A DNA stretch of 63,907 bases. Origin: Asterionella formosa. Its lineage: Eukaryota. Of this stretch, positions 1 to 63,907 are shown piece after piece. The stretch's first letter is position 1. Each line of letters begins with the position of its first letter. Position numbers and translations under genes: made by a program. Under the pieces are notes generated by a model, which was not told where the DNA came from, did not search any database, and saw only the letters and a program-made list of their open reading frames with translations. Location: assembly GCA_002256025.1 (NCBI GenBank), contig NKIB01013115.1:1-63907 (forward strand), in the 5' to 3' direction.

Positions 1-275
1 TTTGTCGTTGTTGCAAGAATCAGAGTGAGGACTGGAGAGGATGATGAGCCAAACCACATTACTTTCACTGGTACATTCTCCTACCAAGAAATTTAAATAA
101 AGGAACCTAAAAGAAACAATACATATAATAATTGAATTTCCATAGTCAAAAGGGTTACTATTTAAATTACGAGGGCATTTATCACAATTATTAGATGATG
201 TAACGAAAAATTATGATCAGATGATCATAATCCTATGATGCATCGTGGAAATATGATGGTTTTTATTTGCAGACG
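1..275 (-). mobile_element. Left end of a CGTCTGCAAATAAAA-TIR DNA transposon copy (reverse orientation, cut by window edge)
   Basis: 1-275 is the reverse complement (with scattered mismatches) of 3457-3735 and is similar to 23538-~23800; it ends in TTTTATTTGCAGACG at 261-275. Confidence 0.85.
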
Positions 276-380
276 TGCCCAGCATTATCACCAAGAGGAT
301 CGCTGCCAAACACAGCTGAAACCAAAGGGATACATGAATCCTTGGCTCACATTATTCAATAAATCTTTATGGCCCGGAGC

Positions 381-552
381 AACAAGCAAATTATAAACAC
401 CTGTTGACACAATCACGACAATACCATATGCCGCCGGACACAGAGAAACTTTTTACCAAATAATATTCTACTACTATTGTGTGCTATATAATTAATTTCA
501 TACCCTGTTGGTTTTACTGCTGTCTGGTACCAGGTACCAGCCAGGTACTAGC
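381..552. repeat. ~170-bp direct repeat, copy 1 (copy 2 at ~1694-1873)
   Basis: Near-identical text acacct(g/a)ttgacacaatca...ggacacagagaaact...gtctggtaccaggtaccagccagg at both sites. Confidence 0.85.
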
Positions 553-1693
553 TGTTGGCTGCCCGGTAGAAATCCATGCATGGGTTTTTCAACATACATA
601 TGTATTGGTCATACATATTTCCACCATACTGTGCCTGTTCACTATTGAATGACTTTCCTTACCTGGGTCACGTTGTAATATTTCTCTACTACTCCCCTTC
701 ATTCAAGCTGTTAATCAATGTATGGTGTTTGTCACAAGATTTCCTAGGTTTGCTGTGGAATCAATCTGAAATTTGAACAAATACGGAGAAGTATCTCATC
801 AATTCATTTGCCTGATTTCTGTGATGCAATAAGCTCTCCTTTCTGCTATTCTGATGCCATGGGACATATCTCCCCCATCTGCGGTGTTCCAGTGATAAGT
901 GGCTGATGAAAAGAAGAAAGATATCCAAGAACACAGTCTCCCTTTTATCATAGGAGTGTAGGGTTCTTGTACATGTTGGCAAAGGAAGTCTTTGGTTGTT
1001 GGGAGAGTAAAATAATAGATAAAAACCCCATGTTATGGTACTCTTGTTGGTGCTGTGAGCATCTGTGCAGACTAGATCCAGCAGGATTCCCCCCCCCCCA
1101 TTTGAGAGAATCGGCAAGCCAGGGTTGACGATGCTTGGTAGATGGGAAGACATGCTGGGGTGTGGCAACACAGGAAGGTGGCTAGTAGATGTGAAGGCAA
1201 ACAGTGAAAGGAGGATGCAGCCAGGAGATGGGGTGTATGGTAAGGCCAGGTGTTGAATGAGAGGAAGAAGGTCGAGGAGAAGGGTGAGTGAGTGCTACCC
1301 CTATTTAGACTCTTATGAGTGTAATGAGTGCCCCTTTTTACACTCTTATGGGCGTCGTGAGTGGCTTTTTAAAACTCGATACCGAGTAAGGTGTGTGTGT
1401 GTGTAAGGGGCCAGAATCAGTCAGAACCTCTGTTCGGAAAGTGGTGGGGAGTGCAGTTCCAGGTCGATTCACACTGGGATCGAGTGCAGGGGACAGTACA
1501 AAAGGCGTTCAATGGCCAAGAGCAACTGTATGCAAGCAAAAAAACGTTCAACGGTCAACTTTACTTGTGTGGCATTCAACGGCCAATGATTTGTTCTGTC
1601 AACAGCCGCCACTGTAGGGGGCGAGCCCTTCGCAGGGGTATGATGTTCCAAGGAGCGGGGGTACACGAGAGTGGTAAGGTCCGATAAACTACT

Positions 1694-1873
1694 AGCAAGC
1701 AAAATATAAAACACCTATTGACACAATCATGATGATACCATATGCTGCCGGACACAGAGAAACTATTTACCAAATAAGATTCTACTACTATTGTGTGCTA
1801 TATAATTAATTTCATACCCTGTTGGCTTTACTGCTGTCTGGTACCAGGTACCAGGTACCAGCCAGGTTATAGC
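1694..1873. repeat. ~175-bp direct repeat, copy 2
   Basis: Matches 381-552 and has one extra ccaggta unit. Confidence 0.85.
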
Positions 1874-3105
1874 AGTAAATACCAATAAAGAATAGCATGA
1901 ATGATGTACTATGGTACAATTGATACAATTGGTACAAGCTAATGCAATTAGACTGCTGCTGTGGCCGCTGCGGTTGCCTTCCCATCACATCATTGATAGT
2001 AATCGAACTTCGTTTCATTGCATTGTTTATCATTTCGTGTAACCATACTGCATCAGTGATATCAATACCAATCAAAGTTGATATGGAACACAACAAGAAC
2101 ATTCAGAATGACAAAGAGGATAGTCTATTTGGGTTTACACTAGAAGACATCTTAACATCGAGGAAGAAATGATTGAAACGACTCATTGAATCGGTTGACA
2201 ACACATGTCTGTTTCCTTCCAAATCTGATGATTTCGAGAAGGTTTACAATTCTACAGAAAAAAGAGTTCATATGTTAATTCCATAGTTGCCCCAATGCAT
2301 TTATCAGAGAGGTCACATTGTTGTTATGGTTAGCTAGGTATTTCCATCAATGACAGTGTATTCCTTCCGCAATATACTGAAGCTTATGTGATACTAACTT
2401 TGAAAGAAAGAATAAATAGGTTCATATCTGTTACAAAGACACTGGTTGGTCCTCAGAGGGAGATGGTATCTTAAATTGGATTAAAAATGGCAAAGTTCCA
2501 TGGCATGAAACATTATCCTCATTCGATTCAAAAATTTGGTTCACCTCTTTATTTTTTCGGTGGCTATTTGGAATCTTTTCGAAAAGATAAATTGAAACGT
2601 CCGAGTAAACGTGTAAACAGACAACTTCATCGTCTCAAGCAGCCATGATATTTTGATAGGATCCTACGAAACAAGACAATTTTCCCTCGCACGCAAAATT
2701 GTATTTGATAACTATTCCGAACAGGATGTTAGAAAAAATATTCGTGGTTGGCACTCAAGAAATTATCTGATCAGACATAAAAAATATTGTCAGTTAGCCA
2801 CAAAAGTTATGTGGGTTTCTAAAAAAATGTGGAAGTTGTTGAAACTATTTTAGTTCACTCTTATCATATATATTATGTGATGTCATACCCTTAAATTATG
2901 TACGTAGCAAAATTTGTCATATTGGGCCACCGAAATAATTCATTTGGGTGATCACATTGTGGCGGCTGTACCAATAATCGGCGTTGTGGATGTATCATTG
3001 AATTCATCATGGCCTGAATGGGTTCGACAATGGTAGTTGAGGTGGTTGTTTATGATGTACTGTGGTTTAACATGGATGACATGATTGACATCATCATCAT
3101 GTTCA

Positions 3106-5590
3106 TCATGTTCTGATGCTGTTGCTGTTGTTCCTGCATTTGCGCATCTGCATTGGAATAATATCATTCTTGTCAGCTTTTTGAAGCAATTGTGTTGAAA
3201 CTAGAGTCAATATTTTGTCGAGACTGTTTGACATAGGTTTATCCATTAGCTGAGGGGATACTACCATAGGACGAGGAAATCTTGCAATAGCAGAACTTGC
3301 AATAGTTGCTCCAGCAGAAATAGCAGGAGTTGTTTCAGGAGTGGAACGAGGAGGAGTACTACTATCCGAAGTTTCAAACGCTTCAGCATTGTCTTGACTG
3401 TCCTCAAGTACCATGAATTCATCCTCGACATTTTTGCCATCTTCTTTCCCAAGGTCCGTCTGCAAATAAAACCCATCATATTCCTATGATGCATCATAGG
3501 ATTATGATCATCTGATCATACTTTTTCGTTATATCATCTAGCAAATAGTTTTGATAAATGCCCTCGTAATTTAAATAGTAACCCTTTTGATTATGGAATT
3601 TTAATTATGATATATATTGTTTCTTTTAGGTTCCTTTATTTAAATTTCTTGGTAGAATAATGAACCAGTTAAAGTAATGTGGTTTGGCTCATCATCCTCT
3701 CCAGTCCTCACTCTGATTCTTGCAACAACGACAAAAAAGTAGCCATGTCGAGAGGAACGAGAGTTTGTGATAAAATCTTCATTTGTCGTTCAAGTCATCA
3801 TATGTCTTCGATGAATCATCATCTACAGTGCACAGTATGTTTGTATGCAATCCGTTAAGAGATTGAAAAGAAATCCAATGAAAACGAAATGGCTCATCAC
3901 ACAAGACGAATATTTCCGGCCGGTCTGTCACCAGAGCATCGATCAGTGTTACAACCTCAATCATAGCTAAACAACATCCATTATAGAACAGCACAATCTA
4001 CTTCTCTGTAACATCGTCTCTCTAACAAGAACGTAATACAGCATCTAGAATTGAAATGCAGCATAGCAGGCGATATGCACAAAGAATCATGAGAATGTCT
4101 ATTTTTAGTACTAACAGAGTGATTCTGGTTTCGTAATTTTCATGTCTCATTAGATTTTCTTTATCATCGTACTAGTTCCTTACCTTTGAAGAAAGGAGCG
4201 TATTATTTGATGTATCTGGAATGGTTCAATGTATGGCATCAGTTGGATTTAGATAATGATAATGGTGGACAAAAAGGTTTTGTAAGTTACAAACAACAGC
4301 AGCATTGAAGCCCATTTATTGATCGATACTTTCTTATTCAATCTTCAACTGACACATTCTTTTACAGAAATATGCATCAGTTACTTCCTCAATTTGTGGC
4401 AAGTGAAGATAGAAGCGAAATGCATGTTGTTGCTTAAGCAAAACATGAACAGCTAACAATCATGAATTGCTTCTCTTTGTTAGTATGGCTGATTGGAACA
4501 ACGAAACGGATTAAATAGAAATAAGAAATGCGTGAATGCAAACTCAGATCCGTCAGGAGTAAATGGAACAAAGCAGGGGAACAACAGCAAGGCAACCAGT
4601 ACTACTACAACAAACTTCAGAATTGGATTGGGGGGAAGGTATAAGTGAAAGCTGAAGCACCAATCATTGCGATGAGAGCATTGTAGAACATTCTGTAGCC
4701 ACTCAAGATATAGAAACATAGAACCATTCTTAAATATAGTTCTTAATTTCGATCCTATTTTAGGCAGTGATATCGATGAGAATTACGATCATGCTAAGAT
4801 AGCAGATGCATGGCAAAAGTATACACATCATAGGACCATGTTTAACTAATTATATGATGCAATGGCATTATAGCTATGATAGTATCATCATACTTCAAGC
4901 TCGGTAAAAGTTTACTGCATGATCATAATTATATGATACATTGATCATATTTTTGATCAAAAAACTATCATATATGCAAAAATCCTGTGCCACTTAGCGT
5001 ATGATACCCTTGATCCTATATTCATGATAGTTTTTATTTGCAGACATCTGTAGAATCAACTTCACCACTAGCATCCGCACTTCCTCTATTTTCGGATTAC
5101 TTACTTAGCATATCGGTCCTCAACAGGACACCATGTTGGGTCACCAGTTGGTATTTTCACTTTATGCAGTTGTGCATACTCTCGCCAAATTGAAGTTCCA
5201 GCCCAATCCTTGTCTGGAAATTTTTTCATTGTGCTGAAATGCTACACATTCCCATTCATGTGATCCAATTGGAAGACGTGTCAGAACAGTGTCCAACAAT
5301 GACATGACCTGGTTCAACCTAAACTGCTGCCCCCAACTCAGCAGGTTGCAGCGGGCCATTGGAAATGTTGGTGGTTGACCTCGCCTGCTATTGATACTCA
5401 CAGTTGTCCTTTTTATAACTCTTTGTACGGTTTCACTTGCATTGTGATGCAACGAATTACTGCCATTTTTCCTTGATGAAAAATGAGAGACACCAATCAG
5501 AGAGCCACCAGAGGCATCAGCCCTGCTGTAATCATCACTGGCGCCTTCATCGGCATCATCTTCTTTCTCTTCCTCATCTTGGGATTGCAA
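3106..5590 (-). pseudogene. Myb/SANT-like (DUF6818-type, TE-associated) gene relic interrupted by the 3457-5046 element
   Basis: Manual translation across a frameshift gives LPIGSHEWECVAFQHNEK-FPDKDWAGTSIWREYAQLHKVKIPTGDPTWCPVEDRYAK, i.e. the LPxG..EW...PTGDPxCP pattern. Removing the element and one TC copy restores EVDSTDLGKEDGK in frame. Confidence 0.6.
3457..5046 (+). mobile_element. Non-autonomous 1.6-kb TIR DNA transposon (CMC/CACTA-Plavaka-like by 2-bp TSD)
   Basis: Ends are CGTCTGCAAATAAAA (3457) and TTTTATTTGCAGACA (5046), flanked by TC on both sides. Subterminal regions are rich in ATGATCAT-type motifs. Both ends are shared with the 23538-32248 element. Confidence 0.8.
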
Positions 5591-6944
5591 CTCCTGTTCC
5601 TTCTCAAGACGGCGATGTTCTCGCAGCCTTGGGGAAGAAGGGACACCCTCTCTGGCTGGTCTGCCTCCTTTGCCCGCCGGAAGAGGATGATGACATCATC
5701 ACAATGATCTAAAACAGAACAACGATGTACATAAGGCTGATTGATGTGAACATATATATGCATATTACCATCCATATTACCATCAGGTACCTATTTTGGC
5801 GAGAGCAAGCCATTTCAGGTACTATGAGCATGCAAGTCATGAAATATTCTGGGAAATCATATGTAGTCATACATGGATAGACATATTTCTATATTTTGCA
5901 CTGATATTTCTAACTGTAAAAAAATTTGTGTTTGTGTTGACCAAATTTTGGGATCATGAGTACAGTAATTTAGGTTATGATATATTAATCATTTTTATAG
6001 CACATTTTATACACATGATATAATATTTTTTTAATTTCAAAGCAAAGTTTGATTTAAAAAACTTATCTGGTCGTGAATTAATTAAAACATAATCTGTTGT
6101 ACTCATAACTGCAAATGTTTTTGTGGTGACCCAAATTTGGTACTCCCTCTGTCTAGTAACGCATCGATTCGCCGGCACCACCAGTGTCTTTACTGTTCGC
6201 ATATGAAGGGTCATGTAGCCATCATACCATATTACTACGTGAGGGTCAGCTTACTCGAAAAATGCGTTTTTTATGCGTTACATAGACCTGAACAAATACC
6301 TGGTTTCTGTAATTAAACTATTAGCATTTAAATAAATGAATCGAAACCAATTTAACATACGCATATTCATTGCATTCATGTACATATTGTCAACTGCTGT
6401 TTCACATCGACCGGCTATTCAAATATTTGCGGGAAACCAACTACAACAAGCCACTATCATAATTATAACATGAATAGAATAATTGTCGTTCGGCATACTT
6501 TCTACGGTTGTTGTATCTACATGGACCATGCCACCGGATGTTTAACAGTTACAATCCTCAGAACGAGCATACCGTCGTTTTCTTACTTTCTATCATCACC
6601 ACTTTTGGGTTTACACATTCCATAATTGAACGCAAGTTGCCGTTGTTCTACTGTTATATAAAAATGGGTCCTCATGCATCTGCATTTTGCTCGAGATGAG
6701 CAAAAGTGGAAGTCGAAAAAGCCGAAAAACGTTTTGTTGAAATGTAGTTGCCAATTTTAATCTTTCTATTTATTATATTTACATGGATCCGTAGCTTTGA
6801 GCAGGCTACACCATAGGGCTATTGAGCCGGAGAAAGTCGTACGAGTCAAAATGGCCCCGGATAAATTCGAATTATCGATGCAACTGTTACTAGACAGAGG
6901 GAGTACCGGTAACAGGTAGGAGTAGTACTGGCACCAAGGGTGTA

Positions 6945-7001
6945 CCAGCAGGGATAAAGATGGCTAATCTTTAGTTTCAGCAAAATACCGCAACTCGAAG
7001 G
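6945..7001. mobile_element. Degenerate 57-bp pogo-family MITE
   Basis: TA|CCAGCAGGGATAAAGAT...AAATACCGCAACTCGAAGG|TA, similar to the 18349-18432 MITE. Another left end, TA|CCAGCAAGTTGCGG, is at 7195. Confidence 0.6.
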
Positions 7002-8701
7002 TAGTTGGAGTACCAGGCACCTTGTACCTACAGGGGAAGCAAATCAGTGGTGAGCACCAGGTACTGCTACCATACCATACGTAGACAGGTACAAGGACCT
7101 GGAAGATAAGGTTAAACACGTTTTGTACTTGAAAAAATTTAATCTACATACCGGTATCTCGATTCTCGGACCTTCCTGGTACCTGGTACCGGTACCAGCA
7201 AGTTGCGGTAAAGATAGTGACAATCAAATATAAAAAAAGAAATATTTAGCCCCCAATCATATCTTGGAATATTCGATTCAAATGTGCTGGCCTGCTCGAA
7301 ACTGAACTACCGGTATGGTAGATTCGGCAAGCTCGTTTTACGACTTGATTTCCCATTATTTTCTTCCGTTGATTCGAAATGGTTACCGAGGTACCAGGTA
7401 CCTTGTACCCTGGTACGGTTACCCTTCCAGGTACCTGGTACAGCCAGGTAACCTATTGTAACAAGTGTACCGGTACTGGCAATTGCCATATATATATACA
7501 TAGATCATTGTGAGTACAGACTGGAATTGTTTGGAGGGGTTCCGGCAGCCTACCGGGTATGTATTATCCTGTCTACTCCGTCAGTTTTCTGGAATCGGGC
7601 ACCAGTATGCTCACTTGGCTAGGTCGCGTGGTGCACTGCTCTCGGAGTCGTCGACCGGCTACCGGTATCGAAGATATTGAATCCCTCGGCGTTTCTACAT
7701 GGGTTCGGCATCAACCATTTGTAACTGCGACAACATATTGCTTAATTGATTTTATGATACATGCTGGCCAACTCGCCAAGCCCCCGCCGACAAGACAAAA
7801 TTTCCAAAGGTTGGGATGATCACATCTACTTTCACAAACTATCCATACTTGAATATAAATAAGTTTCTGTGATCTTTGAAAAATGGGATTGCATCGGTTT
7901 GACGGACACAAAAACTTTAATTCCCGTTTGAACCCCGAGATTGACGCTGGCCATTCCCTTCGAGCAAACCATTTGTATTGTCGGTAGGCCAGCTCGCAAA
8001 GGTCGCCGTCCTAAACCCCGAGCCTACCAAGATTCATTTCCCGGCAATTCAATTTTCAGGTCCTAAGTATAAAATTTCAATTCTCTGAAAACCAATCCAA
8101 AGCAGTGTGATATATCTGTCATTGTAGAAAAATCAAACCAACTCTGTGCCGCGAAAATAAAATGTTTAGAAACGACCACGCCAGCGCTGTCGTTGTGCAT
8201 GCACCTCGATGGGTTTATTTCACACTGGGTTCCGGTTTATGTGCACGCAGCGTAACATGCAAGTGAGTTGAATCATCTTATATCTCATAATAATGAGTTT
8301 GGTCCTCTAACACCGACTCTCACCCTTGATCTAGGTATGGCCATGGTTGACCTCTTTGAAGGAATCGTAGTACTGTGAAGGCAACGGCGACTGACTTCGC
8401 AATGTGGCACGAGCAATGGTGTTTATGATGAACAGAATTCAAGCCCTTAGCGTTCTTGTATTTGGTGGCGGTACTGTGGGCCGATTCGATTTGTTGGGTC
8501 AAAGTGAAGTGTATAGTACTCTTCGTTTTAAGGTGGAGTCTCTTTGGCATCATTTGACATGCTCACTTCTCAGCATCCTGCTATCCTTACTCTACCAATG
8601 CCACATGCTACCGGTTTAATGCTCGTTCCAAGACCTAAAGCAATATGTCTCTCACACGCTTCGACTTTTCTCCTCCCCAGGCAGTAGTAGCGTTGCCTAA
8701 G

Positions 8702-9661
8702 ATGAAAATCTCAAATGCTGTGTTTCTCGTTTCGGCGATTTTGTCCCTGTGTCTGGTACACTCTGAGACTACATTGAGAATAAATGACGTTCGAGAACTG
8801 CAGGACTACACCTCCGACTCAGGTGGTATGTACGGTGGTGACGGATATGCAGATGAGGTAGCATACATATCGTCTGATTCCAAGTCTGGTTCCAAGTCTG
8901 GTTCCAAGTCTGGTTCCAAGTCTGGTTCCAAGTCTGGTTCCAAGTCTGGTTCCAAGTCTGGTTCCAAGTCTAAGGCTGGTATGCCAGAAGCTGCTCCTTA
9001 CCCATACCCCAAACCTGTTGCTGCCCCTTACCCATACCCCAAGCCAGTTGATGCTCCCTATGAAGCACCTGTTGCCGTATCAAAGGGCTCCAAGGGAAGC
9101 AAGGGCTCCAAGGGAAGCAAGGGCTCCAAGGGAAGCAAGGGCTCCAAGGGAAGCAAGGGAGAAGGATGTGATGAAGGCTCCACGGGTGGAAAGGGCAAGG
9201 GTGGAAAGGGCAAGGGTGGTTCTAAGGGAGATTCCAAGGGTGGCTCCAAGGGAGAAGGATGCCCTGAACCAGTATCACCGGTTGCACCTCCAATGAAGTA
9301 CCCTGTTGCACCTCCTGTGAAGTACCCCGTAGCACCTCCTGTCGAATACCCCGTTGAATATCCTGGTTCCAAGTCTGGTTCCAAGTCTGGTTCCAAGTCT
9401 GGTTCCAAGTCTGGTTCCAAGTCTGGTTCCAAGTCTGGTTCCAAGTCTGGTCCTGTGGCAGCTCCTATGAAGTACCCTGTCTCCTACCCTGTGGGATACC
9501 CCGTTGAATATCCTGGTTCCAAGTCTGGCTCCAAGTCTGGCTCCAAGTCTGGCTCCAAGTCTGGCTCCAAGTCTGGTCCTAATCCTGCACCAAAACCAGT
9601 AGCCTACCCAAGTTACCCAAAGCCGCAGTCCCAGCCAGTTGCGATTCCTTATCGCCAATAG
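8702..9661 (+). CDS. Secreted silaffin/cingulin-like Ser/Lys/Gly/Pro/Tyr-rich protein (gene A, 319 aa)
   Basis: Signal peptide MKISNAVFLVSAILSLCLVHS, RXL motif (VRELQ), (SKSG)n, (SKG)n and GKGKGG blocks, and [14 protein letters not shown] repeats. The start at 8702 (not 8645) was chosen by homology with the MKISN starts of genes B and C. Confidence 0.85.
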   Translation: MKISNAVFLVSAILSLCLVHSETTLRINDVRELQDYTSDSGGMYGGDGYADEVAYISSDSKSGSKSGSKSGSKSGSKSGSKSGSKSGSKSKAGMPEAAPYPYPKPVAAPYPYPKPVDAPYEAPVAVSKGSKGSKGSKGSKGSKGSKGSKGSKGEGCDEGSTGGKGKGGKGKGGSKGDSKGGSKGEGCPEPVSPVAPPMKYPVAPPVKYPVAPPVEYPVEYPGSKSGSKSGSKSGSKSGSKSGSKSGSKSGPVAAPMKYPVSYPVGYPVEYPGSKSGSKSGSKSGSKSGSKSGPNPAPKPVAYPSYPKPQSQPVAIPYRQ

Positions 9662-11003
9662 AAGCTGATGACTCTCCTGACTTGTGAGTGACGGTGTAGC
9701 CCCTTTCGCGCTGAGGTGTTGGGTATCCCTCGTTGGGTAAGGCAAAGTACCTTACTGTTGCCAACGAAATCGATATTCAGCTGTATAAGCTTCGGGACAG
9801 TGATGCGGCATGCTAGCCATTGTGTGTTTGTATAAGATGAAAAGTGTTTTGTTGTTGCCTGAAAAGGATAAGCACTTTTTAGAAGCAAGCCATGTATGTT
9901 TGTACTGTATCAACTCAGGTGTTTGTTGTTGCCTGAAAAAGGATAAACACCCATGATATTAATTTGAGCTAAATATTAAACTTTCTAGTTTTACTTTTAC
10001 TTGTTTTAAGCCCTTCTAGGAACAGGCTTGGAACTTCAGAGGGCGAATAGTTTCACCTGCAGGGATACTTTTACTTTTTTAAGCCCTTCTAGGAATAGGC
10101 TTGGAACTTCAGAGGGCGAATAGTTACACCTGCAGGGAACTGTGCGATTGTGATCGGTTTCTCTCATGGTGTAGGGTGTCTTGAAGGAAAAATAGTACAT
10201 CACATGATCAATGGACGTATTGCAAATGACGACTGCAATCATTGGAACCTTTGCTTTTGTTATAGTGAATATCCTAACATACCCCATTATAGTCCAAGGG
10301 TGTGTGCTCACCTCACCCCCTATTCTCATATATGCAAACTTGGGATCGCACTTTAGCATGATGGGAACAAAGTATTCCAAGTCCTATCTATCTCGTCAGC
10401 TCAGCCAAGGGATTTTTCAGAATCGGAACTGAAAATTGGCCCACCAAAGCGTTCGTCAATGCTTCCTCCTTCCCTCTGGTCAGTTGAGGGCTTTTGAGAA
10501 GCCAAAAAAAAACCAAAATGAAGCTACGGTATGCTGAATAACGGCGCCCGTCCAATATGACTTACTATCGAGTTCAAGGGAATATCATAAAAATGGGACA
10601 GTGACTGGAAGAAATCATTATATATACAACTTTGGACCCTTTCTAATAAAAAAAAATCATGACATTCCGATGAATGGAGGTTCATTCCCTGTCCAGCAAC
10701 AATGTCTAGTTTAACTGAATATGTAGCAATTCAACAGGGGGCATGGACCACCAAAACTTGGGTACAGGGTTTTGCATGGTTAGTTGATGATGCTTCCGAC
10801 GACGATCAGTTGACGAGACCAAAACCACGGCGAACCAGATCGGAAAACATGAGCGACAGAAGATTCCTCTCATGAACGATACCTTGCCCATTATGAAACA
10901 ACAATCTCGAGTTCTGTTTTCAACGAGACAACAGGTCAACACACTTGCGTCGTTGAAATCAACAAGGGTACTGGTAATCCCTTACCTTTTCTTTCTGCCA
11001 CTA
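9662..11003. repeat. Segmental duplication: gene A downstream region, matching gene B downstream region 14552-16404
   Basis: Collinear blocks 9662-9950/14552-14840 and 10290-11003/15650-16404. Similarity ends at ttctgccactact. Confidence 0.9.
9688..9800 (+). promoter_or_regulatory. Conserved structured 3'-UTR element of gene A
   Basis: Nested stems CTGAGG/CTTCGG, GTTGGGTATC/GATATTCAGC, TCGTTGG/CCAACGA and GTAAGG/CCTTAC. Homologues at 14577 and 36085 have pairing-preserving changes. Confidence 0.6.
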
Positions 11004-11937
11004 CTACTCCTGTGAACGTCTATGGTGGAGTGATGGGTTCGTACAAACAAGGATGGCAAATTCTGGAAAATGAACTAGAGAACGCGGCATTGCAATGTCT
11101 GCATGATACGGTTTCTTCATCAAAGCGCAACAACATTAGCTATTTGATGTCCCTCTGCTAACACAAGTGTATGACATACGTAGGGTTGACGTCAACATCA
11201 GGAACAGAATTCGACTTGCATGATTGGAAAGCTTGGCAAAGCAACGTACAGAGTTGATGATATACCAATATCCACGAGGAAGAGCGAACAGTGAGAATCG
11301 TTGGTATTACGTTACTATGTGTACTAGGTACCTACCCGGTAGTTGGATTGATGAGCATCGATCAGATAGAGTCGCTCACCTGAATGTCTTTGTTGACAGC
11401 TCACCTTTCTGAACGCACGTTGGGTATGCTGCTCACCTTGACATGGCGAGTGGAACACAATGCCTTTGCTATATTAGTGAATCACTTACTTGCAGGGAGC
11501 ACCGTGTATTGTGTAGGTATATCCCAAACTCTACATCTGACTTTCACGAGATCATTCGTTGTCGAATGATAGTTGTTGGTAGAATGCTCATCGCTTGTTA
11601 GATTATTGACGAGGACCTGACCTCACTACTTGGTTCGTCCATATGTAGAAGCCCATTTAGTTTTCCTGTGCTGGTATGTTCCGATCTATTTTTCTGTATA
11701 GATGTACCGGCAACATAGAAGCAAAGCAAATGAAATTGGAGTACCAGGTACTGGTAGACTACCTGATGATACCCGGTATAGGTGGATTAACACAAAAACA
11801 TACTGGTACATGGATGGACACATGACAGTGTAATAAGGTCACTGCTGGTGGGCGTGTGCTGTGCTTCCCCTTTTTATGGATCATGTGTGGGATTATAGGG
11901 TCCCCTACCAGGTACCCCCACCAGCCAGTTTTGATAT

Positions 11938-12895
11938 CTAGAATACTCGGTAGCTGCTAGTAGCTATGATACAAACCACTATTTATTAGCGGACGCATGC
12001 CGCCACAATATTTCCATATGATAAGTGCATGCATTATTTTCACGTGCAACATTTTGCAGATTTCATCAAAAGAGGTGGAATGGAATATAAAATGAAATGA
12101 ATCATTCATGCCCCCCCCCGCCGCTCCATGAGAGTGACGACTGCCATGGAATTGAAGAAAATTGCAACATGCGTGCATGTCGTTGATGTGGATTTTCAAA
12201 AGGCGTCGAGCAAAGGTGAGCGAACAGGAAACACGTGTGTTGCAGCCCATTCTCAAGATTCACGAAAGGAATCTTCGCTTTGAATTGCTCCAAAATTTCA
12301 AGGTCGCCAGCAGAAGAATCTGCATCTACGAGCCTTAATACAATTTTTGATGAAGGTGATACCCGCCAAAAAAAGCAATCCTAGGCCGAGCAATCTCTGC
12401 TCGCTCGCACAGTCGATACCCAATTTAATTTTGTAATTCGAGACCGGAACGAATCAATCCTTCCATCGATACACTTCTCTCTCACAATTCCGAGTCTCGA
12501 AGAAATTCAACCGACTCTCGAACTGCAAATGTAAGAAGAAAACAAAGGCTCTCTCTCCTTTCACAATGGCGCTGCGAGACAACGGAAAGAGAAGAAGTAC
12601 AGGTCCTCCTCGTCAATTGCAAATGATTCTTGAATGACACGGTCGGGCGTCGTTTCCTTTGCACTCCCCCTAATTCTCGGGGTTCCGTACCATGCGAGTA
12701 GATTCACATTATACTCCTTACGATTAGTAATTGGACAGGAAGATTCGTGTCGCTCGGTACTCGTTTCATCCACAGTACAAGCTGAAACATGACAGCACTT
12801 GCAACGCCCAATACTCACAATTTTGTTTCTTTTTTGCGCTCTCCCTTTACTAAATACGCTTCATAATATATATAACAGCCACATTTCTGTAAACA
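11938..12895. repeat. Segmental duplication: gene B upstream/promoter region, matching gene C upstream region 33348-34444
   Basis: Collinear from ctagaatactc...ttagcggacgcatgcc to the identical ...ccacatttctgtaaacaATG. Confidence 0.9.
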
Positions 12896-14551
12896 ATGAA
12901 GATTTCCAATTCTGCCTTCGTTGCGTCCGCATTGTTGACATTATGCTTGGTCACCTCTGAACGCGCACAAGTGCGAGGAAGTCGTCGCGCCTTGAGTGGC
13001 TATGCCACCGACTCTGGTACCAACAACGGCGGTAATGGTGTGTATCAGGATGGCTATGGCTCCGAGGAAGGTTCCCATGAATCTGGTGGCTCCAATGAGG
13101 GCTCCTATGAATCTGGTGGCTCTGATGTGGGTGGCTCCAAGGAGGGTGACCACAGTGGATCGTCTGGAAAGGGCAAGGGATCCAAGCAAGGCGACAACAG
13201 CATGGGTGACGACTACAGTGCGGAATCGAGTGGAAAGGGCAAGGGAGGAAAGGGAATGGGATCCAAGCAAGGCGACGACAGCGTGGGTGACGATTACAGT
13301 GCAGAATCAAGTGGAAAGGGCAAGGGAGGCAAGGGATCCAAGCAAGGCGACGACAGCATGGGAGACGACTACAGTGTCGGATCCAAGGAAGGAGACGATA
13401 GCATGGGCGACGACTACAGTGCAGAATCGAGTGGAAAGGGCAAGGGAGGAAAAGGAAATGGAGGAAAGGGTAAGGGAGGAAAGGGATCCAAGGGAGGCGA
13501 TGACGACGCAATGGGATCCAAACAAGGTGATGATAACTACCCCACTTACCCCAAGCCAGTTGCGAAACCTGTTGATTCACCTGTGATGGCTCCTGTAGGA
13601 AAGGGCAAGGGAGGAAAGGGTAAGGGAGGAAAGGGATCCAAGGGAGGCGATGACGACGCAATGGGATCCAAACAAGGTGATGATAATTACCCTACATACC
13701 CCAAGCCAGTTGCGAAACCTGTTGATTCACCTGTGATGGCTCCTGTCGAAGGTGACGGTTGTGACGAGAGTTCCGGAAAGGGCAAGGGAGGAAAGGGCAA
13801 GGGTGGAAAGGGCAAGGGATCGAAAGGAGAGGTAGACTGTCCTGACGAGCCAGCTGGCTCGCCTACCGCCCCTTACCCTTACCACAAACCTGTTCCTTCA
13901 CCCGTGATGTCGCCTGTCGAAGCTGAGTCCAAAAAAGGCTCAAAAGGTGCCAAGGGATCATCGAAGGAGGGAGAAGATTGCGAAGAGGGTTCTAAGGAAG
14001 GAAAGGGCAAGGGAGGAAAGGGCAAGGGAGGAAAGGGCAAGGGAGGAAAGGGCAAGGGAGGAAAGGGCAAGGGAGGAAAGGGCAAGGGTGGTTCTAAGGG
14101 AGATTCCAAAGGCGGCTCCAAGGGAGAAGGATGCCCAGAACCAGTATCACCGGTTGCACCTCCAATGAAGTACCCTGTGGCACCTCCAATGAAGTACCCT
14201 GTGGCACCTCCAATGAAGTACCCTGTGGCACCTCCAATGAAGCACCCTGTGGCACCTCCAATGAAGTACCCAGTGACACCTCCAATGAAGTACCCTGTTG
14301 CCGACCCAGTGGAACACCCCGTTGAATATCCTGGCTCCAAGTCTGGATCCAAGTCTGGATCCAAGTCTGGATCCAAGTCTGGCTCCAAGTCTGGCTCCAA
14401 GTCTGGTTCCAAGTCTGGTTCCAAGTCTGGTTCCAAGTCTGGTTCCAAGTCTGGTTCCAAGTCTGGTCCTAATCCTGCACCGAAACCAGTTGCCTACCCA
14501 AGTTACCCGTTGCCTCAGTCCAAGCCTGTTGCGATTCCTTACAGCCAATAA
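12896..14551 (+). CDS. Secreted silaffin/cingulin-like protein (gene B, 551 aa; chimera of C N-terminus and A C-terminus)
   Basis: Signal peptide, VRG..RRAL (RXL), acidic SMGDDYS repeats alternating with [14 protein letters not shown] repeats and (SKSG)n. Ends PVAIPYSQ like gene A. Confidence 0.88.
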
Positions 14552-14576
14552 AAGCTTATGACCTTTTCACTAAAGA

Positions 14577-14689
14577 GTGACGTTGTAGCCCCCTTCACTT
14601 CGAGGTGTTGGATATCCTTTGTTGGGTAAGGCAAAGTACCTTACTGTTGCCAACGAAATCGATATTCAGCTGTATAAGCTTCGGGACAG
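14577..14689 (+). promoter_or_regulatory. Conserved structured 3'-UTR element of gene B
   Basis: Same nested stems as 9688-9800, with G-U to A-U and U-G to C-G changes that keep pairing. Confidence 0.6.
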
Positions 14690-16480
14690 AGATATGGCAT
14701 GCTAGTTTGTGTGTTTGTATCAGATGAAAGTGTTTTGTTGTTTGCCTGAAAAGGATAAGCACTTTTTAAAAGCAAGCCATGTATGTTTGTACTGTATCAA
14801 CTCAGGTGTTTGTTGTTGCCTGAAAAAGGATAAGCACCATTTTATCAACTTGAGCTAAGCTTTATTTAACTCTTAGTTTAGCTGCCCTTGTTTCAGCACA
14901 GCTAGGAACAGGCTTGGAATTTCTTAGGGTGTATAGCAGAAGATTTATCTGCGGGAAACAATGAGATTATAATCTTGTTTTTCTCATGTTCACTAAGGTT
15001 TAAGGTACATGAAAGAAAAAGAGTGAGGCACATGCAGGCTACACATTTTATTAACTTGAGCTAAACTAATAATTTCTAGTTTAACTGCCCTTGTTTCAGC
15101 ACAGCTAGGAACAGGCTTGGAATTTCAGATCGAGTATAGCAGTAGATTTATCTGCAGGAAACAGTGAGATTGTAATCTGTTTCTCTCATGTTTCACTCAT
15201 GGTATAAGGTACATGAAGAAAAAACAGTGAAGCATATGCAGGCTACTCATGTGCACATTGCAAATGGCAACAGGAATCATTGGAACCTTTGCCTTGTTAT
15301 AGTGAACAGCCTAACATGCTGAATATAAGACATGACCTAGGGTTGAGAGTGCTCAATTTCATACTTTGGTTGCTTTAAACCATCATCTCGAATTTTCCGA
15401 TGCTTGTTACAATCATTCTTGTGTGATCACTTCTCATGCATATTTGGGGCTTCATCCATTTTTGATGTGGCTGCTTTCTCAAGAAAATTCTGCTCCTGAC
15501 ATCGCTTGATGGTCCCTGCTCAAACCTAAAATTTACTGCCGAAAAGTCCTCTGTGCCCCTTTATTGCCCAAAACCAATTACCTAGACACCCATAGTTCTC
15601 ATCGAAAAGCAAGATGATAGCTAGGGTGGGGATAGCCGGTATACCCCCTCTAGTCGAAGGGTGTGCTCACCTCACCCTCTACTAATGTGTATAAACTTGG
15701 GGTCGCACTTCAGCATGATTAGAACAAAGTATGAGATCAGTTTTGATTATCGACATGATTGGGCATGCAGTTTGCTAATAAGTTATTCCAAGTCCCATCT
15801 GTCTCTTCAGTTCAGCCAAGGGCTTTTTCAGAATCGGAACTGAAAATTGGCCCACCAAAGCATTTGTCAATGCTTCCTCCCTCTGGTCACTTGAGGGCTT
15901 TTGAGAAGCAACTAAAATACGAAGCTTACGGTATGCTGAATAATGCGTCGGTACAAAATGATTACTACCAAGTTCAAGGGAATATCATAAGAATGGGACA
16001 GTGACTGGAAGATATCAATATATACTGGTATACATCTTTGGACCTTGGCTAATAAAGCAAATCATGACATTCCAATGAATGGAGGTTTATTCCCAGTCCA
16101 GCAACAATGTCTAGTTTAACTGAATATCTAGCAATTCAAAAAGGGGTATGGACTACCAGAATTGGGGTACAGGGTTTTGCTTGATAAGTTGATGATGCTT
16201 CTGATGACGATCAGTTGGCAAGACCAAAACCACGGCAAACCATATCAGAAAACCAAAGCGACAGAAGATTCCTCTCAGAAACGATACCTTGCCATTATGA
16301 AACAACAATCTCGAGTTCTGATTCAATGCGACAGGTCAATACAGTTGCATAATTGAATGTCAACAAGGGTACTTGTAATCCCTAACTTTTCTTTCTGCCA
16401 CTACTTGTTGAAATTGCGTCCCGAAGTCTTATATAACTTTCTCGTATCCCTTAAGGATAAGTAAGGGACCGAAAAGGCTG

Positions 16481-16713
16481 GGAGTTGACTGAAATTCCGA
16501 AGTACGAAAAGTCACGTAAAAAACGGTGTTTTATCTAAAATCGACCTCACATCACGTTTTTCCAAAATACCGCAAAAGAACGCGAAGTTCGCAAAAGTTC
16601 ACAAAAGACCGCAAAAGAACGCAAAAAACGTCGTATATCCTGGCTTCACCGTTCTTTTGCGGTCTTTTGTGAACTTATGCGAACTTTTGCGCTCTTTTCG
16701 TTCGATCTCTGTC
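16481..16713 (+). mobile_element. Left-arm fragment of a GGAG-TIR (Harbinger-like) MITE
   Basis: CTG|GGAGTTGACTGAAATTCCGAAGTACG...; similar to 21247-21430 and, inverted, to 22160-22374. Contains an internal hairpin of gcaaaagaacg/cgttcttttgc repeats. Confidence 0.65.
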
Positions 16714-17437
16714 TTGACTGCAAGTAGGTAGGTACACGTGGCTACAGGTAAGCATTTGACAGGAGAGATTGCTATCACTTGCTCGTCCTGCTGCTATCTA
16801 AATAAATCTTAGTTTTGATTGAGAAAAGAGGTTTTGGGTGAAATAAAAATGACCCAAAAAATAGATATGAGGAATCATGAGGCCTGCGTCAGAAATATAT
16901 TTACTTACAGCTAATTTATTATAAAGAACAAAATTACTCACCAGATTTCAGTGCTCATATGATTTAACAGATCGACCTTTTTTTATACAAAATAGCGGTT
17001 CACCACGACCTCGTAGTATACAGGCATATGCACATACATGAATGAGGTAAACCTTATTATCATATATTTATTTAGATCGCACATACATTAATTTAGCCTA
17101 GAATACACATGTTGCTAGCAAGTAGTGAAAGAAAAGAACACGTTGCTTTGATATTCATTGCGAAATAGCTAAATAGATAATCAGCGGAAGCAACATGGCG
17201 TTTGACTGCAATGACAATATCTCCATGATTTCTTGCCGGATCAAAACCCGAGTAGTTCGTACATAACCGTTGTACATCAAGTAGACAAATTCTATGATAT
17301 GAGAAGCTGAAAACAACAATTGGTTTATAATTCGTGATTTATCTGTTTACAATAATGAAATTTCTTCGCCAGCGCAAACAAGCGAAAATTTTAACAGCAG
17401 CACTTATTTATCCCTCCCCTACATTTAATTTTCTATT

Positions 17438-18235
17438 CTATAAAATTGTTGTTGTCCTACTCCTCCTCACTTGACAGAGTGTCAAGCAGTTGTTCTTTGA
17501 ACTTCCGTGTATATAACATATCCCTTCCATTGTTAAGCTTGCTTCGTCAACTGTGAAGTAAGTAGCATCTGGAAGGACCCAGCATGAGGAGGATAAATCT
17601 TGTAGGTACACAATGTCATTAGTCATGACATCATGGAATGATGAGGAACTGTCCAAGCTATAGTCGTCACTGTCATCTTCATCACTATCACTTTCACCTT
17701 CGAAGTCCCTGCTGTCAACTTCATCAGTCACTTTCATCGATAAAGATCCCATCGAACTTGTAAATGTCCCTGTTGGTACATGCAAGCTTCGTTTAGTCAG
17801 TTTGTCATGACCAACATTTTCCTGAATGTTCTCATGTCCCTCATATTTTTTCTTCAACCATGCAACAGCTTCAACTCCTTTAAGTATAGTGGATCTTGAG
17901 CCTTTGGAATCTATAAAATCCAGCAGCTTGTTTTCAAAAGACACCAATTCATTTGTTTCAGTATCATGGTCAACTTCTCCATCATCAGAATCACAGTCAA
18001 AATCTCCTTCGTTTTCTGCATTGCTACTAAATCCGTTTTTATGGAAGCCAGTGAAGATGATGAGGTCCACAATAATCTCGCCTTGACATCATGTATGCTG
18101 AGGGTCGATGAGTGACCGTTCAAGTGCGCAAATGCGCTCTTTATCATCGAATTACAGCGCTGTAGAACGCCTGTACAGCGCCTTCCAGTCACTCCTCCGT
18201 ATTGTACTCAATAGGCTCCAACAGGTTTGGTTGAG
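17438..18235 (-). pseudogene. Unclassified repeat-derived coding relic (acidic ORF)
   Basis: 210-aa acidic ORF with no recognised domain. 18037-18235 recurs at ~49912-50113, inside another insertion. Confidence 0.4.
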
Positions 18236-18348
18236 GTACGGACTACCAGGTACCAGGAGTACCGGTACTCCATCTCTAATCATTCGAACCCTCTGCCTGT
18301 AATTACCCTGGGACTGGTACCTGGTACCTGGTACCTGGTACCCTTCTA

Positions 18349-18432
18349 CCAGCAAGTTGTGGTCATTTTAATCTGGGATAAAGATAGCATAGCTAAATCT
18401 TTAGTTAAAGGGAAATTACCGCAACTTGCAGG
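18349..18432. mobile_element. 84-bp pogo/Tc1-mariner MITE with TA target duplication
   Basis: TA|CCAGCAAGTTGTGGTCATTTT...AAATTACCGCAACTTGCAGG|TA: ~21-bp imperfect TIRs. It shares its right TA with the adjacent pogo left end. Confidence 0.8.
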
Positions 18433-18434
18433 TA

Positions 18435-20985
18435 TCTGCAAGTTGCGGTCATTTTGCCGAAAATGGATAGCGGTGCCGGCCAGCACTCATATTCGACTCC
18501 CCGGTAATATTACGTAGAAGATGTATTGAATGAACATGAATGTGACCGTTACCCCACATTCCTATCAGCAGGCACATGTGCCCCTGGCATGATACTGTAT
18601 GTATCAGCTACCCGCTTTGTATCCTTGGCCTATCCTGATCGTCCCAAACACAGCACCATGGCATTTTCAAGAGACTACCAGCAACGTATTGAATTAGCAA
18701 CCAACCATGTAAACAACCAATACAGAGCTGTCAGTTACAGCACAAAAAAGAATAACAAAAGCAGAGTCAAGAAAGGAGAACTTACCAAAATCATCGATGC
18801 TGCCAAAAAGATATTCGACATTCAACCATCAACATCAATAAAAATTGAAACCATCCAAAGTAGACTCAGGAATAAAACTTTAAACCCAGCAACAGGAATT
18901 GTGAAACAAGGAACTCCCTCTCCAATGATTGCAGTCAAGCCCTACATTGTCCAAGTCGTCTCTCAGCTTGCTAAATTGCGTACCCCAATCTCTGTCTCAA
19001 CTGTACTCCTACTAGCAAATTCCATTATCTCGGACACTCCACCATATGACTCCTTACTGGAATGGAAACAGAAACACAATATTCACTTCAGGAACACAAG
19101 GAAAGGTGCACTGGGAGCTGGATACTGGCGAGGCTTCATAAAGAGGAACAAGCACTTTGTAGCTAACAAGCAAAAAGGCTGTCAAGTTCGACAGCAAACG
19201 TGCAGACTGGTGCACTTACCAAAACTTTGAAACAATGTATACTGAGGTATATGAGGAGATGGTGAAAGGAGGAATTGCGAACAAACTAAACTTCAGTGTA
19301 AAGATGAACAAGGAGGGACTGATTGTAGAACACACACATGAGCAATTTGGGTTGGACACGAAATACGATCTGATCAGACAGGACAAGCTGTTGTTTGTGG
19401 ATGAGGTTGGATCAAACACATCACAGAAAAAGGATGGAATCATTGGGGGTCAGAAATTATTGTGTGGCAAAGAGCAACGACCACAACAAAGAAGTGCAAC
19501 AAAGGATACACACTTTACTGTGCTTGGTTTCATGGCAGCAAACACGGCTTACCTGTTATGTGTGCAATTATCTTTGCTGCCAAGGAATTAGAAGAGTCAT
19601 GGGTACTGGGCTTCGATCCTACAGTAGAATGGAAAGGAGCTGAAGACAATATCGAGGCAAACACAGGGAGAAAGAAACGCTATTCAATGGGCCCTTCATG
19701 TGTGTTCAATGGAATTGACATCCCAGCCTTCCGTTGCTGTTCTAAGAATGGATTGATAACTGCAGAGCTCCTTGTTGAGATGCTGAAAGTGATGGACAGA
19801 CTAAACTTGTTTGACCGAACTGACAATTTGCCACCTTTCCTGATTCTGAATGGGCATGGTAGCCAATTCGATCTTCTTTTTCTTCAATAGTATATCAATG
19901 CGACAGCAAAAAATGGAATGTTTGTATCGGGGTTCCCTATGGAACATCATATTGGCAAGTAGGTGACAGTGTACAACAAAATGGCTGCTTCAAAATGGCA
20001 TTAACAAGATTCAAGCAAGAGCTACTAACAAAGAAAGAAGGACGCCAAGCTGAGTTTGCAATTGAGAAAGACGACATTGTTGACCTTGTAGCCCGTGCCT
20101 GGGAAGTATCATTTGCCCGAGTTGACACCAACCTGAATTCAATTGCTGAAAAGAGATGGGGACCATTGAACTACAACACACTTCTTCATGATGAAATACA
20201 ATTGACAGCAGTTTCAGCAATCCAGACGGAATTGAATGCCGCTATCTCGACCATCACACCAGCAGGACTGAATCTAAACAAAGGAATCACCGGCACCCTT
20301 CTTGATAAAGTTATTGAATACAGGAACAGAGAGGATTCAAGGACTGACATATCAATCTTGATCAGATGGCTCACCAACAGAAGGAGTCGGCGCTATTGGC
20401 GATTGCCCAATATAAAAGGTATACAACAGGACTTTATGTGGCAGCTGGACGCTTTAAACTGGGAACAGAAACACTCCACGATATGACTAGGAGGAAAAGA
20501 GGAGTAGAGGAGAAGGAGAGTGAGAAAGCGAATAAGAAACTCATGGATTACACAACAACATTGAACAAGGTGTAAGCGATCAGAGCGCTTAACAAACAGG
20601 CACACGAATGGATGGTGGCGCAAACAAAAACGATGGTGTCTTGGCACAAATGAATTGGCGATGCACCATTACCTGCAACAAAACAATCACTGCTTACCAG
20701 GTATGCTGATACAATGGGACATGGCAATGCACCAGTCCCAGTTGTCGGAGCTATACTGTCACCAGTAGCCTCAGCTGAAGAGGATGACGAGGATGAAATA
20801 GTGGTCACAGAAGAGTGATTTATGTGTTCGCCGAAAAAATTGACATCAGTTTACACAAGAAATTGGAGAAAATATGGAAAACAAGGTAATATTTTCTAAC
20901 CGTTTACCATTAAAAATTATGTATACATAAGGAAAAATATATGAATGGCTTAAGACGACTAAACTGCAAAATGAACGACTTAAAA
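18435..20985 (+). mobile_element. Degenerate pogo-like (DDE_1) DNA transposon
   Basis: Left TIR TA|TCTGCAAGTTGCGGTCATTTTGCC and an internal transposase relic. The right end is uncertain (degenerate gcaaaatgaacgactt near 20966-20981). Confidence 0.75.
18658..20818 (+). pseudogene. pogo-family DDE transposase pseudogene
   Basis: Consecutive frameshifted ORFs with LFVDEVGSNTSQKKDG, HFTVLGF, PVMCAIIF, PFLILNGHGSQFD, GVPYGTSYWQVGDS..QNG, plus an N-terminal CENP-B/HTH-like region. Confidence 0.85.
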
Positions 20986-21044
20986 AGTTCGATATTGTAA
21001 TATATATACTTCCAATTGTTAAAATGATTCATTTATCGAGCACT

Positions 21045-21220
21045 TGCATGCATTAGTCGACCTCTATTCAAAGGGTTTTAATTGGGGTCTGCTCATCATT
21101 TTTCTAATTTTAGTCCAAAAAGGGGTAAAATATGCATGCATTAGTCGACCTCTATTCAAAGGGTTTTAATTGGGGTCTGCTCATCATTTTTCTAATTTTA
21201 GTCCAAAAAGGGGTAAAATA
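21045..21220. repeat. Perfect tandem duplication, 2 x 88 bp
   Basis: tgcatgcattagtcgacc...ggggtaaaata at 21045-21132 and 21133-21220. Confidence 0.95.
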
Positions 21221-21246
21221 TAGTGGTCTTAATCAGTTTTTGACCG

Positions 21247-22128
21247 GGAGTTGACGGAAACTCCGAAGTACGAAAAGTCACGTACAAAAACGGTGTTTTA
21301 TCTAAAATCGACCTCGCATCACGTTTTCCCAAAGGGCCGCAAAAGAACGCGAAGTTCGCAAAAGACCGCAGAAAAATGTCGTATCTCCGGTTTTTCCGTT
21401 CTTTGGCGGTCTTTTCGTTCGATCTCCGTCAGTGTGTTAAATATATGTCATTATCATCCACTGGTCAAATGGATAATGACTGCTTTTTTGAAACCAAGAA
21501 CGATGCATTGAGCATGGTGTGACAACGGGTATCATAAATAATATGTACCAGTAATTTGTATTACCGGTATATTTAATTCCTTGATTCCGTGCTATAAATG
21601 ATCTATGGTTTTCTATCTATGTACACAAAATCGAGAATACTCAGGACTCAGTACATACAAGGTAATAGGGGATACATTCGGTTCTGAACTACCGGTATAT
21701 TTATCAACCGCATACTTACAGGTACGTGAAGTTACATCAAGATGCCGATATGTACTCTGCTCTGATGGTGTCAGGTACCCTGGTACCCACTGGTACTGAT
21801 ACCAAGTTAACTACAGGTAGAGGGTTGAATGATTAGAAACGGAATACCGGTACTCCACCTGGTACCGGGTATTGGTACCGGTACCGGACAACGCTTTAAT
21901 GTGTGATGAGCAATGTTATTGCCCGTGGATGTTTAATGCCTGATCAGAGCTCAAACTCGATTCGATGAAATGGTAGTCGCGCGTACTTTTCAAGAAGTAC
22001 GCGAACTTCGAAGAAGATTGCGCGACTAGAATTTTGCAAGATATTTGAAAAAAAACAGCGAGGTCTGTGTACGATACACATCAGGAATTTTCAACGTAGC
22101 GAGGAAGTACGGAGTTTCCCGTCCATCC
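21247..22128 (+). mobile_element. ~880-bp non-autonomous GGAG-TIR element (Harbinger-like MITE), copy 1
   Basis: Ends GGAGTTGACGGAAACTCCG / CGGAGTTTCCCGTCCATCC. Family ends are flanked by CTG, CCG or CAA (CWG-like 3-bp target). Confidence 0.6.
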
Positions 22129-22976
22129 CAATGGATGATAATGACAAATATTTAACACACTGACGGAGATCGAACGAAAAGACCGCAAAAGAATGCGAAG
22201 TTCGCAAAAGACCGCAAAAGAACGGAAAAACCGGAGATACGACATTTTTCTGCGGTCTTTTGCGAACTTTGCGTTCTTTTGTGGCCCTTTGGGAAAACGT
22301 GATGCGAGGTCGATTTTAGATAAAACACCGTTTTTGTACGTGACTTTTCGTACTTCGGAGTTTCCCTCAACTCCCTGGTCAAATGGATAATGACTACTTT
22401 TTTGAAACCAAGAACGATGCATTGAGCATGGTGTGACAACGAGTATCAAAAATAATATGTACCAGTAATGTGCATTACCGGTATATTTAATTCCTTGAAC
22501 ATGATTCCGTGCTACCAGTACCAGTAATGTGCATTACCGGTATATTTAATTCCTTGAACATGATTCCGTGCTACCGGTATATAGGATCTAAGGTTTTCTA
22601 TCTACACAAAATCGAGCATACTCAGGACTCAGTACATACCATGTGATAGGGGATACATTCGGTTCTGAAACTACCGGTATATTTATCATCCTTATACCGG
22701 TACGTGAAGGTACCTGCTACATCAAGGTGCCGATATGTACCCTACTCTGATGGTATCAGGTACCTCTGGGACTTTTCCCAAACAGGGTTGAAAAAGAGAA
22801 AACTATTCGTAAATTCAACTGCCCATTGGCATCTGCACCACATTTGCACCAGCGATTGCACCACTATTACTTAGAGACATCAAAATTGCACCAACAGACT
22901 ACCCAAATATAAAATCTGTGCTACGGCCTGCACTACCGTAGTGATATTTTCTACATACCAGGTACTCCGTAACAGG

Positions 22977-23152
22977 TGTCAGGGCGGAAGGAGGAACAAG
23001 CATTTGCAAACGGACCGACAGAGGTTGTTTGACAGAGAAACTGGGGATTTAGATTAGGTAACTAGAGATAAGGGGTCTACCTACTGGTAATAACATACTT
23101 ATGTACATTCTGGTACAGACAGTACCAGAGTAACCGGTATGCGGTACCAACA
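22977..23152 (-). repeat. Copia 3' LTR
   Basis: TGTCAGGGCGG...GGTACCAACA on the + strand; about 16 mismatches to the other LTR by manual alignment. Confidence 0.9.
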
Positions 23153-23158
23153 CCCCCC

Positions 23159-23537
23159 TTAAGTAGGAAAATTACCACAGGACGGGACAATAATATTGCG
23201 AAGATGGATGAAGTGAGTATCGTCTTTGTGTTCCTTGGTGAATAAATCGGCAACATTGAGATCGCCAGGGAGGTGAGAAATGATGATTTCCGAGCACCGG
23301 TGGGCATCATGGACCGCCATGTTACAAATGTTAAGGTGCCGCATTTTCTTGTTGGCACAATTGTGGGACCATTCCACTGCCCCTTTATTGTCATTCCAAA
23401 GGGTGGTGGGGAGGTTAACGTCAGGCATGTGGAGGTCAGAGAAAAGGTGGCAGAGGAACTGGGTAACCCTGGTACCTTTGTCAGCAGATTTGATTTCAGA
23501 TTCACAGGTGCTCCGGCTAACACGGGGTTCACGGATG
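23159..23537 (-). pseudogene. Copia RNase H domain fragment
   Basis: VSRSTCESEIKS...DNKGAV...KKMRH...ADLFTK motifs; truncated by the TIR element at 23538. Confidence 0.9.
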
Positions 23538-25697
23538 CGTCTGCAAATAAAAACTATCATATTTCCATAATGCATCATAGGATTGTTATCATCTGATCAT
23601 AATATTTCGTTATATCATCTAATAATTTTGATAAATGCCTTTGTAATTTAAATAGTAACCCTTTTGACTACATATGTATTGTTTCTATTTGATTCCTGTA
23701 TTCGAATTTCTTGGTAGGATAATGTACCAGTTCAAGTAATGTAATTTGGCTCGTCATTTCCATCCGTCATCACTCCGATTTTTGCAACAACAACGAAATA
23801 CTAGCAATGACAAGCAGAATGAATGTTTGCGATAACGTCTTCAATTTGTTGGTCAAGTGATCATTATATCTTCGAGTAATCGTCATGTGCAGTGAACCTT
23901 TGTTCATAATCATTCAATTAAGAGTTTACAGGAGAGAAGAAATCATTCGAACTCGTAATGGCTCCGCACACAGAGCACAAAGTAAATCCGTTTTGTCGAC
24001 TTCAGCATGACAATTTCGCCAATCAACCCGAAAATAAACACATTCTACTTGTTCTCGTTGACATTTTCAATTCTCACATGATACTACATCTACTATTGAG
24101 ATTCAGCATAGAAAGAGATATGAAAATGTGCGTAACAGACTACTGTCAACATAGCTATAGTTATAGAATGATTCTGATTAGAATGCATTTCATTTTCATA
24201 TCGCTCGCTCGTTTCTGCATTTGGCATACTGTACTTGAATTAACTATTGAACTTGTCCGCATCTCTGACACCATCAAGAGAGCGAAAGCAAGTGGGGGCT
24301 CTTTTCATTGTTGTTTGCTCGTAGGAAGAATTTGATATCTGTAACGTCATTTGCTTGTTGGAATTGTCCGTTGCCTCAAACTTGCTTGGCGTGTGCGTAC
24401 ACACACTGTCGACTTGTTTTCATTGGTATGTTGTTCTTGTATTCACTGTTGAACTTGTCCGCATCTTTGTTACCATCAATAGAGCGACGCAGACGAAGTG
24501 GGTCTCTTCATTGTTGTTTGCTCCTGGAAAAGTCGGTGTCCGTGTCATCCTCATCAATAGAGAGACTAGTTCTTTCATTGGAAAAATTGGTACTCGTGGT
24601 ATCATTATTCGCTCGTTCGAACCACTGTCCGTTGCCTCAAACCTGATTAGCGTGTGAGTACCGGTATGTGCACTGTCGACTTTAGTACATTACAGGCGGA
24701 GTGACTTCGCTACTAAATTGCGTGATATAATAATATACCCTGTAGCACGATGCAGAATACAGTTGCTTCCCAATCATCTCATCATGATTGATAAGATGAT
24801 ACTGTGATATCATGATAAGGTTACATCGATGCATACATCACCAAAGTATGATACGTAATATTGAATAAAGTACATCGCATAGCTATGATACATTGATCAT
24901 AAAACTATGATGATTTTATAAAATGTTTATGATATAATTTTGATCAAAATATGATTATGTTAAAATAATACAATGACAATAAAATACGATAAAACATGTA
25001 CGCAAGTGTTACCAAGACATCATAGAAAATAAATTAAGCAATCATAAAGGATGTTAATTAATATATATGTTTGTCGTTTAATGTATACAAAATGTTTGTC
25101 GTTTAATGTATACAGTTAAAGTCAACAGTTAATATGATAGTATTATACAGTGGATAGGATCTAAGTATACGGATGCGTTGATATGTACATCACTATACTA
25201 TGATTTGTGACATGGATTGATGCATATCACATACTGGTATCCTCAACAACCAGCCATCACGTTCATTTTCGTGTCGTCTTTCTCTGTTTTAGCTATATAC
25301 TGGTATATGCCAGCATGTGTATTGTGTAAACACTACGCTGGCGGAACATGCATATTACACTGTGCTCTGTTCAACAATTACTACACTCGGTTACCATCAC
25401 ACCAGTTCCACCTCCACAAGCGCCACAATAAGCTTCGCAAAAAGCTCCGCATTTCCCTTCCACTGTTTTACATCATTGTCTTCTGGCCCTTTGACAACTT
25501 TCCAAATGACATTTCACGGATTTCATGGAAAGGATCAGTCAAACAAGAAACGAGACTTACTTCCATTGTTTACACTACACGACTTTATGTTTTCGGAAAA
25601 GAAGATGAAGACACTTATGAAATCAATCAAAGATTCCTTTGAATAAACTCAAAGATCAAATGAATTTGAACAGATTCATAATGCTCCAGAAAAAATA

Positions 25698-27650
25698 ATG
25701 AAGTATGCCGATACAATAGTGGCAGAGATTGAAAAGAAGGAAAGATTGCTTTCGAAGAGCCAAGGAAACCCAAACAGTTGTTCTTCGCGGATGAAGACTT
25801 TGCTCATTCTCCTGAAATCGCTGATAATGAAGAAGAACTCAGTGATTCTCATTCATTTGATGAACGAATTCATGCGATGAATTAAAATACCGGCGGAAAT
25901 TTGGGAGACATCACTTCAGAAGTAGAGATGGTTAAAAAGTTGGAAAACCAAGAAATATATCTCACTATTCGTCCAGAACATCAAGATGAACATCATAAAA
26001 GCAGAGAAACTATTGCATTTCTAAAAGAACAGATATTCAAGAAAAAGTCTGAGCTAGATCAAGACCTCGAATTCAAGAAGATCAATGCAGACAGAGATGT
26101 GATGCTGGCTAAGGCAGTTGATGCTCTGAGTCGGGAACGAAGTCAGAAGAACAAAAATGAATCTTTTTCCAAATCATACATGGAAGAAAAAGAATTTCTT
26201 TGTAAAATTATCGAGAACAATCCTGAAGGCAGCTACTTTTGTGAAGAGTCGGCATGTGAAATGTGTAGAGTTATTATGCCAAAGCAAACGGCATTTTTGT
26301 TGAGTTTGCCGAAATCGCATGGAAAACTAAAATTGTGGAAAGAGTTGTACACTCGTACCCCACAAGATATATGCAATTATGCCTCTGTATTTTATGGAGT
26401 CAAAGGTATCAAAAAATCATCTTCAGATTTTAAAGATCTTGCATATTGGGACCTTGAAACAATTACCTCTATGATCCATTATATAATTCATAAACTTCAT
26501 CCAAATGATGTAAAGGTTATACTATATTTGATCTGGAGGAGAACCCAGAAAAGGGTAATAACAATCCATATATATACCAAGGTGATTGTCATCCACTTCA
26601 TCACAAAAGTAACTATGTTCTAATTGTGTATTGCAAAAGATCAGATGAGGAGGAAAACAATCATTTTGTGCATTATCTTTTTGCTATAAATGAGCGATGG
26701 ATTACGTCAAGTCCGTGACCCAGGAAAAGATGCAAGTGTGGATGAACATTATGATCAAGTATTTCATTATGTTCAAGTATTTCACCTTGCCCGTAAGTAC
26801 TGCATCATCCCCGAATGCAGCAGAATTGGAATTGTTATGCACCGATACAGGATATCTTCCACAAGAATCCCATATACCTGAAGCAATTGGGTTCTCGGAA
26901 TCTTTCTATACTGGCACCAAAGCACCATTGCAGATCAGTATGGCCACTGCACACGATTCCATGTTATTTTAACCAGAAGATGACAGTGGATGGTCATGTG
27001 GACCTTTTACAATTGTGAAAGTGTTTGAAACTCTATTTCAATTAGAAAGGAGTGGCAAAACCAAATTTCTTGGCAAACGGGCACATTTCCGTTTGGAGAC
27101 TGAGTCCTGGAAAGCTTGAAAATGTCAGGTGGTAGCAACAGATCGAACAGACGATTTCTTATCCATTACATCTGACCCACTAACCAAGTCAACATAATTT
27201 CATCTTGGATCAGTTTGGCCTCAAGTGACAACGACAAATTCTCGAGAGGATATGTTTCAGTTGGAAATAACTGTTCTTCAATTTTGTATCGACAAAATTT
27301 TGACATCCCATTCAGATTTAAAAATTTTGAACGAAGTATTTGGACGAGTTCCTTGCAACTCTTCTTTCAAGAAGGATGAAGTTGTCTACGTAAAATCCAT
27401 GATAAAACAAAGGAATGAAAAACTTGCTCCCTTCAAATTGTATAATCATGCACCTCTTTGCCAAATTTCTGGATGCATCAAAATTGACAAAAAGTTGAAA
27501 AAAAAATTGTATCTGATGATAGCCCTTCTGGAATCAAATTGAAAAAGTTTACAGACTCATATCGAACTGCAGTTGAAAAGTGGAGAAGCAAAATTTCGGA
27601 CAAAACGAGAAGGACCATCTTAGGTTCTTTGGGAGTGAAAAAGAAAAAAT
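25698..27650 (+). pseudogene. Degenerate ORF ending in a Ulp1/C48 cysteine-protease-like domain
   Basis: Coiled-coil and Cys-rich region, then ENNHFVHYLFAINERWI (His) and F*PEDDSGWSCGPFTI (Q->stop; QxxxDxxxSCG pattern). Multiple stops and frameshifts. Confidence 0.45.
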
Positions 27651-27789
27651 AATGGACCATTGGGATTATCCAATGTCATCATTTCTTAGGAAATTGTAGT
27701 TTGTGAAAACCTCATAATAACCAATTATTTGTAGAAGTCTCAAAATAAATATAATTATTATGTAACTACTAAGTATGCATTAGATTCTA

Positions 27790-29683
27790 TTAGATCCATT
27801 CAAAATCAACATCGTCATCTTTGTCCCGTTGATTAATGCGGTCATTATAATCAATAGTCTTCTCAGGAACATTTGGTTGAAGTGATTCAACAAATTGATG
27901 CATATCCTCTTTACTTACGTTGGGAAATGAGAAGTATGAGTGTGGGTTGATGATATTTGTGGTGGGAGTAGCAATTCCACTAGGATTCCTTCCATATTCA
28001 GATCGATTATTTTGTGAAAGTCCAGTGTAGATTTCCTTATAATAAACGAGTAAATCATCAGTCCATTGATCAGTGAGACCATTTGAAACTGAACTTTCTT
28101 CCCTCACTTTTTTATAAGTGGTTTCCCACAAATGTCGACAAAATCGTTAGAATGACGAATATCGTTCTCTGAAATTTCATGGGTATCTGGATTGTGGATA
28201 GAAACCCAAATATTTTTGTTGCAATCGGAATTTTCCTTTTAGCACCAAGAAGCAAAATGCTTCTGTACTGGCATTGATCAGCGAACCAACAAAACGTGTT
28301 TGCAATTCACACTGTGCCCGAAGACTGAGTTGAAATTTGGTCACACCAGATTTGTCTCCTGTTAAAAATGGCTCTCCACGGCTTGTCCTGCCTATAAAAT
28401 ACACCGGAGCAAGAATATCACGCCAGAATTGCTTGGTATCCATGGCTTCCCCTGTCAATTTCCTTTGACTGCGCAAAACGATAAAGCGTCAACGCCCACC
28501 TAATAAAGTCATCAATATCTATAGTCTGGAAGTTAGCTATATTCTGTTAGACCAGCTGGTGTGTCATGAATTATGTTAGCACTTTTAAATTGAAACATAT
28601 TTGATAAGAATATAATCCCTGACTCAAAACATCATGCTTTCGGATCATCTCCCTGCAAGAACTTACCTAAGATTCCTTTAAATTGATTATTCAATACATT
28701 CTGACATTCTCTCAACTTTTTTATGCACATGCCACCAAATGTTGATTTGATGTAATCTAAACGTGCCTTGTTGGTACGTTCAATGGTCTGATTCATTGGA
28801 AGTAGTGCATCAGAACCATTCCATATGAAATCGGCAAGCTCTGGGTCACTCTCCACTTCTTTGCCTAACTCCGGTTTCACTGTGTATAGCCGAGTTAGGC
28901 AAGCAACATTTGGCAAACCAATCCTGTTTGTGATTGGAAATGCCTTTCATACTACTTGGACCAGCCAGATAGGGCTGGATGTTTGATTTTGTTGGGACCA
29001 GAAAAAAGCACATTATATTGATATTCTGTTTTACAGTACTACCTGCAATTCACAAACTATAACATCAAACTTACATGTTCACAGCAAAACTTCTTGGTCT
29101 TGAAAATAAAACTCACAACCTTTGTGACAATTGATGGTTCAATTTTAGCTTAGCGAGAACGACGTTCTGATAAGGCTGCTGAAATTGAAGAGTCTTGATA
29201 ACCTCGTATGGACGAGTTTTGAACCGAATGAATTACAATCTTTGTAATGATTGAGTTCATTGATCAATTGATAATATCCTTTGGCAAGTGCAAAATATTT
29301 TTCCCTCAGTTTTTCATGTACTTGTTGGTATGTGCGATTAGAAAATTTATGATATGGTACCATGTTATCCATCTGCATCCGGAAGTTATTAATGGTATCA
29401 TCGACAGGAGCCATTTTTCTTGTATCAATAACTGAAGTAGAACGTCATCATCGCTGTCAGTATCAATTACGGGATCCTTTGTACTAGTAGCTGATGGTGT
29501 CCCCATCGACGATGGGGTATTACCCCCAACGTCTCCAAATCGCCAATTGGGTTGCTTTGGATAATCGCCTATTCTTTTTTTCTTTGTTAACTCATTTTGA
29601 AACTTGCTTCTTTGTTCCATACCGGCAGTATTTGCCACATGTCGCTTGTTTCCATGAACCTCTTTATAGTTTCTTGAAGACAA
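27790..29683 (-). pseudogene. Degenerate TE accessory ORF of unknown function
   Basis: Chain of same-strand ORF fragments (including STEAFCFLVL) inside the TIR element, convergent with the Ulp1-like relic. Confidence 0.4.
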
Positions 29684-32600
29684 TGTACTACTAGCTAACT
29701 GTTGTCGTTGTCTTCCTTAAAGTTCGATGATCTTAGATTCAGGTGTTTCTAGTTACAATGAAATGAATCATCAGCCACTACCAACAGTGCTATTTACATT
29801 ATCATATACAAAATAAGAACCGAGTTTGAGTAATAGTATATCTTGTCTTCAATTATACGATTATACAATCCTGATATTAGTACGATGCTTTACTGTCCCA
29901 CGGTAGTAGCAACAGTTCTGAGCATATGGTATTCTGTTGCTTGCTTACTTCTCCGACTACCACTTTTCAGTTTTACGATCATACACTCCTAAAACTATGA
30001 TGATTTACTGTCCTGCTGCAGTAGCAGCAGTCATGAACATGTGGTGTTCTGTTGCTTGCTTATTACTCCGGCTATCTTTTTCAGTATTATGATCATGTTA
30101 AAGTATTACCTTTTGTATAGATCTATATCGTTAGACAAAGAAGACTATAGATAGAGACGTTCGTTTCTCTTTCCGTTTCTATATTCTTATTGTGAGTTTA
30201 CTAATCTAGTTTAGGTTGTTCTGTTTGAACAAAACAAACGAACTATTCTCCAAATGCTGTTTGCATTTCTAGGAACATACAATCATAGATAGACCCATGT
30301 CTATCTCACACTTACTGATCATAGGTTTTTAACCATGATCATTCATTTCAAACTATCGGTCTTCCAAAATACCGGTAGTTTATATTGTCCGGCTCATTAT
30401 AGTCGGAGTAACAAGGTATAATGTGTGGTTGATGAGAGCTTGGTACATCAAAGTTGACTCATTCGAATCGGTTGACTCGTTTGACTCCGAGTCCTAACTA
30501 CGTAGATGAGCTCACTTTAACATGATCATACAAGGCTGAAACTATGATGATTTACTGTCCCGCTGCAGTAGCAGCAGTCATAGACATATGGTTTTCTGTT
30601 GCTTGCTTATTACTCCGACTATTGGTTTTTAGTTTTACGATCATACGATCCTAAAACTATGATGATTTACTGTCCCACTGCAGTAGCAACAATCCTGAAC
30701 ATATGGTGTTCTGTTGCTAGTTTACTACTCCGACTACCCCCAGTATATCACTTACTACCTGCTACTGGTACTCTGTGTATATATATGATATATTGTTATT
30801 GTCATATGATGTATCGGTACACATGAAGAACTCCCACCCAAAAAAGGGGCTTAAACAATTTGCTACCAAAACCCTTGCGGTTATGACTTAAACCAATTGA
30901 ATGGTCTAAATAATTAGTTTCAACGGATGTAGAAAATATCGATGCAAACAAATTTCAGAAACAATACCAGTACACGTATTCGTGGAAAACAATGGACATA
31001 TAGTGCATTGATTATTTTCGAATTATGTATATGCGAGTATGATCATCTCAACAATATCAGATGTTCCATATCGCAAAAAAAGTTTACGCAATACATAACG
31101 AAAAACATTGTGGCTTCGACACATTGCGCATTCGAAGGATGGAGGCTGTTCAAGGTAATGAAGCCATCAATGTGGTACTTGGATGACAATCGTTGGGATG
31201 CAGGACAACAACAAATTTTAACTAAACGCACATTTCCTTTTTTCTCAGTTGATTCAACAGCTCGTTTCGCTTGTTGGGGACCACCAATGTAAAACAAAAC
31301 CAAATTGCGAAAGTGCTCTTGTCGCTCGTTGGACCTATTCACTTCTGTTGGAACAAAACTGACAAAAGGTTTACCTTTTCTCATAGTTAAGATGAAAAAA
31401 ATGAACCGGTAAGTTTTATTCGACAACATTGGATACCTGAAGCTTGCTTACTTTTTCAAGAATTTACTGACAAGTTACTATAACAGACTTATGCATCAGT
31501 TGCATTGATTTGTAGTAAGTGAAGCAAGAGGATACGATGGAATTGCGTGTTCTTGTGTCAATGTAACATGACTAGCTAACAAATCATTCCTTCTCATTGT
31601 AACTGTAACTGCATGCATAGGACAATAAAACTAATCAAACAACGGAATAGTCGGCGAGTTCAGAGTGACACTTACAGCAGGGAAAGAGACGCAGCATCAG
31701 TAAGGCACTGCCTCATACACGATTCAGAACAGAGGAAGAAAGAGCGAGAAAGGAATATACATTGAGACGAGTGGAGAGGTGAGAAACATTCCTCGGGTAG
31801 CTGTCGAAACAGAAATATCATTCTTAAATTTCTTAATTAAATGACGATCTATTCCAATCATTTTTTAACAATGCTTGTGATTAGAATTATGATCATGTTT
31901 AAGATAGATTTACGATTAAAAAATTCACATGATAGCATAGAGTTGAGCTGATTTTAGGATACGTTGTAGTTATAATTTACATCGGGCGATCACGAGAAGT
32001 GAAAATAATATGAGAAGGTTTATGATATTGACAAGAAATGTTGTTGATCAGTTTATATACATTGTGTGATGATAATGCTCTTATTATCATTATACTTCAA
32101 GGTCGGTAACATATTAATAAATCATCATAGATACAAGATACCTTGATCATATTTTTGATCCAAAAATTATCATATATACAAAAATCCTGTGCCACTTAGC
32201 GTACAATACCCTTGATCCTATATGCATGATACTTTTTATTTGCAGACGGGGGATCATCAGGCGAGATAAGCTCACCAAAGGAGGCCGGGCAAGACGAACC
32301 ACCCAAAAGGTCAACCTCGTAGAAATCGAAGGCAGGGGTGGGTACAGAATTGATGAGGCCCTCAGCGACGTCACCGTGGGGGGGGGTCGTGAGGCGTACA
32401 AAGACTGAGCTCCCGGGTGGAAAGGGTTCAGAAGATGCTGGAGGGCGCAAATGCTGGCTGGGGAGGCGCAGGATGTGGGGAAGAGCCATGGTAATCAGGG
32501 GAAGATGTGGGGAGATAGACAGAGGGCGGAGGGCCAAGGGTGGGAGCAGCAGAGTGATGAGGGACGCCATGGTGGCACGGCAATGGTGCTGTTTGCCAGA

Positions 32601-32692
32601 AGGGGGGGGGGGGGGGGGGGGGGGAGGAGGGGGGGAGGAGGGGGGGGGGGGGGGGGGGGGAGAGGGTGTGGGGNNNNNNNNCCCCCCGCCCG

Positions 32693-32756
<64 letters not shown>

Positions 32757-32760
32757 CGGC
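32601..32760. other. Assembly gap with poly-G/poly-C artefact flanks
   Basis: N run at 32674-32681 flanked by long G and C homopolymers. Confidence 0.85.
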
Positions 32761-32847
32761 CCGGCGTCGAAGACGACTGGTGCAACAATGTCGTCTGGAG
32801 AGGGAGAGTGCATGGAGGACCCACACAACCGGAAGGGCCCAATAACC

Positions 32848-33023
32848 TGTCAGGGCGGAAGGATTAACGAGCACTTGCAAACGGACTGACAGAGGTTGTT
32901 TGACAGAGAAACTGGACATTTAGATTAGTTAACTAGAGATAAGGGGTCTACCTACTGGTGATAACATGCTTATGTACGTTTTGGTACAGACAGTACCGGA
33001 GTATTCGTTATGCGGTACCAACA
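32848..33023 (-). repeat. Copia 5' LTR
   Basis: Direct repeat of 22977-23152, followed on the minus strand by PBS GGTTATTGGGCCC. Confidence 0.9.
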
Positions 33024-33496
33024 CCAGGTATCGGTACCGGTACCGGACACCAGTATACCGTGCGTGTGATGAGAAATGTTATTGCCCGTGGATGTTTAAT
33101 GCCTGATCAGAGCTCAAACTTGATGCAACGAAATGGTAGTCGTGCTTACTTTTCAAGACGTACGCGAACTTCTCAAAAGAATGCGTACTTCGCAGAAGAA
33201 CGCACGACTAGAATTTTGCGAGATATTTGGAAAAGACCAGCGAGGTGTGCACGATACACATAAGGAATTTTCCACGTAGCGAGGCAGTACGGAGTTTCCC
33301 GTACCTCCCTGGTACCCTATGTTTAGACACCTGGTAATATTTCATAACTAGAATACTCCAATCTTAGCGGACGCATGCCGCTACAACAAATCCAATTTTT
33401 TGAGTCTGTTTATGATTATTTTCACGTGTCCAACATTTTGCAGATTTTTCATCAAAAGAGGAAAAATGAAATATAAAAATGAAATGAATCATTCGG

Positions 33497-33548
33497 CGGG
33501 GGGGGGGGGGGGGGGGGGCCGGCGGGGCGGGGGGGGGGGGGGGGGGGG

Positions 33549-33580
<32 letters not shown>

Positions 33581-33655
33581 CGGGGGGGGGNNNNNNNNNN
33601 AAAATTAAAAAAAAAACACACAATAAACAACTCCCCCCCCCCCCCCCCCCCCCGC
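33497..33655. other. Assembly gap with poly-G/poly-C artefact flanks
   Basis: N run at 33591-33600. The paralogous site (~12100-12125) has only a C9 run. Confidence 0.9.
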
Positions 33656-34444
33656 TCCATGAGTAACGACTGCCATGGCATTGAAGTAAATTGCAACATG
33701 CCCTCATGTCGTTGATGTGGATTTTAGAAAGGCGTCGAGCAAAAGTGAGCGAACAGAGAACACGTGTGTTGCAGCCCATTCTCAAGATTCACGACAGGAA
33801 TCTTCGCTTTGAATTGCTCCAAAATTTCATGGCCGCCAGCAGAAGAATCTGCATCCACGGGCCTGAATACAATTTTTGATGAAGGTGATGCCCTCCAAAA
33901 AAAGAAATCAAAGGCCGAGCAGTCTCGGCTTGCTCGCACAGTCGATGCCCAATTTAATGTTATATTTCTAGACCGGAACAAATCAATCCTTCCATCGATA
34001 CACATCAATCCTTCCATCGATACACTTCGCTCTCACAATTTCGAGTCTCGAAGAAATTCAACCGACTCTCGAACTGTAAAGGTAAGAAGAAAACAAAGGC
34101 TCTCCCCCTTTCACAATGGTGCTGCGAGACAACGGAAAGGGTAGAAGCACAGGTCTCCTCGTCTTTTGCAAATGATTTTTGAATGACACGGTCGGGCGTC
34201 GTTACCTTTGTACTCCACCTGAATCTCGGGGTTCAGTAACAAGCTGGTGGATTCACAGTATAATCCTTACGATCAGTAATTGGACAGGAAGATTCGTGTC
34301 GCTCGGTACTCGTTTCATCCACAGTACAAGCTGAAACATGATAGCACTTGCAACGCCCAATACTCACAATTTTGTTTCTTATTTGCGCTCTCCCTTTACT
34401 AAATACGCTTCATAATATATATAACAGCCACATTTCTGTAAACA

Positions 34445-36049
34445 ATGAAGATTTCCAATTCTGCCTTCGTTGCGTCCGCATTGTTGACATTATGCTTGGT
34501 CACCTCTGAACGCGCACAAGTGCGAGGAAGTCGTCGCGCCTTGAGTGGCTATGCCACCGACTCTGGTACCAACAACGGCGGTAATGGTGTGTATCAGGAT
34601 GGCTATGGCTCCGAGGAAGGTTCCTATGAATCTGGTGGCTCCAATGAGGGCTCCTATGAATCTGGTGGCTCCAAGGAAGGATCTTATGAATCTGGTGGCT
34701 CCAAGGAGGGCTCCTATGAATCTGGTGGTTCTGATGTGGGCTCCTATGAATCTGGTGGCTCCAAGGAGGGTGACTACAGTGGATCGTCTGGAAAGGGCAA
34801 GGGATCCAAGCAAGGCGACGACAGCATGAGCGACGACTACAGTGCAGAATCGAGTGGAAAGGGCAAGGGAGGAAAGGGCAAGGGATCCAAGCAAGGCGAC
34901 GACAGCATGGGAGACGACTACAGTGCCGGATCCAAGGAAGGAGAAGACAGCATGGGCGACGACTACAGTGCAGAATCGAGTGGAAAGGGCAAGGGAGGAA
35001 AAGGAAAAGGAGGAAAGGGCAAGGGATCCAAGCAAGGCGACGACAGCATGGGAGACGACTACAGTGTCGGATCCAAGGAAGGAGACGATAGCATGGGCGA
35101 CGACTACAGTGCAGAATCGAGTGGAAAGGGCAAGGGAGGAAAGGGCAAGGGAGGAAAGGGATCCAAGGGAGGCGATGACGACGCATTGGGATCCAAACAA
35201 GGTGATGATAACTACCCCACTTACCCCAAGCCAGTTGCGAAACCTGTTGATTCACCTGTGATGGCTCCTGTCGAAGGTGACGGTTGTGACGAGAGTTCCA
35301 AGGAAGGAAAGGGTAAGGGAGGAAAGGGTAAGGGAGGAAAGGGCAAGGGAGGAAAGGGTAATGGAGGAAAGGGTAAGGGAGGAAAGGGCAAGGGATCGAA
35401 AGGAGAGGTAGACTGTTCTGACGAGCCAGCTGGCTCTCCTACTGCTCCTTACCCTTACCCCAAACCAGATGCTCCTTACGCTTACCCCAAACCTGTCCCT
35501 TCACCTGTGATGTCGCCTGTCGAAGCTGAGTCCAAAAAAGGCTCAAAAGGTGCCAAGGGATCATGGAAGGAGGGAGAAGATTGCGAAGAGGGTTCTAAGG
35601 AAGGAAAGGGCAAGGGAGGAAAGGGTAAGGGAGGAAAGGGTAAGGGAGGAAAGAAGGGTTCGAAGGGAGTAGGATGTCCAGAACCTGAGCCGCCAATGGC
35701 TTCTCCTATTGAGTATACCCCTCACTGGACACCTGTGGCCCCTCCAATGAAGTATCCTGTGGAAAATCCTATGAAGTATCCTGTGGAAAATCCTATGAAG
35801 TATCCTGTTGAAAAGCCCATGAAGTATCCTGTGGCGTCTCCTGTTGACTATGGCTCCAAGCCTCAGTCAAAATCTGGGCCACGGCCAAAACCTGAGCCAA
35901 AGCCTGAGCCAAAGCCCGAGCCAAAGCCCGAGCAAAAGCCTGAACCACAGCCAAAGCCTGAACCACAGCCAAAGCCTGAACCTCAACCAAAACCTGAACC
36001 TCAGCCTCAGCCTCAGCCGCAACCAGTTGCTTACCCCTACCGTCACTAG
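34445..36049 (+). CDS. Secreted silaffin/cingulin-like protein (gene C, 534 aa)
   Basis: Same signal peptide and RRAL as gene B. Contains [16 protein letters not shown] and GKGKGG repeats, PMKYPV repeats, and a distinct (PKPEPQ)n tail ending PVAYPYRH. Confidence 0.88.
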   Translation: MKISNSAFVASALLTLCLVTSERAQVRGSRRALSGYATDSGTNNGGNGVYQDGYGSEEGSYESGGSNEGSYESGGSKEGSYESGGSKEGSYESGGSDVGSYESGGSKEGDYSGSSGKGKGSKQGDDSMSDDYSAESSGKGKGGKGKGSKQGDDSMGDDYSAGSKEGEDSMGDDYSAESSGKGKGGKGKGGKGKGSKQGDDSMGDDYSVGSKEGDDSMGDDYSAESSGKGKGGKGKGGKGSKGGDDDALGSKQGDDNYPTYPKPVAKPVDSPVMAPVEGDGCDESSKEGKGKGGKGKGGKGKGGKGNGGKGKGGKGKGSKGEVDCSDEPAGSPTAPYPYPKPDAPYAYPKPVPSPVMSPVEAESKKGSKGAKGSWKEGEDCEEGSKEGKGKGGKGKGGKGKGGKKGSKGVGCPEPEPPMASPIEYTPHWTPVAPPMKYPVENPMKYPVENPMKYPVEKPMKYPVASPVDYGSKPQSKSGPRPKPEPKPEPKPEPKPEQKPEPQPKPEPQPKPEPQPKPEPQPQPQPQPVAYPYRH

Positions 36050-36084
36050 ACAAAACTCAAATCTTACCAATGAATAGTTAACTT

Positions 36085-36195
36085 GTGACGGCGTAGCCCC
36101 CTTTACGCTGAGGTGTTGAGCATTCTTTGTTGGGTAAGGAAAATTTCCTTACTGTTGCCAACGATCAATACTCAGCTGTATAAGCCTCGGGTCAG
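36085..36195 (+). promoter_or_regulatory. Conserved structured 3'-UTR element of gene C
   Basis: CTGAGG/CCTCGG, GTTGAGCATT/AATACTCAGC, TTGTTGG/CCAACGA and GTAAGGAA/TTCCTTAC; includes a double compensatory C-G to U-A change relative to A and B. Confidence 0.6.
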
Positions 36196-36561
36196 TGGAA
36201 GCCATCTATGTTTTTTGTTTCGAACGCATGTGCTTGTTGTTGCCTGTAAAGGATAAGCACCTGATTTTATGTAAAATTCGAGAAAATAATATTTTAATTT
36301 GCTCATTGAGTGCATGCTGCCTACTTCGTAGCCTCTATCGTAACTGGTTGGAAAGTAGTTAAGTGAGATTGTTAGGCACATCAGAGCGAGACTAGTTTTA
36401 GTGATTGAAAAATTAAAATTGTTTTTGTTTAGGTTCCATTTAGAGCAATTGTAAGAAATAATACTGCCTCACGATGCCTTATGGGTATTCTAAATCACCA
36501 TCATCCCTATACACACATTGTTACCAAAAACCTTAAACCAGCTTTTGTGAACATGTCGTTC

Positions 36562-39500
36562 TTACTTACTGCTGCGTTCCACGTAAGACCGTGCCGCGTC
36601 CTTTACATTCTCCTGTGTTTCTTCGTTGCCATGAAGTTCTTCTATACGATACCATTTTTTGAAAAGGGCCTTCATTTGCTTGTCGCTCAATTTCGTATTT
36701 GTCAACGACGTTCGATGTAGTAACACTCGCGCTGCCGCGATTTCGCCAGCCTTCACCTCCTTGTCAGCATAGACGAACAGAAGATCCATTCGTTTCTGGT
36801 ACTTCTCCAACAAGCCATCAAAGATTGTTCTTCCCCGTTCAACGCTCCCTAACTCAAACTCGAGCTGGGCAAATTTAGACATTGTCTCAACGTGCTTGTA
36901 GTTAGGAAGGCTTGTAAGCGCTCGCTTCAAAAGCGCCTGAGCTTCTTGATGACGACCTCCGTGAAGCAAGTATTTGAGATGGGCTATCCAAACAGTTTTC
37001 TTGCCTCGAAACTTCTTGCACATCTTGTTAAACATGTTGTCGGCTTCTGTTGTGCGCTCCTCTTTCTCCAACATCTCACAGGCTCGAAGGTAGACTTGCT
37101 TTGGGTTATTATTCAGACAGGCCTTATCAATAGTTTGTTGGAAGGCACCACTGCCTCCGTATTTAAGCTCCATTGTAAGTAATGCTGTCCAAACATTGAG
37201 TTTCTCACATTCTTGTCGAAAGTCTATTCGGTCGAAAGCTCTCTGCGCAGTCCGACGAGCAGACTCCAAATCTGCCAGTGAGAGGTGAAACGCCATGAAA
37301 CGGATCCAATGCTCACTCGTGTTGGGGTTCCGAACTAAAAGTCGTTCAAAATCTGCGGGCGTTTCAGGATTCTCATCAGCCGTTCCGTCTGCAAGGGCAG
37401 TCTCTCGTCGCGAGATAACTTCCTCGTCTCGGCGACGCGCCGCGGCCTTCTTTCTGGATTGATGCCCATTGCCAACTACAGCACTTTCATCGTCTTCATC
37501 TCCGACATTATCGCCATCATCATCGGAACAGTCGTCCTTTGGTTTGTCTTGATTAATTCCCCAGTCAAACCCGACATCTGTATCCATTGCTATTTTCTTT
37601 ATGCTGTGATCGACGGAGTCATTATCGCTTGTATCGTCATTATCCGACACATCGGAAGCTTCAGCCTCATTTTCATCTGTTGATCCATCCTCGTCGACGG
37701 CCCCAGCTTTGGCGGCGAGCTTTTTCATAAAGTTTTCGTCATCAGAATCCATGTCGTTCCCGCTCTCATCACTGTGATGGATGCGTTCGGAATCGCCAGT
37801 TTCCATTTCCATGTCATGAATTGAGGCGTCATCGTCTGAGTCCTCATCACCTTCAAAGTGAGACACCTTCATTGAGAATCCAATCTTCTTTCCTTCCTGG
37901 TCCTTTTTCACCACCAAGACTTTCACAAGGTCGCCCGGATCATACAAGTCTGCTAAGTTCTTGATATACTTGTCGCTGCATTCACTCTTGTGAACAAGAC
38001 CCGATACGTCGCTGTTGTTCAAACGGACAAAGACTCCATAAGCTTCAAGTCTTGTCACAGTTGCTTTGTGCTTACTTCCCAGTTCAATATAATCAAAGCT
38101 GAGCTTGCTGTCGTTGTCAAGAAGGACAGACTCGCGCATATCAATATCAATAGTTGCGTACGGTTTGTTGTATTTTTTCCCTTTCATATCGGGAAAATGA
38201 ACTTCTTTCACTTTGCCAACCACTAGTCGACCCATTGGAAACGATGCTGCAGGATCCGGAAGGAATCCATCACTAAGGTCCTTTAAAAGGACTCGACCAC
38301 GAACTCCTCGTGAAAGGCGAACGAAACATCCTTTGCGATTTGTCTCGACAACGTAAGCATGAATTGTATCTTTCACGTCAGGAAGCTCATCATCGTCGAG
38401 ATCGCCTTCAAGGCGAGATTGACGGACACTAACTTCCAACATGGGTTGCGATGGTATGCCTGCCAGCACACGACACTGGACATATCGTCCGTGTGGATAG
38501 TCGCTCATGGTCCTGGAGTAAACACAACGTGAAGAAGTTAGGACAGAGCTGTATGTCAAAATATGAGCGGTAGTTCATGGTGACCACGGGTGGGAGATGT
38601 CGTGTCACGCCACACCGACCACTTAGTTGTTATTTGCACATTTGCGTTCAACGCACTTCACAGTTCATGGTCGACATATCATGAACCGTTCCGTCTATGC
38701 CAAACGAACGAGAAATATAACTTACCGCTCTTCTGTCTCCTCGTCATCGCCTTCCACATTCAAATCTACATGTCCGCTTTCCGATAGGTTGGGCTCGTCA
38801 GTATCAATCTTCGCATTCTCATTTGGGAAGATTTTTTTGATACGACCAAGCGGCATATTGACCCAGTCGTCAGGCTCCTCTAATTCCGTAATACAACATC
38901 GTCCAGTAAAACCACCGCGAAGTTCAAGCATTAGTGCAGGTGCTCGTTGCTGTCGAAGAGAATGATTTACGCGACCAATCAACAACTCTCCCCGTAATGG
39001 CTTTAATGGAATGTCGGAATGATTGTCGGAGAGTAGGAGAGAAAGAAAAGGGATGTCAATGTTTTCTACTGAGCTTTTCTTGACATCCTCGTCATCATCA
39101 TCAAGAAGCTGGGGCATCCTTTCTCCCCATTTCTTATTCTTTTGCCATGCTTGCTTGTTCATCACGCGACATCGAAGCTTGGATCCCACAGGAAAGTAGG
39201 CCGAAAGGTCATTCAAAACGTTAACATCAGTAGTAAGCTCTAACGATGGAATAAACGCTGTAATACCAGGGCTGACCTGAACCCACAAACCACGGAGACT
39301 CTTTGGGACGGCAGTCACAATCGCATATGTCGCCATTCCAGGGTGCAATTCTGACACCGAGGCAACGTAGTCCACCACGTCCTCATCGTTTTCGACTTTT
39401 CTTGGGCCTGCCAATTCGACGTAAGTGACCCCCTTCTGAAGGTCGACTGCTACACAAGTGAGGCCAGACAGCTTTTGGCCCTTAGTCCATTGATAGAAAG

Positions 39501-42500
39501 GATGGGTCTTGTTAATCTTTTTTTCACCCTTCGACTTCATCTTCTTTGTAGCGCTTGGTGGGGGAAGTGACTCCGAATCTGTCATGGTAACATGTAACCT
39601 TGCCCGGATCTTTCCAATTGCATATTCCTCACCAAGTAGTTTTAAACTAACTCGCATAAAGTTGATATCGGTGATCTCGGCATCGCCGACAACATCACCA
39701 GGCTTAATCACCACCGTTGTGGCCCCATTGACCTCATGTGCTGACTTTCGTGTAACTGCAGGCTTCAAAAGGATCTTCATCGGGTGCGCAGTTACGTCCA
39801 GAGCAACAATCCTACAACTCACTGTCTCGTATTTAGAGAGCTCAAGTCCCTTCTTTAATTTTGGCACCAGACCAGTAAGCCCATCCAGGAAACGGACGAA
39901 TGATCCATGTCGTGGATCAGCTTGAGCCACAAAACCTTGCACATAGGCCCCCATGAAGAGGTGAGTATCTGCAGATGGCAAAACCAGAGCATGTGGGTCG
40001 TCCTTTCTTTCAACTCCCGCTTTCGCCTGGTTTTCAGCGGTTATAATCAGTTTGGGTCGCAACGAGACAATTGGCAGCTTGCCAATGCCACTAGAGTATT
40101 CATCAGAAGACCTTTTTGGGTCAGTGAGAACCAAACCCTTGCAGTTCAGCTTCATTCCAACCTTCAAGTGCCTTTTGGAGAGCTCATCCATCCCCTCCTT
40201 AGTGTCAATATCTTCCTTCTTGTAGGTATCTAGAAGTTGGTCGAAAGGCAGCTTACAATCAATGTAAGGCAACACACTCAGCTCGTTGTCATTCTTCAAT
40301 ATATATTTGGCTTTTATGCGCACAATGGCGTGGCCGGGAACAAATTCACCGTGACGTTTCTTGTCACAGCAAGCAACAACCTCGACAACCTTCATGCATT
40401 TGGGAGGAAGGATGGCACCAGCCCGAAGGATGACTTGGCCTGGCGAACAGCTCTCGACGATACCTACTTGATCAAGTTTTGGCGCGTCGACATTCAAGTT
40501 CAAGCTGAGGTTCAAGTCCCAGTAACTAGGACACTTAGTGTGACCAAAATCTTGGATGTCTTCGTCGTCTGCGTAGTCCCGCAAGTTCTTGCCGACTCGA
40601 CGCCGGCAAGATATGACTCTACATGTAACAACGTCACCCATGTTGTAATTCTCTTGAATGTTCTCAACACCAAGTTCCGCTGCCAACGATCTAGCAGTCA
40701 CTCGACCATAAACGCGATTGTAAAAGGTTACAAACACAGCGCGATCATCGATCTTGGAAATGAATCCAGTGGCCTGTTGACCAACTTGAATATTATCGTA
40801 GGAAGTCAAGCTATCCTTGCTCTTTAACAATGATTTCTTGGCCGTCAAAGTGCACTTTCTTTGTGACGCATCAAGTTCCAAGACTCTCACGTCAATCTTG
40901 TTGCCAATTGCAAATTTCTCCTTACGAAGTTTGAGACGATAATCTGATGTCATTCCTGCCTTATCAAAGAGATGATGTGAAGGAATCAATCCTTTGACAC
41001 CCATTCCAAAGTCAACCATGATGCTTCCTCCGTCCAATTGACCACAAACAGGAACAGCTCGGTAGATTTTTCCAACTTGCAAATCTGAATGTGTCAAAAC
41101 ATGAGCATCGACAATCAATGAAGCAGTGGCACAAGTTGCCACGCCTTCCATCCAATTATTGTTGCTCAAAATTCGAAGTGTATGCGCAGTTGAAGGTGCA
41201 AAGGCTTTAGCGAATTCTGCTTCCGTGACACGGTGACCGCCGTCCATGGCCTTGGAAATGTGAACATGAGCAGTTCGAACCTTGCTGGCTTCCCGGTACT
41301 CTTCATTTTTTGCGAATGGATCCAGGAGTTTGGGTTGGTCTGTATCATATTCTTCTGGAAGAGCCAACAAGGCTCCAACACTAGGATCAACATGAATGAC
41401 AGTGGCACCCTGAATGACTGTCCCAACCGCTGGAAGTCCTGTAGGTCCACGCATGGTAAAGATATGCGATTGAAGCGAGAGTCTCACCAACTTAGTTTTG
41501 GCATCGACAGCAATAATACGAGCCGGCATGTTTCGAATTTCGTCGAATACTTTCGTCTTCCATTCCATATTGGGTAGACGACCATGAGCTCGCCAATGTG
41601 CACCAAAGTGATTCCAGTCAATCGCTCCTCGAAAGACGCCACCAAGAAAACTAACACAGAGTCCATTTCGAGCCAAACTTTCTACCTTGACGTTCACCAA
41701 AGTACCCGGATTCAAGGCAGACAAAGGTGGATGAAACGTCGACGGGAGCACCATCTTGGCCATTTTAGTGTGAGACGGGAGAATCAAGGGAACAATGGCC
41801 GTCATTGACTTTTCCGGTTTTACAACAAAATCCAACACACGTCCAGGGTGAATAAATCTCTTGTTCAGGTTTTCCTTCTCCTCACCATCATCTTCATTAA
41901 GCTGATCAAATCCTTCCAGACTGTAGTCTCCTGCAATGTCATCAAACTTTAAAAAACCCTTGCGATCATTACCTAGAGACACCAGTATACCATGATCTTC
42001 CACCGATAGCACCTGCCCACGGCACGGAGCATCCAGACTGAGGTCACCTGAATTAAAGTGATGTGGTTCTATGCTCAATTGGATGCGCTTCCGACTAGTT
42101 TGAGAAGCTCCTGAACCAACCGTTTCTGTAGCAGTCTTGACAACGTAGACGGCAAGAGTTTGTCCAACGGTCAAAGCCACAGTCAGTGGATACGTCTCAG
42201 ACTGCGCAAAAATGTCACGAGATCGAGAGATGGTCTGGGTGAGTATTATGTTTGACAGAAATTGTGAAATAACGTCTTCCGACACTACGATGACTCACAT
42301 CTTTGGGAATAATGTAACCAGTCAACAAATTAGGAAGACTAACTAGGGCAAATTTGTCATTGATTTCTCGAACAATTCCCAACAATTTCGTGCCCTTGGC
42401 CAACTTTTGAAAGCTAATGGATTCAATGAGTGCTTCTTTTTGCTTTTGATTAGGTGCAACGACTCCACCTCCACCAAGTGGAAGCATCGATGTGGCTGAC

Positions 42501-42736
42501 TCGGAATTTGATGTTGTTGTCTTGCGCTTCTTCCGACTATTCTTCGCTTCTGCTGTTGTTGTTCCATGGCTTTTTTGACCAAAGAGAATATCATTTTCAA
42601 TGGCTGGCTTGTCACGTTTCTTCTTATTAATTGTACTAGCATTATTAATATTCGAACGTTCTCCTGCTTTAGAGGACTCTGTTGTTTCCGTTGTTGTTGC
42701 GGATCGACCACGAGGAAAGGAAGTGGTATCGGTCAT
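36562..42736 (-). CDS. RRP5: rRNA biogenesis protein Rrp5 (S1 repeats + C-terminal HAT/TPR); exons 42736-42299, 42201-38726, 38512-36562
   Basis: N-terminal SFPRG motif, many S1-like repeats, and FERLL..NPN.S..WI.FMAFHL...EKLNVW HAT region. GT-AG introns 42298-42202 (phase 0) and 38725-38513 (phase 2) join the ORFs in frame. Confidence 0.95.
38551..38704 (-). ncRNA. Candidate intronic box H/ACA snoRNA in RRP5 intron 2
   Basis: Hairpin (CGGTTCATG/CATGAACTG core), ANANNA hinge (ATAACA), second hairpin (AGTGGT/ACCGCT; TGGCGTGAC/GTCACCA), then an ATA/ACA tail. Confidence 0.35.
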
Positions 42737-43969
42737 GGTAACAGCATCAATATCGACATGGATGTGATCATGGAATAATAAGCAGAAGAAGATACTTCGA
42801 GACTGAGACGGTGTATGTAGGACGGAATAAAAAGCTTCACCATCATCAAGTTTTATACAAATACTACCCGGTAAATAGACGTGATCTTGATATAGGATGG
42901 GTGGCCATGAGCACAACGTCCCAACAATAGGCTATGTGACGGAGTCCAATTATTTTGTGTGGTATCATAGCTACATGTACAATAATCCTAGAATACCTGT
43001 AGCCATAAGTAAATAGTCTGCAGTACGTACTTCGTAGTGTCGTATAACCTTTTCCGGCAGCAAGTTACAGTCATTTTGCTGAAATTGATAACGTGAGGCA
43101 GGACAGGCGTTTGAATACAATGAAAATGTCACCAATTCACGTTTTTAAAATCGTCTGTATGATCACCAGTTAGTGACATAGTTTATATGTTTATTTTTTA
43201 TTCTTCAAAACAGGGAAAGAACATCAAAATACAACAATGACCGGGGCTATAGAGGGAAGATTGTAACCTCCTGGGCAGAGGAGAGATATTTGTTTTCCCC
43301 AGCAAGGTCCGGTAATCAGTAAATTGTGCATCAAATAACAATGAAGTCTCAAAACATGGGGTAATCCGTGTTCTGGCAATGTTTTCGTCGATTGCACTTT
43401 TCAACCAATAATTTAGGACAAACAAATTGCTATAAACTTATATCTAATGGCAAAACTTAAAAGCGTACTACATGCTCAGGTTTTGGGTAGAAGTTTTAAA
43501 ATCAACATATTGGCATTTATTAGGGTCAAACCGTGTTTTTCTCCTGTTCAGTCCGTTTTCTTCAACGGTTCCAAATTTCTTTTTGTGGGTCACAGCTGTT
43601 TTCTTCTCTTGTGTTTAATATTATTATTTACAATAGAATCGCAAGAATGATAACTAAATAATTTAATAGTAATGCCTTCGAAGACCAAAAGAATTATAGC
43701 ACGTTAAATTGTCTACATAAAAGACAAAAAAATAATTGGTTGTTTAAGGAAGTCAGTCAGCTGGCATCGTCATACCGGTACTTGGTACGACTTGGAGTAC
43801 AAGAGTTTCCATAATTTCTATCACTTATACCCGACAAAAAATGCATATGCGTACTGCCTCTTTTTGTACACCAGTACTTGCTATTGGGAGAAATGACAAA
43901 ACGGACACAGACAGTCAACATCCATGACGACAGAAAACCAAAATTATAAAATCAGTAACAACCACAAAC

Positions 43970-45382
43970 ATGAGGACATTCCTATTTGTTGTACTCTTAA
44001 TAACTCTAACGGGTCGGTATCTTCACATCATTTGGAAGGTGCTACCGGCAGCAGTACCAACTACCTCCATCGCTGCTGCAGTACTTAGGGATTCGGCAGA
44101 GGCAGCAAATCTGCAAGCTCTTGCTTCGACAGATATTTCCATTCTAAAAGCACGTATTGATACACTTGAACACGCACTTTCAAAGCATGCGGCTGATGCT
44201 GATGCCGATGCCGATGCTGCTGCTGCTGATCCATCCTCATCATTGAAACTTCCAACATGCGAATCACTAATGAGAAATTCCCATCTTGGCGCCGACGGAT
44301 CCTTTCTCACTCGATCACCGACTACATGGGCTCTGCGACATGACGGATCTCGAGAATTGCAACTCCCCTTGACATGTCGTCTCAAGAGATACACATCGAC
44401 ACAAGCTCGTAAGTGCTTGAATCAGCGGCACCTTGCATTTATTGGAGACTCCCTTACGAGATATCAATTCCTTAGTTTGGCTTACTTTGTGGAACGAGGA
44501 GAGTACCCACCCCGATTTGGAATATCATCGACACAACAGTGTTCCCACATCAACGAGCAAGGAATCCCCACTTGTTCTCCAGACGATGAACCAAATGTCT
44601 GCATGGAAGGGGATTGGCAAAGCTGGCAGAAATTTCATTCTGCATTAGGAGGCTCTACAGATGGAAGTATGTTTCATGGAAGAATGCAATGTGGTTGTTC
44701 CAGGAGGGATGGAGGTTCAGTTAGTGACACCACAGAGAATGCTCTGTATGTATCTGACTCAGGAATCCGAATAAGCTTTGTGAGTGAAGTGGGGTGGGAT
44801 GATATGCCGGAACCTATTCATGGATGGAATTTCACTGAATGTGCAGAGAAAGGAACCTGTCGAACTACACAAGAAGACAGTGATTTCCTGTTTAATCGTT
44901 CGAAGCAACAAGATTGGGATTGGAATGAGCCTCTGTACCAGGCACTCAATGGGACCCTTCAGCAAGTTCTACATGGAGTTGATATTGTAATTTATAATCG
45001 TGGTCTATGGGGCGTTTTGAATCAGGACTTGATCGAAACGATCATGCCCCTCATTCGCAATTGGGTCGGGGACAAAGGGCGTTGTTTTTATAAAACGACG
45101 ACAGGGGATTTAAATACTGTGAGGCCCCTTGAATTGAGCTATATCAAAGAAGCGACTTTCACAGCAGGCTGTGGGTTTTTAGACTTTGGTCACCTCGCAC
45201 AGGAATTCAATTCACTCATGTACCGTCATCCTGCTCCGCCAAAGGAGGAAAGTGGAAAGATTTGGAATTTTCAAGAATGGGGAAGTGTCTATTGGGACCG
45301 TATTCATTTCACGCCATGGGTGTATGAAGAGTTGAACAATTTGTTTCTAAATGTTTTATGCAATGGAAAAACAACGAAATAA
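43970..45382 (+). CDS. PC-esterase/SGNH-fold (NXPE/TBL-like) O-acyltransferase-like protein, copy 1 (470 aa)
   Basis: N-terminal hydrophobic anchor, short coiled coil, Cys-rich region, FIGDSLTRY catalytic-Ser motif and C-terminal DRIH (DxxH). Confidence 0.8.
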   Translation: MRTFLFVVLLITLTGRYLHIIWKVLPAAVPTTSIAAAVLRDSAEAANLQALASTDISILKARIDTLEHALSKHAADADADADAAAADPSSSLKLPTCESLMRNSHLGADGSFLTRSPTTWALRHDGSRELQLPLTCRLKRYTSTQARKCLNQRHLAFIGDSLTRYQFLSLAYFVERGEYPPRFGISSTQQCSHINEQGIPTCSPDDEPNVCMEGDWQSWQKFHSALGGSTDGSMFHGRMQCGCSRRDGGSVSDTTENALYVSDSGIRISFVSEVGWDDMPEPIHGWNFTECAEKGTCRTTQEDSDFLFNRSKQQDWDWNEPLYQALNGTLQQVLHGVDIVIYNRGLWGVLNQDLIETIMPLIRNWVGDKGRCFYKTTTGDLNTVRPLELSYIKEATFTAGCGFLDFGHLAQEFNSLMYRHPAPPKEESGKIWNFQEWGSVYWDRIHFTPWVYEELNNLFLNVLCNGKTTK

Positions 45383-45944
45383 GCTAACAAGGACAAAGAC
45401 TAGGATAGTGTTGTCCCAGCCATAATTTCTCCAACCTAGATTCATAGGTATCCACACTTCTATGTGGCACAACTCAATCATCATGATGGAATGAATTGCC
45501 GAAGAAATCTGTCGTTGTGAATACTTAAACTTAAGAAGCTGAATGTTTTGTTGTCGATGGCACTGAAAATGTCGCCCATCTCTACACTTCTGTCCCCTTG
45601 CCGCTGCGGCTATTAATATATATTAGGATTTTTGATGACATTCAAAGCATAAAGAAAGAGTGAGGAAACACAACTCATTAATTCTAGGATTATTGCTCTG
45701 TAAAAAAAACCGAGAAGATTTGCTTCTATTTCCTACACCTTGCACTAAATTTCTGGCCATCGCGGATAAATAAAAGAATAAGCAGTATATGTACACCTGG
45801 ATTTTGTATCAGAAAAAATCATCTGATTGAGTCGAACAGATCATTCTCCATCATGACAAATTCAGAATGTCTTTTCGTCGCCAATAAAATAATTATCCAC
45901 AAAAAATTTTTAGAAGAAGGGTGTACAATGTAGACAACAACAAG

Positions 45945-46490
45945 GAGACACTTTGATCATATGGGCTTACTGGTGAGGGATGACAAATGAATGATACATG
46001 CAAATATTTTTAGAATTTTACAGTGACAATGAGGATTTATTTTCAGCCGAGCAACAATGTACGCGGTTTCTTCAATTTGGGCATGAGGATGTCCATATCT
46101 CCTTTCTATGTTGTATCTTGTCATTTCCTTGGCGATTCATTCATTTCTTGGAATCATCTGCTATCGACGACAACAGGGTACCCACACTTGTAACATGTTG
46201 GTTTACTGGTGAGGGATGCATGACAAATGAATGATCTATGCAAAAAATAAATAAATTTTAGAATATTACATCGACAGTGCTCATGTCTGAAGGCCAAGCG
46301 AAAATTTACACGGTTGCGTCCATTTAGTGCATCTGGATGGTGAAATCTCAATTTTTAATGTATGTTCGTCATATGTTAGGCGATTAAATCATTTCTTGGC
46401 ATATGTTTTAGGCGATGACAGGAGACACTTGAAACATGTTGGTTTTTCGGGGAGGGATGACAAATGAATGGTTTATGCAAAACTTAATTT
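45945..46490. repeat. Degenerate ~240-bp-period repeat (3 copies)
   Basis: cactt...catgttggtttactggtgagggatgacaaatgaatga...tgcaaa recurs near 45950, 46185 and 46425. Confidence 0.7.
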
Positions 46491-47819
46491 TTATAATTTA
46501 TAATTTAAATTGAACATTTTTATAAACCAATTTGGAGGCTTGGTGCATTGACACCACACATATTGTACTGTTAGTACAATAGAGTTGTATGTCGCAATGA
46601 ATAATCCTCTATCATAAAACATATCTTGAACTTTGAAAGGCATTAGTCGTAATATCAAATAGTTTTGTCTTGTATTCACTGTTTGATTGAGAAAAATCAC
46701 ATGAAAAACCAGGAAGAGTTATCTTGCTGACAAGAACAGTTCATATTGTTTACGTGATGTTCTCAACCGTAAATTGTTGATTGTACATCCATCAATAGAC
46801 ATCACAATTATAATCACTATGAAGGTTTGTGTCATAAATGAATAATCCACAAGAGTAGGAACAAAGAAGTTGAACTTTAAACTGAATTATTTGAAACATC
46901 AACCAATGAAATTTAGCATTCGAAGTTTATCATTATAACTTCACATGAAACCGTTCAAAGTAATCTTGTTTTCGGGAAGAGTGGTATTAATTCATGTGAT
47001 GTACCTCATTATTGAAAATTCCCCGACATAGTTGAAAATTTGAAAACTCTTTTTTTTGGTTGGAATCTCAAGTATCACTGAGTGAGTGGACGAAAGAGCG
47101 GTCTGTGGTAGATTCTTCAATGGTGGATTCGATTCAGACTGTGTCCGATTTGGTCTATGAATTGGAAGGAGAATTCATGATTAATGCAAGGTAATTCAAG
47201 ACTCCACTAAAACTCCCTCGAGGGAGTAGTGAAGAGGCTGAATTTAATTTTACTCCTCACAAGCGGATGATCATTGACCTATTGTCAACAGCACTTAAAT
47301 TGCATACTTTGACCGCCTTTGTGGCGACTGTGGCTGGAAGAGAATCTCACGGAAACAGGAATCATGTTGAGCACCTCTATGAACGCCAACAACCATTTAT
47401 TTGCAAAACAACATCAGCAAGTCAAAGCCTTGGAAATCAGGATGAACGAAACAAGTGCAGAGATAGGTGTTATGTCACTGTCAATGGAAAGCCCCTTTGC
47501 TGCACCAACATTATGGGATGCTCTCTCTGACCTTGTTTTGGCAGTCAGTTCAATCGATGGCTTGTATGTGCAAGCTATGAGTGAAAACTTAAAATTAGTT
47601 TAGAGTCTTATCGAAATTCTTCCATTAGCATTGGTCGCAAGAAGTGGGAAGGTTTCTCTTTAAGGCCTGCTTTAAACAGTGTGGAATACATGTCAAGTGC
47701 TGGTGGCAGACATGATCAACAACAGGGACCCACGGGATTCTCAAGAACTGACTCAGCGTGTTCACGACTTAATTGCACCTGTATTGCATTTAGTAAAAAA
47801 TCACCTGCCTTCAAAGAAG

Positions 47820-50800
47820 TGATTCCTTTGATGTAGAAAGATGTTTCTCAATTTTACATTTGACCCAAAGATTTGCCCAAATGGCGGTGTGGAACTCACT
47901 ACGTTTAAGGACAGATTGTCGAAAGGAAGTGCTGCTACGGTTTGGAAACAATGGGAATACCAATTCATGGGGCGGAGTCTCACGTCTAGCCCGTATAACT
48001 CAGTCCAATATTTCTATTGGGCAGAGACATCCGCTTGGGGAAATCGATTAGAGGAAAACAACCCCATGCAGTGGAATGTAGTCAAATTAAATCTACCTGG
48101 CTGTGATTCATACTCTGCAGCATTGCCAACCATCATGAAATGGAAAATCAAGTCAACCGGATCGCAGGTTATGTGGTTACTTTTGTCGATGACTTAAGAG
48201 TGTCTGTTTTCAGCGTGGAAAACGCATGGCAGGTTTCCTGTCAACTGGGATCAAGGTTTCAATATTTGGGGATTCAAGATGCTCTGTGGGAAAAGACGCT
48301 TACCCTCTCAAAATCCAGGGCCATGGGCCGGAACCTTTAATGGAGCTGGGAAATTCGGAAGTTGCACTAAGAATTAACCACAAAGACCTGGAACAGAGTA
48401 GGGGATGATTCCTTGTTCAGTTGGCAATTAATATTTCGGTTATCATGCCATTCCTTAAAGGCATTCATTTGAATATGGATGCCTGCAAATAGAAAACTTC
48501 TTTTTTTGTGATATATCTTATAATGAAAAAAGTCAATTAAATTTTATAGTACATTAAAGCTATCCAATAATTGCACTTGGGCCCAAATAAATAAAATTTG
48601 TAGTACATTAATGCTATCCAATAATTGCACTCGGGCCCAAATAAACAGACAAAATTAGTACCAGTTTATTAGTCAATACGGTAAAATTGGACCTGTCTTT
48701 TCGTCAGCTGCACCCCCAGAACCCTAGGGACTACAAGAAAAAGACAGGTGGAGAATGCAGGAATCAAACACACCACTGCACAAGGGTGTGATAACTACTA
48801 AGCCATTCTCCAATGAAATATCTTATAATGATGATCAAATGATCATATAATTTCAATATGTCATCATATTATGAAAAATTTTAAGTACGTGTTCTTATAG
48901 AGCCTCGACTATAGTGGAGTTTGTTGGGTCGCACTGTGGTAAAGAAGGCCAGGATTGTAGATGTAGGACATTGGAGTCGGGAAAGTATCCCATGTGGCTC
49001 TTAGAGTGTGGAGGAGAAATTGTTTGTAACATTAATAGTTGTGATTCAGGCAAGGAGCCCATGTGGCTCTTAGAGTATGGTGAATAAATTGATTGAACAG
49101 GAAGTAATGAGTGAGAATAGAACTGACAACATAAGTTGTCAAAACAGCTTTAAAGTAGGGCTTGAGAAACTTGAATAGATATGTGATATGTTGTATGCAT
49201 TGGAAGAAAGAAAGAGAGAGAGAGAGATTGAAAAATAGATTGGAAGCAATGGAAGATAAAATTGATAATAGATCAATAATCAGAGGAATGAAAGGCTGCT
49301 GTCAAAATGAACTGATAGCTAAAGGAACTCTGGAAGTTTGTTCACATCACAGCTTATTTGATTTGCTGGTAATCAAAACGATAGGGTAAAAACAGGGATG
49401 GAAGCATATTATTGCTGGAAGGGAGGTCTTGACAGTGCTGGGATCCTTGACTTGTTCTGAAGTGTCATTGAGTAAACTCAGACAAGTGGTGACAGGCTTT
49501 GGCAATAAACAAATGAGCAATTCTTGATGAAATGATGAATCCAATGGTAGATTAGGAGTTGAGACAAGAGGAGAAGCTTGGATTGCCAATGCAGTAGAGA
49601 GATCAGAGAAAGTGAAATTCCTACAGCCTTTGGTACTACCCGATGGCAGAGAGTGTGGGCCGCAGCAATAGAAAACAGTTTCTTGGAATTTTCGGAGGGT
49701 TTTGGGGTCTTCAAGGTGACAATGAGAGGACTAGAAGTGGCAGAGAGGGACAGGAAGCTGGTGGGAGGAAGAGTAAGCAGTCTTTTGACAAATGCGCTGT
49801 TAGAGGTGCGCAAAGTAGGCGAAAGTTGTTTCCTCAAGAAGGAACAGGTGAATTTGACTAATTTTTGCTGTGGAGTGACCAGCAGGTCTAACTGACTTTC
49901 CTTCTGTTGGTCTTTTTATGGAAACCAGAGAAGATGATAAGGTCCACAATAATCTCGCCTTGACATCATGTATACTGAGGGTCGATGAGTGATCGTTCAA
50001 GTGCGCAAATGCGCTCTGTATCATCGAATTACAGCGCCGTAGAACGCCTGTACAGGGCCGTCCAGTCCCTCCTCTGTATTGTCCTCAATAGGCTCCGACA
50101 GCTTTGGTTGAGGCATCAGAGTTGATTCGAACAAAATAATGTGCATGTGTATGAGTATCAGCCGTCATGGCAGTGTCATCGAGCCAACTGATTTCCGTGT
50201 AGCAAAAGATATGGGTGGTTTGTATGAAGGCTATGTATGCTATCTTAGGGTTTCAGGGTTATAAAAAGAGGGGGACGAAATATCTATTTCCTAAATACAT
50301 TCATACATGAATTTATGTATTGTTTACGATCACACATTGAGAAAATGAATCATCTAATTTTTATTATATGATTTGTACCATATGAAACATATTGTATGAC
50401 TCCCGCTAATTAAGGGGCTTAATTACATCACAGACTTGTAGGTACAAGAATTGAAATGGAGAAAATTCAAAAACACTAAATCAGGTTGTGGAAGTTAATG
50501 ATATCCTCATGCAATCTCCGATATATTTAAATTATGTATGAGCTAAACTAATGATAGTATACACATGATGTGCAATATAAAGTGTGTCTTTGAAGCAACT
50601 TGAACTATGAAAGTGTTCAACACTATATATATATATATATTCATATATTTGAATTATGGTAAATGTATACATGGCTAGCTATTACATGTGAAATCATGCT
50701 TAAAGGTTTCTTGTCATACATAGTACCGGTTCTCATCCTGAAAAACGGTGACACCAGTAGCGTGCTTGATAGATGACATGAGTGTATTATCTCTGCTTTC

Positions 50801-51600
50801 TTCTATGGAGAATCCCCAGGAAATCAAAGTGCACGTTTCAAAAGTGATGCTTGTGCTTTTTGGGTTTGATGATGCCTCGAGAAATGGTTTTGGAAGCTCA
50901 TTCCTCAGAGATAATGGAATCTTGTACATGATTGGTGTTTTTTCTTATCGGGCTGGGCGGCAGAGGAATCATCCAACATGAGGGAGTTAACAAATGTTAT
51001 AGAAGTATTGATGGACGAAGCACAAGATAACCAACTCTCAGATTCTGAAATATTCTTCTTCACAAACAACTCAGTGGTGGAATCAGCCTTGCATTAAGGT
51101 TCTTCAAGTTAAAAGAAAATGTTGGATGTGGTGCGATTACATGCATTGCAAATAAGGCAGGGTTTGAAAATCACTGTATTCAATGTATCAGGTAGACGTT
51201 TGATTGCTCAAGCTGAAGATGGGATATCAAGAGGACTCTTTACCGAGGGAGTTATGGGGGGTCCCCTAGCTATGCATGTCCGAAATTCATCCCGTTGCAT
51301 CTGTCAGCTCTCGATCGGTCCGCATTTTTAGAAGGATGGTTCCGACAATGGACTGGTCCTCGTCTCGAAGTGCTCACACCCCATGACTGGCGTGAGAAGA
51401 CATGACATTGCAGGAGGAACAGTTGGGCCAGATGGTTTTTGAAACCGATACTGGTGAAAGGCATTTTCCTTTGGGCACCCCAACCTGCAGCGGCTCATGT
51501 GGCTTAAATGGAACTCCGACAAGCCAGCATAAAAAGACAAGACTCACACACATTTTATCTGCCCATTTCCAATTACACTACAATAGATGAAGCAATTATA
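47820..51600 (+). mobile_element. Degenerate DIRS/Ngaro-like retroelement (RT + RNase H relic) split by a ~2.2-kb insertion (~48490-50710)
   Basis: RT fragments LNLPG...VVTFVDDLRV...YLGIQDA. RNase H fragments FGFDDASRNGFGS...SSNMREL...FFTNNSVVE...DGISRG. Many stops and frameshifts. Confidence 0.65.
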
Positions 51601-52059
51601 TAAAACATCGGATCTACTATTTTTTTTCGAAGAACACATATTACAGACAAACTCCATGAACAACAACTTCGTGTGGGTAACAGTGGGCACGTTTTGCATT
51701 TTTAGTGTTCTATGTTCTTTCATTAAGGGGCCTGAAAGGTTAACTTTTAGATCTGAAAGGGTTGAAGATGTACATAAACCAAGAACCAGACAAATACATT
51801 GTGGTTGCATTACTTGGGACTGTAAAAGGTGAAAACCAAAGTTGAGAGAATTTGTTGCCATCTGTGAACAAGACATCATCTGGACTTGGTGAAGAAATGG
51901 GTAATGCGTTACATCAGGATCCATGAATAGCAGAAAGAATACAATTTCTGGACAAAAGTGTCTGAAAATGCACAAACTGTCAGTCAGAGGAATTAGTGTT
52001 AAAATTTTAGCATACAGACAACTTTTCGATTTATTTCTGTAAAATATTAACACTCATGA

Positions 52060-52578
52060 TATGACATCAGCATACTTCGAGGTCAGAAGCACTGTGGATA
52101 AACGGAGCCAAACATCTCAGTTAGCAGTAGAGTAGTTGTCACTTGAATCAAGTTCATCATAGTGATTATCCTTTGTACTGTATATATGAGTAGTTTTGTC
52201 TAGCGTCACTGTGATGAAACTACTTCTACATGATATTTCTATGTCGAAACATCGCAGCACTAAAACTCCGAAAAAATATTATGGTTACTTCGCAATTATC
52301 AACTTCTTCAGCTGCCTTTCAGCCAATCTTGGCCACATTTCAGACTGAAGCTCTCTGAAGATGTATTAGCTTAAGTCTAAAATGTGGGGCTGACAAGTGA
52401 AAGAAACTGTTTTCGAACACACTACATTTCCATTGTTCTCTTGATTGCAGCGACGAAACGAAATTAATTTAGCTTTTAACAAGCAATGCAAAGAAATAAG
52501 AATTCTTTTTACCACCAACATTAATTGCCCTGTTAGTTGCATCTACCCGGTAATTTGAATCACAACATGTTGCATGTC
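52060..52578. repeat. Interspersed repeat, also at ~57890-58190 (internally deleted)
   Basis: Shared tacttcgaggtca...cggagccaaacatc...gtagttttgtctagc...cacaacatgttgcatgt. Confidence 0.75.
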
Positions 52579-52816
52579 TTATCACAAGAACCGATACCTG
52601 GTACCAGGTACCGGCAGACGCACTTCGGAGGAGGACACGCGACTAGAATTTCGCACCAAGATACCCCCGAAAAGCAACAACAATAACCACAACGAGCTCT
52701 CTAGTTTTCAACGTAGCGAGGGAAAAATCAGTATCGAGTTTCCCGTCCCGGTATCTCACAGATTTATCATGACAAAAGTACAACCAAAAATTAGAAAATC
52801 AGGAACGACGACAAAC

Positions 52817-54205
52817 ATGAGGACCTTTCCATATGTTTTACTCTTAATAACTCTAGCGGGTCAGTATCTTCTCATCATTTGGAAGGTGCTACCGGTAGTA
52901 CCAGCTACCTCCACCGCTGCTGCAGCACTTATGGATTCGGCAGAGGCAGCAAATCTGCAAGCTCTTGCTTCGACAGATATATCCATTCTAAAAGCACGTA
53001 TTGATACACTTGAACACGCGCTTTCAAAGCATGCGGCTGATGCTGCTGCTGATCCATCTTCATCATTGAAACTTCCAACATGCGAATCACTAATGAGAAA
53101 TTCCCATCTTGGCGCGGACGGATCCTTTCTCACTCGATCACCGACTACATGGGCTCTGCGACATGACGGATCTCGAGAATTGCAACTCCCCTTGACATGT
53201 CGTCTCAAGAGATACACATCAACACAAGCTCGCAAGTGTTTGAATCAACGGCACCTTGCATTTATTGGAGACTCCCTTACGAGATATCAATTCCTTAGTT
53301 TGGCTTACTTTGTGGAACGAGGAGAGTACCCACCCCGATTTGGAATATCATCGACACAACAGTGTTCCCACATCAACGAGCAAGGAATCCCCACTTGTTC
53401 TCCAGACGATGAACCAAATGTCTGCATGGAAGAGGATTGGCAAAGCTGGCAGAATTTTCATTCTGCATTAGGAGGCTCTACAGATGGAAGTATGTTTCAT
53501 GGAAGAATGCAATGTGGTTGTGCCAGGAGGGAGGGAGGTTCAGTTAGTGACCTCACAGATAATGCTCTGTATGTATCTGACTCAGGAATCCGAATAAGCT
53601 TTGTATGTGAAGTGGGGAAGGGGGATATACCGGGTCCTATTCATGGATGGAATTTCACTGATTGTGCAGAGAAAGGAACCTGTCGAACTACACAAGAAGA
53701 CAGTGATTTCCTGTTTAATCGTTCGAAGCAACAAGATTGGGATTGGAATGAGCCTCTGTACCAGGCACTCAATGGGACCCTTCAGCAGGTTCTACATGGA
53801 GTTGATATTGTAATTTACAATCGTGGTCTATGGGGCGTTTTGAAAAAGGACTTGATCGACACGATCATGCCCCTCATTCGCAATTGGGTCGGGGACAAAG
53901 GGCGTTGTTTTTATAAAACGACGACAGGGGATTTAAATACTGTGAGGCCCCCTGAATTGAGCTATATCAAAAACGCTACTTTCATAGCAGGCTGTGGATT
54001 TTTAGACTTTGGTCACCTCACGCAGGAATTCAATTCACTCATGTACAGTCGTTCTGCTCCGCCAAAGGAGGACAGTGGAAAGATTTGGAATTTTCAAGAA
54101 TGGGGAAGTATCTATTGGGACCGTATTCATTTCACGCCATGGGTTTATGAAGAGTTGAACAATTTGTTTCTAAATGTTTTATGCAATGGAAAAACAACGA
54201 AATAA
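52817..54205 (+). CDS. PC-esterase/SGNH-fold O-acyltransferase-like protein, copy 2 (462 aa)
   Basis: Close paralogue of 43970-45382 with GDS and DxxH intact. Start set at MRTF by homology; the ORF extension upstream overlaps a MITE fragment. The 3' flank is also duplicated. Confidence 0.8.
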   Translation: MRTFPYVLLLITLAGQYLLIIWKVLPVVPATSTAAAALMDSAEAANLQALASTDISILKARIDTLEHALSKHAADAAADPSSSLKLPTCESLMRNSHLGADGSFLTRSPTTWALRHDGSRELQLPLTCRLKRYTSTQARKCLNQRHLAFIGDSLTRYQFLSLAYFVERGEYPPRFGISSTQQCSHINEQGIPTCSPDDEPNVCMEEDWQSWQNFHSALGGSTDGSMFHGRMQCGCARREGGSVSDLTDNALYVSDSGIRISFVCEVGKGDIPGPIHGWNFTDCAEKGTCRTTQEDSDFLFNRSKQQDWDWNEPLYQALNGTLQQVLHGVDIVIYNRGLWGVLKKDLIDTIMPLIRNWVGDKGRCFYKTTTGDLNTVRPPELSYIKNATFIAGCGFLDFGHLTQEFNSLMYSRSAPPKEDSGKIWNFQEWGSIYWDRIHFTPWVYEELNNLFLNVLCNGKTTK

Positions 54206-54662
54206 GCTAACAAGGACAAAGACTAGGATAGTGATGCCCCAGACATGAATTCTCCAACCTAGATTCATAGGTATCCACACTTCTATGTGGCACAACTCAA
54301 TCATCATGATGGAATGAATTGCCGAAGAAATCTGTCGTTGTGAATACTTAAACTTAAGAAGCTGAATGTTTTGTTGTCGATGGCACTGACAATGTCGCCC
54401 ATCTCTTCACTTCTGTCCCCTCTCCGCTGCGGCTATTAAGGTGTTAGGATTTTGTGATGACAAAGCATAAATGATTAAGCCAGGAAGTTCGGAAGCCATA
54501 ACAAAAAATTTAGTTTCCGAAAAAAAAATTGAGAGTACAGTACACAACAAGGTAACTCTAGGATTAGTGAGTTAGAAAAAGTGAGAAAGATTTGCTTCTA
54601 GCTTCTACCTTGCTGTAAATTCGTGGCCATTGTAGATACCCATATTTCGGTTCAACAAGCAC

Positions 54663-57224
54663 TCATTCAGCGGTATCGTCGCTTTCAAGAACAGAAAGCC
54701 CCAACATGCAAACCACGGCTACAGCCGTGGTAATTGGTGCTTGAGTAGCAGCAATCAAGCCACCAATTACATGCCCGGCATTAGGAGACGAAGTGCTAAG
54801 GTCATGAGTTGGTTTTTCATTGTCGGCATCACTGGGAACCACCCACCAAGGCTGGTCTGTTGCCGATCGTCGGTCCATGGCTTCCAACGCATCAGAAATT
54901 GACTGATTTGAGCGATGGCTTGTGGCCGTGGCTTGGCTCTTCATTTGACTTTGCAAGTCGCCAGGCAGCCATCGTAGATCAAGACCCTGACGATGACCAG
55001 GAATGGATCCTCCTCCTATATTTCTTAAGCGATTTTCTAGGCTCATTCGTTGCTCGATAGGAAAATATTCGCTTTCATCCTCAACATCAGACGCAGAATC
55101 ATGGCTGTAGCTTAGCAATGATTCTGCCGTCGCCGACGAAGGCATGACCAGCTTGCGATTAGTTGCAATTAAATGCTTCTCGTCGATCTGGTCAGCATCA
55201 GGCTCAATCGCGAAATGAGCATATCCCACCATTAGATCAATGCCCTCTTGTCGATCAGCATCCAAAAAATTATTTAAGTAGTACCTCTGCAGCGAATTCA
55301 TTCCATCGTCCAATGCGCCTCTTTTCGTTCTCTTTCCCGTTCTAGTGAAATCTCCTTTGAGGGCTGGTGTTCCTGCATACAGCCTTGAGATGGCGTCAGC
55401 ATTGTCAGCCCAGAGTAAGCGATGAGATACTTCACCTCCAGACCAAGGCAAGACCATTGGGTTCTTTCGAAACGCAGCGCTGAATGCGACTGGAAGTAGT
55501 CGTTTCATTCCAACAGCAGGTCGTTCGCTGAGTCCACGATACAGCATGTACCTGCCAAAAATACTTTGAACTACGTTTGTCCGATCCAAACAATCCATAC
55601 AATTTGTCCGTATTATTCCACGTTGTTGTGACAAGACCGTCCAATTGTCATTCCCTTCCATCGAAGCACTAAAGTAAGCATGTTCGTCCAAGGTCTCCTT
55701 CACTTGGTTCAAGAGTGATACCAATTTATCCCATTGACCGTTTTTCACTTCCGCATGAAAGTCAAACCAAATATGCTCCAATGCCTTCGGTGGTAAACCA
55801 AAGCCGTCGTTTTTGGAATTTTCTTTTCCAACTGAATAAACATCCAAAAGTGCCTGAAGTACAGCATCAAATGCCCGACCAAGGCGTCCTTGGTCTTTTT
55901 TCTTATCAATCAGATTGCAAAAGACAAGTTGTGGATGCTTTCGAGAAGATAGTCCTGTACGACAATAATGATTCCATTCAGCCTGAATATGTCTCATCAT
56001 GCTTCTGGCTTGGGCCAATGGATCTGTTCCAATACGGACTTTTGGTGCATAGGTAGTAACATCAGCTGGACTAGACCACCGTAATGGAATCGATCCACGT
56101 GTCTGTACATGACTTAGTAGTATAGTCCTTACTTTGGTGGTGTTGATGAGTCTCAAAACGCAAACTTGTTCCGTTTCAGCATAGTTAGCCACATGTCCAC
56201 TGCTGTCCGCACCTCGTTTCGTAAATCGTGTGCCAGCCCGAAACCGAGATCTTCGAGAAATTAATAATTCATCGTAGCTGCCAATACCATTCTCAATTAC
56301 TGAAATGTTGGGTTGAACTCCGACAAAGGCAGAAGTAACGGGAATAACAAACTGTTCTCTTAGGGCAACACATCCTTCATCATCGTTGTTGTCCCGAAGT
56401 AGTTGAAGGTGTGGTTCGTTCCAAAAGAAGCGAGAGTCTGGTGTCACTGGATCTGTTTGATTTCTAGGTCGTACTAATAGTCCCCGTTGCAATGTCTGTG
56501 TCATATCCAAATGTTGTGAATTTCTCAAAAAGTAAAAGGTATGATCCTTGAAGGCTTGTCTGAGCAACTTGAATTGTCGAGTTTCTTCTTTGATTTGTCG
56601 TTGTGATGATGAGATTGAATCATAATTATTAGAATGATGACTTTGTGACATGTGAATTATTTCCAATGTTTTTACTTGACGAATTTCTCCCCATGGTGGT
56701 CCTTCATATACCATTTCACTCGATGTGAGCAAGACCCATAGTACACCACCAGATGGAATTGGGAGGACACCGTAAATCCCATCTACTGGTATCCATTTTT
56801 TATCCACAGACAACACGCGGTCGTCGGATGCATTGCATATGATAGCCTTCAACTGCCCATTAACTATAGAGACATGGACAGTGATGATTGTGTTGTTGTT
56901 GTTATTGTGACATTGAAATAGTAGTCCACCATCCGTAGTACATTGTTTCACTCTGATGTACTTATCTGTAATGGGAATATGTGAATGATGATTTATAACG
57001 ACGCCATCCTTGTGCGCAAAAATACTTTTCTTTGTTCGACTCCCAAAGCCAGACAATTTAGTGGATGGAGTACTGTGTGATACTTTCCGTCCTGTGAACG
57101 TACGTTGCGTTGCCGAGGACGAGGACGAGGCATCTGTATAGTACCGGGGGAATATCAGGAATATCAAGCAAGCAAATACTGAAATACAACGTAGAACTCG
57201 TCCTTGTCGGCAGATCACAGCCAT
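54663..57224 (-). CDS. SAC1: SAC1-family phosphoinositide phosphatase
   Basis: FFWN, LISRRSRFRAGTRF..RG, VANYAETEQ, VQTRGSIPL.W, RTNCMDCLDRTNVVQ (CX5R), YAGT.ALKGDFTRTGKR and C-terminal hydrophobic segment. First ATG at 57224. Confidence 0.9.
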   Translation of the reverse strand: MAVICRQGRVLRCISVFACLIFLIFPRYYTDASSSSSATQRTFTGRKVSHSTPSTKLSGFGSRTKKSIFAHKDGVVINHHSHIPITDKYIRVKQCTTDGGLLFQCHNNNNNTIITVHVSIVNGQLKAIICNASDDRVLSVDKKWIPVDGIYGVLPIPSGGVLWVLLTSSEMVYEGPPWGEIRQVKTLEIIHMSQSHHSNNYDSISSSQRQIKEETRQFKLLRQAFKDHTFYFLRNSQHLDMTQTLQRGLLVRPRNQTDPVTPDSRFFWNEPHLQLLRDNNDDEGCVALREQFVIPVTSAFVGVQPNISVIENGIGSYDELLISRRSRFRAGTRFTKRGADSSGHVANYAETEQVCVLRLINTTKVRTILLSHVQTRGSIPLRWSSPADVTTYAPKVRIGTDPLAQARSMMRHIQAEWNHYCRTGLSSRKHPQLVFCNLIDKKKDQGRLGRAFDAVLQALLDVYSVGKENSKNDGFGLPPKALEHIWFDFHAEVKNGQWDKLVSLLNQVKETLDEHAYFSASMEGNDNWTVLSQQRGIIRTNCMDCLDRTNVVQSIFGRYMLYRGLSERPAVGMKRLLPVAFSAAFRKNPMVLPWSGGEVSHRLLWADNADAISRLYAGTPALKGDFTRTGKRTKRGALDDGMNSLQRYYLNNFLDADRQEGIDLMVGYAHFAIEPDADQIDEKHLIATNRKLVMPSSATAESLLSYSHDSASDVEDESEYFPIEQRMSLENRLRNIGGGSIPGHRQGLDLRWLPGDLQSQMKSQATATSHRSNQSISDALEAMDRRSATDQPWWVVPSDADNEKPTHDLSTSSPNAGHVIGGLIAATQAPITTAVAVVCMLGLSVLESDDTAE

Positions 57225-58369
57225 TTGTTTGTTGCTGATGAGATATGTTGCTTCTGTTGTTTTCCAATGGGGACCAGTCAGTTGGCTATAATTCACAATG
57301 TTGCTGATGCACTCATTGATAATGAGATTCTTCTTATGGTGTCTATAGCTACTACAGTATACAGCGATTAATCACTCTTTAATTGAGTCGAGCGGTTTGT
57401 GATATGGATGTGCAACCACAGGGGTTCAGTAATCAAAGAACGACGAAATAAAAGAGGGATCCAAACAACATCAGCAGATAATGTGGACCATCCATCAGAC
57501 GAACCTAATGTAAAATAATGTTCGCCCAAGAATACATATTTTTCATAGCTAATAATATAAAATATATTGTTACATAGGATTATCTTCCAGTACGGAATTT
57601 TCTTACGCAAATACAATACAAAATAATGGTGCTGACAAGAACTTCAAAGGGTAATATGCTCGAAATTTGTACTTTCTATGTATCATATTTTGGGAATGAT
57701 TACGCGGTATATAGTCGACTGCAATGAATACCGGTACACATTATGTACACAGCATGCATTGCAGCACTTGTTGGTTGTTGAATGAAGTGGGTGGATGCTG
57801 AGGTGCTTGCATCAACCTGTTGATTGGCGAGTATTGTTGTTTTCCAAGCAGAACAGCTGCATTCAATTACAGACAACTCTTCACTCAACATGGCACAACA
57901 TTAGTGTACTTCGAGGTCAACAGCACACACTGTGGAAAAACGGAGCCAAACATCCCAGTTAGCAGGAGTAGAGATTGTCACTTGAATCACCAAGCTCCAT
58001 TATTGTGACAATCCTTTGTATATACATGAGTAGTTTTGTCTAGCTTCATTGTGATGAAAATACTTCTACATGACGGTACTATGTCAATTTAGCTGTAAAC
58101 AATGCAAAGAAGTTAAAAAATTCTTTTTCAACTAAAATTAATTGCCCTTTTAAGTCATATCTAGTTTGAAGCACAACATGTTGCATGTATTGATGTTTGA
58201 ATTGATGATATTACACCAACATAAAAAATGCATGTACAAAATCATCCATGGTTTTCCACAGTTCATCAGGTATACATACATTGCTCAATGCACAAACATG
58301 TAACTGAAGCAAGTCTAGACTTTTGAGTAAGTACTAGGTACCAGCATGATGCTGTTTCGAGGTGTTGAA

Positions 58370-59440
58370 TGCGATCGCCCATCATGACAACAGATGATAG
58401 CAATTCAGATCGGAATCAAACACGGTTGTTTGAGCATGCTAAGATTTAATTGAAAAAAAAAACAATTCGATTTGCATCAAGTAGTTCAATTTTCAACAAA
58501 TGCTCTGTTTTGATTTCTTGCTATGCAATTCGATCATCATGACCAACACTAATAATTCGAATGGAGAGCCAAAGTTGGTTTGATTCCCCTGCCTGCCTGT
58601 TCAACTTGAAAAATATGATGATTTGTATCGACATGTATGAACAAATAACAGCGTTTTATCTTTTGAGTTGTTGGATAAAATCTTATCATATTCAATAACA
58701 ACAATGAATAAGAAGAATTCATATAGAAAAAAGCGAAAATAGATTTGGGGTTGTTTGCTGACAGATTATGTAAAAATCAATTCTACGTGAGTCGAGATTT
58801 TTTCGAAGAAGTATACTCATGACGAAGAAGAATAATTGACACAAGAGTATATTCGATTAGGATCCACTGATCATTCAAGAACTGAAAACAAACTATTTCG
58901 TCTGGTTTCTGTCGACTAATTCAACAAGTGCATACATACTGCTTCTCTTGCGGAAAAATCTATCATTAGGATTTGATGAAGTACGGAAACCGAACTAAAT
59001 TTGGGTCCATTAAGATTTGAACAAAAAGTTCAATTCGATTTGTATCTACTAGAGCGAAAACTGCTTTGTAGTGTTTGATAATCTAAGTTTAAAGGATGAA
59101 GGCACATGATTCATATTGAAAGCGAGACTTTTGTCCATCTGCTAAGAGTTCAACTCAATCAAACAAATCAATTTACATCAAATAATTCAAAAAAATAAAA
59201 AGATACTGTTTTGATTTTTGGGTAATTCCATCATAAGGGACGGTGGTTATTCATTCATATTGAATGCGAAATTCGGTTGGGGTCCACTGACAGCCAGGTC
59301 ATCTGGGAAAATGTAACACAATTTGATTTGCATCAACTTGTTAAAAGGAAGACCAGCATAATATTGAGTTGTTGGATGACTCTATAATCATAGCAAATAA
59401 TAGTAACTCTTATGGAAAGCAAAATTATATTTGGGTTTGC
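58370..59440. repeat. Highly degenerate ~135-155-bp-period tandem array
   Basis: aattcgatttg(c/t)atc-like motif recurs near 58465, 58619, 59032, 59167 and 59320, with other recurring AT-rich motifs between. Confidence 0.45.
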
Positions 59441-61531
59441 TAAAACCAACAGAGTATTAAAAATTTTTTGTTCGAAGAAGAGAAGATTGAAATAATTTGC
59501 CATCAAACATTGAATGAGGTTCTGTGAGTATAGCCAAGTTCTGTTGGCGTGATGTAGGGAAATATATGTGAAAGAAGGAAATAATACATGAATAGCAAAT
59601 GTTGGAAAACATGCTGTACTAGCTACTTAATTTATTTAGATTATGTATTTGGACCTACATCAACTACTCAATGCCTTTGTGCAAGGCTTACCAAGTGCAA
59701 TAAACATTCGCCAAGAGGATGATGAATGGGAACAGTCATCAAGTCATGCAGCAATGAAACAATGGAAATGATGCGTAAGTGTGTTGATCTGTTCTTGATG
59801 CATGTTTCAAAATTCTTTCAACACACTTGCAACGAATAAAATTTATCCTTGTACACAACAGAGGATGATTCAAGAAATTTATTTAGCCTTGGGTAGAATG
59901 CTACTACATAAAGGAGTACGATCTGGGTAGCAGGCACCTGGTACCGGACAATCGTTTGGGAGAACGCCGTGAAGGTGATCTTTACTATAACTTCATAAAA
60001 AAATCACTACCGGTAACAAAAGATTCCCCATATATATTCATTGCGTCATCACACGACTGCACAAAATATATAGCGATGTACTACTCCGAGTGCTGGTACC
60101 AGGGTACCAGGTACCGCTGTACCAAAATATCCCTTCCAATGTCCACATCGCTCACCATTTGCAAAAAGCGTCGTCATTGTTCCCAAACAGGTTCACAACT
60201 GCACTTGTCATTATTATTAATTAATTAATTAATAAAACACTTCTTCATACTGTCGTTCGTTTGCTTCTTCGGACTCAGAGTGACCAATACCCAACACTAT
60301 CAGATGCATCCTCCTACCGGGGGACGAATAATCATGGCGTCAATAATGCGCTCGCCTCATCGTCTTCGAAACACCCCTAATCGAGTCTTTGCTGTTATCG
60401 CTCATGGCCAACAACAGCAACAGCAGCAACAACAACAACAACACGAGAGCAAGGCAAACATTCTCAAGTACATGTGCCGAAACGAGGCAGTTCGAAACTC
60501 CATGGCCTATGCACTTTCCTTTTCATCAGAATCAGGTTGCATTCATAAGGCAGCCAGTTCCATGATGAAGGAACAGCTATGGAGGAGTCAAGGACAGCTT
60601 CGATCTTAGTAGTAATATATGACAGCACTGTATAGTGCCGGAAGAATGAAACAAGCACAATTTTGACGAATGAAACAATTTTGATACCCATACCCAATAG
60701 CTCCTGTTGTTGCCGTAAAGAGCGAACAAAGTGGAGGACTGGATTTTGAGTACTTTGAGATGCGATACACAATGATGAGATGATTTTACAGTAGAGAAAC
60801 ATAAAATAGAAACGAAATGGGAAACCGATATTACCACTGTTGCTACTTTGGGATTGTTGCATTCCTTCTTCTTGTTGACTAATCCAGCTGGCAACCTTCC
60901 ACTGGTGGTGGTGGTGCTGCTGCTGCTGTATCGTTACTTGCCTTGTCATTCTACAAAGCAAAGCTAGTAGAACCTTTGCAAAACACTAAATAAAGATAGA
61001 GACTATATACTGGTAGCTAGCTGGAAATCATGTCTATCTAGTAGTTTGTTCATTTCTAAATTGCTTCTCCTCCTACTAATAATAGTATTAATAGTATTGA
61101 ACCAATATTCACTCCTGGTCATGATAGACCTATATTGGTTCTTCAAGACTTTATTGACACAACAATGCAATCCGATCATTTTTTAACATGATTCTGGTTG
61201 ACTTGGTGTGGCTGGAGTGGCTGCTGGGACTGTGGTAAGGAGCTGACAAAGCAAGTGCGAAGAAGTATCAGCTACCGGTAAATGGCAACAATAGTATATC
61301 ACTGGTATAGATCATACATGTAGAAACAGTTTTCCAGAAAGTTCCTTGTGAGAAATGACGTAGGATACCAGTCCTACCGGTACCCGCAGTACCTGGTAGG
61401 TACCTGGTACTAATGCATGGTAAATGGACTTTTACACAGACATCTACCGGTAATCATTTCTGCATTTTCTATGTTAAAAATCTTTAAACCCATCGCTCAT
61501 TTCATTACGACAGAGTATTATTATTGACTCA

Positions 61532-63226
61532 ATGATGATGATTAACATCATCACTGCCAAGATTGCAATGCTATTGCTTCTCACAAGTTCTAGTAGAGCC
61601 TTTCTTCCATTCAAGCTTCGAACCCTGGCTATTATTAATAATAAGAACAACAATAAAATGGCTCAAACGCTCTCATCTTCCATTGCCACGGCAGGCAGTC
61701 CATCGTCGTCGTTGGCAGACACCTCCGCCTCCTACACCAAATTGTTACAAAGACTGCAACAAATTACTCATCTGAATCAAGCCAAATCCGTTCTTAGTTA
61801 TGACCAACTCGTCTTTATGCCCAAGGCTGCCTCTACAGGACGAGGAGCTCAAATGAGTGCCCTCGCCACGTTAATTCATGAAACGACGACAGCTCCAGAG
61901 TTGAAGGAATGGTTGGACCAGGCCATGTTGGATGCCTCCGACACTGACGACATGGACGCCAAACGACTCTTGCAATTGGAACACAAGTCATTGGCAGAAT
62001 TGGAACGTATCCCCACCACGTTGGCAGCTCGTGTAGCATCTCTTGGTGCATCGGCCTATACCTCATGGGTCGAATGCAAGGGGCGGAATGATTATGCGGC
62101 ATTTTGTCCTACACTGCAAGAGTGCTTTGATACCAGCATGGAAGTGGCAACCAAGAAACGCGGGGACAAGACGTATTCGTTGTATACACAAATGTTGGAT
62201 GAATTTGAAATGGGCATGTCTCAGCAAAGAATTGATGACATTTTTGGGGAAATTCAGGCGGCGTTGGTGCCACTCATTGCCAAGGTACTGAGCAGTGACC
62301 AAAAACCATCCACGAGTCCTTTGGAAGGACATTTTGACCTGATTGCTCAAAAAGAGTTCTGCCAAGATATCGTGACTGCGCTTGGCTACAATGTGGATCA
62401 TGGCCGGATAGATGTGTCGGTCCATCCCTTTACCATGGCATTTTCTCCTCAAGACGTTCGCATCACGTCACGTTTTCGAACAGACGAGTGGTACCAGGGG
62501 TTGGCCGCCATGATACATGAAGGGGGGCATGCCATGTATGAACAGTCCTTAGGTGCATCTGCTACCAATCTAGATTCGGCATTGAGCATGGGCACCCATG
62601 AATCTCAGTCCCTGTTTTGGGAACGTCATGTCGGACTTTCCAAGGAATTTTGGGACTGGGCCACACCGAAACTTAAACAAAAGTTTCCAGACAATTTTAG
62701 TAGTCGGCTTTCTGCAGACGAAGTGTATGCTGCTGTAAATGCAGTGGCGCCGTCGTTGATTCGAGTGGAAGCGGATGAATTAACCTATCCACTTCATGTT
62801 ATTTTACGATATAACATTGAAAAATCTGTCATTGGAGGAGAATTGGATGTCAAGGACATTCCAGCTCGTTGGAATGCCGACATGAAGTCAATGTTGAATG
62901 TCGACGTTCCGAATGACGCCAAGGGATGCATGCAAGATGTGCACTGGAGCGCACTCGCGTTTGGTTACTTTCCCACTTACTTGATCGGGTCTGCCACTGC
63001 AGCTCAGCTTGCATATTACTGTGAGAAGGATTTGGGCATGGCAGCCAAGGTGAAAAATGGGGAATTTTCAGCAATCAAGACCTGGTTGACTGACAAAGTT
63101 CATCGACATGGACGACGGTATGATTCACTCGATGCCTTATTGCTAGATCAAGTGGGCGAAACACTCAACCCCAAATATTTCATCCAGTACTTGACAGAGA
63201 AATACAGTGATTTGTACCAATTGTAG
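61532..63226 (+). CDS. Family M32 metallocarboxypeptidase (carboxypeptidase Taq-like) with plastid-type presequence
   Basis: HEGGH (HEXXH), HPF, VRITSR, HESQS, IRVEADE, QDVHW and GYFPTY motifs. Signal peptide ends SSRA|FLP. Confidence 0.92.
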   Translation: MMMINIITAKIAMLLLLTSSSRAFLPFKLRTLAIINNKNNNKMAQTLSSSIATAGSPSSSLADTSASYTKLLQRLQQITHLNQAKSVLSYDQLVFMPKAASTGRGAQMSALATLIHETTTAPELKEWLDQAMLDASDTDDMDAKRLLQLEHKSLAELERIPTTLAARVASLGASAYTSWVECKGRNDYAAFCPTLQECFDTSMEVATKKRGDKTYSLYTQMLDEFEMGMSQQRIDDIFGEIQAALVPLIAKVLSSDQKPSTSPLEGHFDLIAQKEFCQDIVTALGYNVDHGRIDVSVHPFTMAFSPQDVRITSRFRTDEWYQGLAAMIHEGGHAMYEQSLGASATNLDSALSMGTHESQSLFWERHVGLSKEFWDWATPKLKQKFPDNFSSRLSADEVYAAVNAVAPSLIRVEADELTYPLHVILRYNIEKSVIGGELDVKDIPARWNADMKSMLNVDVPNDAKGCMQDVHWSALAFGYFPTYLIGSATAAQLAYYCEKDLGMAAKVKNGEFSAIKTWLTDKVHRHGRRYDSLDALLLDQVGETLNPKYFIQYLTEKYSDLYQL

Positions 63227-63907
63227 AAGAATTCATTTTTTCTCCAAGTTATATTCTTTATTGTCGCAGTACGTCCCGGTGCAAGTTATGTAAATCATTA
63301 CATAAAAAGGTCCTTAACAATCAATTTCCATCACGCTTTTATTATAATATGTGTGAAGTCTACCTAGTACTTGTAGGAGCCGCCCAGAAAGCATTGCTAA
63401 GATCACGAAATTTTATGCACAAGTACGGTATACCGGTATATATATATTCAAGGAAGGGAAGCCCTCTCAGGCTGGAATTCTTCGACTGGTGGACAAAGTC
63501 GACGGCATCTCATACATTAATATTATTTACCTAGACCCTACTAGATATGATGATGGATGCTTTTAACGGTCTACGGTACCATGTACCTTTCTGCCGAGAG
63601 CAAACCATTCCTGTTAAGTTTTGAAATTTTCCGGGAAAGTACATGTTGTCTTCATACATGAGGAAACATATATTTTAGAGATTATATACACTGGGCTGTG
63701 CCGTGGAAGTTCGTTATTGTTCTTGACCATGTTGGGGTGATTGTTATCTAGTACATATATACCGTATACTTCATTGTCCTGGACCCCCCCTATGGTTGCT
63801 GGACCCCCCTGTACATTTTTCTCGAGGTGGAACCAAACACCCAATAATTTTCTTGTCATAGACAAAGTAACGTGCTATAATTCTTTTTGTCCTCGTAGGC
63901 ACTAGTA

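Follow-up and report, generated by a model that had tools for sequence, protein, structure and literature searches.

A candidate family-specific structured 3'UTR element in three paralogous repeat-protein genes of the diatom Asterionella formosa

We analyzed a 63,907-nt stretch of Asterionella formosa DNA (contig NKIB01013115.1, assembly GCA_002256025.1), hereafter the window, which carries three paralogous genes (A, B, and C) for repeat proteins. Each gene is followed by a block of about 110 nt containing a long hairpin and, further 3', by one or two small hairpins. The features of the locus are as follows.

8645-9661, + strand: ORF of gene A (338 aa; Lys/Ser/Gly/Pro-rich secreted repeat protein)
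9688-9800, + strand: element copy A (~113-nt block)
9688-9703, + strand: 5' conserved motif of copy A, GUGACGnnGUAGCCCC
9711-9795, + strand: long hairpin of copy A (30 bp, 4 helices)
9756-9760, + strand: UGUUG bulge of copy A (positions 69-73 of the block, 5 nt)
9782-9788, + strand: UGUAUAA one-sided loop of copy A (positions 95-101 of the block, 7 nt)
9839-9880, + strand: small hairpin 1 of A, carrying UGUUGCC
9918-9951, + strand: small hairpin 2 of A, carrying UGUUGCC
9999, + strand: polyadenylation site of the gene A transcript (end of an RNA contig followed by 23 A's)
12896-14551, + strand: ORF of gene B (551 aa)
14577-14689, + strand: element copy B, with the long hairpin at 14600-14684
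14727-14765, + strand: small hairpin 1 of B, with the variant UGUUUGCC in place of UGUUGCC
14805-14838, + strand: small hairpin 2 of B
34445-36049, + strand: ORF of gene C (534 aa; 5' part similar to that of B)
36085-36195, + strand: element copy C, with the long hairpin at 36108-36190
36227-36263, + strand: single small hairpin of C

The stop codons lie at 9659-9661 (A), 14549-14551 (B), and 36047-36049 (C), and the distance from stop to block is 26, 25, and 35 nt, respectively; the position and orientation of the element relative to the stop codon are the same in all three paralogues. Residue 20 of the gene A product is the Met homologous to the start of B and C, and the C-terminal tail of gene C consists of a different repeat, PEPKPEPQ.

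The three proteins consist of Lys/Ser/Gly/Pro-rich repeats preceded by a hydrophobic, signal-peptide-like N-terminal leader. The leader is followed by an RxL motif (residue 50 in A, residue 31 in B and C), and the sequences contain 9 (A), 21 (B), and 23 (C) KxxK motifs, with a Lys content of 13.6-14.7%. A review lists an N-terminal leader followed by RxL, KxxK clusters, and Ser/Gly-rich and Tyr/Pro-rich repeats as features of silaffins and cingulins (PMC4557024). The host proteins resemble them in each of these features, the leader being hydrophobic, but are unlike them in having no detectable sequence homologue, so that the likeness is one of composition and motifs. A homologue search with protein P0002 yielded one spurious match among 8000 scored candidates, and the three proteins gave only sub-threshold matches to Pfam. 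A full HMMER search returned 107 matches at E <= 0.001, 4 at <= 1e-10, and 0 at <= 1e-30; almost all of these fell on the proline-rich repeat (residues ~410-490) and were treated as low-complexity matches rather than as homologues. Because no sequence homologue was found, we use the term "silaffin-like" of the initial annotation, which is based on composition and motifs (leader, RxL, and KxxK), as a description and not as a family assignment. The accessible portions of the silaffin and cingulin literature contain no mention of a 3'UTR element.

To locate copies of the element, the window was searched with a 35-nt core pattern allowing up to 3 mismatches, which gave 3 matches against 0 expected (0 of 100 shuffles). 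The covariance model proposed in the initial annotation was built from the three copies, with 113 positions and 36 pairs, and run with filters off over the whole 63.9-kb window; it recovered A, B, and C with scores of 124.5-132.7 bits and no further copy, the next-best match reaching 13.3 bits (E 0.26). Both searches confirmed the three copies at the sites originally assigned to them, 25-35 nt past the stop codons.

We then examined the fold of the block. Four nested helices had been proposed for it, and the minimum-energy fold of each copy reproduced them: numbered from 9688, they are H1 (24-30/102-108), H2 (31-40/85-94), H3 (43-49/74-80), and H4 (50-55/63-68). These helices of 7, 10, 7, and 6 bp are interrupted by a 7-nt bulge, a 2x4 internal loop, and a 5-nt bulge; all extra nucleotides lie on the 3' strand, and the longest continuous stack is 13 bp. 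The hairpin alone (85-86 nt) had a z-score of -3.35 in A, with 1 of 200 shuffles as stable, and of -5.65 in C, with 0 of 200 as stable, whereas single-sequence z-scores over the full 113 nt were weak (-1.2 in A, -1.5 in B). The consensus fold of the alignment reached -30.1 kcal/mol versus -14.6 +/- 2.9 in 1000 column shuffles, corresponding to z -5.3 (0 of 1000 shuffles); over the whole block, z was -3.6 (1 of 1000).

When the whole UTR was folded, H2-H4 and the small hairpins persisted in A and C, and H1 was kept in C but displaced by an alternative pairing in A. Two GUUGG segments had been proposed to compete in A and B, and GUUGG does occur twice in A and B, and once in C. In a minimum-energy comparison, the + strand was favoured over the - strand by 6-11 kcal/mol, and G-U wobbles made up 4-6 of the 30-31 pairs predicted for the + strand. 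This strand advantage and the G-U pairs are as expected of an RNA from the sense strand and not of a DNA palindrome.

The small conserved hairpins 3' of the block, two each in A and B and one in C, contain GUUGUUGCCUG(A)AAAGGAUAAGCAC. In an alignment of all five, 98.2% of the cells were paired, and pair variation comprised one A-U/G-C alternation and one pair with the states U-G/U-A/C-G; the resulting covariation score was reached by 39 of 500 shuffles. The heptamer UGUUGCC is found at the bulge of the long hairpin and in the small hairpins, with the exception of small hairpin 1 of B, and 7 of its 13 + strand occurrences in the window fall in the three UTRs. Its core UGUUG occurs 5-6 times per UTR compared with 0.5-0.7 times in shuffles (P <= 0.0005). 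UGUA is present 6 times each in the UTRs of A and B against 2.3 in shuffles (P about 0.02), whereas C has 3 and shows no enrichment (P 0.24). The Pumilio 8-mer UGUA-N-A-[U/A]-A had 0 matches in the three UTRs.

To place the element in a transcript, we compared four sequencing runs with the locus at >=80% likeness. In a poly(A)-selected RNA run (X2), a 457-nt contig with a depth of 696 spans 9575-9999 with 1 letter different and is collinear with the genome, without joints. Past 9999 the contig continues with 23 A's where the genome reads CTTGTT; the A's are therefore non-templated and mark a poly(A) tail at about 9999. Beyond this position, RNA depth falls to 0-7, while both DNA runs continue, and another poly(A) run (X6) agrees with the genome at every position of 9576-9968. 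Given the poly(A) site at 9999, the 3'UTR of gene A is ~338 nt long and includes the block and both small hairpins, and the cleavage site thus lies downstream of the element. The initial annotation had placed the block in the 3'UTR of all three genes. The RNA contig demonstrates this for A, and the positions in B and C relative to their stop codons suggest the same for these genes; X2 contained no B- or C-form contig, contigs being evidence of presence and not of absence. The stretch 9560-10010 was present in 20 of the 24 runs listed, 12 of the 20 being on record as RNA. Most of these RNA runs are metatranscriptomes from lakes or other fresh water, including several made from poly(A)-selected RNA, and the runs with the locus as a whole likewise come mostly from lake or freshwater samples.

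Next, we compared the element with known RNA classes. Rfam 15 gave 0 matches at gathering thresholds in the whole window, and the initial annotation had not recognized the block as SECIS, TPP, or hammerhead. With the E-value limit raised to 10, the regions of A and B gave only sub-threshold, chance-level matches, namely algC (14-22 bits versus 33.8 needed) and C/D-box snoRNA models (10.5-12 bits versus 35-45 needed), and the region of C gave none. A C/D-box snoRNA, suggested by UGAUGA and CUGA in the spacer and block of A (E about 2), was rejected because these boxes are not conserved in B. A tRNA-like origin was also rejected, ARAGORN having found 0 genes in the window. Like SECIS, the element is a structured 3'UTR hairpin of a eukaryotic mRNA. 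It is nevertheless not a SECIS element: the three ORFs have no in-frame UGA, and no SECIS family matched at E up to 10. A stimulator of stop-codon readthrough was discarded on the grounds that the hairpin base lies 48-58 nt past the stop and that the frame following the stop in A runs for about 10 codons before it closes; a coding exon, on the grounds that copy C lacks 2 nt within the block and that the RNA contig is collinear. MicroRNA precursors are near-perfect ~21-nt duplexes without large bulges, whereas the bulges of the present hairpin limit continuous stacking to 13 bp, and this shape was rejected as well.

The histone 3' stem-loop (RF00032), which is bound by SLBP, has a stem of 6 bp and a loop of 4 nt and takes the place of the poly(A) tail; it is regarded as tagging mRNAs for a coordinated, cell-cycle-linked fate. 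The diatom element resembles it as a hairpin common to a gene family at a short, fixed distance past the stop codon, but differs from it as an 85-nt multi-helix hairpin in a polyadenylated mRNA. A histone-type 3' end was rejected, since the RNA contig extends beyond the hairpin for about 200 nt and terminates in the 23 non-templated A's. In zipcode stem-loops, such as yeast ASH1 E3 and Drosophila K10 TLS, proteins read bulged or looped bases on a helical scaffold; these stem-loops lie in the 3'UTR or the coding region, often several per mRNA. The bulge and loop motifs on the helices of the diatom element are similar, a likeness by description for which no homology is expected. The UGUUG repeats, UGUUUGUUGUUG of the small hairpins, and the UGUA cores bear a general likeness to the GU-rich elements bound by CELF proteins and to Pumilio (PUF) elements. 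Unlike the known CELF and PUF elements, which act single-stranded, the diatom motifs are embedded in conserved helices.

To evaluate conservation against background, we determined the identities of successive segments among the three copies.

Coding tail: A/B vs C 57-61%; A vs B 86%
Spacer after the stop: A/B vs C 42-46%; A vs B 69%
5' block: A/B vs C 83%; A vs B 83%
Long hairpin: A/B vs C 84-85%; A vs B 94%
Linker: A/B vs C 56-60%; A vs B 82%
Small hairpin(s): A/B vs C 77-79% (90-91% without gaps); A vs B 97-100%
Stretch between the small hairpins: A/B vs C not applicable; A vs B 97%
Downstream, poly(A)-proximal: A/B vs C 53%; A vs B 66%

Compared with their neighbours, the blocks are therefore islands of conservation, and the proposed conservation of the block between A and C despite diverged coding tails and spacers was upheld by these segment identities. 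Between A and B, the final 69 nt of the block are identical, and neutral intergenic DNA further downstream shows 86% identity (89.5% without gaps).

Outside the block, B and C share 1034 nt at 91.7%, comprising non-coding upstream DNA (~785 nt) and the 5' part of the coding region; their shared 3' coding repeats are 79-81% identical, and their tails differ (about 57% over the last 80 nt). The upstream region of A showed no similarity to B or C among the matches listed, and the 3' end of A is common to B. Judged from these comparisons, genes A, B, and C are mosaics, the UTR blocks being common to all three. The element is 84% identical between B and C, below the 92% of their upstream non-coding DNA. 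The alignments indicate that gene conversion clearly acts in this gene family, and such conversion could produce islands of similarity without function.

We then analyzed the substitutions in the helices. The pair changes listed in the initial annotation proved real: C40-G85 to U-A in C, the changes of G36-U89 (states GU, AU, and GC), G35-U90 to A-U, G28-U104 to G-C, U25-G107 to C-G, and U37-A88 to a C-A mismatch in C. A star tree of three taxa assigns 14 substitutions to the hairpin, of which 10 fall at paired positions. Every one of those 10 is a transition, and only one breaks a pair (the C37-A88 mismatch of copy C). The change of C40-G85 to U-A represents two substitutions and is the sole clean double compensatory change, accompanied by one three-state pair; eight of the substitutions at paired positions keep the pair via wobble. 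By comparison, unpaired positions of the block have 5 transitions and 6 transversions (Fisher p 0.012 versus paired positions), and the neutral flanks have transitions and transversions at 60:64 (Fisher p 0.0015 versus paired positions).

Random substitutions in the same number broke 6.6-7.3 pairs on average, versus 1 observed. With the transition share set to 0.5, the ratio of the flanks, the probability of such pair preservation was 0.0013 when positions were drawn at random and 0.0001 when an equal number of substitutions was placed at paired positions; with all substitutions forced to transitions, it was 0.09 and 0.05. The structure used here had itself been derived from the three sequences under test. 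These results support the view that substitutions in the element preserve pairing more than neutral change would. "Covarying", the word used in the initial annotation, is an overstatement for a pattern with one clean double change, although the pair-preserving substitution behind it is supported. In the pair-shuffle control, which is powerless with n=3 sequences, the observed score was reached by 124 of 500 shuffles; with only three related copies, all of a single genome, formal covariation does not reach significance. The 12 bulge and loop bases are invariant, which has a P of about 0.1 and is not significant alone at such divergence.

With moderate confidence, we interpret the element as a selectively maintained, family-specific structured 3'UTR element that may serve as a docking platform for an RNA-binding protein on the three paralogous mRNAs. 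The bent 85-nt hairpin of four stacked helices, with its extra nucleotides all on the 3' strand, would display two invariant motifs, UGUUG and UGUAUAA, in single-stranded form on one face, and the one or two small hairpins downstream would present the same UGUUGCC heptamer. Most likely, the hairpin and the small hairpins together offer several docking sites to a sequence-specific RNA-binding protein, which would control all three mRNAs jointly at the level of stability or translation, as in a post-transcriptional regulon. The initial annotation had called the block an undescribed cis-regulatory RNA. Its presence in the mRNA of gene A, the lack of an Rfam match, its non-dispersed distribution, and the pair-preserving substitutions bear out part of this description, and we infer the regulatory role, including the protein binding, the regulatory outcome, and the link to the cell wall. 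Although undescribed, the element is of a familiar type, the family-specific 3'UTR stem-loop, and is known from three paralogues of one freshwater diatom.

Part of these observations could also be expected of a neutral relic, in which recent duplicates were patchily homogenized by gene conversion and the hairpin is a functionless accident of the ancestral sequence. The mosaic structure of the family suits such an origin, as do the identities of the element (84-85%), which are no better than those of the upstream DNA in the 5' regions of B and C (92%), and the evidence comes from 3 copies with no cross-species support and a non-significant covariation control. However, patchy homogenization accounts poorly for two conserved blocks around a poorly conserved linker with sharp drops to 42-61% on either side. 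It likewise does not predict the avoidance of pair-breaking changes at the transition:transversion ratio of the flanks, the stability of the consensus fold relative to column shuffles, or the strand specificity of the wobble pairs. We consider a neutral relic unlikely on this evidence.

The hairpin might instead be a substrate of an RNase III/Dicer-class enzyme, whose cutting would destabilize the mRNA or yield small RNAs acting on the paralogues. The length and stability of the 30-bp hairpin and the high representation of its mRNA would suit such a nuclease, but the 5-nt and 7-nt bulges break the stem, leaving no uninterrupted helix longer than 13 bp, and an intact poly(A)+ contig crosses the hairpin at high depth, so that cleavage seems improbable. 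A function in 3'-end formation was also considered, in which the blocks, chiefly the UGUA cluster at 9893-9909, would enhance cleavage and polyadenylation or termination rather than affect mRNA fate. UGUA upstream elements are enhancers of 3' processing in animals and yeast, and the cluster lies some 90-106 nt before the cleavage site at 9999, in a UTR that, like that of B, is enriched in UGUA. The long hairpin, however, lies 200-310 nt upstream of the cleavage site, helices are preserved beyond the motifs, and C has only 3 UGUA; a processing signal is likewise improbable.

The genomic copy number was examined in two DNA runs (X14 and X9), in which only the A, B, and C forms were found at >=80% likeness. 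The B-form contig had 27 differences over 9578-9761; the C-form contigs had 16 differences and 2 gaps over 9688-9802, and their loose ends read the flanks of C itself. Depths per form in X9 were 100, 119.5, and 109.6 (about single-copy), compared with 240 in the stretch shared by A and B. The three forms at about single-copy depth point to three copies per genome and argue against a dispersed repeat, and the three copies in the 63.9-kb window and the two DNA runs thus speak against a scattered transposon fragment, which the initial annotation had named as an outcome that would count against its reading. A metagenome scan with TGTTGCCAAC-N(6-24)-AGCTGTATAAG found 2 loci, both in unrelated, bacterial-looking coding sequence and regarded as chance matches, and the inner-hairpin pattern had 0 matches in a viral collection. 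A mobile-element fragment (MITE or similar) that landed by chance in the UTR of the family, as its inverted-repeat architecture and the tandem repeats just downstream might suggest, is very improbable in view of the single-copy forms, their fixed place and orientation relative to the stop codon, arm imperfections that are G-U wobbles and not random mismatches, and the lack of a viral-collection match.

A more specific version of the docking-platform reading is that the element is a diatom regulon tag, through which a dedicated protein ties the mRNAs of cell-wall (biosilica-associated) proteins, by way of their stability or translation, to the cell cycle or the silicon supply. We regard this version as quite doubtful; if it held, no structured cis-regulatory mRNA element would have been described in diatoms before this one. 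To our knowledge, very little is known about post-transcriptional mRNA control in diatoms. The case is still thin, comprising one genome and three paralogues. A hairpin specific to this family, on abundant mRNAs of silaffin/cingulin-like proteins, would be a handle for fishing out its binding protein, would allow a test of the post-transcriptional timing of cell-wall protein synthesis, and could be built into expression cassettes as a transferable module for diatom biotechnology. In the accessible portions of the literature, we found no structured 3'UTR element for diatoms or diatom cell-wall genes; a paper on PtSIT2 notes only that the duplicated genes have identical UTR stretches in common (PMC2758714).

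The genes neighbouring A, B, and C in the window are eukaryotic and encode a protein with Rrp5-like S1/HAT repeats, a SacI-domain protein, and an M32 carboxypeptidase. Of the 120 top-ranked relatives listed for this carboxypeptidase, all that carry a name are from diatoms, and they include proteins of Striatella (64%), Asterionellopsis (63%), Cylindrotheca (60%), and Thalassiosira.

The regions 12111–13122, at gene B, and 33642–34671, at gene C, have 1034 nt in common with 91.7% identity, and this shared stretch comprises a non-coding upstream portion of about 785 nt together with the 5′ coding part. Among the matches listed, the upstream region of gene A showed no similarity to B or C. These three paralogs form a mosaic family that gene conversion has probably shaped.

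Downstream of the genes, a cluster of three UGUA motifs (CAUGUAUGUUUGUACUGUAUCA) was found between the two small hairpins that follow the long-hairpin element in A and B:

9893–9909, three-UGUA cluster of gene A
14780–14796, three-UGUA cluster of gene B

The two copies were 97% identical, and the cluster had no counterpart in C when C was compared with A and B. In A, it lies about 90–106 nt before the poly(A) site. The second small hairpins themselves gave sub-threshold matches to the bacterial algC RNA motif at 9913–9946 (A) and 14800–14833 (B), scoring 22 bits versus the 33.8 needed (E 0.03–0.05); we took these as short hairpins resembling the motif by chance.

Tandem duplications were present in A (73 nt × 2, within 9992–10138) and in B (about 203 nt × 2, within 14838–15298). 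In A, the repeats start at or just past the poly(A) site, 9999, which falls at the beginning of the first unit; in B, they start at the homologous position.

Just 3′ of this site, the poly(A)-selected RNA run X2 yielded a contig of low depth (7) at 10067–10346, which carried seven differences that were also present in the DNA run X9. This contig is from another strain and may represent a separate or antisense transcript. The same region holds an ORF:

10036–10380, minus strand, 114-aa ORF

The surroundings of gene C include very long homopolymer tracts about 1–2 kb upstream, which may be an assembly artefact or real G/C tracts, and a gene convergent with C:

32602–32660, G59 homopolymer tract
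32682–32757, C74 homopolymer tract
33498–33590, G93 homopolymer tract
36562–42285, minus strand, two-ORF Rrp5-like gene with S1 and HAT/TPR repeats

The two ORFs of the Rrp5-like gene are probably one gene split by an intron. The last of them stops at 36562, which leaves about 300 nt to the conserved small hairpin of C.
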